Origin: Corallochytrium limacisporum Hawaii
Lineage: Eukaryota > Protista > Pluriformea
DNA length: 64,000 nt
Direction of reading: 5' to 3'
Assembly: GCA_002811645.1 (NCBI GenBank)
Contig: PDIP01000098.1
Span: 108,917 to 172,916 of the forward strand
Positions 1 through 64,000 of the stretch are shown here, one piece after another. Below the pieces are notes generated by a model that was not told the origin of the DNA, did no database searches, and saw only the letters and a list, made by a program, of their open reading frames with translations. Numbering within the stretch: position 1 is the stretch's first letter; every line of letters begins with the position of its first letter. The position numbers and the translations under genes are program-made.

Positions 1-404
1 TCAAGAATTTGGTACGGGTCCCACAATTTCTCTTCCTCGTGCTCAAGAGTGCTAATGTAGAAGCTCAGACCAATAAATGCAGCCAGGCAAATCCAAAACA
101 TGTAGTCTTTCCAAGTCCAAGGCTTCTTGCGCATACTCCTGAAATAGCGCTGACGCTTCGCCTCGCAGTCTTCACAATTGCAGGGCTCTGCATCCAGCTC
201 CAATTCAGGATGCTTTTCCGCGAAGAGCAATTTCTTCACACGAGCCCAAACCGCAGGCAGTAAGGCCAACAAGAGGACGGTGTCCAAGAAGATGAGGAAC
301 TGGTACCCGGTCGAATCATACTCTCCGGCGGATCCCTGCTCTTCTTCGCCCGATCCCGAGCCGTCCCCGCCGGTGTTTTCTTCGAAATGTTCTTGCTCGG
401 ACAT
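1..404 (-). CDS. SEC63: Translocation protein SEC63, 5' part (runs off the window edge)
   Basis: Not in the ORF track; translated by hand from ATG at 404: MSEQEHF...EYDSTGYQFLIFLDTVLLLALLPAVW...CNCEDC...YMFWICLAAFIGLSFYIST...EEEKLWDPYQIL. This matches the Sec63 pattern: EYDxxG, TM1, CxC, TM2, then the J-domain start DPYxIL. Confidence 0.85.
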   Translation of the reverse strand, partial: MSEQEHFEENTGGDGSGSGEEEQGSAGEYDSTGYQFLIFLDTVLLLALLPAVWARVKKLLFAEKHPELELDAEPCNCEDCEAKRQRYFRSMRKKPWTWKDYMFWICLAAFIGLSFYISTLEHEEEKLWDPYQIL

Positions 405-1285
405 TGTGCAGTATGTACCGTTCCGAAACTGCACGACGACGCTTCTATGTCCCTCAAAAGACAGCGATACAGAGTTCGGGTACAAGCTGATTTGCTTAGC
501 TGATTTTCTTTGGTACCTTCAACTACGAATTCGTTGTTTGTGAAAAGTTCAATGCGCAGGCCTAAGTGCTTCCTACGTGCAGTCGACCTTGGGAACACTA
601 ACAAACAAAAATTTTGTGCATCCTGAATGATGTGGCCACACCGATCATTGCCATATGCAATGCTCCATCTATGTGCTTACATACTGTGTCACGCACTCTC
701 TCATACTGGGCCTTTTTGCAGTACAAATGTGCGGTTCCAAGTATTGTTTGGACGATCCATATGTACTTGGGTGGGGGCACCAAAGACTGTACCCCCTTCG
801 CATGCCCCCAGAGGCGGAGAGATAAAGAGAAAGTGACAACCAATGATTCGGGAAGGTTGTGGTACATTTAACATATGAATTTTGGAATCTGCACCTCACT
901 GATTTGGCGGATTTCTAATGGGTGGGGGCGCCTGCATAGAAATGCGACAACAACACAACAGAGCCTTTGCGCTATCAAGCAGGTCCCGCAGAGGGGGAGG
1001 GGGGGGCAGTGGAAAGGCGCGAGTTTGTTGAAATGAGAGGTGGCTGAGACCACCATTGGGCAGCCAGAGTGGGGAGAGGTGGTACGGACGCGGATTGGGA
1101 GGCTCACACTGACAACTGGGATGGCGGGTATGTGCATGGTATGAGAAGCACAAGGGTTGTCGATGCACACCAGTATGAACGGTTGGTTCTTCAAATGGAT
1201 TCTGATGTGATATATCGTGTCCGGGAATGAATACGATGTGAAATTTTTGGACCCAAAGCTGCGACTGACTAGCGTGAGGTTCAAT

Positions 1286-3619
1286 ATGGACCGTAAAGCA
1301 GAGCTTGAGAAGAAGCGCCGCAAGCTTGAAGAGCTGCGTAAGGCCAGGGAGGAGCGTCAGAAGGGCGGATCGTTGGCTGGCGGTCGACCGACATCGTCTC
1401 GGCCTCCGTCCTCGCGAATCGGAAGCGCAAGACGGCAAGAAGAACATAAGGTGCCAGATGAAGACGTGGACGCGCTCGTGGACGCGCTTGTGGGCCCTAA
1501 GGAGGAGCCTGAGCTGCTCGAGACAGACACTCCAGTGGAAAAGGAGGATCAGGAGGTGAAATCTTTCCCCATCAAGAAAAGAGAGTTCGTTCTGAGTCCT
1601 GTTCAAGTCGTAGCTGACATTGAACCGGAAGAAAAGATCTTCTACGACAAGGAGACCCAGACGGAAGAGTCTGCTCAAGCGGAGAACGTACCATCTACAG
1701 ATGGTCAGAGCCGTCCCAAGATGATTTTCGATGAAGACTCTGAGGATAGTGAGGATGAGGACCAGAGTGATGAGACAGACGTGAAGCTACAGCAGAACGC
1801 ACCAAGTAAGGTATTGACCCAAGGCCAGCCCGGCGCCGGGACCCAGGCCACCCCCACATTGACCGATGAGGATCGCAAGGCAGTGCAGGCCGCGCCAGAG
1901 TTCGCAGAATTTCTAAACAGCACCGTTCGGGCCATGGAGAAGGCACTGACTCTGAGCCGGTTGGACGGAGGTTTGCTGGACTTTGGTGCGGAACCCATGC
2001 AAGCTATAAGTGATGCAAAGGCAAAGTCTCTGGCCCAGCAGAAGCTCGCGGAGGAGGCTGCTGCTGGCCGTGGTGGCCACGACACGGAAGAGGTTGCCAC
2101 AGGCGATACCACTGTGAGCTTCTCGGGCCCGACCGTGCGCCATGGTACCCCTGCATCGATCAAGGAAGATGGAGGAGTCACAGACTTAGACTTCAGCGTT
2201 GATTTTCCTGGCCTCTTGCTGAGTGGTCATCGCCAGGGCGCCACGGATGACGACCTGACGGGTGGTGTGGTGAGCGTTTGGGGCAGTGTCCTGGTTGACA
2301 CGCCAGAGCGAGTGTTTGAGTGTGAAAGCGCTGTCAACGTAGCACAATTCACTGGTTTCCATCCGCAACTCATTGTTGGAGGTACTCACAGTGGACAGGT
2401 TGTGCTGTGGGACCTGCGCAGTCGCAGTCGAATGCCCGTACAGCGTACCCCACTGGGTGCGCCAGGCTGCCACACGTTCCCAATCTTTGGCATGAAGGGG
2501 TCCAAGATAAAGGGACTGAGCGCCACCGAACTTCATGACAACTCTCGGAATAGTTTGAATGAATTATGGACGACCTCTAGCGATGGACGTGTTTGCTGCT
2601 GGGACCTGGAGAATCTCGGCAAACCAGTGTCCAGTGTATTGGTAAACCGGGCCAGTGATGTGGAATCGATTTTGCGCACTCGTGGAGGTAGCGATCAAGG
2701 GGTAACAGTCGGATCCTCGTGCATGGCCCGCATGCAACTAAGCGGCGTTGATCAAGGCAGCACCCGTAGCAAAGTATCTTTCAGCGGCAGTCCTCTGGTC
2801 CTTGGTGGGCAAGATGGTCTCATCAGCGTCGTTAATGACAAAGCTGTACTTAGCATGGGATCCGCATCCGCCACCGGCCAGAACACGGCCTCGCGAGGCC
2901 AGACTATGTGGACCTCTGCAGACCTTAAGGGCCACGCTGGCCCAATTACGGCAGTGGCTGCCAACCCAAGCCCTGGCATGCTGGGAATGACCCGTCTTGG
3001 AACTTCCATGTCTTCCCGCTTGCGCGACATGGGTAACGAATACGACGACGGCTTTACTGCTATGGCAAGCGGTGCTGATGACACTGTATCTGCATCGTCT
3101 CTACTGCTGTCTGCATCTGTGGACTGGAACGTCGGCCTGTGGGTTGTGAACAACAACTCTACTGCGGCTGTCACTGGAACGGCCAGCGGACGCTCCGCCA
3201 ATACTGCTGGTGCTGGTGCGCCTGCAGCGGACCTTCTGGAGCCTGTGACTTTCATGGGCCTTGGAGACTACGTCACTGCTGTAGAGTGGTCACCTTCACA
3301 CCCGTCCGTGTTTGCGACAGCGGACGCGGAGGGCTGTGTGGCGATCTGGGACCTAGCCCGCAAGGGTGGTTTCGAGGGACCGGCACACAAGAGGTTCCTC
3401 AGCAGTGGTGGAGGTGTAGTTGCTCTTAACAGTCTACAGTGGAGCCCGGATGGTACATCTCTTGCGGTCGGCGACATCCACGGCCAGGTTTGCCGTTTGA
3501 ACGTAAACACGGCTGGTACGCAGACCAGCCAAGGCAACGCCGAGGGCGATGCGCAGGTAATGATGCGCCGTGTGTCTGAACTGGCCAAGCGCCGCCGATT
3601 GAATGCTCGCGCTGCTTAA
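1286..3619 (+). CDS. Cytoplasmic dynein intermediate chain (WD40)
   Basis: N-terminus MDRKAELEKKRRKLEELRKAREER, YDKETQT light-chain-binding motif, WD repeats (GGTHSGQVVLWDLR, SSDGRVCCWD, SASVDWNVGLW, VEWSPSHPSVFA). ATG 1286 preferred over the GTG at 1217. Confidence 0.92.
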   Translation: MDRKAELEKKRRKLEELRKAREERQKGGSLAGGRPTSSRPPSSRIGSARRQEEHKVPDEDVDALVDALVGPKEEPELLETDTPVEKEDQEVKSFPIKKREFVLSPVQVVADIEPEEKIFYDKETQTEESAQAENVPSTDGQSRPKMIFDEDSEDSEDEDQSDETDVKLQQNAPSKVLTQGQPGAGTQATPTLTDEDRKAVQAAPEFAEFLNSTVRAMEKALTLSRLDGGLLDFGAEPMQAISDAKAKSLAQQKLAEEAAAGRGGHDTEEVATGDTTVSFSGPTVRHGTPASIKEDGGVTDLDFSVDFPGLLLSGHRQGATDDDLTGGVVSVWGSVLVDTPERVFECESAVNVAQFTGFHPQLIVGGTHSGQVVLWDLRSRSRMPVQRTPLGAPGCHTFPIFGMKGSKIKGLSATELHDNSRNSLNELWTTSSDGRVCCWDLENLGKPVSSVLVNRASDVESILRTRGGSDQGVTVGSSCMARMQLSGVDQGSTRSKVSFSGSPLVLGGQDGLISVVNDKAVLSMGSASATGQNTASRGQTMWTSADLKGHAGPITAVAANPSPGMLGMTRLGTSMSSRLRDMGNEYDDGFTAMASGADDTVSASSLLLSASVDWNVGLWVVNNNSTAAVTGTASGRSANTAGAGAPAADLLEPVTFMGLGDYVTAVEWSPSHPSVFATADAEGCVAIWDLARKGGFEGPAHKRFLSSGGGVVALNSLQWSPDGTSLAVGDIHGQVCRLNVNTAGTQTSQGNAEGDAQVMMRRVSELAKRRRLNARAA

Positions 3620-4054
3620 TATTATGCAGCCATTCATGTGAGGTACATGTACATGTCTTGTTGACATAGAATGCATTAAATTTTGACATCATTACAGTTG
3701 GTTGCTTTAATGCATGGGCAGTTGTGCGTTGTTCCGCCCGGAGACTGTCACTGGTATGGCCCTCCCGTCCCCCTTCCCTCCCCGGGGGAACGGGCTGCCA
3801 AGGGCGGGTCTCAGCGGTAAGCGCGCGTGGCGCTTGAAGTGGTCTACGTAACCAATGTGGCCAACTTAGGAGCTCTGCTTTGGCACTGGCAGAGACGGAG
3901 TACGGGGGGTATTTACTATGCTTGTTTGGCAAATAGCTCAGTTGATTTAAAGAGACAATTGTCAGAGAACATGATAGAACGTTGGAGGTAGCATCTCAGG
4001 TAATATGAGAGTTACATAGATTGCCGTTCTCTGGGTCTGTGGCAGACCAAAGAC

Positions 4055-6382
4055 ATGGATAGGTGTACCATGGCCCCAACTGAGCAGCCCCGGTACGTCA
4101 GCGTACGCAGTGTGGACATTGACGGATACGGGCAATCCCATGGCTTGGACGGATTTTCGGCGATTCTCGGAAGAGCTTACTCAGAAATCAAAGCGGGCAG
4201 CGGAATACTGAAGAATACCCAATCTGTCACGTGGATGTCGAACTTTGAGACATGCGTAACCTTCCGTAAGGTTCTGCCAAAAGGCGTGTCGCCCAGTGCT
4301 ACAGTTCCCACGCCGTACTTTTCAAAAGGTAGCGCGGAGGAAAGTGCTGCATTGGCCATCTTGCACAGTCCGGCAGGCATGAGTGAACCGCATGAGTCTG
4401 AACTGTTCATGTCGATCATGGGGTGGTTGAAGGAGTTTATGGAGGCTGGTCAGTATGATATTCGGGTTGTCCAGGTTCCTGTGAGATCGAAACAGAACCA
4501 CATGGCCTATGTGCTGACAGGAAATAGTTACACAGCACTGGCTCTTCAGACCGATTTAGAGTCTCGCCTTTGGACGTCAGGCACATTCAAGCCCAAAGTC
4601 ATGCGGGGTACATGTCGCATGGTGGTACCGCAGCAGGTTGAGACTGTGCATCGCAGGGCGGAAGATGTGGGCATTGAGGGACTGGTATACAGTCCTCAGG
4701 TACTGTGCTGGGAAAAGTACGAGAGACTGAAACTGCCACGGGTGGACGGCAAGCATCTAGCTCCTTCGGAACGAGAGCTTGTCGAGTTCTTGGATGCAGA
4801 GCCGGCGGACGCCACTCCCGAAGCGCTACCCTGGATCAACAACATGCGACGTCGGGTTAAGCACTTTGGGTACGGACTCGATTACACGACACGGAGGATT
4901 GTCTCTGTAAAAGATCTGTACAGTCCAAGCGAGGGTAACAAAACTGGTCTTCCCGAAGGCCAATCTTTGCCTGCTATCTTTCGCAGCCTGCTCACATCGC
5001 TGGCAGCCCAGGGAGTGCTAACGGAAGAAGAAGTGGGACGCTTCAACCAAATTACTGTCAATGAGTACCCCCGTGGAGAGGGTATTCATCAGCACTCTGA
5101 TCTTCACTCCGTGTACGGTGACACATTGCTTGTTGTTAGCTTACTGAGCACTGCCATCATTGCATTCCGAAAGCCAACCGAGGGCGAGACCGGGGAGCAG
5201 ACTGTCAAGCATCTCTTTTTGGAACCGGGGTCAGCAGTTGTTATGCGTGGAGAATCTCGGTTTGGCTACACACACGGCATTCCTCTCCGCAAGGCAGACT
5301 ATGTCGACGGTCTGCGGCTAGAGCGGGGGGACCGACGCATTAGCATCATCTTTCGAGAGGTCCTGCTGCCTCCAAGGGACTGTGATTGCGCATACCCGCA
5401 GTGCTGTGATGCCCGTGGTGGACAATATGGTTCTGGAGCGCCACTCCATAGCGACGTGAACACGACAACAGCGCCCACATCCAGTGCTGGTGACGGTGCC
5501 ATCTCGAAGGCAGTCCCATTTCGCGTCCACGAAGCGGAGACTGTTGCGAATGGTGGTGTAGACCTGCCAGAGGTCGAACGAATCCATGTGCTTGATTTCT
5601 ATGAATCGTCTGCGGAGCACTTTTCACGGACGCGTCATAGCCCGTGGCCAGCTGTGCAGGAGTACATGGCCAACCTCGCACCCTATGCCGTGGTTCTGGA
5701 CGCAGGGTGTGGCAATGGAAGGCATCTGAAGTGCCTGCCAGGCGGCGAGGCTGGTGCCAAAGACTTTGTGCCCTTGGCAGGTGATATCAGCCTCAACTTA
5801 GCAGGCATCTCAGCCGGTCGGGGTTTTTTTGGCATGGGCTTAGATCACTGTAATATGAACCTGCGCTCCAATGTCTGCGATCATGCCACCAGCATTGCGG
5901 TTCTGCATCATATATCTACACCGGAGCGGCGTCTGCAAGCTTTGCAGGAACTGGTGCGTGTACTGAAGGTCGGCGGCGATGCCCTGATCACAGTGTGGGC
6001 CATTGAACAGGATCAGCAGAGTCGCTGGCGCTTTGAAGAGAAGGATATGCTCGTGCCTTGGATGGTGCCCCGGGAAATGCTGCAGGAGAATCCTTCTCGC
6101 AACAATGAAACAACGAAACCCAGCGGAACATCGGGGTCATCCGCAACTAGTGCAGAAGAGCGAGAAGCCCTTGCGAAAGCTGGTCGTATCAAAGATTTCG
6201 TTAAGGATCCGACCGGGACCCTCGAGAACGCCAACAAAGTTACGCTTCAGCGGTATTGCCATTTGTTTGAGGAAGGTGAACTTGAAGGCCTTTGCAGACA
6301 GCTTCCCAATGTTGAGCTCATGCGTGTCTTCTATGACCGGTCGAATTGGTGCGTACATCTGCGGAAGACTGTCAATGCATAA
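4055..6382 (+). CDS. ALKBH8: ALKBH8-like tRNA wobble-uridine modifying enzyme (AlkB dioxygenase + Trm9-type methyltransferase)
   Basis: RRVKHFGY, NQITVNEYPRGEGIHQHSD (HxD), YTHGI, RISIIFR, zinc motif CDCAYPQCCD, then FSRTRHSPWP, LDAGCGNG, SIAVLHHIST and RYCHLFEEGELE. Confidence 0.92.
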   Translation: MDRCTMAPTEQPRYVSVRSVDIDGYGQSHGLDGFSAILGRAYSEIKAGSGILKNTQSVTWMSNFETCVTFRKVLPKGVSPSATVPTPYFSKGSAEESAALAILHSPAGMSEPHESELFMSIMGWLKEFMEAGQYDIRVVQVPVRSKQNHMAYVLTGNSYTALALQTDLESRLWTSGTFKPKVMRGTCRMVVPQQVETVHRRAEDVGIEGLVYSPQVLCWEKYERLKLPRVDGKHLAPSERELVEFLDAEPADATPEALPWINNMRRRVKHFGYGLDYTTRRIVSVKDLYSPSEGNKTGLPEGQSLPAIFRSLLTSLAAQGVLTEEEVGRFNQITVNEYPRGEGIHQHSDLHSVYGDTLLVVSLLSTAIIAFRKPTEGETGEQTVKHLFLEPGSAVVMRGESRFGYTHGIPLRKADYVDGLRLERGDRRISIIFREVLLPPRDCDCAYPQCCDARGGQYGSGAPLHSDVNTTTAPTSSAGDGAISKAVPFRVHEAETVANGGVDLPEVERIHVLDFYESSAEHFSRTRHSPWPAVQEYMANLAPYAVVLDAGCGNGRHLKCLPGGEAGAKDFVPLAGDISLNLAGISAGRGFFGMGLDHCNMNLRSNVCDHATSIAVLHHISTPERRLQALQELVRVLKVGGDALITVWAIEQDQQSRWRFEEKDMLVPWMVPREMLQENPSRNNETTKPSGTSGSSATSAEEREALAKAGRIKDFVKDPTGTLENANKVTLQRYCHLFEEGELEGLCRQLPNVELMRVFYDRSNWCVHLRKTVNA

Positions 6383-6450
6383 GAGGATCGGTTTCATGAC
6401 ATTAACATAATGCATATCATATATATTCTTTAACTGCCAAAGCCCACCAC

Positions 6451-7527
6451 TTAACGCTTTCGCTTTGCCTTCTTTAAGTCGCCATGTCCGTCATCGCCCT
6501 TCTCAGTCTGCTCAGGCAGCAGACCCTTTTGCTCCGCCGCTTGTAACAATTTGCGCTTGGCGGTGGTGGCAGAGGCCTTCCACTTCGTCTGTTCTGTGGC
6601 CCAGCGCAGGGTCAAGTGGTACCGGCCGTCCATTAGCTGGTCCGCCAGCGCTTGCTTTGCAAATTCCGCATTGGTACGATGTTTGTAGTGGACGAAAGCA
6701 AAACTCTTTCCCTGACGATAATGAACTCTTTCGACAGTGCCAAATATCGAAAACTCACGCTCAAGCAGCGCGCTCATTGTCTCGACTGCTGCTTCACCCA
6801 TGCCCGTGACATAGAGTGCGTGACTCTCTGAAGTGAAGCTACCCACTCCGTAGCCATCTGCACGGTGATCATTATGCCGACTGCGACCGAAACAGTCTCT
6901 GGCCAAGTTTTGGCCAAGGATCTCACACTCCCATTCTCGAGGAACATGATGACGGTAGGTGCACCTACTACCCTGAATGCAGCAACCCCTGGCAAAGTGG
7001 AGACAGAAGAAGGTACGCTGACAGTCTGGGTCTGTACGATCCGCGCGTGTCCAACCTTCGTCCCGTTCTGGGTTGCATCGGGTCAACGCTAAGCCAACCC
7101 TGCGGTTCTTGTCGTTGCCCACAAATGTATTGTACCAGATATTGTAGTCATGCGGACCTTGGGGTTTATGGTGCGTGGTGGAACCATCGACTCCTTGCTT
7201 CCGGGCCTGCCCCTTGGCAGCTTGGGTTCGGGCGGGCTTGTCGAAACTGATCTTTGGTGGATCTTTAGTGAAATTTTTGGCTTCTTCATTTTCATTTCCC
7301 CGAGATGTGCCTGTGGCCTGTTTGGAAAGTTTGTCGACCGCGTCCACTGTGTTCTCCTGCGTGTCGTCCGTAGGTGGCGGTCCAGTCACTGTCATATCAT
7401 CGTAGCCATCAGGCTTCGTCCATTGTGTCTCTGCCGTGGCTGCGTCGTAGTAGTATTCCTGTCCACTTCCTGGATCTGTATATTTGTAATAGCGCCAAGC
7501 GCGGACCTCATCCGCGTCGGCCGCCAT
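6451..7527 (-). CDS. CWC2: Pre-mRNA splicing factor Cwc2-like (Torus/CCCH zinc finger + RRM) with an N-terminal WW domain
   Basis: YNIWYN, RCNPERDEGWTRAD, FCLHFARGCCIQGSRCTYRH, DCFGR...GVGSF, RRM (LYVTG...FAFVHY...AEFAKQAL...LRWA). N-terminal WRYYKYTDPGSGQEYYYDAATAETQWTKP is a WW domain. Confidence 0.88.
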   Translation of the reverse strand: MAADADEVRAWRYYKYTDPGSGQEYYYDAATAETQWTKPDGYDDMTVTGPPPTDDTQENTVDAVDKLSKQATGTSRGNENEEAKNFTKDPPKISFDKPARTQAAKGQARKQGVDGSTTHHKPQGPHDYNIWYNTFVGNDKNRRVGLALTRCNPERDEGWTRADRTDPDCQRTFFCLHFARGCCIQGSRCTYRHHVPREWECEILGQNLARDCFGRSRHNDHRADGYGVGSFTSESHALYVTGMGEAAVETMSALLEREFSIFGTVERVHYRQGKSFAFVHYKHRTNAEFAKQALADQLMDGRYHLTLRWATEQTKWKASATTAKRKLLQAAEQKGLLPEQTEKGDDGHGDLKKAKRKR

Positions 7528-8908
7528 GTTCGTGGGTCTTCCACAACCGTCGCATGTGAGAACAGAGTCCTCAGAATAATCTACAGAACCCGGAAAGGGT
7601 ACGAATGCAGCGAGATCTTTATTGGCAAACGTACGCTCATATCAGGACCATCTTACTTGTTTGAACCGTACACTGCAGCCCACTCGGCCTCAACTACCCG
7701 GAACCTTTCTGACCAGCCCGGCGGCGAGACCCACCGCACGGGGTCAGTCCCGAGGGCGCACTCTCTCTCGCTCTCTCCCGCTTTGGGGGGGGGGCATTTG
7801 CCAATTTGTATAATGATGTTTAATTAGGTTATCGGTTTTATTCCTGCCCCCCTGTTTTCCCCGGCGGGGAGCCACCTTTGACCAAAAAAGACCTGCGCAG
7901 TGCGAGGTGTGTGCTGGGTTTTTGGGTGGGGGTACTTGGGTATACCGCGCGCAAGTGTGTGAGTTTGTGCGGCGCTGGGTGTGCGTGTGCGTGTGTGTGT
8001 GTGTTTGTGGAGAGATTTTCTATGCGGTACCGGGAGCCCCAGGCTTTGTGTGAGAGTTTTTTTGCTTTCCATTCTTTGTGTCTTTGGTATTCTTTTTTGG
8101 GGAAGGGGGGGGGAGGGGCGCGCAGGGGAGTTCTTCGGTTTTTCTTTTATTTCTCCAGCCGGGACTGGAAACGGACACAGCGCCGGCCAAAAACTCGGTA
8201 CAAAAACTAAGGAAATCACGAAAGGCTTGCCACCGACCCACCCCCGCGAAGGCCGGGGGGGGGACCGTTTCGTTTTTCGTCTTTTTTTTTGTGTTGGTTC
8301 GGGAAAAAAATGGGCGACAGTTTTTTTTTCCCTGTTTCTTTCTTTTTTTTTTCCTTATTTTGGCCCTGCGCGCTGTTGTCCCCTTACGCACCACCGTCAG
8401 CACCGGCCCTGTCTCCAGAGGCCGTTTCCGAGGGCGGGTGGTCAGCAACGGGGACCCACAGGCAACACCGGGCAAAAGGGTGGTGAATAGAGCGGAGGTA
8501 GGGGGGTCTGTGTGTGTGTGTTTGGCTCTCGTCACCCCAGGAACCGAAAAGGGAAAAAAAAGAAAAAAATTGCAGAAAAAAAATAAAACCGTGGAGGGGT
8601 TGGCACGCATTGATGAGAGTGGGAGCATGGGAGACCGGTATGTTTTATACTGAAATTGCTGTGCAGTGGCAGGGATCAAGAGACACGGACCCCAAGGATC
8701 CGATCGGTTTGTCTGACTCGGGCGGGGAGAGGCTACGGCACCAGGATATGTACCGAGGCATGGAGCACGGTTGGGAGTGTGATCGAGCGTACGAATGCGT
8801 TCCGATGGTCTGTTGTTTCTTTATCTCCTTTCTTCCCTACGCACACTAGCGCAAAGAGTTTTGGGTTGCGTGTGTGTAGTTTAACATGCATGTGACCAGA
8901 CAATGGGG

Positions 8909-8916
8909 TATTTAAA
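8909..8916 (+). promoter_or_regulatory. TATA-like element (TATTTAAA) upstream of GCDH
   Basis: About 105 bp upstream of the ATG and followed by an A-rich leader. Confidence 0.35.
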
Positions 8917-9021
8917 CGAGCAACAACAGAATATAATCATGGATAAGGAAAACATTGTGCCATTGCCTGTAAAGAAACAACCGTATTCACAAGCCATACA
9001 GCGTAGGGCACTCAGGTAAAC

Positions 9022-10401
9022 ATGACCGTCCTTCTGCAGCAAAGTGCCCGCTCCATAAAGACAGGAGCTGGCTTGAGGCCTTTGGTCCCGGCCCTGCTTA
9101 ACCAGAGCCGTACTCTTGTAAAGAGCTCCGATAAGGCCACCGGTGGTGCGGCTTCCATGGGTGTTGATGACATCCACGATGGTGTCGAACCGGCACCGAC
9201 CAAATTTGTTGCGTTCAATTGGGAAGATCCTCTGCGTCTGGATACTCTGTTAACTGAAGATGAGCAGATGATGTCGCAGACGGCGCATGACTACGCGCAG
9301 TCCAAAATGATGCCCCGGATCAAGGAGGCGAATAGGCTGGGTGTCTTTGATCGGGAGATCTTCCGTGAGATGGGTGCGCTTGGTTTACTGGGATCATTCG
9401 TGCACGGCTACGGCTGTGCAGGAGGTTCCTCCGTAGCTTACGGTCTGATTGCACGTGAGATTGAAGCAGTCGACTCTGCATACCGCAGTGCAATGTCCGT
9501 GATTAGCTCTCTGGTAATGTACCCGATTTACTCCTACGGTTCTGAAGAGCAGCGCCAGAAGTTCCTCCCCGGGCTGGCCTCGGGTGACTTGATAGGTGCT
9601 TTTGGTCTGACTGAGCCGAACCATGGCTCTGATCCGGGAAGTATGGAGACCAAAGCCGTTAAGCAGTCTGACGGTAGCTACAAGCTGTCCGGCACTAAGT
9701 CCTGGATCACCAACTCGCCGTTTGCGGACGTCTTTGTGGTATGGGCTAAGGAGATTGATCCCAAAGCTTCTAAGCCCGGCCCCATCAAGGGCTTCCTTAT
9801 CGAAAGGGGCGCTGATGGCCTCGCGACACCAGACCTGAACAGTGGCAAGTTTTCCCTCCGCGCCTCCAATACTGGACAGATTGTCATGGAGGAAACACCT
9901 GTATCTGCCAACATGGTCCTTCCCAACGTTGAGGGCCTGAAGGGTCCCTTCGGCTGCCTCAGCTCCGCGCGTTATGGTATCGCTTGGGGTGCCATGGGTG
10001 CAGCCGAGTTCTGTTTCAAACACACGCGCCAATACGCTCTAGACCGTCAGCAATTTGGCAACCCTCTGGCGTCCACACAGTTGATCCAGAAGAAGTTTGC
10101 TGATATGCTGACGGAGATTGCGCTTGCGAATACCGCCAATGTTCAAGTTGGTCGGCTGAAAGACCAAAGTATTGGTAGCCCCGAAATGATTTCCATTCTG
10201 AAACGCAACAACGCGGGCAAAGCCCTGGCTATTGCTCGCGAATGTCGTGACATTCTGGGAGGCAACGGGGTCAGTGATGAGTACCACGTCATTCGCCATG
10301 TCATGAACCTCGAGGCCGTTAACACGTATGAAGGTACCCATGATGTACATGCTCTCATTCTTGGCCGGGCCATTACGGGCATCCAGGCCTTCAGCCACTG
10401 A
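9022..10401 (+). CDS. GCDH: Glutaryl-CoA dehydrogenase, mitochondrial
   Basis: [65 protein letters not shown]; basic N-terminal presequence. Confidence 0.96.
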
Positions 10402-10594
10402 TCGCACACTGATCAACACCTCGCGGTGTCCATCCATGTTTGAACTTTTTATATTTGAGCTTTAGATCCTCTCATATTCTGCAATTGGAATAAAACTCTG
10501 GCAGACAGACAAGTGACCAAGACTGAAAATAAAATATGTATTTCAATTGCGGTTTCCTTTTTTTTTACATTCGTTAAGACGGCTTCTCATGTCC

Positions 10595-11194
10595 TCATGC
10601 TACGGCATGCTCCGGCAATGGCAAGAGGACCCCAGAACTGGAGCCATTCGATGTTGCCGACCCGTTCTCGGCTGCTTCTGCCTCAACCGTTGCCACTTCG
10701 TCGTCGATTTCTGCCTCGTTAACCTCCTGATAGATAGTAGAAGTTCCATCTGCGATTCTGTTACTCCGTGCAGCACGAATTGCCAGAATGGTTTTCACCA
10801 GGAAGAACGCCGTGCCGGTCACCGTAAATGCCAAAATTGCACACGCCGCCAGAAAGAGGACCCGCCTCAGCCCCCGTGTGCTCTTGACAACGGCGGTTTG
10901 GAGTGCTTCAGCCATTCGGTCCGCCAGAAGCAAATCCCTCTTGTTCTGTGACTCGACCATGGTCTTTCTTAATTGATCCTGCCCTCCAGCAATTCGTTCC
11001 AGTCTGGGCACAAGCTCTGCCAATGCACGATTCACGGCCATGTCCATGCTGCCCGGGCCAGCCCCTGCAGCAGCAGCAGCTGCTGCTGCCTTGGCTTGCT
11101 CCGCATCTTTCCCAGATCCAGTCAGCTGCGAAAAGACCCGCGTCGCAGCTTCCTGTACAATCATGGCCACTATTTTATCACTGCCTGGTATCAT
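10595..11194 (-). CDS. Hypothetical single-pass membrane protein (helical/coiled-coil N-terminal part, acidic C-tail)
   Basis: ATG at 11194 in a gcaaaaATG context; poly-Ala linker; hydrophobic segment VLFLAACAILAFTVTGTAFFLV; TATATAAAT about 75 bp upstream; tail-to-tail with GCDH like the other gene pairs. Confidence 0.7.
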   Translation of the reverse strand: MIPGSDKIVAMIVQEAATRVFSQLTGSGKDAEQAKAAAAAAAAGAGPGSMDMAVNRALAELVPRLERIAGGQDQLRKTMVESQNKRDLLLADRMAEALQTAVVKSTRGLRRVLFLAACAILAFTVTGTAFFLVKTILAIRAARSNRIADGTSTIYQEVNEAEIDDEVATVEAEAAENGSATSNGSSSGVLLPLPEHAVA

Positions 11195-11937
11195 TTTTGC
11201 ATGTATGTTAACCTGTTGATACAAAATGTTGCCGTCAACACAGCCTGTCGGCGTCCACTTATGTCTATTTATATATCACGTCAGCCCGCCGGAAGGGTCG
11301 GCGCCCACCTTTGAAACAAGTCGAAACAGACGACAATGTACACACACCTTCCTCTGGCTCTTTGCAGCGCGATGTAGTAGAACACACAAATTCCAAGTAC
11401 CTGTAGATGGCCTTCGAAAAGAACCTCCCATGGAAAACCCCCCGTGTCTCTTACTTCACCGCAGCCGGCCGGCACCGTAACCTCCAAAAGTCTCCCAATC
11501 ACCCCATTTTTCGCGATCATTTTGGCGCCTCTCCCCCGACCCGTCCCCCTCCCTTCCTTCTTGGCCACTAGCTATAGCTAGCGGGCTGGCCCGCCAAGCG
11601 GCGGGTCTCGAGATGTGAAGTGGGGGAGGGGTGGAGGATTTGGTGGCCTCCTCCCACCCACCCAACCGGGGAGAACCGTGGTAAATTAGGCCCCCATTTC
11701 CTGCTCAGGTTACAGAAGCGGGAAGGTATCTGATGCCCGAAGTGGAGTGGGCCAGTGGGGATGTCCTCTGGCTATTTAAGTCTTGGCCGGAGGAGAGCCG
11801 AAAGGGTGTGTGGATAATGGCACCGCGAAGACGTCCAAATTCCAGGGAAACAAGGTGTCTGCTCTGCGGTTGTTGTATGTACAAGGGAGATTGAGTTTAC
11901 ATTGTGTTTGGATTTAAATGAGTTCATTATTTATTCT

Positions 11938-14538
11938 TTACACCAAAGCTTCACTGCTTGGGGCATAGTATGCGTTTGGATTCATTCGCTGCAGTGACCC
12001 ACGATAGCCGGTAACCTCACTGCTTACGTCTTCTGCGGGACCTGCCGCTCCAACGGAGGTGTCGCTGGAAGAACGAGAAAGAGTGCTCCGGCCGCTACTT
12101 CTGGTACCAATAGATTCATTCGCTGCAGCCTTCCTGGCAGCGAGACTGCGCTTGCGGTGGCGAATGTAGAAGAACACCAGCACAATTACCAACAGGACTG
12201 CGACACCAGCTACCACGGCAATAATGATTGCAATGTTCATTGTGCTACCACTGCTGTCATCGCCATCTCCGTTGTTTGCATCATTTTCACCAGTTGAGCC
12301 GGGAATAGGGTTGTCCTCCTCAGCGACTTCATCCAGTGGTCCACGGTTGCGCTGGTCCTCCTCTATCTGCTCCTCTTCCTCGCGTTGGCGCTGCTCCTCT
12401 TCCTGACGCAGACGTTCCTGTTCCTTGGCCTCTTCATCCCCGCGCTCGCGCTCTTCTTGCTCACGCTGACGGGCTTCCTCTTCAAGACGCTGACGCTCTT
12501 CTTCTTCTTGCCGCTCCCGTTCTGCTTCCTCTTGGCGCTCCTTGGCCGCCTCCTCGCTAGTCGGGCTGGAGGGAAAGGAGAAGCTCATAGGCTTACCTGT
12601 ACTCAACACGACATAAGTCATGTCATTGCCATAGGGAGCCATGGGCCAGAGGGTGCCTGAATCGGGCATGACAGAGTTCTTGAGAGCAGTGGTGGGGACG
12701 GTGAAAATCACCGCGCAGCCGTTGTCACCGTCAAATTCCACTCCAAGCAAACGGTGGGAGGCCTCATGGCGGATCATTTTAAGGCTGTAGTCACAACGAG
12801 ATGAACGATCCTGGGCCCACAACAGCTGAAAGATGTCATCCTGGCGCAGAGAAGTAATGGGCATGGCAGAGTTGACGGTTATCTGCTCTGTCACCGCCTC
12901 GAGCCAGTCGCTAACTAGGGATCCCTCAGTACCATTGCTGTGAACATACTGGCGCATGTTGATCTGATGGAACATGTAGGGGTCAATATTCAAGTCCAGA
13001 ATCTGAGGAGCCGCGCGGTCAGCTTCGAACTGTAAAAGCTGATCGAAACTCCAGTCACGGCCGCGGGAATTGAAGTAGTTCATGTTTTCTTCAGGTGTAG
13101 AGGAGTGGAAGTAAATCTCAGTGGCGTAGCGGGGCAAGGAGTAGCGACCGTTGTAGCCTTGCTCTGCTTCATTGATCCGGACAATTTTGCGGCTATTGCA
13201 CCAATCGTACTTGGTGACGTCGCAGACGTGGCACATGATGCCCATTTCTTCCATAACCTTGTAGAGGTTGGCGTTGTACATTCCACTGATCATGGGGGTG
13301 ACCAGAGAGCGGCCGCTGAAATTCCACGTATCATGCACACCCAGAGCTTTGGCAAAGACATCATTGTACCAGAGCTCAACGCGGACATCCTGGTAGCTCA
13401 TGGAGCTTAGCTTGGAGTGGGAAAAGGTATGGGAAGTCCACAGGAAGTTGCTCTTGACCTCATCACGTGATACATAGTTGAACAGAGGATCTTCGCGCTG
13501 CCAGCTCTCAATGAGTGTTTGGTTCTGGCTGAAGTCGTTGTTGAAATCAACACGGTACCAATAATCGGTGCCATTCCCTAGAGCGTTGCGCACGTCAGTG
13601 GGATAACGTGCAACGTAGCGACGCTCGGCCGTATCCATGAGTGGAGAAAGGCTACTGTCGTAGTAGAATACACCGTTGGCATTGTACGCAAAATCTAGCA
13701 TCACAGTGCTGTCTGCCGGCAAACGACTGTTGAAGTCGCGCTGCCATTTAAGATGCCAATCCACGTCTTCGGCTGAGACGCGGTAATTCGTCTTGGTATT
13801 CCAGATTCTGTTCGGCAGGAAAAAGTCATCAATCTGAGGCAGAATACTCATGCGTCGGAAGCCAGAGAAAGTACCTTCGGTTACCCAATCAATGACAAAA
13901 TGGATGAGTACCTTGTACTCCGTAGTCCAGTCAGCTGTGCGGACATGCAGGTACAAGTTCTTGAGGCCGTATTTTTCAATGACCTCTGCAACCATGGCGT
14001 TGTTATTCTCGGCATCGACCAGGAGAGGCTCCACGGTGGCGTCAGCGCCATTTACCGCTTCCTTGTTGATGCTGCGGGGCAACAGTTCCAGGGGACCAAG
14101 GTCCAGAGCACGGTCATTCCGAAGAATACGGTCTACTGCGTACTTTGAACGAGCAATGTCAGTGACGCGTGCGTTGTTGGGTGCAACGTTGTTGACAGTG
14201 AAGGTGAGTTGATCATCGCCGCCATTAAGGTAGACGGCGCGGACACCATACTTCAATCGGTATGTGTCTAATTCAGCACGAAACTCACCAAGGGCAGGAT
14301 TGCCGTCGACGACAATACAGGAATACGCTCCATAGCCCTCTTCAATTTCCAATGGCATTGAGCCACCAGCAACCATTATGTCGTAGCGGAGGTTCATATG
14401 GTCCATTGTGTCCTGAACTGGCAGCTTGTATCCGTTGAAAGAGATGAGCAAGCATTTCATCTCAATTTTGTAACTCTGCGCACAGCTACCGATGGTCAGC
14501 GCTGCCAGCAGCGCTGCGCAAAAATTGAAGACCCTCAT
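11938..14538 (-). CDS. Agd3-like (CE18) polysaccharide de-N-acetylase, type I membrane protein
   Basis: Signal peptide; WVTEGTFSGFRRMSILPQIDDFFL, SHTFSH, VTPMISG, PRYATEIY and DPYMFHQINMR match Agd3-family motifs as I recall them. Followed by an E/R/Q-rich stalk, a TM helix (IAIIIAVVAGVAVLLVIVLVFFYI) with RHRKR stop-transfer, and a Ser-rich tail. Confidence 0.82.
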   Translation of the reverse strand: MRVFNFCAALLAALTIGSCAQSYKIEMKCLLISFNGYKLPVQDTMDHMNLRYDIMVAGGSMPLEIEEGYGAYSCIVVDGNPALGEFRAELDTYRLKYGVRAVYLNGGDDQLTFTVNNVAPNNARVTDIARSKYAVDRILRNDRALDLGPLELLPRSINKEAVNGADATVEPLLVDAENNNAMVAEVIEKYGLKNLYLHVRTADWTTEYKVLIHFVIDWVTEGTFSGFRRMSILPQIDDFFLPNRIWNTKTNYRVSAEDVDWHLKWQRDFNSRLPADSTVMLDFAYNANGVFYYDSSLSPLMDTAERRYVARYPTDVRNALGNGTDYWYRVDFNNDFSQNQTLIESWQREDPLFNYVSRDEVKSNFLWTSHTFSHSKLSSMSYQDVRVELWYNDVFAKALGVHDTWNFSGRSLVTPMISGMYNANLYKVMEEMGIMCHVCDVTKYDWCNSRKIVRINEAEQGYNGRYSLPRYATEIYFHSSTPEENMNYFNSRGRDWSFDQLLQFEADRAAPQILDLNIDPYMFHQINMRQYVHSNGTEGSLVSDWLEAVTEQITVNSAMPITSLRQDDIFQLLWAQDRSSRCDYSLKMIRHEASHRLLGVEFDGDNGCAVIFTVPTTALKNSVMPDSGTLWPMAPYGNDMTYVVLSTGKPMSFSFPSSPTSEEAAKERQEEAERERQEEEERQRLEEEARQREQEERERGDEEAKEQERLRQEEEQRQREEEEQIEEDQRNRGPLDEVAEEDNPIPGSTGENDANNGDGDDSSGSTMNIAIIIAVVAGVAVLLVIVLVFFYIRHRKRSLAARKAAANESIGTRSSGRSTLSRSSSDTSVGAAGPAEDVSSEVTGYRGSLQRMNPNAYYAPSSEALV

Positions 14539-14859
14539 GACCCGTTCTAATGTGTGTTAGGAATGTACAGACGTCGTGTGATGTAGGTGTCCCTGCTCTA
14601 ATTGAGCTTTCAAGTGTGTCTGATAAGCAGAGGCTGTTCCGATATCAATTACCCCAAGCCTGCTGTGTTGTGCGTGGTGTATACTCTCTTCAACCCTAGA
14701 TCTCGGTAACCCTCTTAAATGAAACTGCAGGGCACCCCGGAAACGATCTGAGAGTCTTTAACTGCTTCACCTGGACCAGTGGTCTACGAGCATCTGAAAT
14801 TGCGTAGAATGTGTAACGACAGCCAGGTATTATCAGTAACAATGCCACTGGCAATGGTC

Positions 14860-14866
14860 ATTTATA
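14860..14866 (-). promoter_or_regulatory. TATA box candidate (TATAAAT) for the Agd3-like gene
   Basis: Canonical TATAAAT on the minus strand, about 320 bp upstream of the ATG. Confidence 0.3.
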
Positions 14867-17800
14867 GCTCTTCACGATGCTGAGCCACTTTTCCGATCGG
14901 ATCCGACACGCATAACCTCCATTAGAAATGCTTGTTTCAAATGAGACATGGAGAACATAGCAAATTAGCAAAATTAGATCGAACGACAAAGGGACCGAGC
15001 GATGGTGCGCACAGCTCTCCGTTCCCTTCTGTTGGTCTCGCTCTTCTCTCCCAGCCTCGTTCCGCACCCATTCCTCCTCCAGGTTTGCACCTGGTATTCC
15101 TCCATACTGAACCTTTAGGACACCACTGAAGAAAAAGTAGAAGGCTGTGCTTTCCCCCCTCCCTTCCCGTCCTCTGTCTTTCCCCCGTCCCCTCCCTCCC
15201 CTTTTCCCTCTCATTCCTGTGGGCCCTTTGCTCGCTCTCTCTCTCGCTCTCTCCNNNNNNNNNNNNNNNNNNNNNNNNNNNNNNNNNNNNNNNNNNNNNN
15301 NNNNNNNNNNNNNNNNNNNNNNNNNNNNNNNNNNNNNNNNNNNNNNNNNNNNNNNNNNNNNNNNNNNNNNNNNNNNNNNNNNNNNNNNNNNNNNNNNNNN
15401 NNNNNNNNNNNNNNNNNNNNNNNNNNNNNNNNNNNNNNNNNNNNNNNNNNNNNNNNNNNNNNNNNNNNNNNNNNNCAAACTTCTCCCTTCCCTTCCCTTT
15501 CGTTTTGCCTTTGGTTCCTTCAATTCGGCCCCCGTGGAGCAGGGGCAAATTATCAAATTGAAAAACGAGAGAGAGACGGGGTTGGGTTTGGTGTGAGACG
15601 GGAGAATGATAGATTCCCCCCCCCTCCCCGGGGGTTCCACTCTCACTTCGTTATGACGCCCACCCAAAGAAAAATCAATAGAAAAATTATACAAAACCAT
15701 CCCCCCTTCCCCTTCTGCTCCCCGAGTTCGCTTCATTCTGCGCCACTTCCCTTCGCTTCTCTTCCCTTTCTCTCGCTCGACTCGACTACCCCTCCCGGGG
15801 GGGGGCTTTGGTTCTGATACTATGAGGATCCGGTGCGTGGTTGTCATGTCCTCTTAATTACCCCTATTTCTTTTTTGGTTCTCCCTTCCTTTGCCCTCAT
15901 CCCCCCCCTTTCTCCTCCCTACCAGCCAAGGATCGGCAATCAGGCGCCTTGCGTGGAGGGGAGAGAACCAAATGGGACCCAGCACCACAGAGAAAAATGT
16001 CTCACACAGTAAATTTTTGGCAGTGAATTTATTAAGCACAGCGCACCCCAGGCCTGAAGGTAACAAGGCCAGTCCCCACCGGGGCTCGTGACGGGGAAAT
16101 CAAAATCTCTCGTCCTCCCTCTTTCTGTCTGTCTCGTCGCTCTCGCTTCGCTTATCCTCCGCAAAGAAAATCAATATCTAACCGAACGGCAGGGACTGTG
16201 GTGGAGAGAGGCATAGAATAAGTACTGAAAAGTTGTACGGCCCCGGCTTTTTGCGCTTACAAACGCACAATGTCCTGCGCGGTCTTCGCTAGGTGCCTTG
16301 GTGATTTATCCGAACGGAAGCCAGACACCTTTTATTTTTTAATTTTGAGCCAGTCGCAGACTTCCCTCGTTCTTCTCTCTCCGGGGCGGGTGGGGTAAAG
16401 GCCCGGCACCGGTGCGTCGGGTTGGCTATACATATTATATTAAGTAATACTGGCCTGCCAACCCACTCGCGCGCCAGAATGACATAGGTCCCCACTGCGA
16501 CTCCACTCCCCCCGGGGGGGGGGGGTCGTCCCTCCCGGTTCTTCGCGGTTGCGCAAAAGGAGGTTCGTCCGCAACCTTTCCTAGAATTTCTGCTTGGGTC
16601 ATCACAATTTTCAGATCAGTGTATGTTCTCTATGAGTTTGTCTCGGGGAGCCTTCAAGAGTCATCAAAGTGGCATAGTCTATGTACTGCCCTTCCGTCCG
16701 TCGTCCGACCGGACGGGTTTATTTTGGGAAGGGAACCGTTTCACACGCACACACTCCAAGCCCGCAGCGATGGAGGAAAATTTGTGCAATAGGGAAGAAG
16801 CAAAACGGTACACAGAGGGGAGGGGGGTTGCCCATTTAAATTTTGAATATTTCAGCAGTCGCGCTGCCTGGCTGTATAGTAAATGAACTGAGAGTGAGGA
16901 ATGCTTTCCATATAAGGCTCCGTCTTCAAGGAGAAAGGAAACAGCAATGTCGTATCTGGAAGCAAAGAAGGTTGATGATAATTCCAAGGCGGTGGCCGCA
17001 AGAGTTCCAAAGCAGCGATACTTTAGGTATTGAATGAATCACCTTACCTAAATTTGTTTTTCCATCGGTAGACATACGAAGTCGATGGACGCGCGTCATC
17101 GCTCCCAAACTTTCCTGGGTTAGACACTGTACTGCCGGATCCAGACAACCGATCGAAATATTATAGTAAATGTACCGCAGTGCAGGGGGCGCTCCGGGCA
17201 TTTGTCGCTCGGGGGTTTGCACAGCAAAGAACTGAGTGCACCGTTTTGTTTTGGGTAGAGGGGCCCTCACACACTCCTCCTCACTCCCTGCTCCACGTGT
17301 ATGGTCCGAGCAGTCACGCTCTACCAGGTATTTGAACCGGCGGGAGCAAGTCACTTTCGCATAGGTTCCGATTCTTTTTTGTTTTGCACTGTGTTTTTCT
17401 TGCTTTAGTGGGGACGAGAAAAGGCAAGAAAACTACGGCTCTCTCCGCCCTCCCGGCCGCCCTTCTTCTGTTTTACTTGCCGTTTTGTTCGCGCATGGTA
17501 CCAGATCTACTCGGCACATGAACCGGGAGAGGGGCGTTGGCACGGCTTACTGTAAAACTGTGGAAGATTCGCAAAGGAAAAGTAAGGAACACCCGGAGAG
17601 GGGCGGGGAAGGTTTACTTGTGCTGGTATTTTGCTGTCTGCTTGAGTTGCGTCGCGCGTCGCGGGTGGGGAGGGGGCGGGCGGGCGGAACACAACAAAAA
17701 AGAAAGAAAACGCAGGTGGTTGCATCTTTAGTCCGAACGCGGATCGTGATCTCTGGCACTGTCTGTCAACAAAGTCTGGTGCACATTCTTTGTTTTCCTT

Positions 17801-20001
17801 TTTTCCATGTGCCCAAAATGTCACGGTTGGTGCGTGCGTTTCGAAGGAACACTGCGGCGAAAGGGAAAAAGCTGCAGCAGGAGCGCTCCGAGGTACCGTA
17901 ACTGCAGTGAACATGATGGACATGGGCTCATCCCATCACGAGCTCAGAACAGACAGTGACAAAGAGCGGACACGTCCATGAAACCCCATTGGGAATGTCA
18001 CTGCCATTGTGATGGACGTTGCTGTGTCTCTGGCCCCTCTTGTCCGTCTGTCAAGACTTGGTTTTGTTGGAGTACCGTTCCATAAAAGGTAGCGATGTGA
18101 TACGGAGAGATCTTGGGTCCCCCCCTCGCTGATTTCTCCACGTTGGAATTTTGCCGAGCAAGGGAGGGGGGGTCCGGGGAGGATGTCAAGCCAGTCCAAA
18201 TTTCAGTACTGAATGGATAGGGAAATAGCCCAAGGGATGCCACGGGGGATTCTGGCAGGACAAGAGAATGGAATTTTGGGTCGAAGTATCCTTCCTAAGT
18301 TTCCTGTCAACAAAATCGCACCTTCTCGTTCCATAGAGGTCCCTGTACCACGCGCCGAGAGCTCACTATACATTCTTTATTAGCATGAATTCACTGGAAC
18401 ACCGCCTATGGCCCAAAACTAGCCACCAAGGATGCAGACAGCGCACGATTTGGAAGAATTCCAGTCGATGGTACTTGGCTGTTTATAGGCAATCAAGAGC
18501 ACAGTCTCCTCGTTCGCACTGGTAGTGAGGCATGGCGCAGACGGTGTGGAGTGCGCGGGCCGGAGTGAGAACGGACGACAGGCGCGAGCGAGTGGTACTG
18601 GTAGGCGATCGGGGAAGCGTTGCGGCGAGAGAGCCAGTGGTAAAAAGTTTACTTCGACTTTCACTCGTTCTTGCCGCGACGATTTGATGTTTGAGGAGTG
18701 CATTTTGGATGTCTATGAAACACGGTGTTATGGTACGCAGAGTTCATTGTTGAGAGACCACACCAGAGCACTTGAGTTTGCCAGCCATGCCACCATAAAA
18801 CAAGATCCACGACAATGTATGCTCCCTGTTTGACACGCAGGAACCAACACATCTCCGGAGATCGTAGAATGCTATGTGATGCTGACTGAACCCTGGAAAG
18901 GAACAAGCGCCCTGTATTATGACGCCGCCACCCGGTAGGGTGGACCCGACCCCAACCAAGAACTATGTGTGCGGTTATTATGCGTCTTCCGCCCAACGAA
19001 CACGATCGGGGTCAATTCCAACGATTGTTTCGATCGGAGCAGCATGGTGACTTGTGGGCACCTCAGTACAAGTGAACATACACATGATAGCCCCATTCAA
19101 TCAATTCATCTCTAAAGCTTTACATATAAGTTATATGGAAATTTGTCATGCGTTGGACGGGTACCAGGCTATATCACGAAGACCTACGACAGCAGCCTAG
19201 GGAGACACCACACGACCGGAAAAGTTGGTGAGAACCCAGGTAGATGCCATATGCTCATAATGCCGTAGAGAGAATAAGGTACAACCTGGGTGCAGTTTTT
19301 GCAGAAACTTCGATCGGAGACGACAAGCAAAACTGATGATCACAATACAACACGCGGCCACCAGGCACAACGCACACATGACACTGGGGATCCAGCGCAC
19401 GGGGTCATTTGTGCGCTGCGCAGTGCAGTATTGTCGACTACCAACTTCCCATCAATATCCTTGCTCCAGCCACCAAGTCACTCAAAACCTCTTCGTGAAC
19501 CTCCCCTTTGACGGACCACCCAGGGGGGCAAGAGAAGGAGTGGAGGAAGGGGAGGGGCGGCGCGCTGCTATGCGGCAGATGCGCAAAAGGAGATTAACTT
19601 GGGCTGTGAGTGTAACAAGATAACAAGATTTTCCTACAACAACTGATTTTACACTTCTGTGCGCATAGTAACCCACTGATGAGAACAGGATAAAGAGCCG
19701 TAAGGACTCTTCTTTGATAACACAGATTGCTCGTTCTGTTTTCTGTCCTCCACAAACTGCGAATACACAGAGAGTAGAACCGGGAGAGAATGATAAACAA
19801 AATAAATGAAGACCGCCGGGGCTCAAAATAGATGGACATGGAAGACGGCCTCCGTCCATAGAGAAAGAAAAACAACACATAGTCTTCCGCAACTCCCTTT
19901 TGAAGAGCCCTCTGTGTCGCATTTGGCCATCCACTTTGGCTCCACAAGGCCGACGGCTCGCTGGCAACAAGTTTTCCTTCTTGATGATGCGATGCGCGAT
20001 G

Positions 20002-20073
20002 GCGCTCTGCTGCGTGCGTGCGCTCCGCTGCGTGTGTGCGTGCGCTCCGCTGCGTGTGTGTGTGCGCTCGCTC
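20002..20073. repeat. Short imperfect tandem repeat, unit ~GCGCTCCGCTGCGTGTGTGCGT (about 3.5 copies)
   Basis: Units of 18-22 bp visible directly in the sequence. Confidence 0.7.
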
Positions 20074-21247
20074 TTGCATTTTCTTTGCTCTTCAGTATCT
20101 GTCCGCCTCTACCACAAATGTTCCACCCTTCTCCTTTTTGTCTCAGACTTTCTGTTATAAAATCATTCATACATTGAGGATGTATTATCTGGGTCATGCG
20201 CTACCAAATCTATCACCAAGAGCCCGACGTCCGGACACGCGGACAGAGGAACAGTGGACAGCAATGGAAGCAACAACGGACTTCAGAAGAACACTGATAT
20301 GCCTCAGTATGGAAAAAGTACGGGGAAAATTAGAAATCCGGCCGGCGCTTGTGGGAAGGGTGTGTACAGCGCATCAGCAGACTGACTTGTTTTTGGTGCT
20401 AAGCGTAGTGAATCAAGGTGACTTTCTTGGTCAATTTAGACATGGTCAGATTTCACTGAGGATCCCATTCGGGGCGCGGCGGCGTCCCTTGACATGTTTG
20501 TAAGTGCTAGACCCGGAACTGCTTGTTTGTTTCCGGGCATGGCCTTTTTAAGGATGGCTGAACTCTCCAGCCTCAAGGCTGGGCAGAGCAATCTTTTCTT
20601 CGTTTCTTTTCTTTTTCTTTTTTGCTCAAGCGCGGTAGTGGCCGTATAGGCCCACACGCTCCAACTTCAGAGCGCGGCTCGCTCCATTGAAAATTAATCA
20701 CGATCAGCTGCCCGTCTTAGACAGGAAGTAGGTCACGGGAAACGCTGATTACGAAGTCGATGGTGGTGAAGCAGGCGCACGCAATACTGGCCCAAATACC
20801 CCTTGTTCAGTCGTCCACCCTAATCTGGTACAAAATGAATGAGATTCACTTCGCCTACTGGGAGGAGAGCGTGGTACAGCCACTGGTTAAACAGTGCTTG
20901 TTTACGTTTACTCCCACTCTCTCTCTCTCTCCCCTTGCCTCAATTAAGACTGGTTGGAAGGATTCATCCCTGTCCTACTCCTTGACGTTGCACTTAGTGG
21001 TCCCTCATTAGGCAAATTTCTCTTTGGTGTACCACTGCTAAACGCATGATTCACATGGCTCAGACGAACGCCAGACGAAGAAAAATGTTTCTTGGGGCCC
21101 ATGAGAACCACTCCCCTCCCCCCCTTCCCTGCTCACCAATAAATTCCCCCCCCCCTTTCTCCTCCCTTCTCATCCCTCCCTCCCCACTAGGCCCGGAACC
21201 GAGAGCCAGGAGAGAGAATACGGGATAACCACCAAGGAACCCAAACG

Positions 21248-21250
<3 letters not shown>

Positions 21251-21336
<86 letters not shown>
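21251..21336. repeat. (CA)43 microsatellite
   Basis: Perfect dinucleotide run. Confidence 0.97.
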
Positions 21337-21337
<1 letters not shown>

Positions 21338-23821
21338 CAGCAAAGGCAGCATAAGGTATGCGACCATCCAGACGGTGCTAGAGCAATGGCCGCCAACTGG
21401 CAAAGATCCTGAGAATGCGAAAGCATGCCCAATACAGGTCTTTGGTACGCACCTCGAAGAGGAAACAGGCAGAGCTGGGTGGGATCCAAAAGTCGAGTAT
21501 TTTCTTTTTTTTTTTGCTCTGAGAGTGCAGAACTGCGGTGGTTGCCTGGTGTGCCTGGTGCAAATTTTCATTTTTTTTTTCGAGTCGCTTCTTTGTAGCT
21601 TATTATGTATAAACAAGGACCTGGGTGTTTTGTAGTGAACTTTCCACCTCCTTCGTTTTGTTTCTGGCTCCCATTTTTTCTTTCCGTTTAAGATCCCATT
21701 TGTCTTAATTTGTATTTCTAATTCTTATTTTTTTTTGTTCGTTCTTGTCATACACACCGGGTAGTGTCCATGATATATGTACCAGCAACAAACCATGACC
21801 CAATTTGGACAAAATGGAACAAATCCCTTAACTTGGGGTCAGCGCGGCGCACCTCGACGGCAAATTTACGAGACGGGGCAGGACCGGGGGGAAGGAATGT
21901 TGTGTTGCGCAGCATCGGACGACACTGGCCGGGTAGACGGGAAGGTTTAGAGTCGTCGTCATTGCCCTTGGATTTTCCACTGCGTACCGCAATGTCGCGA
22001 TATTGCTTCGTAAGTGAAGAAAAGAAGACCGAGACTACATGTCTTCCTGAAGTCAAGGATGTCTGGGTAGCCTAGAGAGCGCAGAGACTGACAGTTTTCA
22101 CCGCTGTTGAAGTGTTACGTAGACTGGAAGAAGCGATGCGTACTTGGCTGTTCGACTTGTTGGGCAATGAACCGGGCCCCTGACGTTTCCTGCTGAGTGT
22201 GGGGGCTGTTGGCAACAGGTGTACTGTCAAGATCGAGGCTCTCCTTAGATCTCGTGACAAGCGCTTTGCGCTCGACGCCCGCACATTGCACTAGATGATG
22301 AAGGTATCGGCGCGTGAGTGACCGGTGTACGTGGGCAGCGGTGCTATTGTTCCCTCGTCGTGTTCTGCGCTATCATCCGCGGCGAGTGGAAAGTGGTCAC
22401 CTTATGCAAGATAGGATACTACCCACCGGAGGCATCGACATGGAAGAGATATCTAGCTCCCAAATGAGTAACCTTGCGGCCATGTTTACCCAACATAATG
22501 TAGGAGTTCAACAATGCAGTGGGTCCCAACACAGCATCCATCGCAAGACGTCGAATCGTAAAAAGTAGACCGGTGAATGTAACTCCATGAACACCAGCAG
22601 AGTTAGGCATTGCTCACCAATCTACGAACATCCTCGGGTGCCCTACCATAGCCCCCTTCCCAGGTTAGTACCTCCTGACAATCTTAACAGCTGGCGTATA
22701 ATGTCCATGGCTAGAAGTCTAGCGTATGACCACCTCCTGCACTCGCCCTTGGTGCGTCCAACGTTGGCTTGTGACATCTCCAAGTGTCCACTGTAACATG
22801 TGTCCATTAATCTTGTCTGGACGAGAAAAAAGGCCAGTTGCATGAGCATGCGCCAAGGTCGGCAGTTCCCTGTGGATTGGAGCCCAAGCGAATTGTCTCT
22901 CGCGATGTCGGATGTTACCACCGTTGCCATTGATCCAAAGGTTGGGGTAGGGACGGTTCTGAGTGAAGGGGTTTCAGATGGAGTTGAGCGACAGAATCCT
23001 ATGTTTTGCTCCTTCAACACTGATATCTAAGGAATGCTCGGTGCTCTTCAACTGGGAGCCAGATTGGGGCAAACCGAAGGTCCTGCAGTTATGTCTTCCG
23101 ATAGTAAATGTGCCGCGGTGCCAGACGAAAAGTATCGATCAAGTGACAACCTCGTCTCGTACGTGGACCGATACATCCTCACTTAATGTTCCCGACCCGC
23201 ACTCGCGGAGCCTCCCCACCCACGCGATCACTCGAGGGCCGGCCGCTGAAGCTCGGTACCGAACCCTAAACACAATATAGACTCCGAACAGCAGCAGAGA
23301 TAGAGAGAAGGTGCTTTTGATTGGAACGAACGACAAGCCCGGCGAAGCCGAGGTTGACCAAAGGGAGTCTATTTTGTGGATGGCTTCCCTGTCATAGCCT
23401 ATATTCATGTCCGGATATATTAACTATTTTTTTTGCTTGAACAAATAGTAAAAAATCCCGCTGCCCATGAAAGTTTTCAAAGCAGACTTGCTTACCTATC
23501 AAATTAGGCCAGTATGATACGTATATTAAAATATAGCCCAAACTCAAAAACGAGTCGCTCGTCCCCAGCGGAGTACCCCGTGGATCCAGTGCGACGGTGT
23601 CAGGTCCGGTTCGGGTCAGACTGGCGGGCACGACGAAACCATATGGTGCTGGTAGTTCAAAACCAACGTCGTCGATCAGAACCATTGAAATTCATAGTTG
23701 GTATCCATTGATAAGGGGACACAACCGCATACAGCGACAATGATGCAACCGTAGAGTAGAACAAGCGCACCGCAGGGTTTCGCAATATACCAAACGAGCT
23801 CTCGTGGCCACAAGCACAAAT

Positions 23822-24679
23822 ATGTTTGCACTGCGCAGGTTCGGCAAGAATTCTAGTGCTTTGCAGTTCGTAAGACCACACATTCTACCAGCTCAAATAC
23901 GATTCGCTGGACACTCGAAATGGCACAATATTCAGCACAGGAAGGGCAAGCAGGATGCAATTAAGTCGAAGATCAATGCCAAACATGCCAATTTCATCCG
24001 CATTGCCGCATCCAACAACCCAGATCCGTCCCTCAATGCTAATTTACAGGATGCCATCGGCAGAGCTAAAAGCGAAGGAGTACCAGGGTCCGTGATTGAA
24101 AAAGCCCTGCAGTCGGCAAGTAAGGAACAGACGGCAGGAGCAGGCAATTATCAGAACTTCGTGCTCGAAGCCAGGGGACCGGGCGGGATGACGTGCATGA
24201 TTGAATGTCTGAGCGACAATCGAAAGCGTGCCCTACAAAATATAGCCACAGTCTTTGGAAAGTTTCAAGGAACGGTTGGATCTGGCACCGCTGCATACAA
24301 TTTCCAGCACTGCGGCGTGATTCGCATGGAGTGCGGACTGCAGGGATCGGACCCCACGTTTGATCGAATCTTTGAGGTCGCAGTGGAAGCCGGTGCTGAG
24401 GATGTTGTGGTCGAGGATGACGGAATTCCAGTGGAAGGTGAGATTTTGAAGGAGGAATTGCCGGTCGTGTGCAGGATTCAATGCGAACGCACATCTCTGC
24501 GGGAGATCGCTAGGATCGTTGAGAATGCACTCGGCAAGGAACCTAAGAGCGTTGCCATGGAGTACCTACCCTTAGATCTGGTTGAGGTCAACGAGGCGGA
24601 TGTGGAGCGAATTGGCAAGCTCATGGATATGCTAGATGATGACCTGGACACGGCCAAGGTGCATCATAATCTCGCATGA
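23822..24679 (+). CDS. TACO1: TACO1/YebC-family mitochondrial protein
   Basis: Presequence followed by AGHSKWHNIQHRK, EARGPGG, IECLSDNRKR, EAGAEDV and VHHNL. ATG at 23822. Confidence 0.92.
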   Translation: MFALRRFGKNSSALQFVRPHILPAQIRFAGHSKWHNIQHRKGKQDAIKSKINAKHANFIRIAASNNPDPSLNANLQDAIGRAKSEGVPGSVIEKALQSASKEQTAGAGNYQNFVLEARGPGGMTCMIECLSDNRKRALQNIATVFGKFQGTVGSGTAAYNFQHCGVIRMECGLQGSDPTFDRIFEVAVEAGAEDVVVEDDGIPVEGEILKEELPVVCRIQCERTSLREIARIVENALGKEPKSVAMEYLPLDLVEVNEADVERIGKLMDMLDDDLDTAKVHHNLA

Positions 24680-24776
24680 TGATGACCAGAGACACGGGCT
24701 CTACACTGCAGACGTTGCATTGGTTTATCATTGTGGATATACACATAGAGAAAGATGTATTGTAACTATTGATTAT

Positions 24777-26873
24777 TTAGGGCTTACACCACGGCGTGGA
24801 CTTGGTCTTGCAATGAATTTTCACATCAATCTGGTGATACTTGACACCCTCAGACTCCAGCTCATGTTCCTTCACCAGGGTGTACTCCAGGCTGCGGTAG
24901 CCTGAGTTGGACTTGCCCTTGGCACTACGTGCCTTTGCCTTACCCACGTCTCTACTTCTGTCCTTGGGATGGATGCTGAACCAGGATGGCTGGCCATGGA
25001 ACTTATCCGGGTCGCCTATGTTTGGAGTCATAAATCCAATACGTTTGTTGACGAAGCGATTGCGAAACTCGTCGTCTTCACCGCCCCAACCCCAGAAGAA
25101 GTTTGAGAATCCGTTGACAGCTTCGAAGTCCTTAACGCTCATCAGATGAACACCGCCAAAGTACCGCACGTAGGTCATACGAGTGTACAATTGGGCAGGA
25201 GTCATGTGAACGGTCTCTCCTGGATAAGAGAAATCCAACAGTGGGTCCTTGGGCAGTGTGTCAACATCGTTTAACAGAACGTAGTCGCAGCCTAGTTTAT
25301 CAGCATGCTTCACGCCTGCATTTAGCACACTCCCACGATTGAAGCGATACTTATCAACCTGATTGACAACTAGGAACGTATGCGGTACTTTGGCCTTATT
25401 CATCATCCATTCGCTCATGTATGGCAGGAACTGGTCAAGTTCCTTTTGTGCTTTGCGGAAAGGCACAATGATGCACAGGTGGTGCGGCCGCGACTCTTCA
25501 ACCGCAGTATGTTTCCGTCCAGCGGAACCCTCCTCGAGTTTCACGAGACCGCGTTCGCGTGCTCTCCTGCTTGCAGAGACGAAGTTTCCGGAGGCTTTTA
25601 CCATGGGGATCAGCGGAGGCAGGTTTGGGACACGCTCATATCCTACTTTGACAGCCAGGGTGTTCTTGATCAGATCTAGTGTTTGTTGCAAGTTTTCCCA
25701 CTCCCGACTTTCATCACTTAAACAGTGACCAATGGCGTCTGGCCAGATATCAGGTGTCTTCTGGTACCCGAGCCAGGTCAGCATGGTGGCCACAAGATAT
25801 TTCCCTTGATTCAGCAATTCCGGATTGTCGGTGTACTGCTCCAGATGGTGGAAGTACCCATTGAATGCCGTAACTGTAATGCTGTGGAGAAGATCTTGGT
25901 GAAAGAGCGTGACTCCGGTACCCACGAACACGCCATAGTCATTCATTTTCAGCTCCGGATGACCCGCTGGGTAAGGACCTTGCCCTCCCGATCCATCAGC
26001 ATTGATCTCGTCTTCAATTTGGTTGAGCGGCACTATCCATGCCTTGGAGCCCATGACCTGCAATCGATCAGTACTGGCCCAAGCATCGTACATGGTGTTA
26101 ACACCCGAAATGTTGATGTCCGGATGGTCGATGAAGAGGAGTCCCTCCTCAAGGTTTTCCAACGCAAGTTTGTGGAAGATATACGGCAGATACTCTTGAT
26201 CCAGTTCGATGATCACCGGGTTCCATTCTGAAGGTATTAAGGCTGCGATACGCCAGTGTGGAGGCCTGTAGGACAAACTATTGTTCCAAATAATATAAAT
26301 ATTCTTGATGCACTTAATCTTTTGCACCCGATGCAGGAGATGGAACAAACCGTGCGGTTGGGCGGACATGTCCAAGACCAAGGTGAGCCTTACCGGACAG
26401 TCTTCCACATTTTTGACTTCCTCTTCGCTGCTGATGGGGACCAAAGAATGATGTATGTAACCGCCCAGCGTGTCAGGGAGCCCAATGGAGCTGCATTCGA
26501 TAATCCGATGTGGGTCACCATTCTCACCATCCACAGCACCCCACTCTGGTTCAGCATGGTCCGAGGGCAATCTCAGACGGAGATATTTATCAGCGTCATA
26601 CGTTTCAATGTTCGCTGCGCTTGCTTCTGAGTGCGGCACTGTATACTCCACATTGTTACCTTTGCGAAGAGTGTCCCATTCTTTGGGACTTACCCCGTAC
26701 TGACGTACCTTTCCGGGGACTGATCTTGTCGGATCTTCAAAGATAAATCGATACCAGGTGTACCTCGGAGCATATTCTGCTGTGTTGATAACATATCGTG
26801 TGATCCCATACACTGCCAGGCACAGCAATGCAGCTGCAACGATAACCTTTCCTGGCCTTCTACTGAGCCGCAT
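24777..26873 (-). CDS. Type II membrane glycosyltransferase: EXT/GT64-like domain fused to a B4GALT7-like GT7 domain
   Basis: N-terminal signal anchor. C-terminal HHLCIIVPFR, NQVDKYRFNRG, NDVDTLP, YFGG, FWGWGGEDDEF and CKTKSTPWC match B4GALT7. Middle region LTLVL...IKNIYIIWNN...EGLLFID...YDAW...VMG...GVTLFH resembles GT64. Confidence 0.8.
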   Translation of the reverse strand: MRLSRRPGKVIVAAALLCLAVYGITRYVINTAEYAPRYTWYRFIFEDPTRSVPGKVRQYGVSPKEWDTLRKGNNVEYTVPHSEASAANIETYDADKYLRLRLPSDHAEPEWGAVDGENGDPHRIIECSSIGLPDTLGGYIHHSLVPISSEEEVKNVEDCPVRLTLVLDMSAQPHGLFHLLHRVQKIKCIKNIYIIWNNSLSYRPPHWRIAALIPSEWNPVIIELDQEYLPYIFHKLALENLEEGLLFIDHPDINISGVNTMYDAWASTDRLQVMGSKAWIVPLNQIEDEINADGSGGQGPYPAGHPELKMNDYGVFVGTGVTLFHQDLLHSITVTAFNGYFHHLEQYTDNPELLNQGKYLVATMLTWLGYQKTPDIWPDAIGHCLSDESREWENLQQTLDLIKNTLAVKVGYERVPNLPPLIPMVKASGNFVSASRRARERGLVKLEEGSAGRKHTAVEESRPHHLCIIVPFRKAQKELDQFLPYMSEWMMNKAKVPHTFLVVNQVDKYRFNRGSVLNAGVKHADKLGCDYVLLNDVDTLPKDPLLDFSYPGETVHMTPAQLYTRMTYVRYFGGVHLMSVKDFEAVNGFSNFFWGWGGEDDEFRNRFVNKRIGFMTPNIGDPDKFHGQPSWFSIHPKDRSRDVGKAKARSAKGKSNSGYRSLEYTLVKEHELESEGVKYHQIDVKIHCKTKSTPWCKP

Positions 26874-27497
26874 GATCGACCACTGTTGGTAACAAGCACA
26901 CAAGACCCGCTTACGACATGACCAACTCTACCTGTACTTTCAATTCCCGTGAAAAGAAGTCTGCTTAATCTTTCAAACAAAAAATGGCCCATAGGCATCA
27001 ACATGGCGATTGATTCCCTCAAACCAAGGCGTCCTTATGTCCCCACGTCATGATCCCCCTGAAATAGCACCGCTCACCCACCGTCAACCCCCCAACCCCC
27101 AACCCCTTTGCAATAGATCTTGGGTGAATTATTACTCCATGTCCAACCCTCCCCTGACCTCCTCCTTGCCCCCCCCCCTCGCCAGGGCAGCCCACCCGTC
27201 CTCTCGAAACTCCAGGACGGGGGAGCCCCGCAGGGATCGGGTCACCAACTTTTTTTTTTCCCCTGAACCCAGGGCAAAAAGACCCAGCAATTTACCGCCG
27301 ATTCCGCCACACTTCTCTCTCTCTCTCTCGACCAACCGCAACCCTCTCCCCTGCCCTTCTCTAATTTCACCAATTCATAATATATGCTCACTTGAACAAC
27401 AACCGCACGCGGTCAACCAGAACGACCACCAACCACCACGGGGAGCCGGGAAGTGAGAAAAGGCCTGAGGGAGAGAGAAGAGAGAGCGAGAGAGAAG

Positions 27498-27528
<31 letters not shown>

Positions 27529-28460
27529 GGTGAGAGAGGGTGATGAGGACGGGAAAGCCCCGAGGGGAGCCCCAACGCCCCGGGGACCCAATCAGAAAAG
27601 AAAGAAAGGCAATTAAAGCGTTGATTTCATTTGTATACCAAGGCCCCGGGTGGGGAGGGGGGTGAGGACGAGGGAGATGGTTGGCTCCGGTGGGGTGTCC
27701 ATACCCCCGAACAACACTTCCTAGCCCTGCGCACCAACTCTTACCGATTTTCTTCTAATCCACCATCGTCATAACTCCATGCCGGCCGCGGGTTTGCTGT
27801 GTGATCAAAAGCACTAGTTCTCCTTCGTCCGGCGGCGCGCTGGTTTATGGCGGTAGACCACAAGAACCCCTCAGGCTTCCTGTACGTATTCCCACCGGAC
27901 CACCGGCTCTCGCGTTGCTGCGTGTTCTCCTGGTGGTGGTGGTGTTGCTTGTCTATGTGCTCTTCATTATCGGGTTCGTTTCGTCGCTTTCGTCCCTTTT
28001 TTCCCCCTCTCCGTGTGCCGGTGCTTGCCCGTCTTTTTCATTTTTTTCTTCTTCTCCCGAGGTGGCCCCCCCCCGGGGGGGCAGGGAAGGGTGTGTGTGT
28101 GTTTCTTTCGCGGAAGCTTTTCGAATTGGTTCGCTCATCAGTCAAAATCAAGACTTCCCGTGGCAGGCGTAGACTGTGGTATGCCGGCCCCCCCCCCCCC
28201 CCGGGGGGGGGAAAAAGGGGGAGTAGGGGGGGGGGGGGGGNNNNNNNNNNNNNNNNNNNNNNNNNNNNNNNNNNNNNNNNNNNNNNNNNNNNNNNNNNNN
28301 NNNNNNNNNNNNNNNNNCCCCCGCGCGGAGAGAGAAAAAGGGGGGTTAAGGGGGGGGGGGGCTGGAAGATTTCCAGGAGAGATACGGGTGCGCAGGACGG
28401 GGACATCGGGGCGGGCAAGAGAGTGATGGTGCAATCGGGCAAAACGCATTCGTTTATTCT

Positions 28461-30497
28461 TTATAGATCAATGGCAAACATGCCTGCAGCTGCCTTCCAG
28501 CCTATGGCATGGACATATTCCTTGAAGTCCTCATGGAGAGAATCCCGGACTGCATCCGAAATGCGGATGACAGTGGAAAGCTCACCAAAGCTGATGATGG
28601 GTCCGCGCCTCAGGCTGACCAGCATATGGTCCAGGTATCGTACCGCCAGCGCATGTGCCGCTTCGAGATGCTGATCAGTGTTGTCCGGGTCTGCAAAGCA
28701 ACAGAAAGTGTACTTGTCCAATAGCGGTTTCACTTTTTCATACATGACCCATTGGTATGTGACAGGACACAGCAGCTGGCTCGGCTCAAACAGGCCCTTG
28801 TAGCGCATCTTGGGGCAGCGGTGAATGTAATATCCCATTTGGTAGTACTGCAGCGACGGCACCTTCGCATTCAATTCTTTGACATGCTCAATTTCCATTA
28901 TGGCAGTTAGTACACCAGGGGACAGGAATGAGTAGCGAGGGTCGTAGTAGAGGTAAACCGAGCTCAAGCATTCGGGCAGCAGATCCCATACCCCCACTGC
29001 CATGATCTCGCCATCCACGCGGTAGATACGGTGGAATGTACCGTAGCGCACGGCACCGCCGTGGCAAGCATTGACGTACGCCAACGGCGAGTGCACAAGA
29101 AATTTGGTGTACTGTGTTGTTGACAGATGATGGTCTGAGTCACCGTGGACGTGCCTTTGATAAGCACAGTACACTTTGTATGACTCCTGGTTAAAAGTGG
29201 CGGGTACTGTCTCGCAGCTGAAGGTGTGCTTGCGGGCAAAGTCAACTACCGGCCGGTCCAGGTCGCTGAACTGACTGTTGGCGTCCTGGAAAGCATCGCT
29301 GGTCTGGCTATCTACATCAGAACCCTGCGAATATACATGGGACGTAGACAGCCCTTCACTGGTAGACTGACTGATGGAGGATCCCGTCCTGCTGCCACGC
29401 TCCTCGGTCCCATTGATTCCTTGGGATCGGACCGGCAGTGGCTGTGCGCTAGAAGGATCCATGGAGATCATGTTCAGCGAAGCCGGGCCTGTGCCGTTCA
29501 ATTCCATGTCCTCGCCCAGGCTCTGCAGCTCCGGAGATATTCCCCGTTTGTTTACTTTCCCATTGGAGACCGCCTTGGACGACGTCTTCAACTCATTTTC
29601 CAATTCCAGAATCTTGTCTTTCGCGGCGGCCATTTGATTCTTCAAATCTGCTTCCTTACCCAAGCACTCCATTAACTCATCGGAGGTGAAATTGATCATG
29701 CCATTCGGGGCAAAACTGGCGTGTTGAATGCCGATTCGGGCTAGGCTATGATCAGAGTTCAGTGCCTTTGCCAAGTATGCTGCTGCCGCTCCCGGGTTCT
29801 TCGGTGCGTCTCCATTGAGCTCGAGGCTGGCGGGTCCCTTTTTGTTGATCCGTGCCACAATAATGCCGGCATTACTGAAGCATGGCCCAAAACTTTCGGC
29901 CTTCTTTCCCTGGTTCGCCCGCACAACAATGCTGTCGCAGAGGGTCGGACTATTATCACCCGGAGTACCAATCTGTTCAATAATTAATGTTCGCAACTTT
30001 TCGAAAACTTTCTGCATATTACTTTTCAGGCTTGCAGATTGGGTTGCCAGTGTTTGCAAACGTTGCTTCTCTTCAGTCAGTTTCGATTGCACGGCCTCAT
30101 TGGAACAGTTGCTCATTACATCATAGCCACTATCGTCCTCTCGGAGACCCGCTTCTGTTGGTTTCAATTCACCAGCGAGGAACTTCCGGAAGCGGCTCAA
30201 GATCTTTCTATGACTTCTGCGTGGTTTGTAGTCCTTGGCAAGTAGACGGATCGAATACTGAGGGCAGCACGCGATCATATTGCATGGTTGGTAGAACAGA
30301 TTTCCACTGCGTCTCCATCCACGGTTACTCAGGACCTGGTAATGCTCGGGGGAGCAGGTCTCAATGCGGGCTCTGAAGGCCCACCGACCTTCTCCGTCTC
30401 CACTGCAATAATTGCAATGCGTTCCAGCGGTTCCATAAACCGTCACCCGTGCTATTGAGGGTGGGTCCCCATTATTGATGTCGTCTGCGGCCGTCAT
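28461..30497 (-). CDS. ATE1: Arginyl-tRNA--protein transferase (N-degron pathway)
   Basis: HCNYC, GWRRSG, CCPQY; C-terminal YQRHVH, DLLPECLSSVYLYYDP and YYQMGYYIHRCPKMRYK. Confidence 0.95.
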   Translation of the reverse strand: MTAADDINNGDPPSIARVTVYGTAGTHCNYCSGDGEGRWAFRARIETCSPEHYQVLSNRGWRRSGNLFYQPCNMIACCPQYSIRLLAKDYKPRRSHRKILSRFRKFLAGELKPTEAGLREDDSGYDVMSNCSNEAVQSKLTEEKQRLQTLATQSASLKSNMQKVFEKLRTLIIEQIGTPGDNSPTLCDSIVVRANQGKKAESFGPCFSNAGIIVARINKKGPASLELNGDAPKNPGAAAAYLAKALNSDHSLARIGIQHASFAPNGMINFTSDELMECLGKEADLKNQMAAAKDKILELENELKTSSKAVSNGKVNKRGISPELQSLGEDMELNGTGPASLNMISMDPSSAQPLPVRSQGINGTEERGSRTGSSISQSTSEGLSTSHVYSQGSDVDSQTSDAFQDANSQFSDLDRPVVDFARKHTFSCETVPATFNQESYKVYCAYQRHVHGDSDHHLSTTQYTKFLVHSPLAYVNACHGGAVRYGTFHRIYRVDGEIMAVGVWDLLPECLSSVYLYYDPRYSFLSPGVLTAIMEIEHVKELNAKVPSLQYYQMGYYIHRCPKMRYKGLFEPSQLLCPVTYQWVMYEKVKPLLDKYTFCCFADPDNTDQHLEAAHALAVRYLDHMLVSLRRGPIISFGELSTVIRISDAVRDSLHEDFKEYVHAIGWKAAAGMFAIDL

Positions 30498-32266
30498 GGT
30501 CTAGCTTCCGGTCGCAACACCTCGAACTATTTATTCTTTAAAGTGCAATAGAGTTTTCAACGCAGATAGATCATTGTGTTCACTACGCACTCCATTTCAG
30601 GTAGACTATGGCCAGTTCTACTATTTGCTGAGTCGCTCCACACGACTATAAAACAGACAGTCCTTAACCATCGGTGGCAGGGTCGTTGAAGTACGTTACT
30701 TTCCGTTCCTCGGCGGTTTCTGTCCGCCATTGGACCCCACAGTATCACAAACCCCAAAGGCAGACACAAGCAATTGCCACCGGTGGCGTCAAATCTTCAT
30801 AGCCACCGTGCAACCAAGGACTGTGGAATGCCCAGCTACGGGTTACCATTGTCGTCCTGCAGAGTTTACGGGCTTCAGACATCGAGAAGAGAGATCCGCT
30901 GCGACGCACAGGGTTTTTCAAATTCGTTGCGCGCTGCTGCCAAATCCCTCGCAAGCTTTTTTTCTTTTTTTGCTTCCTTCTTTTATGGCCCCGAACAAAA
31001 CCTCGCCCACTCCTCCGGCCCGGGGGGGGGTCCTTCCTCCCCCCCCCTCCCCCCCTTGGGGCCTTTCTCCGTCCGTCGTTTCTCCGTTTCACAAAATTAG
31101 AAGTTTCTCTCTGTGCGTGCCTGTCTTGGGGCTCGGTTGGTGGGGTTGTCCCGGTGGGTCGTCCTCTTTCGTGCGGTTTGCCAGCGCGCCATGACGGTGT
31201 CACCACCGTTGTTGAACCCACCACCTCCGTTGCTGAACGGCACTTTTCAGGAGGAACACGGACGCGAGGCGGAAACGACGAAAAGAAATGACCAATATCA
31301 GCGAGCGATAAGAAGAACCGAAAACGAAAAACTCCACGGAAGGTGATGATAAAGGGACAGGTTGCGCCGCCCCGTGGACAGCCGAGACACCTGTGTAAGC
31401 TGAGATGAGGGCGGCATAATGTCAGGCCGGCAAAGAAATAGTTGTCCCTGTGCGGCAGATGAAACCCAGAGAGGGAGACAGAGAGAACCACAAGAAGGGT
31501 GCCGTTCCGAGGATCGCCATCGGTCACTCTTCGTCTCTTGCACCTTGCCTTCACTACACACACACACTCACACCCTTCCGTGTTTCCCAATCGAACACAA
31601 AAAATGGGTCGTAACCCACCACCACCACAACCAACCATGGAGAAAGTCCGAAAGAATAAAATACCTTGAAAAAACGAAGAAAACGTCGCGCTGCCAATCT
31701 GGTGTGTCTCCTGGTCATCCCGAAAGGAACCACCCTGCGCAATCGTTGTACATACCACACGTACTCCGGGGAAAAAAGATTCCGCGTTCTTCACGCATTC
31801 CATTCGGTATTGAATGAATGAACTTAGATTCACATGGGGTACGGCAAGGTAGCGTCTGTCCCGTCCGGGCTCGTTTCCCGGTGCGGTGCTATCCATCGGA
31901 GTTCTCCACCACCGACCGACCAAGATCGACGTGACCACACACATCCAGTGCCGTCATGGGCAGACAGACACCGGTTCCAACCGGCCTGGTCTGCCAGTGG
32001 TCTGTCCATTCGTGACGGCAACGCGGAACGATAGAAAGAGAACGAAAAAGAAAAGAAGAGAAAGAATTCTTAAGACATGGGCCCAGTTGGGGGAGGGGAG
32101 GGGGTGGGGTGCTGGGTGGGCTGGAGAGGTTTTTCTCCACCAACGAACGGGCAAGAGCGCCTCGCAAGACACAGCCAGGACCACGCTTTTCAAGAACCGA
32201 CCCTTCTGTCCTTCACTACGAAAGTAACTCCGAGACGCTCCGGAGAGGAGGAGGAGGGAGGGGGAG

Positions 32267-32300
<34 letters not shown>

Positions 32301-33495
32301 AAGGCCAGGGCCAGAAGAGAAAAAGAAAAAAAAATGGAAACCCAAGAACCAAGGAGAAAAAAGGGGGGGGGGTTCACAGCGACGGACGGGATTTTTTTTT
32401 TGCTCTCAGTGTCTCTCTCTCTTTCTTCTTTTTTTTTTCTTTGCTCTAATTTCCTTTTTAACCTTTCGTAAATTCTTTCCCGGTTTTGCGGGTGTCCGGA
32501 GCAGCGGTGATTCCGGGAAAAGCACTGCTTCCCTCTGCGTGCCATTCCCTTTTCGGCGCCCGCTGATCAAAATCTTTTTCTCTCTCCTTTTTTTTTTCAT
32601 TGGTTTGGGGGGGGGGGGNNNNNNNNNNNNNNNNNNNNNNNNNNNNNNNNNNNNNNNNNNNNNNNCTCTCTCCTTTTTTTTTTCATTGGTTTGGGGGGGG
32701 TGGGGGCGCGGCAAGCCTTTGCGTTCCTGGGTCGAGGCGCGTGTGTGTGTGTGTGCTACACCGGGCTCACATTTTCTTCCTTGACACCCGACCGGGTAAC
32801 GAACGCTTGAGGAGGTGGTGGCTGCCCCTGATGGTTCCCAGCGCGCGCAGAGGATCCTTGTGTCACTTTCGTAGATGTAAAAATGCCATACATTCACTAT
32901 TCACTCCACCGCTCCGTAGTCACGCAAAGAAGCCAAAGGAGGAGGAGAGGTGGGGTGGAGGTTACCGAAACCGGGCAAAACCCGGTGTAGCCTTTCGTGC
33001 AGGAAAGGGTACCAAAGGGCCTAAACTGGGCACTCCTTCACCCCTCCCCCCCCCTCTCCTCTTCCCTTCCCCTGGGGTGGGGTGAGGGGTGGTGCAAAAC
33101 TTAGCGTCAGGAACCCAAACTGGAGAATACCGGATGTGAGTGGTGGTGGTGGATGTTCGCTAGTTTCAAAACTAGCGGGGCGACGCGCAGGCATAATTGA
33201 AGCTGAGCAAAGCGCCGATGGACAGGAAAAGCAGGAAAAGGGGGGAGCCCAATTTTTTGGTGAAAAGAAACCAGGCTTAGAATGGGGGCCTATTTATTAG
33301 CATGGAGGAGAGATGCACGGAGGAGGTTAGGGGCAAGTGGGGAAGGGGCTTTTTGGTTGAGCAAGCCAGTTGTCTCAGATGGTTGTAGGAGGGTACATAG
33401 ATGAGTAAACTAGGTATGGTACACCAAAAAGTTGGAAGGCTCGCGGGATCGGCCAGGAGTGGAGCCAGACGACAGCCAGCGCTGGCGGTGCTGAC

Positions 33496-34821
33496 ATGGA
33501 ACCGGCGCGGTGCCCTCACTGCAAAGTTGATATTGCCATAGAAAACGTAGCAGAGCACACTACGTTTCATGAGACAGTGAACAAACTGCACATCTGTCAG
33601 AAATGTGATGCACAATTGCCAACCGCGATCGACTTAGCTCAGCACGTTGCCCTGCATTTGGAAGCTGAGGAGCAGGAGACCAAGAGAAGTCCTAGCGGCA
33701 AGTTCAAGACCCATGAACCAGACTCTTTGAACCGTAGAAGAATTGGATACTCTGCCCAAGCTTTGAAATACTTGGATCGAGCACTCTTCCAGAAACACAT
33801 CACTGAAGAACAACACAGAAAAATACGCGCGAAGGTCAAGCGCGGAACAGCCGATCTTTACGACCTCATTCCGCAAGGAAAGCAGAAGAAACGAAGCAAA
33901 AAAGAAAGCAAAACCCAGTACAACCAAGCAATTTTGGTGCTTGGAAGCAACAGTCTCAGCATGGGAAAGCCCATTGAGACACTTACCACAGAGCCGCTGC
34001 TCAAAATGGAATATTATCGGATGGTTCAACACCCATTGGAGTTCCGCCTCACCGATGCGGGGGATCGAAATTGGGGCTGTGGCTACCGTAATGCACAGGT
34101 GCTCATGGACTATGCACGCAAGCGCTACCCAGACTACTATCGCCGGTGCCTGCTGGCTGATCGGGTACAGGTGGAGGGGAAGGAGGATCTCAACCCGGAT
34201 GCAGTGCCATCGGTAGTGATGATCCAGCGACTTATTGAATGGGCATGGCAATGTGGCTTTGACAAAGAAGGTGCAGAGCAGCTAGGATGGCGCCTGCAGA
34301 ACACCAGCACTTGGATTGGTCCTACGGAAGTGTGGGCCATGATGACATGTCTCGGCTTCAGGGTGCAACTCTTGGATGTGCCCTATTGTCCGTCGAGCTT
34401 CTCTCCGGACATGGACGAAATTCTGTCCCCAAGGTTCTTATTTTCTGGTCTCCACAATACCTTTGAGGATCCACGTCCATTCTTTCGGGTGATTATGGAC
34501 CCGAACGACGTCAGCCCCGTATTTCTTCAGTGGAATGGGCACAGTGTCACCGTACTGGGTTTGCGTTGGACTTTGCCGCATGAGCGGGACAATGGCAATC
34601 TGGAGCTTATCGTCAATGATCCCAAACTGACATGGGACCGTGTCCAACAGGGTCTGGCCAGCCCAGAGAATTTACCATGGTTGACCATTGCGGATCACGA
34701 GTTAAGGGAACCGGAGTACTCTATGTTGGAGATCCTCGGCCCCAGGGAGGACCATGATTTGGACCCGGAACGGTGGCCCAAGTTCCCCACGTCCATTCGA
34801 ATCGAAGTGGAGGAATCGTAG
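33496..34821 (+). CDS. ZUP1: ZUP1/ZUFSP (Mug105-like) C78 ubiquitin peptidase with zinc fingers
   Basis: Two N-terminal CxxC..H..H fingers; DRNWGCGYRNAQ (catalytic Cys), IEWAWQCGFD, WIGPTEV, QWNGHS and NDP. Confidence 0.85.
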   Translation: MEPARCPHCKVDIAIENVAEHTTFHETVNKLHICQKCDAQLPTAIDLAQHVALHLEAEEQETKRSPSGKFKTHEPDSLNRRRIGYSAQALKYLDRALFQKHITEEQHRKIRAKVKRGTADLYDLIPQGKQKKRSKKESKTQYNQAILVLGSNSLSMGKPIETLTTEPLLKMEYYRMVQHPLEFRLTDAGDRNWGCGYRNAQVLMDYARKRYPDYYRRCLLADRVQVEGKEDLNPDAVPSVVMIQRLIEWAWQCGFDKEGAEQLGWRLQNTSTWIGPTEVWAMMTCLGFRVQLLDVPYCPSSFSPDMDEILSPRFLFSGLHNTFEDPRPFFRVIMDPNDVSPVFLQWNGHSVTVLGLRWTLPHERDNGNLELIVNDPKLTWDRVQQGLASPENLPWLTIADHELREPEYSMLEILGPREDHDLDPERWPKFPTSIRIEVEES

Positions 34822-34906
34822 CATTTCGGTTTCATTACATATGGATTACATTCATTGTAGTGGTGTATTTCAGCTGGTGGCGGCAGTTCCTTTTGTTTTC
34901 TACCTC

Positions 34907-37030
34907 TTAGTCCAATTCGTACAGGAAAGCAGCCTTCGGTCTGTGCTCATCCAGGTCTACAGGTGCCTCGAAGCGTACACCAGAGGAGATCGCAGAACGG
35001 TTGTCTGCATTCGGAGCACCGGTGGCAGGTACTAACCCCTTCCTGGCATCATCCAGGTGTACTTCGATGACCCCAGTGCCCGCATCGGCGGTCTTTACAT
35101 CAACGCCCACAGCCCGGGCCGTGTGATCAGTGTTCCAAGGATCTCCGGAGCTCATGCGTTCGGCAATGGCGAACTTGGCGTTCTCCTCGGTGTCGAACAA
35201 TACGGTCTGCTGCTTGCTGATACTAGGTCCAACTAGCAGTTTCTGCCATTCGCCTGTACCTTTCTTGGGAAAGATAACTACTGCAGAATCCGGAGTGACG
35301 TTGATCGTGGCATTGGCACCGTCAAAGTCGACGCCCCCCGGGACATGCACAACGGCGGCCCACTTGCGGCGCTCTCCATAGACATTGCACAGGCCCCTGA
35401 GCACGGCATTCGGCGACTCACTGTTGACCAGCTCGACGCTGTCCACCTCGATCTCCGCTAGTTTCAACACCAGCGTGGCCGTGGTCTCGTCCTGGAAGAC
35501 CTCGATCGGCGGAAATTCTTCCAGGGAGTCGAGATTAGTCGTAGCTTTAACTACACTTTCCTCTCCCTCCTCCTTCAGGGGGTCTGCCACGACGTCCTTA
35601 TCGACCATGACGTAGTCATCTTTTGGTTCTTCTTCTTCATCTTCCTCTTCCTCTTCAGTAGCTTCCTCTACACTCTTTATCCCGCTTGTATCGTCTACAT
35701 GTGTCGGAATCTCTTCGACAAGCCCAGGTGCTGAATCTGTATGGGTTTGAGCAATGCCCACCTCCTCAACCAATCGCTTCTGAACGACTGGCAAGACAAT
35801 TGACAGCACTGCTGTTGATTTCTCGTACTGTGCCTCAGCCTTCTCCTCGTTGACTGGGTAAGCAAGCTTGAGCTTCAGCATGTACCTTTGCTTGGGATTG
35901 CCGATGTGGGTAACTGTCAGAATCTGGTTGTCCTCGTCGACGTCTACATCCAATCCCCTGGAACTGGTTGTTCCCGGAAGACCAATCTGAACGGTAATCG
36001 AAGATGGCCTCTTAGTGGTACCCGTTCCAGATTCTTTGTGTTCCCAGTAATCCGCATACTCAACATTCTGTCCATATTTGAGAGAATATACGGGTCGCAT
36101 ATAGCCATCCTCGATGGCCAGCTCCCGCTTGGCCAGCGCTTCCGCGCGCGCTGTTTGTTCTTTTTCTACCTCTTGCATTCGACTCGCCAGCTGCATACTT
36201 TGTACCTCATTCCGTAGCGAGCTGAGAACATCCTTGCCTGATGTCGAGTGCTCCAAATCTATGTCCTTGATTGCCTCTATTGATACGTTGGTCTCTTTCC
36301 CTCCCGCGCCTTCCACACCATCCCCCGCACGCCTTTCCATCTCCACTTTTACGGCTTCCTCCTCCAGTTTCTTGCCCATGTTGGCCATCATTGGTGACAT
36401 TTCAAGCGCACGTGCCATGATCCGTGGTGGATCGCCCTTGTATTTCATACGTGGGTACTTGATGTCCTTGGACACGAGTCCACACTCAGGGAAATGGCGA
36501 TTCAGGGTATCAATGCAGGTGTCTACCAGATCCTCTCGCTTGAGCACACCTCCCACCACATTGAGGGTCAGCGGGTTAAACACAACATCGTAGACGCGAC
36601 AGTTATTTCCATCCTTATCTTTGTCTTCACGACCACCTTTTTTGCTTGACTGACTCACCCGGTTCACAATGTTTGGTATGTCCCACACATAGCCCGATTT
36701 GCCCTCCTGTTCCACCTTCCGTGTCACTGGTGGATCGACGTTGGTATGGTGACCAACATTGACAAATACTTTCTCACCATTGGAATTGCGCAGTTTGAAA
36801 ACAAAGCCAGGAGTTGGGGTAATGAACCCCACCGAATTACCAGCTTCAGCCTCGACCTTACAGATTTCTGCCTCCCGCTGTACCCGCACATCAGGATCTT
36901 GCATTTCTTTCACGTATTCAAAGAACATTTTTTTGAACTCATCCTGTTTCATGGAATCATTGAATCGATTCAATTCTTCGGCGGTGATATCCGCCTTGTC
37001 GAGGCCTCCACGGTCGTCAGCACCCGACAT
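34907..37030 (-). CDS. DNAAF2: Kintoun/PF13 axonemal dynein assembly factor (PIH1 + CS domains)
   Basis: EELNRFNDSMKQDEFKKMFFEYVKEMQDP...ITPTPGFVFK, KVFVNV, WDIP, DKDGNNCRVYDVVF, MKYKG, CS domains, C-terminal LYELD. Confidence 0.9.
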   Translation of the reverse strand: MSGADDRGGLDKADITAEELNRFNDSMKQDEFKKMFFEYVKEMQDPDVRVQREAEICKVEAEAGNSVGFITPTPGFVFKLRNSNGEKVFVNVGHHTNVDPPVTRKVEQEGKSGYVWDIPNIVNRVSQSSKKGGREDKDKDGNNCRVYDVVFNPLTLNVVGGVLKREDLVDTCIDTLNRHFPECGLVSKDIKYPRMKYKGDPPRIMARALEMSPMMANMGKKLEEEAVKVEMERRAGDGVEGAGGKETNVSIEAIKDIDLEHSTSGKDVLSSLRNEVQSMQLASRMQEVEKEQTARAEALAKRELAIEDGYMRPVYSLKYGQNVEYADYWEHKESGTGTTKRPSSITVQIGLPGTTSSRGLDVDVDEDNQILTVTHIGNPKQRYMLKLKLAYPVNEEKAEAQYEKSTAVLSIVLPVVQKRLVEEVGIAQTHTDSAPGLVEEIPTHVDDTSGIKSVEEATEEEEEDEEEEPKDDYVMVDKDVVADPLKEEGEESVVKATTNLDSLEEFPPIEVFQDETTATLVLKLAEIEVDSVELVNSESPNAVLRGLCNVYGERRKWAAVVHVPGGVDFDGANATINVTPDSAVVIFPKKGTGEWQKLLVGPSISKQQTVLFDTEENAKFAIAERMSSGDPWNTDHTARAVGVDVKTADAGTGVIEVHLDDARKGLVPATGAPNADNRSAISSGVRFEAPVDLDEHRPKAAFLYELD

Positions 37031-40000
37031 AGCGGTTGGCTTTCCTGATCAACAGGGCAACCACCCGAACCTATGTGAGCCAAAGCTATCCCATACGCAC
37101 GTTGTGTAATAGCAACAATTAGATAGCCTAGGTTTGCCAACCCATTAAATGCCTACAGTTTGCCGTAGGCCATAACAAACCTTGCTCCAGGGACCCGAAA
37201 CGACACTATCGTGTACTCAACAAAGGAAACCAAAAGCGACGAAAACCCACCTGGACCAGGGCACCAAGGGGCCCGTGCTGCGACCGTCGCCCTTTTGAGA
37301 ACCGCCCGCCCCCCCNNNNNNNNNNNNNNNNNNNNNNNNNNNNNNNNNNNNNNNNNNNNNNNNNNNNNNNNNNNNNNNNNNNNNNNNNNNNNNNNNNNNN
37401 NNNNNNNNNNNNNNNNNNNNNNNNNNNNNNNNNNNNNNNNNNNNNNNNNNNNNNNNNNNNNNNNNNNNNNNNNNNNNNNNNNNNNNNNNNNNNNNNNNNN
37501 NNNNNNNNNNNNNNNNNNNNNNNNNNNNNNNNNNNNNNNNNNNNNNNNNNNNNNNNNNNNNNNNNNNNNNNNNNNNNNNNNNNNNNNNNNNNNNNNNNNN
37601 NNNNNNNNNNNNNNNNNNNCCTGCTGAATGCCGGCAGCCACAAAAGTGAGAAACTGGCCCCCGGCCCCCCCCGGGGGAGAGCGGAGCAGGAGGGGCCCGG
37701 GCTTCGTCTGCTCCTGCACTCTCAACCAACGACCTCTCCAACACCCTCCCCCGCCTATCACCAGGGCAGCATTGGCGAAGGGGCAAAAGGGAGGAAACAA
37801 GGGAAGTGGGGAGGTTAGGTAGAAAGTCATTTTTCTAATGTAAAATAGGCCCCCATTTAAACTGAACCCCTGCGTATATGACTTAAGGCATAGACGGATG
37901 GGGGCCTAATTTTATCCCGAGGGCGAGGTCTCCACCTTTCGTCCTGACGGGCATGATGGAAAGGGAAGGCAAGAATGCAACAAAGGGGAGCTAGGCCGGG
38001 ACCGGCGACAGGATGGATGTCTCTTCAGCATCATCCGGGAGGGCTCAGTTTAGCTTTCTGCGTGTTTTCGAACCCATCCGCTGCTTTGAAGATGAACGGT
38101 CCAAGAGATAGTTGGAGATGCGAAGGATACATGAGACGCACCACCGGAAGAGTGGGGCATATTATGCACTGGTCACATGCTGAGCACGTTGAGAGCAATC
38201 TGCCACCTGCAATGGTTCTTGGTATAGGAGGCTCTCCAATTAGAAGGGTACATGCCATGTTTGGAATGGAACCATGCGATGATGCCGTCCCCTTCTCTCC
38301 CTAGGCCTATCTTTCTAAGACGTTCCAAGAGCAAGCGTATGATAAAACACACACACCCAGGTGTCTTTGCCCCGGATCGCCCACTTGCTTGTGTTGATTG
38401 GCACAAGGTGAGATCAGAAGAAAGTAGCAGACAAGCAACAAGGTCAAATGATCCGAAGGAGCTCTCAATTCACCGCAGGCATACTTTGGGGAGGATAGGT
38501 CTCGCGCTTGCCTCCAGTGAGCATCCGGTTTATTCGTACAAAGTAATGGACGGGGATGGACTGCTGACGTTGACAATTGGTACGACAACCATACCCGCAG
38601 CATCTATGGACCATGCTACAAGTACCAACTTCACCAAGGCATACACAAATACTACAGCACATACAGCCTTCTCTTGGACGGGGTGTGTGCAACCGGACCG
38701 GTTGATGATGGAATGGCAATTGGAGAAAATGATATGGATATATGAATGAATAGGATGTGCACGGCAGCGATGGAGATTGATGAATTGGAATCTTTGTAGA
38801 ATTTATCAATTACTATGCTTCCGACTGCCCCTTCGCTCTTGTTTTGATCGTGGTTAAACTCAGAGAACTCCCATGTGTACCTGTTGGGCTGTTGCACACC
38901 TTCCTTTCGGCGGCAAACGAAGCGGGATGGTTGCTGAGTTCGTTCGGCTGGCACCATCGGGCCGCACAGCGCCCCCACCAATTCATCTTTTCCATGTAAA
39001 CCTGATGCGCTGATACTCGTACCTCACAATGATCTTCAATTTGCCTGTTGACCACTTAATAATCTTCACAATACTCAGAGCTTGAGAGCCCAAGGGATGC
39101 CAGCCACGCAGAGCCGGTAAGAAGTGGAGCATGGAGAGGATAACGGTCCAAGCCTATTCATAACTCAAGACTTGCTCCATTTGGTTCGAATCAGCCATGC
39201 GCTTCGCGGTAATCACTGCAGCCATCAACGGCGGGTACCCACTTTTCTGGCCAACGGGGGGTCAGGAATCACTTCGAGTGGATACCAATACTTCACCCAC
39301 CCTTGCCCAAACCCCTTAAGCTACGCGGACCCACAAGGTCCATGTGCCAGCTCATGGAGGCGACTGACTTTGTCGCTGCTTCTCTTGTNNNNNNNNNNNN
39401 NNNNNNNNNNNNNNNNNNNNNNNNNNNNNNNNNNNNNNNNNNNNNNNNNNNNNNNNNNNNNNNNNNNNNNNNNNNNNNNNNNNNNNNNNNNNNNNNNNNN
39501 NNNNNNNNNNNNNNNNNNNNNNNNNNNNNNNNNNNNNNNNNNNNNNNNNNNNNNNNNNNNNNNNNNNNNNNNNNNNNNNNNNNNNNNNNNNNNNNNNNNN
39601 NNNNNNNNNNNNNNNNNNNNNNNNNNNNNNNNNNNNNNNNNNNNNNNNNNNNNNNNNNNNNNNNNNNNNNNNNNNNNNNNNNNNNNNNNNNNNNNNNNNN
39701 NNNNNNNNNNNNNNNNNNNNNNNNNNNNNNNNNNNNNNNNNNNNNNNGTTCACTGATCGTGCTAGGTTCTCCGTCACCCTGTCTCCCTATGCCGTCTCAG
39801 TCACCGCTTTTCGCGCTTGTTCGTCGTTGGCGGACCATTTTCACGCACTGCTGACTCTCCGCCTGTGCCGGCGGAACCATCTGCACCTGTTGTGTCCCCA
39901 ATGATGTCGCCTTGATTCTTGGACTATCCCTAGGTGTGTACTAGAGGCCACGTCTTCCTCGGTCCCGCATTGACGCAAAAAGTGTCCCCCTGTTGTCTGG

Positions 40001-43000
40001 CTTTATTCCTTGCCAGAGAAGCTCTAGACTGAACGTCCGCAATTTACAACAGTCACTGGACGGGTAGGGTGTGCTGACGAGCGTGCAGCGAGCAGTGCTG
40101 ACAAACGTGTTCGGCGGCTGGGTACTGCGGCTGACACTGCTGATGTGACGCTTGCAAGCAACAAGCATGAAATTAAATTGCTCGTTTTTACGATGGTATC
40201 ATTCCCTCCTGCGTGCGTCGCAAAATAAACAACGCACGGCGGCAACCCCCTTCCGGGGGCGCAGATTACCGCTCTGACTTCCTTGGTCATCAACCCGCGC
40301 ATTGCGCACTCCGTACCAATTCCCCTACCAGCGGGAAGAACGGTCCCAAGTGGGTACCCAGAGCGAACACCCAAAAAAATTAATTCTTCTCTGTGTTTTT
40401 TTTCTTGCTCTCAATTATCTTTTCCTGCAACCACAGCACGGGCGGGTTGCCGCCGTTTCCGAAGGCTGCAACTGCGCAGAAACCGACGCGGAAAAAGGTG
40501 GGGAGGAAGGGGGTGGAGGAGAAAAATTTGACGGGAGACAGGCTAGCAAGCAAGGAGCAGCGAGGAGCAGCGGGTGCAGACATCATCATTTGTCGGTTGC
40601 TAATCCGCGTACCACGGCACGGTGCGCTGCGCCCAATTCAAATCACCATGATCATTAGCATTTTTCATCGCCTATAACATGCATCAGGAGCAAGAAAAAC
40701 GTAACTGCAGGAGTGTACTCGGTGTTTGCGGGGGCGACCGTTGCTCAGACTGAGGTAGCATTCGAATGAGTGTGTGGGTTGGAGCGGAGCAGAAAAGTCA
40801 TGAAGACGGTGGATGAGCCATCCATTTCCCAGAACTGCATGCAAGAAAGTTAGATTTAGGATACTCTATTTGCACACACTCTCGAAGCAAAGTCGGGATA
40901 TGGCCACATCGCCAATGAGATCTGTTCGGGCTCCCCCGCCGCCTCCACAAGGCCCCGGGATTCGTTGTGGGTTTCATGCTAGGGGACCTGTGCCTGTGTG
41001 TGAAGAATGGCACCAGTCGCGCTAACGAGCACGACAAACGCACGTCTTTGCTCGCATTTCTTTCGCGACAGAGGTGGGCCAAGGTCAGGTACGCCTGGCA
41101 TACAATGAACGGACCAGAACTGGGTCCATTATGCAGCTTACGTTGTATAGAGAGAGCTGGGGTTTGTGCCATGTCGAGCATACCGAGACGTCTACGGCTC
41201 TTGCGTCTGTCCGATCAGAGCTCCGTACGAACCCATTTCAACAGAACGACAGAGCTGGGACCTTGCGGGTGGAACTGGTTATGGAAATGGAAGCTCAGAC
41301 TATGTTAGGGGGGGGGNNNNNNNNNNNNNNNNNNNNNNNNNNNNNNNNNNNNNNNNNNNNNNNNGGGGGGGGGGGGGGTCGTTGGTGGTCAACAGCCAAC
41401 ACACCTCGAGGCTGCCCCTGCGCCTGCCGTACATTTTATACATCCCCGCAACGCAAACCGCCAACACCTGCGGCTAGAGAACAGGAAGTACTCGCAATCT
41501 CTTTCCTGTTGATACTTTCAGCCCCTTTTATGAAAAAACCCCTGTTTTTTTTTTAGAACTTTGTCCTCGTGTACTTTGTATATTTGTATTTTTTGTGGAT
41601 CCCCGAAAATTAATTCCGAAACGACAGTCAAAGGTCAAAGTGCAATATAATCAAGAAAGGGTCCGTCCCGGAAGGGTCAAACGCCTCGGTGTTTTTATCA
41701 CTGTGGGTTCCAGGAATTTTAAATTATTGTTTCTTTTTCCATCTGTCACCGTTGTGGTAGCCACTCCCCTCGGCCTCTCCCTCCCCCTTATGGTCACTCT
41801 GGAAATATTCCCGAATTTTCTCTGCCGCTCTCTCCCAGCCTCGCAATTCTCCCCAAAACCTCCCATTTTTGTTTTTCTTTTCTTTAATATTTTGGTTGAC
41901 TGACGATCATCGGGCCGGCCGCGTGTTCACCAGTTTTGTCTGTGTAGCACACCGTGTCAAGATCGCCGTGTTTTTTTTTTTGTTTTTGCTCTTTAATTTT
42001 CCCTTGGATTCCCGGTAGTGGGTACCCTTCCGAGCGATTCAAGTGTAAGTTCGATGCGACCAACTTCCTCCTCCGGGGCACCCCGGGGCGTTGGAGGAAG
42101 GAAAAGGGGGAGACACTGTTTCACTGGAATTCGCCCTGGGGAACTGGGAAGGGGAACCAACCAAAGGTTAGCAATCACCGGAGAGCAGCGAGGTGAGGCA
42201 CAAGAGAAAACGAAGGGACAGAGGGAGGGAGGGACAGCAGCCCAGACAAGTGGTGAAGTCAGAGAGCAGGAAGGAGGACGCGCGGGGGAGGAGGAAGGAA
42301 AGGAAGGAGGGGGGGGGGGNNNNNNNNNNNNNNNNNNNNNNNNNNNNNNNNNNNNNNNNNNNNNNNNNNNNNNNNNNNNNNNNNNNNNNNNNNNNNNNNN
42401 NNNNNNNNNNNNNNNNNNNNNNNNNNNNNNNNNNNNNNNNNNNNNNNNNNNNNNNNNNNNNNNNNNNNNNNNNNNNNNNNNNNNNGGGGGGGACAAAAGA
42501 AACTGAAAGGTCTTTGCGCATCGGGCGGTTTTTCCACTGAACGACTCATAGCTCTCATAGCGACAAGAAGACCAACAACACAAGAATGTCTGTTTCGGGG
42601 AGAAAACGCGCGGCAGCGAAGGGCGCGTGTTGTGTGTTTCATTTTTGTTTTTTTTTTCGTTTCTTTTTTTTTTTCGTTTCTATTTTTTTTCAGGGAAGAG
42701 TTGGTGTAGTGTGGTGCTGTGATGATGATGGGGTCGGATCCGCCAAGTCGTTAGACGCCACGAAACACCTTTCTTGCAACGGTCATCGAAATTTCCATTT
42801 TTAGGACGATCCCGTCTTATTTCGTTGCGTTCTTACGATGCCTCCGCTCCTTGGCGGCCTGTCTCAATTTTGCGGTACTAATTGTACGGCTCTTGGAGAC
42901 GTGAGGGCACGGTAGCATTTTTTTTTGGTTTTGCGGAGACCGCGAACTGCCTAACCGGCGATTCGACGACGTTTGGTGAGGAACACATTTGGCTCTAGGG

Positions 43001-44046
43001 CTTGGTCACTGTCCGCACACCGAAGTCTGGAATTAATTGTGCCCATTCAAGTACTAAATGTACTGTTTTCATGGCGTAATATTTGCGTCCGCTGTGCTCA
43101 CCGACGTCAGCCCCGTTAAAAAAAGAAAAGGAAAATTTCTCTCGGGGAAGAATTCCAAAAAGCCAAGGGCTACTTTGCTTGTGCGCACCTTTCTTTTTTC
43201 CCTTTTCTTTTTTCTTGCGGTATGAAAAGACATTAAGAATGGGCGGAGAGTAGCCCCGGCAAGAGAATCTCGAGGAACGCATCACGAACGCAATACTTGA
43301 TATACTGCGCAGTCAGGGCCACTCCAGGGGTGGCCGTGACACACGAGGGAACCGAGGGACGTACCTCTGAACGCACTCGTTTCCTGGGGTTCGCGTGTTT
43401 CAAAAAAGGGAATCGACATGAAGAAAGGCCGCGAATGGAAGAATGCCCCTGGCGGCCGCACCGTTGTAAGCTCACAAAAGTCGAACCACCACAAGGCATT
43501 TGCTATCTATTCTAAAACGGAACCACCCACGAAGCATCAAATGAATACACAGGTTCCACTCCCCCCGTCGCGCGAAGGGGGGCAACAAGATCGAACCCCC
43601 CAATATTCGTTGGTGTGCCGCTTGCGTTTTCTCTTCTGCATAGTATCCAAACACCAGTGGCTCGATACCGACGGATGATGGTGTTTGGATGGCATCGGTG
43701 GCAAAGGTGTTTTAACTGCTGAAGAACCGTTCCCTTTTTCGCCTCCGAGGGGTTTTTACAGAGAAGATGGAATGTGGAGAGATTTGAGAACTGGAATGGA
43801 AGGCACCGGGGCCCGTGGGGGGAGGTGGGAGAGATTGTGGTCAAGTGTAACAGGGCAAAGAGTGCGATTAGTGCTCAGGTGGGCGCCACCTTCTAGCGTA
43901 GGGGGTATCCCCGTCTAGAGTACACAAGAGGGGGTCATCCTCCATCTACACATCAACATCATCTTATGTGCATATATAGCGTATCAAAAGAGCGTACCAG
44001 TGTTGTACCATGGACCGTGCTCGTGGGCCAGGAGGTTGGGCTGCAG

Positions 44047-44078
<32 letters not shown>

Positions 44079-44084
44079 GTGTGT
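44047..44084. repeat. (GT)n microsatellite (a second (GT)13 lies at 44561-44586)
   Basis: Visible directly. Confidence 0.9.
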
Positions 44085-46491
44085 TTTCTGTGATGTGGTG
44101 CAGATTCAGTTGATACACTGGAACCAGTTCGGTCGAGACTAAGAGAGATCAGCGATCATCTCTCAGGGAAGGGGCCTCCCGGGGGGTTGCAGTGGGGTTG
44201 TACTTTTGTATTTTTGGCATCACTGCTAATCATTACTGTTCCCTGTGCTCCATACTGACTGACCCGTCCTGATTGGGTTATTTCTTGTGGGGTACACCGT
44301 ACTGACGCGCTTATCTCCCTATCTCTGATTTCCCCTCTTTTCATAGTTTTTAAGTCGGTAGTTAATAAAGGAAAACTATCGGGGTCTTACGTGTGAGCTG
44401 GTGGTGGTGTGGAGAGAAAGAAGACGATGAGGAGGGGAGGGGGGAGTGGGGGGTTTTGTGTTGTGGGGAGGGAGAACCGGTTTAGGATGCTTGACCCTAC
44501 CTTTCTTGTATTGCTCTTTCTTACATCCCGCGGTGGGTGGGGTGAGGGAGCAGGAGGGATGTGTGTGTGTGTGTGTGTGTGTGTGTCACCCCTGAAACGG
44601 TGAAACACTATTTAAGCAACAGAAAAAGTCAGTGAACACGAGGTAACCTTCGTACAACACACGAACAGACCAAAGTTGTTACCTACCATATGAGAACAAC
44701 AAGCAAGCAAGGTAGCAATGAATAGGTAAGATTTCGCGTCGCCTAAAGTTCCTTTGGTTCCATTTGTTGCGGTCCCGCCAGGACGACCAGTGTGAGCAGC
44801 ACAGAAAAAAAAAGAAGGAGATGAATATACTAGTAATGTATAGAATAGAAAAGGACACACGGACAGGGTGTGCGTAAGAGGAGAAGAGAGAGGGCAGGGA
44901 AGAAAAAATTTCTCCCGTAGTGTCCTCCTCCTCCTGGTGTGCAAAGACTATGTTCCTGACTTACAAGACTAAGAAAAAATTTCCCCGTGACAGGAACCGC
45001 TGCAGATATTGAGTACATTTATTATAGATTCTGTCATTCTAGTCGGGAGGGCTTAATGAGGAGGAGGACGAGGCATTCCAACACTGTCTCACCGTCCAAA
45101 CGGCCGTATGACATTTCAGGATGACTAGGAAAGAATAGCGAAGGAAAGTGTATCACAATTCTCTTAACAAATGTTGTCACCATTTCACTACTGAAAATCA
45201 TAATGTGCTCACATCGAGAACAGTAGAAAAGGGACTCGGAAATTCTAAAGCGACAACAAACACCGGGCGGGTGAGCGGGAGGAGAGGAAGAGGGCGAGAG
45301 AGAAAGAGAGAGAGAGAGAGAGGACAAACGCTGCCGCAAGGGGCCCAGGGGGAAATTGACACAGAAAAGCCCTGCACAAGCAACAGGCCACGTTCTCTGA
45401 ATCAACAGGGTGTGTTTGTTTTTATGTCATTACGTCCTTGATGCGCTCCACGGTAGGTTTTGCTTGTCAGACCAGGTGGAGAGGTTTGTGGTATATGGGA
45501 GTGTTGGGACCGGATCCCTTTGTGTACCGAACGAACCCACCCCTTCCCCCGGCAGGGGATGTTTCATTCGTAGTTTGCTGCTTTGCTTCGCGGTGCGGCG
45601 TGTCGCATGCTTTCTATTTACATTGTGTTTGCGTTCCCTTTTTTTTTGCTTCCATCTTCCACTTCACTTTAATTGCCTTTGATGGCGACGAGCAGTGGTG
45701 GTGCAGAGGAGGGGAGGGGGGGGGAGGAGCTTGCGAGGTGTAAACATGGACTGGCGTTTGCACCTCGTACTTGCAACTCTCCTATCGCATACGAGGTTTC
45801 AAGCCCGTGTTGAACCAGTGCAACATCGGACGCGTACTCGGAACGAGGGTTTGCTGTGTTTTCATTCTGCCGCAGAGCGGAAAAGGAGAGGGGAGGGGGG
45901 GGGNNNNNNNNNNNNNNNNNNNNNNNNNNNNNNNNNNNNNNNNNNNNNNNNNNNNNNNNNNNNNNNNNNNNNNNNNNNNNNNNNNNNNNNNNNNNNNNNN
46001 NNNNNNNNNNNNNNNNNNNNNNNNNNNNNNNNNNNNNNNNNNNNNNNNNNNNNNNNNNNNNNNNNNNNNNNNNNNNNNNNNNNNNNNNNNNNNNNNNNNN
46101 NNNNNNNNNNNNNNNNNNNNNNNNNNNNNNNNNNNNNNNNNNNNNNNNNNNNNNNNNNNNNNNNNNNNNNNNNNNNNNNNNNNNNNNNNNNNNNNNNNNN
46201 NNNNNNNNNNNNNNNNNNNNNNNNNNNNNNNNNNNNNNNNNNNNNAGGGAAGGAGGGGGGGGGGGGAGGGAGGGGGAGGAGGGATGGGGGAGGGGCCAGT
46301 AGGCAAAAAAAAAAAGAAAGGAAATAGTAAAGGGAGCGGGAAAGAGGAAACGGGAGAGAGAGAGAGAGACAGGCCTAACCGACAGAGGGGAAGTTGCGGG
46401 TGTCCGTACTGTCTCTCGGCCCTCCTACTCCTTTGCCTTTCTGCTTTGTACTTTCCTCTTCTGACTTTTCCCTTCAACGTGCAGGGTTGGG

Positions 46492-46499
46492 TATAAAAG
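46492..46499 (+). promoter_or_regulatory. Canonical TATA box TATAAAAG of the microprotein gene
   Basis: Consensus TATAWAWR, preceded by a pyrimidine tract and followed about 30 bp later by an A-rich, ATG-free leader running to ATG 46630. Confidence 0.7.
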
Positions 46500-46629
46500 G
46501 GCAAAATCTGTACACGTTACCACACTCATAGACGAAGAAGGAACTTCTTAATCCTTTAAGAACAAGTACCGCGACAAGTAAAGAGACACACAAGAGAGAC
46601 ACATACGAGAGACAAGAGAAAAGGAAACC

Positions 46630-46827
46630 ATGAACAATCAGAACCAGCCTCGTGAGACCGTCCTGGGTACCCTCAGGCGCACGATCAGCGATGCCTTTAC
46701 TGCTCCTCGCCCCATTGACATTGAGCCCCGCAAGCGCACCCTGAGCACTGATTCTTCCATTGTCGGCAGCTTCGAGGGCCCCTCCGGTTTCGATCGCTTT
46801 GCCTATAGCGACTTCGGTGCTGACTAA
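46630..46827 (+). CDS. 65-aa microprotein of unknown function
   Basis: aaaccATG context, upstream TATA box, none of 65 sense codons ends in A, TAA stop, AU-rich downstream region. Confidence 0.8.
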   Translation: MNNQNQPRETVLGTLRRTISDAFTAPRPIDIEPRKRTLSTDSSIVGSFEGPSGFDRFAYSDFGAD

Positions 46828-48614
46828 TCGGCCCGACAGCTCCCATATCAAAAACTACCGTATTCTTCAACTGACAATCTGGGCTCTGTTCGCGTTCGAT
46901 CCCGTGTTGCTGAACTCTCAACCTTAGACACATAACTTGCCGGCCAAAGATGCCGCGCCTTACTATATCATAATCATACCATCATAGTTCCATCATAGCC
47001 TTCAATCCCTATCCAACACTCTAAAGCAACGAAAATCCCCCAAAAATATAAGATTTTAGCTGTTTTAAGTTTGGCATCATAATCAACATCACGTTCACCA
47101 TTGTTTCTTGGCTTTTTACACTATCTTTATGTTTATGCTGTTCGCCTGATGATGATGATCATGCCCTCAAAATCATCGCTCTTACTAGTCTCGCCGTCCG
47201 GAGGGGGCCCTTCTACGCCGCCACCAAAATGTGTGTTTACAGTACATTCACTATAGCCACCCTTGCGCATTGGCCGCAGCGGGAGGCAAAGAGGCCAAGA
47301 GCGGGAGTCTATTTTTTTCCAAGTCCGGTTCCGCGTATGCGTTTTTGGTCCGACACTATCGAAAAGCTACACCCCAGTGGTCTTCTGATATGAACGCGGA
47401 GGATTTTTTTACTGGACGATAGGCAGCCCCCGCAGACTCCACGTCCACGCAAGTCACCACCAGGCCACTGCCTGCGAAGGAACTCTTGGAGGGACCCAGG
47501 AAGGGTTGTTTCCGTAAGACCCCTTTCTGCTGCCGCCGAACGCCTTGGAACTACGTACTTAGCTTAACTATCTATCTAAATGGTCCAACTCCTCCTAAAG
47601 GAACCAGTTATCGTTCATCTGTCATACGCTCCTCGCCGTCTCTTGACCTCGCCTCTCCCGCCGCTTTTCCCAGGGCTGGTAAGTGGGCGAGCCCATGATT
47701 GCATTCTGTTTCGCGAATCTAATGTTTTATATATATATATATACACCGCACTACTATACTACAGTATTTGCTGTTTTGATTACGTTCATTATTTAGCTGA
47801 ATTTAACATATTTTGGTGCCTCCCTGATTTATGATTGCCGAATACAATAATCAATTCAGCGGTTGGTAATCCTGCGCGAAATCCACCCCCCAAGCACCAT
47901 GGAAAACAAAATAAATCGGCCCCCTTCTCCATTTTGGCCCATCGCTGCGGTCGCTGTATGCTTTNNNNNNNNNNNNNNNNNNNNNNNNNNNNNNNNNNNN
48001 NNNNNNNNNNNNNNNNNNNNNNNNNNNNNNNNNNNNNNNNNNNNNNNNNNNNNNNNNNNNNNNNNNNNNNNNNNNNNNNNNNNNNNNNNNNNNNNNNNNN
48101 NNNNNNNNNNNNNNNNNNNNNNNNNNNNNNNNNNNNNNNNNNNNNNNNNNNNNNNNNNNNNNNNNNNNNNNNNNNNNNNNNNNNNNNNNNNNNNNNNNNN
48201 NNNNNNNNNNNNNNNNNNNNNNNNNNNNNNNNNNNNNNNNNNNNNNNNNNNNNNNNNNNNNNNNNNNNNNNNNNNNNNNNNNNNNNNNNNNNNCAGTGCC
48301 TTCAGATGGAAAATACCAAAACACTGGTGCGTCTGCCACCAAGAAAAAGGAAAGGCAGAGCAAAAACAAAGAAAAGTCTCACCGAGTGGCTATTTGGATG
48401 ACCGCGCCGTGTCAACTTAACCTTTGGGCGTGAAATTTCACACTGTAACAAACACAAATGCATTCAGTGGTGCCTTTGGAAGATGGCAAAAACTGTGTTT
48501 GATCCACTAAATTGAGTTCAAATGATGCGACAAAAAGAACAGAATTGAGAACTAGACGATGTAAAGGGCTGATGTAAAGGGCTGTTACAAAGACATAGAT
48601 CACCAGGTATCAAC

Positions 48615-51600
48615 ATGGCCCCAAGTAGCGGCATGGATCCACAGACCTATGTGTACAAGTTGAAAAAGCTTTCACTGTCGAAAGTAGGAAAGTTGGAGAT
48701 CACATTCCGTGAAGACGTACACTTAATAGGGACTGACAATTATGAACAGGTAGAGACATCCCTGGCAGCAGTGGAAGATGTTATCTTCCGCACAATGGAT
48801 CCAAGTTTATTCGTATTCATGGGAGCGAAGACAATATGTGAAAGCTTACGAAATGCTGGAGTGCCGTGTTATTGGTACCGGATCGGCACAGCGAACAATG
48901 CGGACCCAAATGTGCTGCCAAAGGTATCGGTTTGCGCCTATGACCTCGTCGGAAACGGGTTCGAGGAGGTCGGAGAAATGTCTGATGAACTGCCTACGGC
49001 AGACGTTATGGTAGAGCGCTTACAGAACCTTACAGATTCATCACTGGCAGAGGCATGGAAATCAGTTCTCATCAGTGAGTACACAGCGGGCGTACTCTCC
49101 ACCGCAACTGTAGGCAGAAAGGACCCAATGGCCCATAAGAACGAATGGGATCACTTCACAACAGCTCTCCGGGACAGTGTGTACCATAGTCTCCACACAC
49201 ACGGATTTACAAGGCTGGGAGATGCGCTCATTTATACGGAAGGACATGGTGACGGGGCCAAGCGACAGAAAACAACAAGTGGTGCATCCAAGACTAGCAC
49301 CGGCACGGGGCCCCTGCTGCAGTTGATTGTGAATGACATGAAAGGACCGCTGCAGGATGAATTAGATAACATCGAGATCGACACCGTGGTCAACTATCCT
49401 GGCCTGTCGTTTGATTGGTATCGGAATGGAGAGAATGGACTTGTTTGTAGGGTAGAGTTGCACCGCAACTATGTGTCTCCGCTGAGCAGCTTGGATGAGT
49501 CTGACACAGCGGAATTGCTGGAGCAACCAAGCCTTCGCCGCGTACTGCTAGCTCCGTATGGGACTGTGGGCACGTTGGTGATTCCGTCTGCGAATCTTTC
49601 TGCGCACCTTGCCAAGGGAAACGAGTACCTTAGTTTTGTACACTGGAACGGCATTGTTGACGGGACCAGTGAGTTTGCGGAGATGTGCTGGGTTGGCCTG
49701 GATGGACAAATTATTGCCTATCCGAAAAATTTGGTGTTTGCTATTGGTCAAGTACCCGCGGGCAAGAATGATAGTATGAAGCAAATGCGCCGGCGCTGGC
49801 GCAAATTGGCCGCTCAACGGCAGGCTGCCTTCAAAGCGTTCAACAAGGATGTCAAGGAAGAGTCAATAGACTCCATCGTCATGCCGGGTGATCAGACCAA
49901 GGTGGGCGAACTGCAAAAGGAATTGACTGAGGAGCTTTCAGCGTTGTTGAAGGTCGAGGTTCCGATCGCTGAAACTCCCATTAACGACCCAGGATCTGCC
50001 GATGTTCAACAATCGATGCAAGCCTCGACACCGGCTTTCAGTATGGTAAAGACACCGGGATCAGCCGTTTTCAACATGTTGCAGCGAACACACACGGGGG
50101 GAATCACAAAGTACAGCCCTGATGCTGGCATTTCGCGTCCCAACGCACGCAGCAACGAATTCCAGGGAGCGCTTCCATCGAGTCGTTTCTCTACGGGTGA
50201 CTACTTGACCTGCGGAGACTTTGGTTTGTTCCAATCAAGCGATAGCTATGCCCGGGAAGACATTGTGCACGGGCGCCCTCCTACAACAGAGCAAGGCCAA
50301 CCCGCCAGCGTCGAGGGAGAAGTTATCAACATCTTGAGTCCACTGAACATGACGAACACAACACAGATGTCACAGACATCTCAGGGAGATGCTGGGCACG
50401 AATTCAATCCTTGGTCGGTGAATCCCTTGGTGAGCAGCGCGAGTCCGTCACCTGTCAACGACTGGAACGTCCCGCAATATGCACCAGGCCGATCAGAGTA
50501 TACGAGGGAGTCCACCAGACTGCAAGATCTGCTCCTTACGAACCGGCAACAAAATGCACAAGAGATTCCTCTGTCCGCCGGTGGACCGGGCAAGATAGAT
50601 TACAATCTGAACTCCTCAAGCGAGCACAATGTGTCCGAGAAGCCAATGACCGCAACAGCCAAGGCCCAACTCAAACTTCGCCGGGTCCTTGCGCTCATCA
50701 ATGTGCTGGGAATGACTCTGTTAAGTGCCTACATCGCGGGTCTTAGGGTCGCTCTCAGTGACGAACCGGTGAAACAGCTCCTTAAGGGCTTCGTTAAGCA
50801 TAAGCCGGCACTGCCTGTCATTGCCAGCAACGAAGAAAGCGAAAAGAAAGAAAGTGAGGAGGCTGAGAAAATTGCACAACCGACGACACCTGCCGCGAAG
50901 GCCGGAATGCAGAGAATTCCCGGGATCCTGACGCGGTGGCAACTGCGCAGTGGGCCGTCCCTGGAAGCAATCGGTTCATTGTGGTGCTTCCATACGGTAG
51001 CGGCCCAACACAATGCTGATATCAGTGGAGTGGGTCAGAGCGTGGAAGAAACAGTTCGCGACGGAATGCAGCGGCAGTACCACTTCTGCAGTGCGCTAAA
51101 ATCCAGCTCACTGGAGAGGCCGTTGCGACTGTGGCAGCATTTCCACCGGAACCTCGACCTGGTGGACCAAGTGAAGGGATCCACTGCAGATCCTGTGCCC
51201 ACTGCACCGAGAGCTGTCCGTACCATGCCGCGCCATCCACGGTCACTTCGGAGGCTGTTTGTGGGCCAATGGCGGCAGGAGGCTAAGATTCCCTCGGCTG
51301 CATGGCCATATCTAGACAATGAGATCGTGCGCATACTAGGAAGCCTGTCCAAGAAGGCGCTAGAGCCTGAGAAGGCAGCGATGCGTCTCCTGGCGTCATC
51401 AAAATGCCAGAGCAATCCCCCAAACGGGACTGACAACAAAATGGATGTCGACGATGTGAAAGAAGAAGCCCCAGCGGCGAATGGTAAAGACAGTGAGGAT
51501 ATGGAACCCAGCTACTCGGAGCCCCTGCGCATTCCACATCTGCTCATGAAGCACGAGGGCGATCGGGTGGCGACCTTGCCAAACGCCCTGAGCCAATGGC

Positions 51601-54473
51601 AATACCTGGGGCTGCAGCCTTACAGCGGTGGCAAAAATATTTCGTATCTGATTGTGGCTCCGGAGAGCGTGCGGGACACGTCCATGTTGACGGCTCTGGT
51701 CAGTCAAATTGCCAGCGCCTACAATGCACTCAACCTCGGTGATCAGGAGCCGCTTCTCACGCAAAAGGCCTATGACAGAGCATTTGCGACTCCTGTAGGC
51801 GGTGGTGCATCTGGAACTCTGTCTTCGCGGGGAGCCGGTGCTGCGGGCAGCGACAATTATACCATTATTACTCCTGGTGGTGCATCCAGTACCCCTGGAG
51901 GTGTAGCACAGCTACGTCGTGGTGCACAAAGTCCGGCGGTTGCCGCCTTGCGTAATGAGGCCTCCGGCAATGTCATCACCAACGCTCTCATGCCAAACAT
52001 CACCGGTGTAAATATGCACCAGTTCCGCATTCTTGCACACGACATGGATGCCCGTAACAAACCAACCACTAAGACTGCCGCGTTGCGCATGATCAAGAAC
52101 CCAAAACACAAAGACGATCACCCAGCCACGGGAAGCAGTGGCGGCACTGCGGGCGCCTCCGGTGAGCGCCGTACGGGTGCGTCTCCGGCCACAACCACAC
52201 CTGCCGCTTCTGCTCTGCATGGACAGTACCACCCTGCCATTATTTCACACCTCGACGCCATCCTCGCCACAATCTTCCGCGATGAAAAGGTTGCAGCAAC
52301 GCTGGTGGATCGTCCCGCAGGCACTCCCGGCACTCCCGGCACACCGGCAGCGTTGTTGACTCCCGCGATAGCCACCCCGGGCACTCCTTCGAGCGTGCCC
52401 ATGGCTGAGGCGAAGACTGAAACCGGGCTCAGCAGCCACGCACTAGCGGATACATCGGAGTCCGGTGTAGAGCACCTGGTGCTCTACTTCTTTGTGCGTG
52501 GCCTGCACAGAGATGAGGAAGGCACCGATAGCAGCGGCAGGGGCATTGCCATGAGCGGCCCTCAAGCACAGCAGTCTACGAGTGGCAAGGAAGGCAGCAG
52601 TGCAGCCTCGCCACAGCAACGGGCGGCCTTCGAAGGAACGTTCCAAATGGCGCGTGCGGCCATTGCAGCAAGCCTGGCCGAGATTCCGTACCTTGCTCGC
52701 GCTCGCATTATGGTCCAATTCATTGACATTGCCCTTTGCGAAAACCCTGGACTGGAAGGTTTTGATTCGTTTGCGGATCTGGGCCGACACTACGCAATGA
52801 ATGTATACAGTCGGTGCCGTGTGATTGTCGCGCCGGAGATCCCGAAGGACGTTCATTTGTCGCTGGTACCGCCTCCGATCGGCAGCCAGCACCACATCTA
52901 TCAGCCCCCGTACCGTCTACTCGGAGATCTCGACCGCCTCCAGACCAAGCCGCTTGACGGCAACATGCCGCATGACACTATCAACCTTGGTAGTGTGAAG
53001 TGGAGCATTGAGCTGAACCGATATGTGAGCTCCACAGAACTCTGTCGCACGCTGTACGCGACCATTCTCCTTCCTAGCCGAACTGCGACGCGCTTGTACT
53101 GCTCTTGGACCGATGCCACTGGCCAGATCTTTGAGACATTGAGTTTGACAGTCAATCAGCACCTCGGCAACCAGACCATGGCCATCCGCAGCGGTCTAGC
53201 CGCATTTTGGTGCAGTACCCTGTCGCTGATAAGTGGTGGTGTCGACAATTGGCACGTTGTCGTGCTCTGCACAGGTGCGCTGGACCACTCAGAGATCATG
53301 AGCCTCTGTACTGTGGCAAATGCGTGCCTGAAGAAGGGCATCAACACGGACATCTGCCAGGGCTGCGACGCCTGCGAACTTAAGGAGATTGGCAAGAAGC
53401 CAGGCATAATTGATGTCACCGTGTGTACCTTCAGAGCGCTAACGGGCTCGACGCTGAGCACAGAGAGCATGCAGCAGGCCGTGTTACGGAAACACTCCAG
53501 CACAGGTGACGGTGGTGCCGGCACGGGAGGTGCTCCGGGCAGCGGTGTCAAAGGTCAGGGCACACGTGACTCGACGAACCTTAATAGCGCAGAGAAACTC
53601 GGCGTCGGTGGGCGGGACACATCGTCGTCTTCACTGAAAGCCCCGCCAAGCGGGGTGGCGGCAGTTTCAGGGGCCACCGGCGCCGCAGGTACAGAGGAGA
53701 ACCCCGAGGATGTCGTCGATGGTGGTTACCTCCGCACGTGCCTGCGTATTCCACGATCACGGATTTTGCTCTTCCCACAAGGTCTGTATGACTCGGACCA
53801 GGTGTCGTTCACTTCGGCTGGCCCAGGGGAGAAAAGTACCAGTGGCACTGCTCCCGCAGCTCCGGCGACAACTGCTGCCGACGGCACTGCTGGAGTCGGC
53901 ACCGAAGTGAAACAAGAGGGAAATGCCGACGGAGGAGCTGCATCTATTGTCGCGAACCCGAAGGTGCCGATCGAGCCCAAGTTCCTGTGTTCTGCTGTGC
54001 TGACCTGTACGGACCAAACGATCAGCGCCTCCCTGAGCGGCGGAGACAGCGGCGGCCAAACCACTGGCACAGGTGACGGCAAGGAACCAAATAGTGCTTC
54101 CGCCACCGAACAGGCGCCTGCGGACATGGGGAGCAGCGATGCCCCGACGTTGGCACAGTCCACGCAAGCTCGCGGCACCGGCGTCAACGAAGTGCTCTCC
54201 AAGACCCGCTCTCCGACGACCACTGCCTGCGTTGATCTCAAGGTAGATCTCATTGACCGTTTCACAAGCCACGAAGGTGTGAACGGTATCGAAGTTCACA
54301 ACGAAGTTTGCTGTGCTTTCAGTGGTTCTGCGACCGCGCTGATGCAGCACATTGCGAGCCAGCTGGATGCCCTGAGTTGGTTGCAATGCGACATGTCAAC
54401 TGGTGTGCGCACGACCAATCTTCCGTACCACATGATCTGGATGATGCTGCTCTTGGGTGAACGGATGGACTGA
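48615..54473 (+). CDS. MED13: Mediator kinase-module subunit MED13
   Basis: RVLLAPYGTVGTL; EPLRIPHLL...LPNALSQWQYLGLQPYSGGKNISYLIVAPE; LYCSWTDATGQIFET; C-terminal LDALSWLQCD..TGVRTTNLPYH. Confidence 0.88.
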   Translation: MAPSSGMDPQTYVYKLKKLSLSKVGKLEITFREDVHLIGTDNYEQVETSLAAVEDVIFRTMDPSLFVFMGAKTICESLRNAGVPCYWYRIGTANNADPNVLPKVSVCAYDLVGNGFEEVGEMSDELPTADVMVERLQNLTDSSLAEAWKSVLISEYTAGVLSTATVGRKDPMAHKNEWDHFTTALRDSVYHSLHTHGFTRLGDALIYTEGHGDGAKRQKTTSGASKTSTGTGPLLQLIVNDMKGPLQDELDNIEIDTVVNYPGLSFDWYRNGENGLVCRVELHRNYVSPLSSLDESDTAELLEQPSLRRVLLAPYGTVGTLVIPSANLSAHLAKGNEYLSFVHWNGIVDGTSEFAEMCWVGLDGQIIAYPKNLVFAIGQVPAGKNDSMKQMRRRWRKLAAQRQAAFKAFNKDVKEESIDSIVMPGDQTKVGELQKELTEELSALLKVEVPIAETPINDPGSADVQQSMQASTPAFSMVKTPGSAVFNMLQRTHTGGITKYSPDAGISRPNARSNEFQGALPSSRFSTGDYLTCGDFGLFQSSDSYAREDIVHGRPPTTEQGQPASVEGEVINILSPLNMTNTTQMSQTSQGDAGHEFNPWSVNPLVSSASPSPVNDWNVPQYAPGRSEYTRESTRLQDLLLTNRQQNAQEIPLSAGGPGKIDYNLNSSSEHNVSEKPMTATAKAQLKLRRVLALINVLGMTLLSAYIAGLRVALSDEPVKQLLKGFVKHKPALPVIASNEESEKKESEEAEKIAQPTTPAAKAGMQRIPGILTRWQLRSGPSLEAIGSLWCFHTVAAQHNADISGVGQSVEETVRDGMQRQYHFCSALKSSSLERPLRLWQHFHRNLDLVDQVKGSTADPVPTAPRAVRTMPRHPRSLRRLFVGQWRQEAKIPSAAWPYLDNEIVRILGSLSKKALEPEKAAMRLLASSKCQSNPPNGTDNKMDVDDVKEEAPAANGKDSEDMEPSYSEPLRIPHLLMKHEGDRVATLPNALSQWQYLGLQPYSGGKNISYLIVAPESVRDTSMLTALVSQIASAYNALNLGDQEPLLTQKAYDRAFATPVGGGASGTLSSRGAGAAGSDNYTIITPGGASSTPGGVAQLRRGAQSPAVAALRNEASGNVITNALMPNITGVNMHQFRILAHDMDARNKPTTKTAALRMIKNPKHKDDHPATGSSGGTAGASGERRTGASPATTTPAASALHGQYHPAIISHLDAILATIFRDEKVAATLVDRPAGTPGTPGTPAALLTPAIATPGTPSSVPMAEAKTETGLSSHALADTSESGVEHLVLYFFVRGLHRDEEGTDSSGRGIAMSGPQAQQSTSGKEGSSAASPQQRAAFEGTFQMARAAIAASLAEIPYLARARIMVQFIDIALCENPGLEGFDSFADLGRHYAMNVYSRCRVIVAPEIPKDVHLSLVPPPIGSQHHIYQPPYRLLGDLDRLQTKPLDGNMPHDTINLGSVKWSIELNRYVSSTELCRTLYATILLPSRTATRLYCSWTDATGQIFETLSLTVNQHLGNQTMAIRSGLAAFWCSTLSLISGGVDNWHVVVLCTGALDHSEIMSLCTVANACLKKGINTDICQGCDACELKEIGKKPGIIDVTVCTFRALTGSTLSTESMQQAVLRKHSSTGDGGAGTGGAPGSGVKGQGTRDSTNLNSAEKLGVGGRDTSSSSLKAPPSGVAAVSGATGAAGTEENPEDVVDGGYLRTCLRIPRSRILLFPQGLYDSDQVSFTSAGPGEKSTSGTAPAAPATTAADGTAGVGTEVKQEGNADGGAASIVANPKVPIEPKFLCSAVLTCTDQTISASLSGGDSGGQTTGTGDGKEPNSASATEQAPADMGSSDAPTLAQSTQARGTGVNEVLSKTRSPTTTACVDLKVDLIDRFTSHEGVNGIEVHNEVCCAFSGSATALMQHIASQLDALSWLQCDMSTGVRTTNLPYHMIWMMLLLGERMD

Positions 54474-54635
54474 ACTACAGCCATTTACTTGAGCATGATA
54501 AGATTTAGTTGAATGATATTATATATATATATAGTAGTTCTCACGAAATAGAGAACATGGGATGCATATTTGGTGTTTTCTCGCAGTTGTTGTGACTATG
54601 GTACATACCTATTGGTGCCCTGGTCTCTGATGCAT

Positions 54636-56096
54636 TCATTGGTTGCCGCTCTTAAACTCTGTGACGCTCTCTGAGAAAGGTGTCAGTCGGTTCTCGAGGG
54701 CGTGCACAAACTCTGGATAGCTGAGCACCGAATCACACTCCACATCAAAGTGGCGGAAGATAATGTTCAGCTCTACGTCTGTCTGTCGCACGTTGAGACT
54801 GCGCATGGTTTCCTTAAAGTTTGCGAAAGTCAGCGTCGAGGACGTATCAGTGGCGCCAAACATGCGGAACAGAGCCTCCGAGATGATGCCATGACCGGTA
54901 TCGTGGAAATGAATAAACTGTGCATCCACCTGCGCCTCCGTCAAACCATCCGGAAGGTGCGGTTCGAGCAATTCGAGCATCCGTGCGTAGTCAACATTGA
55001 CTCCGAACGGTTTGTCGATTACGTACTCGACCATGGTGTTCTTGCTCCGATTAATACCTTCTTCCCAACCCGGCAAACGCACTACCAATGCCGTCATGTT
55101 GTCCTGTGCTCCCCCATCGTTTGCCTCTTCGATGAGTTTCATGGCTGTCAGGTCAAGCGATGAACATGAATTGACAAGATCCACAATATCCTCGTCACCA
55201 AGCATGTCGGAGACTCCATCGCTGATGAGAATGATGCAGTCATCTTCCGCACTAACCTGTGTTGCTGTCGTGTGCGGCTCACAAATGAGGCCGTAGTTCC
55301 TAAAGAAGGGTGCACCGATCGCCCGACTGACTGCCAGCGTCTTGTCGTCGGCAAATATCCGGCCCGCGCCGTCCGCAGTGAATACAATCGACCCGCCCGC
55401 ATCCTCGATCCGATCCGCTTCTTCGTCGACGTTCGGCTTGTGGTCCTGGCTCAGTCGCTGGGGCTGTCCCTTGTGGCTGAGAATGCAGTGGCTGTCACCG
55501 ACGTTGGAAACATACACCTCGCTGCTGTCCCGCACAATCACGGTCACCGCAGTCGTGCCCGCCTTGTACTGTTCCCCAAGGCGTGGATCCTCCGCCCTGG
55601 CCTTCTCGGCCATGGCCAAATACTCGCTATCTAATTCAACCATTGCCATGGATGCCGCGTCGGTGTAGCTCTCCCCGTCTTGTACGAGGTCATAGACACG
55701 TTGCAGAATCCGACTGCTCACAAAATCAGCGGCCCGAGCACCGCCGTGGCCGTCAAAGACCCCGTAAAAGTACGTCTCTTCGTCCAGGATGCCGACCACG
55801 AATCGATCGTGATTGTAGTCACGCATGCCCTTGGTGCTTCGTAAGGACACCAAATTCTGTACTTGATTCGGTCGCAGTCGCTTGGGATAGAAACTATCGG
55901 AGTCATGCTCCGGTTTCAAGGCCTGTGGGGTGGAGCCTCCAATGTGCGACATCAGCCGCTGCTGTGTTTCTAATGTGCGCATCGGAGCTAACCGATGTCG
56001 CTGCAGCTGAAGCGTCGACTGCGTACCAAACGGAACCGCCCGCAGTCCCATGGTCTTTACAACGCGACTTGCTAGGCGTGCCCCGAAGCCCAACAT
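54636..56096 (-). CDS. Mitochondrial PP2C phosphatase, PPM1K-like, with a C-terminal EF-hand pair
   Basis: Arg-rich presequence; RDYNHDRF, VFDGHGG, GTTA, NVGDS, DHKP, LAVSRAIG, ISDG, DNMTALVV; C-terminal FGATDTSSTLTFANF and FDVECDSVLSYPEF. Confidence 0.85.
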   Translation of the reverse strand: MLGFGARLASRVVKTMGLRAVPFGTQSTLQLQRHRLAPMRTLETQQRLMSHIGGSTPQALKPEHDSDSFYPKRLRPNQVQNLVSLRSTKGMRDYNHDRFVVGILDEETYFYGVFDGHGGARAADFVSSRILQRVYDLVQDGESYTDAASMAMVELDSEYLAMAEKARAEDPRLGEQYKAGTTAVTVIVRDSSEVYVSNVGDSHCILSHKGQPQRLSQDHKPNVDEEADRIEDAGGSIVFTADGAGRIFADDKTLAVSRAIGAPFFRNYGLICEPHTTATQVSAEDDCIILISDGVSDMLGDEDIVDLVNSCSSLDLTAMKLIEEANDGGAQDNMTALVVRLPGWEEGINRSKNTMVEYVIDKPFGVNVDYARMLELLEPHLPDGLTEAQVDAQFIHFHDTGHGIISEALFRMFGATDTSSTLTFANFKETMRSLNVRQTDVELNIIFRHFDVECDSVLSYPEFVHALENRLTPFSESVTEFKSGNQ

Positions 56097-57953
56097 TGTG
56101 GCCTCTCCTCACTGGCGATTCGGAGAATAAGTGGTCTTCCTAAGAAATTGCTCTGTTGGTCCTCCCCAAACTAAGGAAAGTTACAGCTCCGTCATGAGCT
56201 GTCGATCACATGCTTGCAGAGTAGGTATGAAGTCTGTTATGAAGTTATGGACATCCGACTTTGGTGTGCTGCCTACTACTGTCACACTGACATCTGTTTC
56301 TTCCTCACTCCCCGCGTCGGCATACAAGTACGCCTTGTTTCTCTCGGAATCCCGTCCTCTTCCCCATCATCAAAATACCACCCATGCATATGCACAGATC
56401 ATCCTCCAAAACGGGAACCGATTCTTGGGCGAATGACATCCCAAAAAACCCCATCGTTGGCCAAACAGAAACCCACCCAGGGCCTCAAACAACAACAGAA
56501 GCACCGCCCCCTCCCCCCTCTTCTCTCCCTTCCCGGACCCCCCCATAACACCCGTTCCCCCTCCCCCCTCCCCCCTCCTCCTTCTCCTCTTGCCCGTGAG
56601 GCCCGGCAGTAGAGAGGGACCCGGGGTAAACCTAGAGAGAGAGGGGGAGAGAGAGGGGGAGCGAGAGAGGGGAGGGAGAAGGGGAGAGAGAGATTTGGGT
56701 GATATTCTGCCTTGGGGGCCAGCCCGCCGCCAAGGGGTACCAAATCTATGCCTCCATCTCCTCCTCCTTTCTTTTCTTTTTTTTCTTAAAATGTTTTTGG
56801 CAGTGAACGAGAAAAAAATGACGCGAGAGGTGGCATAAATAAAAAATACTTCCCAAAGAAAGGGAGCGGTTTCGGTACTGTAAACGCCGGAGTCAATCCT
56901 TCCCTCCCTCCCTCCCCGCCCCCCCCTCCAAAAAATGTTTTCTTTCGGACGGCCACACAGGGAGACAGGGAGAGGCTGGGTGGTGGTGGGGGGGGGGGGA
57001 TAAAACCTCAGAAAGTAAAACTTGGGGTTAAGTAAGGCCCGGTTGCGGGGAGTACGAACGAACGCGGCGGGTTATTTTTTTTGTTTTACTTTTTGGGAGC
57101 CCTTTTTCTTTTTGTCCGTTTGGCCCCTGCCTTCCTTCCTTCCCTCTTTCTTTCTTTATTTTTTTTAGTTAATTTTTAGGGGTTCCTTTCTTTCCTTTCT
57201 CTCTCTCTTTTTCTCTCTTGCCTTTGCTAGCCATTCCCCTCCTTTCCTCCAAGGACCCCAGGGGGGGGGGGGCGGCGGTGAAAATCCTCCGCTGATAATG
57301 AAAACGGAAGATACACACACACGAACACGGCGAGAGTGAGAGAGTGAGAGAGTGCGTGTGCGTGTGCGTGTGCGTGTGATCTTTGGATGGCGATTGGATC
57401 GTGGGGGACCCAACCTTTCCACCCGTCTGTCTCCTCTCTCTCTCTCTCTGTCTCTGTGTCTCTCTCACTATACGCAAGCACCAACACTCCCCTTCCTTCG
57501 CCCTCTCTTGGGGGGTGGGGGGGGAGACGACTCTTTCAGTCCTTCTTTTCTTTTTAACTTTTTCTTTCCTCTTTTCCTTTATTTTCTTTTATGTGGTATT
57601 AAACTGCGCAAAATACAATGGAAAATTTACAAGAAGTCTCTCGCGGCCAAAACGCCAAAAACCTTGCGCACACTTTGCCACGGGTTTGATTGCAAAATTC
57701 AAAATCAAACAGCCCCGCAAAATCGCGGCCCGGTTTGGGAATGGCCAGGAAAGCCCCGGAATGCAAATCAAATCGTCGCCAAGCATACCTCACCAACCCC
57801 TCAAGCTATCTACCGATATTGTATTGATTTGATACCACGATTCCATTTCCTAAGCCAAAAAGAAAAAAAAGGGGGAGAGTTAATTGAAAAAGGAAAAGGC
57901 GACAGCGGCAGAAACTGACTGAAAAAGTAGAGAACGGGCGAGGAAGGGGAGAG

Positions 57954-57957
<4 letters not shown>

Positions 57958-58006
<49 letters not shown>
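57958..58006. repeat. (GA)n microsatellite
   Basis: About 24 perfect units. Confidence 0.95.
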
Positions 58007-58011
<5 letters not shown>

Positions 58012-58615
58012 GAGAGCGGGGCCCAAGGAAAGGGAGGGGCGGTTGGGCTTGAAAAAGTATGCGTGCGTCACGGGCCGTCCCCCCCTCCCTCCCCCCTCCC
58101 AGAGCGCTTGGACAAAAAGGAATTTCGGGATCTTGAAAAACCTCCGCGGAGGGAGGGAGGGAGGGAAGGTTGAGCGGTGCGTGGGGTCGGCAAGGGGCAC
58201 ACACCGGCCCCCATTTTCTACTGTTCTTTTTTTTTGGGTTGGATTTTAGGCATAATCGCCCACGGGGCTTGGGGGAAGGGAGGGGGGGGGGAGGCGGGCG
58301 GTTGGTTCCGTTTCGGTTCGTCCTCCCTCCGTATGCGTGCGTGCGTGTGTGTGTGTGTGTGCGGATCATTTGACCGGTCGGCCGGAACTTTTTTTACACT
58401 TTTGGTGCGCAGAGTCTCATTGTCACACAGTCGTGTGCGCATGGGTATCAGACAGCGGACTCTCCTTTGTGCGGACGTTGGGAAACCACTGGGTAGTTCA
58501 GGAACGTCATCCGCCTAGGCGAATAGCCTTCGGTTGCTCGTGAGTCACCAAAGCCGCGGACAGAGACAACAGTTTTGTGGGTTGCTGTGCGGCAAGTACA
58601 CTGTAGCAGAAGGTC

Positions 58616-59410
58616 ATGATCAGCAGTCCTCTGCTGATACACACAACGTCTGCTCTTTTCTCTACCACTCGTCGCATGAACAGGAACGGACACACGATCA
58701 ACCAGGCAGCAGCAGGTGCAACCACACAATTGCGAACAGTCATGGGTTCCAACTCGAATGCACAGGTGCATGAAATGCGCACCACCTACAACTTTGGCGT
58801 TCTGCACAAGCACGACTGCCCTTCGAACCCGTTTCAGCTGTTTGAGGAATGGTTTGCTGCGGCCAGAGATTCTGACGACATTCATGAGGCGAACGCAATG
58901 ACCCTTGCCACCGCCAGCAAGGAGGGCATCCCTTCGTCACGGGTGGTCCTGCTCAAAAAATATTCCGAGGAAGACGGATTTATCTTTTACACTAACTACG
59001 AGTCACAGAAAGCCAAAGAGATGGCGGAGAATCCACACGCAGCCATCAGCTTTTACTGGGCACCCTTTGAACGGTGCGTGCGGGTGCAGGGTACAGTGCG
59101 CAGGGTCAGCGACGAGGAGTCCACCACGTACTATCACTCGCGTCCAAAGGAATCACAGATCGGCGCATGGGTAAGCTACCAGAGCTCGGTGCTGGAAAAC
59201 CGCAAGATTTTGGAGGACCGCGCGGAGGAACTGCATGTGCAGTACAAAGATTCGGAAACCCTGCCAAAGCCGCCATTCTGGGGTGGCTATGCCGTAATGG
59301 CCAATCGCATTGAATTCTGGCAGGGGCGCCCCAGCCGACTGCACGATCGCATGAACTATGAACTCAGCGATGATGGCAAGGGATGGAAACTTACTCGGTT
59401 GTCATCCTAA
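58616..59410 (+). CDS. PNPO: Pyridoxine/pyridoxamine 5'-phosphate oxidase
   Basis: EANAMTLAT, SRVVLLK, FYTNYESQK, SRPKESQIGAW, WGGY, IEFWQGRPSRLHDR. The start is uncertain (in-frame Met at residues 1, 21 and 43). Confidence 0.95.
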   Translation: MISSPLLIHTTSALFSTTRRMNRNGHTINQAAAGATTQLRTVMGSNSNAQVHEMRTTYNFGVLHKHDCPSNPFQLFEEWFAAARDSDDIHEANAMTLATASKEGIPSSRVVLLKKYSEEDGFIFYTNYESQKAKEMAENPHAAISFYWAPFERCVRVQGTVRRVSDEESTTYYHSRPKESQIGAWVSYQSSVLENRKILEDRAEELHVQYKDSETLPKPPFWGGYAVMANRIEFWQGRPSRLHDRMNYELSDDGKGWKLTRLSS

Positions 59411-59602
59411 CGAAATCGGAGAGTCTGTACTGCAAGTTATTCAGGGTTCAATTCCACAAGACATCTATACTCACAGGCCTCGCAAATAGATCATCAGACA
59501 GCTTTTAGCAATCACGGTACGTACTGTTTCTAATGGACTTTGGCACCCACAGGGGACAAGAAAAACAAAACAGGGAAGGATCCAGACGAGCAGCACATTT
59601 CT

Positions 59603-62491
59603 TCATCTGCCGGAGCGCCGCTGGAAGGCCTGTAGGCCGGTCCGGCCCATGCCAGCCATGCCCTTGGCGGAGCCCGTGTCGGCTCCGGAGGCGCCAGCAG
59701 GGGGAGACATCGGTACCACCGGATCCGGCACTGTTTCCTGTCGGAACCGACCATAGTCCGACCGGGGCCCATCCTCCGGACTGCGGCGGTGGTGGACATG
59801 CGAATGCAGCGGACTGGTGAATTCCATGCGCTGGGGATAGAAATCGTATCCAATGCTGTGCCGTTTCAGGGCCTTCATCATGAACATGAGCATCTTGCTG
59901 TGACGCTCCGCCTTGAGGCTGAGATTCTGCCAGTTGGCAGTATGTTGGAACCAGCATTTGATAAGGATACGATTGTCGAAGCCAAGGCCATCACAGACAA
60001 ACATGAGACCATCCGCATGGAAATCGGCATTGTTCTGTGCCATGAACTTGTACACTTCGTTCTCGAGGGCCTTAATCTGCTCCGCAGTGGTGGTGTGGGC
60101 GACGCAGAACTCGAGCACATCCCACATGTCAGGCGAACGGTTGAAGTTCGTGATGCGTTTACGCATGAGCTTAGTGTTCGGGTAGTAGATCTTTTCCATA
60201 TTGGCCAGGTGAAAAGTGGTCACTTTCAAGTGGATCTCGTACACTTGCAGCAGCTGGTCGTCAATGAGACAGCGGTCACCGCAATCGTAAGGATGGACCA
60301 CGAAAACGAAAATAACGTCGTCAAGCAGTTCTTTGATGGCCACACCAAAACTGAAGCTGATGGCGAGCAACAGAGTTGAGGCCCCGAGTACCAAGGTCTC
60401 AAAGTCAATGCCAAAGATGAGGAGCACAACAAAGAAAAGCAGGAAAGATAGAAAGCTGCTCACCACTTTGTCCAGCTTGCCCATGGCCTTGTCTGCATCG
60501 CTCAGTGTTTGTGCAAGCCAGTAACGCTCTCGCAAAGTGGTCTGGATTACGTTGTAAACCTTGTGGAACGTGATGGTGGTATTGTTCTTGCCAGATGGCC
60601 CACTATTGAGCAGCATGAAGGCACGTCGGGCGTCGGCGGCACTGAAGTACCGCCGCAGCATTGGCTCCGTGATCTGACGCTTGCCTCGTAAGGTGAGGTT
60701 GTGGAAAATCTTGGACGTCAGAATACGGGCACTGATGGTCAACTTGTGGGTGTCCTGGGTCATCTGCTTGATCTCAGCGTCGCTCATGACCATGGTGAGC
60801 GGTTTGCGCACCAGATCCATGACATAGTGCATGGTTTGCGGACTGTACTCATCGGTCGGCTGCTGCAGGACGTCCTTTAGTGTGGCCTCATCAATCACTT
60901 CCTCCTGCTCTTTGGTGTTTTCGGTGCTGTTGTCAGACATGTTTGGAACTATGGGAGAAATGGGCATGGTGTCCGGGTCTAGTTCCGCCTCTCCAATGAC
61001 TGGACAGCCCTTCATTCCGTCCAGATAGGATCGGGTTGACGGCGCTCTGGACGAGGTGAAGGGGGGTGTGGCAGATGTGTTACCAGTTGGATCTGGTTTC
61101 ACAGACGTTCCATCGGCCTCTTTGGATTTGTAGGTTCCTGTAGAGGCCGTGGAAGTCTGCCGCAGCAAAGAAGAGGTACAACTGGAGATGGTAGAGGACG
61201 GAGATGTCATAGTCTGACTTGCTCTGGCAAGGGAAGCACGCAAAAGTGAACTGACCACGGTTGGACGACGGCTTTGCTCTCCAATACCGGAGTCCTCCCC
61301 GTCGGAGGAATTCCCACTGGGCCGACGACAGTGCATTGGTTCCGACTGCCGTCGCTTGTGGCCTCGCAGCTTCTCTTCTTTGTCCCCATGGCTCTTTCGT
61401 GCCATAGAAAGCACTCTGAGTACATACTCGGCAAAAAGGGCATCATGGATGGTCTGCAGATGCGTTGACATGTGGAAGTTGAGAGCAAAATGTTTGATCA
61501 GAATAGTCTTCACACTGAATGCTGCCAACAGGAGTAAAATTGAGATGAAAGCGCTGAACATCAGATGGTAGATGCTCACATTTCCGCCCAGGTCCCACAA
61601 TGTTGGCAACAAATGCCACCAGACGGTCAGAGTGGTCACCCATAGAAAGAGATGGCACTTCCTCTGCAGGGGCTTAATGTAGTAGAATGCATATTCGTGT
61701 CGCATCGTAAAGTGATCAATGATGGGGAACATCACATGGTTCACCAGGAAGCCAATGAAATGGTAGCTTAGGTATCCACCCGAGGCTGTAATGCACCAGG
61801 CCAGTAGAGGGATTCCCAGAAGCACGGGCCTGTGGTGCGTGAATAAGACAATGAGGGCAGCCGGAGCCAAGAGTACCGCGGATATTATCACAATGCGGAC
61901 CAACTTAAACATATGTTGTATGGCATAGTGCAGAGATTGCTTCATATTTTCGGTCAACCAGTTCGGGTTGTCTGGAAGATTGTCCACCATCGTCTCCTCC
62001 GTTTCGGAAATTCGTCGTTTATGGGGTGATCGGCTGCCTTCGTGTTCACTGCTCGAAGTCTTGCTCAGGCCGGTATCTACATCCACGAAACTGTGATCTT
62101 GAGCCTGTTGGGTGAACACCTTCATGATCTGGTGATTTTCAGCCATCATGAATTGATCCGCCTTAGGTTCCTCTTTGGAGACCACCTCATAACCTTGGAT
62201 GGTGTCTTGGTAAGCACAGTCATCTATGATGGGGCTGCGTTCGCTGTACTCCAGAGTGCTAGCGCTGCTCTGGCGGCTGATACTGGCACTGGGCTGGGCT
62301 CTTCCCGGGGTGGGAACAGTGCTTCCAGTTGAGCGGTCCACATCTTTTCCATGTTGTGGATCCTGTGAGCTTACCAAAACATCAGAGTCAGATTTGCTCA
62401 AGGGTGGTTTTCTGGGCTCAGTGTTGACATTTGCGGGCGTGTCGGTCTTGGGCAAGGGACTTCCTTCCGATCTTCGGTCTTGTTCAACCAT
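59603..62491 (-). CDS. MscS-like mechanosensitive ion channel (eukaryotic MSL/Msy type)
   Basis: Multiple TM helices with a long Ser-rich loop; FVVHPYDCGDRCLID, YYPNTKL and ITNFNRSP are MscS-domain motifs. ATG 62491 preferred over the GTG at 62539. Confidence 0.9.
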   Translation of the reverse strand: MVEQDRRSEGSPLPKTDTPANVNTEPRKPPLSKSDSDVLVSSQDPQHGKDVDRSTGSTVPTPGRAQPSASISRQSSASTLEYSERSPIIDDCAYQDTIQGYEVVSKEEPKADQFMMAENHQIMKVFTQQAQDHSFVDVDTGLSKTSSSEHEGSRSPHKRRISETEETMVDNLPDNPNWLTENMKQSLHYAIQHMFKLVRIVIISAVLLAPAALIVLFTHHRPVLLGIPLLAWCITASGGYLSYHFIGFLVNHVMFPIIDHFTMRHEYAFYYIKPLQRKCHLFLWVTTLTVWWHLLPTLWDLGGNVSIYHLMFSAFISILLLLAAFSVKTILIKHFALNFHMSTHLQTIHDALFAEYVLRVLSMARKSHGDKEEKLRGHKRRQSEPMHCRRPSGNSSDGEDSGIGEQSRRPTVVSSLLRASLARASQTMTSPSSTISSCTSSLLRQTSTASTGTYKSKEADGTSVKPDPTGNTSATPPFTSSRAPSTRSYLDGMKGCPVIGEAELDPDTMPISPIVPNMSDNSTENTKEQEEVIDEATLKDVLQQPTDEYSPQTMHYVMDLVRKPLTMVMSDAEIKQMTQDTHKLTISARILTSKIFHNLTLRGKRQITEPMLRRYFSAADARRAFMLLNSGPSGKNNTTITFHKVYNVIQTTLRERYWLAQTLSDADKAMGKLDKVVSSFLSFLLFFVVLLIFGIDFETLVLGASTLLLAISFSFGVAIKELLDDVIFVFVVHPYDCGDRCLIDDQLLQVYEIHLKVTTFHLANMEKIYYPNTKLMRKRITNFNRSPDMWDVLEFCVAHTTTAEQIKALENEVYKFMAQNNADFHADGLMFVCDGLGFDNRILIKCWFQHTANWQNLSLKAERHSKMLMFMMKALKRHSIGYDFYPQRMEFTSPLHSHVHHRRSPEDGPRSDYGRFRQETVPDPVVPMSPPAGASGADTGSAKGMAGMGRTGLQAFQRRSGR

Positions 62492-64000
62492 ACTTACACG
62501 CGATAGGGTTCTCCTTTGCACCACCCAGGGTGCAGGCACAAGATCACGCGCAGTGATCTGCGCCTGTGTGTGCTTTGGAGACTGTTTCCTCTGGTGGTAC
62601 TGGACTGCGAGGAGGGCCCGTCCATGCTCGCCTCACGGTGCCTCAAGAACCTTGCCTCAGTGTGTTCCGGCACGGCTTCCCCCAAGCGAACCAACAGGTT
62701 GGTATATACGATATCTGGTCTAATATCAACTATTCATCGCAAAGATTACAAATAAAGAAAACATATTACTGACAGACGTGCCCTCCACAGTCATGAAATG
62801 AACTCTTTCTTCCGGACTGACGATAAGAGCTGTCCGTTGACGTTTTGGCTCGGTTGGCCCGTTCGGGCCCCTTCCCCCCCTCCCGCCGGGGCCTTTCCAC
62901 CTCCCTTTCCCCTTTCCCCCGGCTCAGGAGCAAGGGGCCACCAGCGGGCCCAGGCTGGCCCCCACTTTCCCTTTTTCGGGCCCGGAATCTGCGGCCGGGT
63001 AATGAAGAAAGTCGTTGGGGAGTCCGCTGCCCTCCGTGACAATATCAGTAAGTTGAGCCCGAACTGGAGGAACTCCAACAGGAAGTGAAAGAGTAAGAAT
63101 ACTATTTCTCTCGCATTCAGGCGCTCCTGACAACCCCATATACCCTGGTTATATTCTGTCCAAGTAGCGCTGGTCCGCTACGGTGGAACAACGACGTCTA
63201 ACCTGGTGTGATTGCCCAGAAGGAAGGTCAGTGCCGCCGTTCGTTGGGCCGATTCCGCGGCCGGTGCTTGTTTGGTTGCTGCCGCCTCCTGGCCCTAATG
63301 CTGGCTGCTACTGCTGCTGCTGCTGCCATACCAATGAGCTACTTTAATGCTCACTGTCCACATGCCTACCTTGGTCATGGTATGACTAAACAAGTTCGGT
63401 GCTGTCGATGGCAGCAAATTTTCGAGTCTGTTGCATTGGACCCGCAGTCCTGCATGACCATGAAGTCATTGAATTTTGCACCCAGCTTGGCTGTAGGCCC
63501 TTACGGCGGCCGCAAAGATGGACGCCGATGGGAAAAAATTGGTACCGGCAACGGAATTTGTATGTTGATAATATGGTGCAGAATTCTTTGCTAATTGTAA
63601 TGATGCACCAGGTGTTCGAAATTTTTGGTTTTTCTACTTCGGGTCAACGCGGAACGAGGTGTCAGCTGGTGCAGCGGCCCGCAATCGCGTTCTACGATCG
63701 CCAACAGCAACAGATTCCACTTGGGCCATACTGATCGGATCGATAAAGATACTGGTGACGACGGGAATGAAACAAATCATGCGTTCAAAATCGGCATGCC
63801 ATTAGGTCATTAACATTGGACCTTCCACAACCGCTGTGCATGTCAAGCGTGTTGTCCACGATGTTTTGTGTCTGGGGCATTCGAAGCATTTTGGTGCCCA
63901 CGGCCCGCCCCGGGCCCCCGGAGAAAGAGAGGGGGCCCCCGGGGGGGGGGGGTTGTGGGGGGAGAAGGGGGAAGGGGTTCCAAGGGGGGGAGGGGGGGGG

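Follow-up and report, generated by a model that had tools for sequence, protein, structure and literature searches.

The stretch of Corallochytrium limacisporum DNA analysed here (the window, 64,000 nt of contig PDIP01000098.1) contains, at 46630-46827 of the plus strand, a small ORF of 65 sense codons closed by a TAA. The 65-aa peptide quoted in an earlier note on the same DNA is the exact translation of this frame. The ATG-free leader described in that note was also found: not a single ATG is present in the 260 nt preceding the start codon (260 nt being all that was examined), and the ORF opens with the first ATG to follow these 260 or more ATG-free bases, which include the entire leader. 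The start codon lies in the context aaaccATGa, with an A at position -3. The part of the 5' leader covered by a 441-nt transcript contig from sample X1 (see below) extends from 46546 to 46629 on the plus strand; it is A/G-rich and ATG-free, and an in-frame TAA (46579-46581), also inside the transcript contig, is found 17 codons 5' of the ATG. The 3' untranslated region, taken up to the limits of the X1 contigs ending at 46986 and 46997, occupies positions 46828-46997 of the same strand.

Upstream of the leader, the TATAAAAG sequence is at 46492-46499, where the earlier note had placed it. It is contained in a TATA-type core promoter box, GGGTATAAAAG (46489-46499, plus strand), located 138 nt before the ATG. 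In its degenerate form, GGGTATWWRAR, the box occurs twice in the 64-kb window for an expectation of 0.22, and each copy sits 115-140 nt 5' of an ATG in the corresponding orientation. The second copy (8906-8916) lies 116 nt before an acyl-CoA dehydrogenase ORF; of the window's ordinary genes, this one has the smallest proportion of codons ending in A (hereafter A3). Similar boxes are present 95-110 nt upstream of the EF1A (GGTATTTGAGA), H3 (GGGTATTTGAAAG), H2B (GGGTATTTAAAT) and GAPDH (GGGTATTTAGAG) genes, and the form shorter by one G, GGTATWWRAR, was found in the EF1A, H3 and H2B loci. As judged from these sequences, the GGGTATWWRAR-type box may serve as a core-promoter element for genes that are strongly expressed in this organism. 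Directly 5' of the box lies a pyrimidine-rich (CT) tract (46400-46485, plus strand), with an apparent resemblance to the CT-rich tracts of strong fungal promoters. Further 5', a purine-rich (G/A) low-complexity tract (46246-46380, plus strand), with tandem repeats in its first part (46246-46295), adjoins an assembly gap; this tract may have a role in the promoter.

Four sequencing runs were aligned to positions 46246-47950, i.e. the full stretch between two assembly gaps. X1 and X2 are two samples of the same cultured organism (the X1 run dates from 2015), and X3 and X4 are marine metatranscriptomes from 2025. X1 gave a 441-nt contig on 46546-46986, colinear with the genome, without any joint and with silent flanks; its depth was 208, a value which is not a measure of expression, the kind of library (RNA) being a guess on record. 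A DNA library would also cover the flanks, so the X1 pattern fits RNA. The contig begins about 47 nt past the TATA-type box and ends about 160-170 nt past the TAA. Its start at 46546 is close to the transcription start site that had been expected near 46520-46530, with the proviso that this is the end of a contig and not that of a transcript: contigs reveal neither the strand nor the true transcript ends. The X3 and X4 contigs together cover 46750-47026 (46750-46959 and 46809-47026), with an identity of 95-99%. X1 differs from the genome once, by a T>C change at 46794 which turns the GAT codon of Asp55 into its synonym GAC; X3 and X4 differ at the same synonymous site and at two positions of the 3' untranslated region. 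Among these three samples, the Asp55 change is the sole one inside the ORF. X2 gave no contig over the ORF, and a hole in contigs proves nothing.

Downstream of the small gene, at 1.8 kb and on the same strand, is an intronless ORF of 1952 residues (48615-54473), with weak matches to the N- and C-terminal domains of MED13 and an ordinary codon score (-1.16; the score is defined below). Between the two, X2 has a 311-nt contig of depth 9 on 47329-47638. No convincing ORF was seen there; this piece could belong to the MED13 leader, to a further small gene or to a non-coding transcript. The genes of the window, among them those for MED13, a PIH1/Kintoun protein, ATE1, a PP2C with an EF-hand and an Agd3-type deacetylase, are for the most part intronless. 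The published assembly of Corallochytrium limacisporum is likewise described as gene-dense and intron-poor, with a size of 24.1 Mb and an annotation aided by RNA-seq from 2015 (PMC5560861).

The position of MED13 on the same strand, together with the assembly gap at 47965-48293 and the unexplained transcript piece at 47329-47638 in between, would suit a different view of the small ORF, namely that it is part of a longer gene, either as an exon or as an upstream ORF in a long MED13 leader. Against this, the X1 contig is colinear and unjoined, takes in the whole frame from its upstream stop to the TAA, and stops about 160-170 nt past the latter, X1 being empty beyond. A contig without joints in which the frame is closed 17 codons 5' of the ATG is what a short, unspliced messenger would give, and it speaks against an exon of a longer gene. 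The small gene also has its own TATA-type box, and its codon score is +0.16 versus -1.16 for MED13. We conclude that membership in a longer gene is very improbable, and that the small ORF is the stand-alone gene claimed before.

On its 5' side, the small gene was said to follow a gene-free region of about 9.6 kb. Between 37031 and 46629 every gap-free ORF is indeed at most 165 aa long, and Rfam and tRNA scans, which covered 37.0-48.7 kb, gave no match at all, but the region is interrupted by five assembly gaps. Its GC content is lower (42-50%), and it contains (GT)n, (GA)n and G-rich tracts and microsatellites. Because of the five gaps and the microsatellites, the gene-free status of this stretch is not established: it may be truly gene-free or merely hard to assemble.

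The most distinctive property of the ORF is its codon usage. As had been noticed, none of its 65 sense codons ends in A: the third positions are 33 C, 21 T and 11 G, and the TAA stop is the only codon of the frame with a terminal A. The base is by no means rare elsewhere in the ORF, since A occurs 20, 16 and 0 times at codon positions 1, 2 and 3 (31% at position 1 and 25% at position 2; chi-square p = 9e-5). The absence of A-ending codons had been given a probability of 1e-8 on the assumption of 25% A at third positions. It remains improbable for average genes, but the figure becomes 3.6e-6 when the average A3 of the genome, 17.5% (as given by 13 ordinary long ORFs of the window), is used instead. 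A different picture emerges when strongly expressed genes from the same genome are taken for comparison. A3 was 1.3% for actin, 1.1% for EF1A, 3.0% for GAPDH, 2.0% for alpha-tubulin, 2.4% for beta-tubulin, 2.2% for H3 and 3.3-5.7% for H2B; measured against highly expressed genes (A3 of 1-3%), a value of zero is what one expects. Since housekeeping genes are at 1-3% and ordinary ones at 17.5%, avoidance of A-ending codons appears as a mark of strong expression in this genome. A3 is thereby a simple proxy of expression, which could be used to rank the unannotated ORFs of this genome. The housekeeping genes themselves (actin, EF1A, GAPDH, the tubulins and H3) all look intronless.

A codon score was calculated as the per-codon log-likelihood ratio between highly expressed and average synonymous usage. 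The small ORF obtained +0.156, the training genes +0.39 to +0.68 and ordinary genes -0.55 to -1.35. Among the 402 ATG-initiated ORFs of 30-150 codons in the window the small ORF ranked first, as it did among the 208 ATG-ORFs of 50-120 codons found in the six frames (mean -1.29, sd 0.41); of these 208 it was also the only one with zero A3. The earlier note had proposed high expression, and the codon usage of the small ORF is that of strongly expressed genes; going by sequence, the 65-codon gene is probably strongly expressed.

One oddity deserves a comment. A frame of 125 codons (46474-46851) is open on the minus strand, opposite the small ORF. It was dropped as a candidate gene, having no ATG and a poor codon score (-1.25). 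It is open because the plus strand has no A at third positions: no antisense codon can then start with T, and no stop codon can occur. This frame is a warning for ORF lists made opposite strongly biased genes.

We also considered a non-coding or spurious transcript, in which a 65-codon ORF would be present by chance. Such a view would agree with the failure of the searches described below to find a homologue and with a language-model recognition score lower than that of most known families. It is at odds with the total absence of A from third positions in spite of its 31% and 25% share at the first two, with the top codon score among the 402 small ORFs and with a start at the first ATG, in a good context, after at least 260 ATG-free bases. 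The RNA, moreover, is no more structured than shuffled versions of itself: the fold of the transcript was not better than that of the shuffles (z = +1.8), for which reason a structured RNA was dropped as a reading, and an Rfam search left the transcript without a family match. A chance ORF is therefore quite improbable, and we consider the small ORF as very probably a translated gene.

That the gene would have been missed by length filters, as previously suggested, is plausible. Proteins of this length (65 residues) are dropped by standard annotation pipelines, and the default minimum of TransDecoder, 100 residues, would discard this gene. TransDecoder was used for the published annotation, together with Augustus, PASA and EVM (PMC5560861). 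The exact protein is absent from a collection of 15 billion proteins, which is in line with an escape from annotation, but this collection may omit the genome altogether.

Relatives were sought at several levels. The earlier note had proposed a search for paralogues; when the organism's own assembly (24,109,830 bases in 286 contigs) was searched in six frames at E values up to 10, the gene itself was the only one to come out. No Pfam family was found at E up to 1, a word-indexed search of 5.8 billion proteins returned no candidate, the ESM Atlas, interrogated by features, gave no usable match, and the 65-aa protein is unrecorded in exact-sequence look-ups. A scan of JGI metagenomes with six peptide patterns produced 597 pattern matches, of which 0 were confirmed. 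A search of the literature for the hexapeptides LRRTIS and RKRTLS brought nothing relevant.

A full HMMER search of 1.84 billion representatives returned 7 hits with E values of 0.001 or less. These were discarded; all seven are long proteins built of tandem repeats, from unrelated families (fn3, Big_9/cadherin-like and a triple HSP20), and we judged them to be artefacts because their scores add up 3-20 weak repeated stretches. The most suggestive was the triple HSP20 (alpha-crystallin) protein P0004, in which 43 residues are matched at 35% identity, three times, for a total of 41 bits obtained from the repeated copies; one stretch by itself comes nowhere near significance for the whole library. 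As regards the small heat-shock alpha-crystallin family (PF00011, a domain of about 90 residues), the protein had no HSP20 match in Pfam and no match to the organism's own small heat-shock proteins. Matches in the PDB to clostridial cell-wall-binding repeats and P450s were similarly dropped, as they amount to 2-8 bits per stretch, summed over repeats; the resemblance to clostridial toxin/cell-wall-binding repeats comes down to a chance likeness of GSFEGPSGFDRFA to GVFKGPNGFEYFA. So far, then, the sequence searches place the 65-residue protein in this lineage only, that of a unicellular holozoan. Such an orphan status is unsurprising, because the protein is short and disordered and the lineage is without a sequenced close relative.

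The protein was described in the earlier note as disordered and devoid of a transmembrane segment. Neither a signal peptide nor a hydrophobic segment is present in the sequence. As to disorder, most of the protein is predicted to lack secondary structure, with low confidence, in a single-sequence AlphaFold2 run (mean pLDDT 68); the exception is an amphipathic helix predicted for residues 11-24, VLGTLRRTISDAFT (46660-46701, plus strand), with a pLDDT of 93 for residues 11-20. The hydrophobic moment of this helix was equalled by only 0.8% of shuffles. The net charge is +3 for the N-terminal 39 residues and -4 for the aromatic C-terminal 26 residues. The protein is thus predicted to be basic in its N-terminal half and both acidic and aromatic in its C-terminal tail, with a helix at 11-24 and a disordered remainder.

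Both kinase-type motifs reported before, LRRTIS (residues 15-20) and RKRTLS (residues 34-39), are present. LRRTIS, with a hydrophobic residue at -5 and a basic one at -3 or -4, conforms to L-x-R-x-x-S (CaMK, AMPK, PKD-type); its S20 (codon at 46687-46689) is inside the predicted helix, so its accessibility is uncertain. RKRTLS (46729-46746, plus strand; S39 codon at 46744-46746) is of the R-x-R-x-x-S type and lies in a predicted disordered region; in the model it corresponds to the AGC-kinase motif R-x-R-x-x-S/T (Akt/S6K/SGK-type) in an accessible region. The two are copies of one pattern, [RK]RT[IL]S, ending at S20 and S39, 19 residues apart. In post hoc tests, 0.16% of composition-preserving shuffles contained both kinase motifs, and a fraction of 1.5e-5 contained [RK]R.[IL]S twice. 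A single 14-3-3 gene is present in the genome, as are the C-terminal tails of at least seven AGC kinases, which means that readers and writers of such sites exist in it. When compared with the 14-3-3 motifs R-S-x-pS-x-P and R-x-x-x-pS-x-P, the S20 and S39 sites have R at -3 and T at -2 and are without the P at +2 of the classic motif; their spacing of 19 residues would permit bidentate binding.

The other short motifs that had been singled out, PIDI and VGSFE, did not match any motif that was checked. Compared by eye, PIDI does not fit the PxIxIT consensus of calcineurin sites, nor do IVGSF and RTISDAF fit the RVxF consensus of PP1 sites, and these readings were rejected.

The two dibasic sites (RR at 16-17 and KR at 35-36) split the protein into three pieces, and could for that reason suggest a precursor that is cleaved into short bioactive peptides. 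This is extremely improbable: a protein with no signal peptide or hydrophobic segment would not reach the secretory proteases that act on such sites, and RR 16-17 is inside the predicted helix.

The explanation that best accounts for these observations, with a probability which we put at about 0.6, is that the locus carries a real, intronless and independently transcribed gene, with a TATA-type promoter, for a cytosolic protein of 65 residues the binding of which would be switched by phosphorylation. The protein would be a binding peptide, abundant and intrinsically disordered, in which S20 in the helix and S39, 19 residues on, would be phosphorylated by basophilic kinases of the AGC or CaMK type, and these modifications would switch binding to a partner. 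Two outcomes may be envisaged: the single 14-3-3 dimer would capture both phosphosites in a bidentate manner, or else whatever the helix binds would be released. Taken by itself, the phosphorylation-regulated switch at S20/S39, as read from the motifs, is a tentative proposal. A link with nutrient or stress signalling, with TOR or with regulation was part of the earlier note; nothing in the results points there.

The codon usage invites another interpretation of the same gene. So strong a bias is more readily understood in a bulk, structural or stress-type protein than in a signalling regulator of the usual kind. The product could then be an abundant bulk disordered protein (stress-protective or hydrophilin-like, chaperone-like, or a ribosome- or cytoskeleton-associated filler) in which the kinase motifs are incidental. 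A codon usage as extreme as that of actin or EF1A, typical of bulk proteins and not of regulators, speaks for it, as do the mostly disordered character of the protein, its restriction to one lineage and its lack of a recognisable regulatory domain. On the other hand, the presence of [RK]RT[IL]S twice in 65 residues is very unlikely for the composition, one of the copies sits in the sole confidently predicted helix, and the richness in glycine and charged residues of hydrophilins is not seen here. All in all, the bulk protein appears possible but unlikely, to about the same degree as the phosphorylation switch taken by itself; we retain the phosphorylation-regulated binding peptide as the most economical reading. 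A bolder proposal is that a lineage-specific peptide of near-housekeeping abundance would, through its two kinase sites of the same type, act as a phospho-dependent sponge or buffer for the single 14-3-3, or for a basophilic kinase or phosphatase. We regard this as improbable. If it were true, it would amount to a new, minimal and stoichiometric layer of phospho-signalling control, arisen de novo outside animals.

To conclude, it appears that the gene catalogue of a species central to comparisons on animal origins can be extended by a well-supported, and probably very abundant, protein. For now it is best viewed as an overlooked lineage-specific small disordered protein, the wider significance of which is modest. 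The combination of near-zero A-ending codons and a GGGTAT-type TATA box provides a simple criterion by which others of the kind could be sought in the same genome. Should the cell make use of the paired kinase motifs, the protein would offer a compact model of phospho-regulated disorder. This model is testable, because Corallochytrium can be transfected (bioRxiv 10.1101/2020.11.12.379420).

Among known systems, three families of small proteins were compared directly, and none of them had a Pfam match. For PKI (PF02827), the RRNAI pseudosubstrate register is absent: RRTIS has its isoleucine two positions after RR, and the aromatic YSDF is at the C-terminus, not before the basic motif. For Endosulfine/ARPP-19 (PF04667), FAYSDFG is misaligned to FDSGDY around the serine. 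For WH2/beta-thymosin (PF02205, PF01290), an LRRT is present but within the predicted helix, three residues after a VL pair and not after a linker as is LKKT/V. The likeness to the heat-stable phosphoproteins of animals and fungi (PKI, inhibitor-1/DARPP-32, ARPP-19/ENSA, ARPP-21) is one of layout. Like the 65-aa protein, they are short (60-170 residues), mostly disordered and encoded by stand-alone genes; in regulators of the PKI/DARPP-32/ENSA type, a single short helix or docking motif is accompanied by one basophilic-kinase site, or two, which switch binding, an arrangement to which that of the 65-aa protein may, by analogy, be compared. It differs from this group in having no sequence relation to it and a codon usage that suggests a far higher abundance. 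With bidentate 14-3-3 clients it would share two R-x-x-S sites placed in a flexible chain, here 19 residues apart and without the proline at +2. Lastly, phospholamban has a cytoplasmic helix with an RRxS-type site. Unlike phospholamban, the 65-aa protein has no membrane segment, and the two have no sequence relation. By analogy only, both would present an amphipathic helix that bears a basophilic-kinase site, so that phosphorylation would alter what the helix binds.
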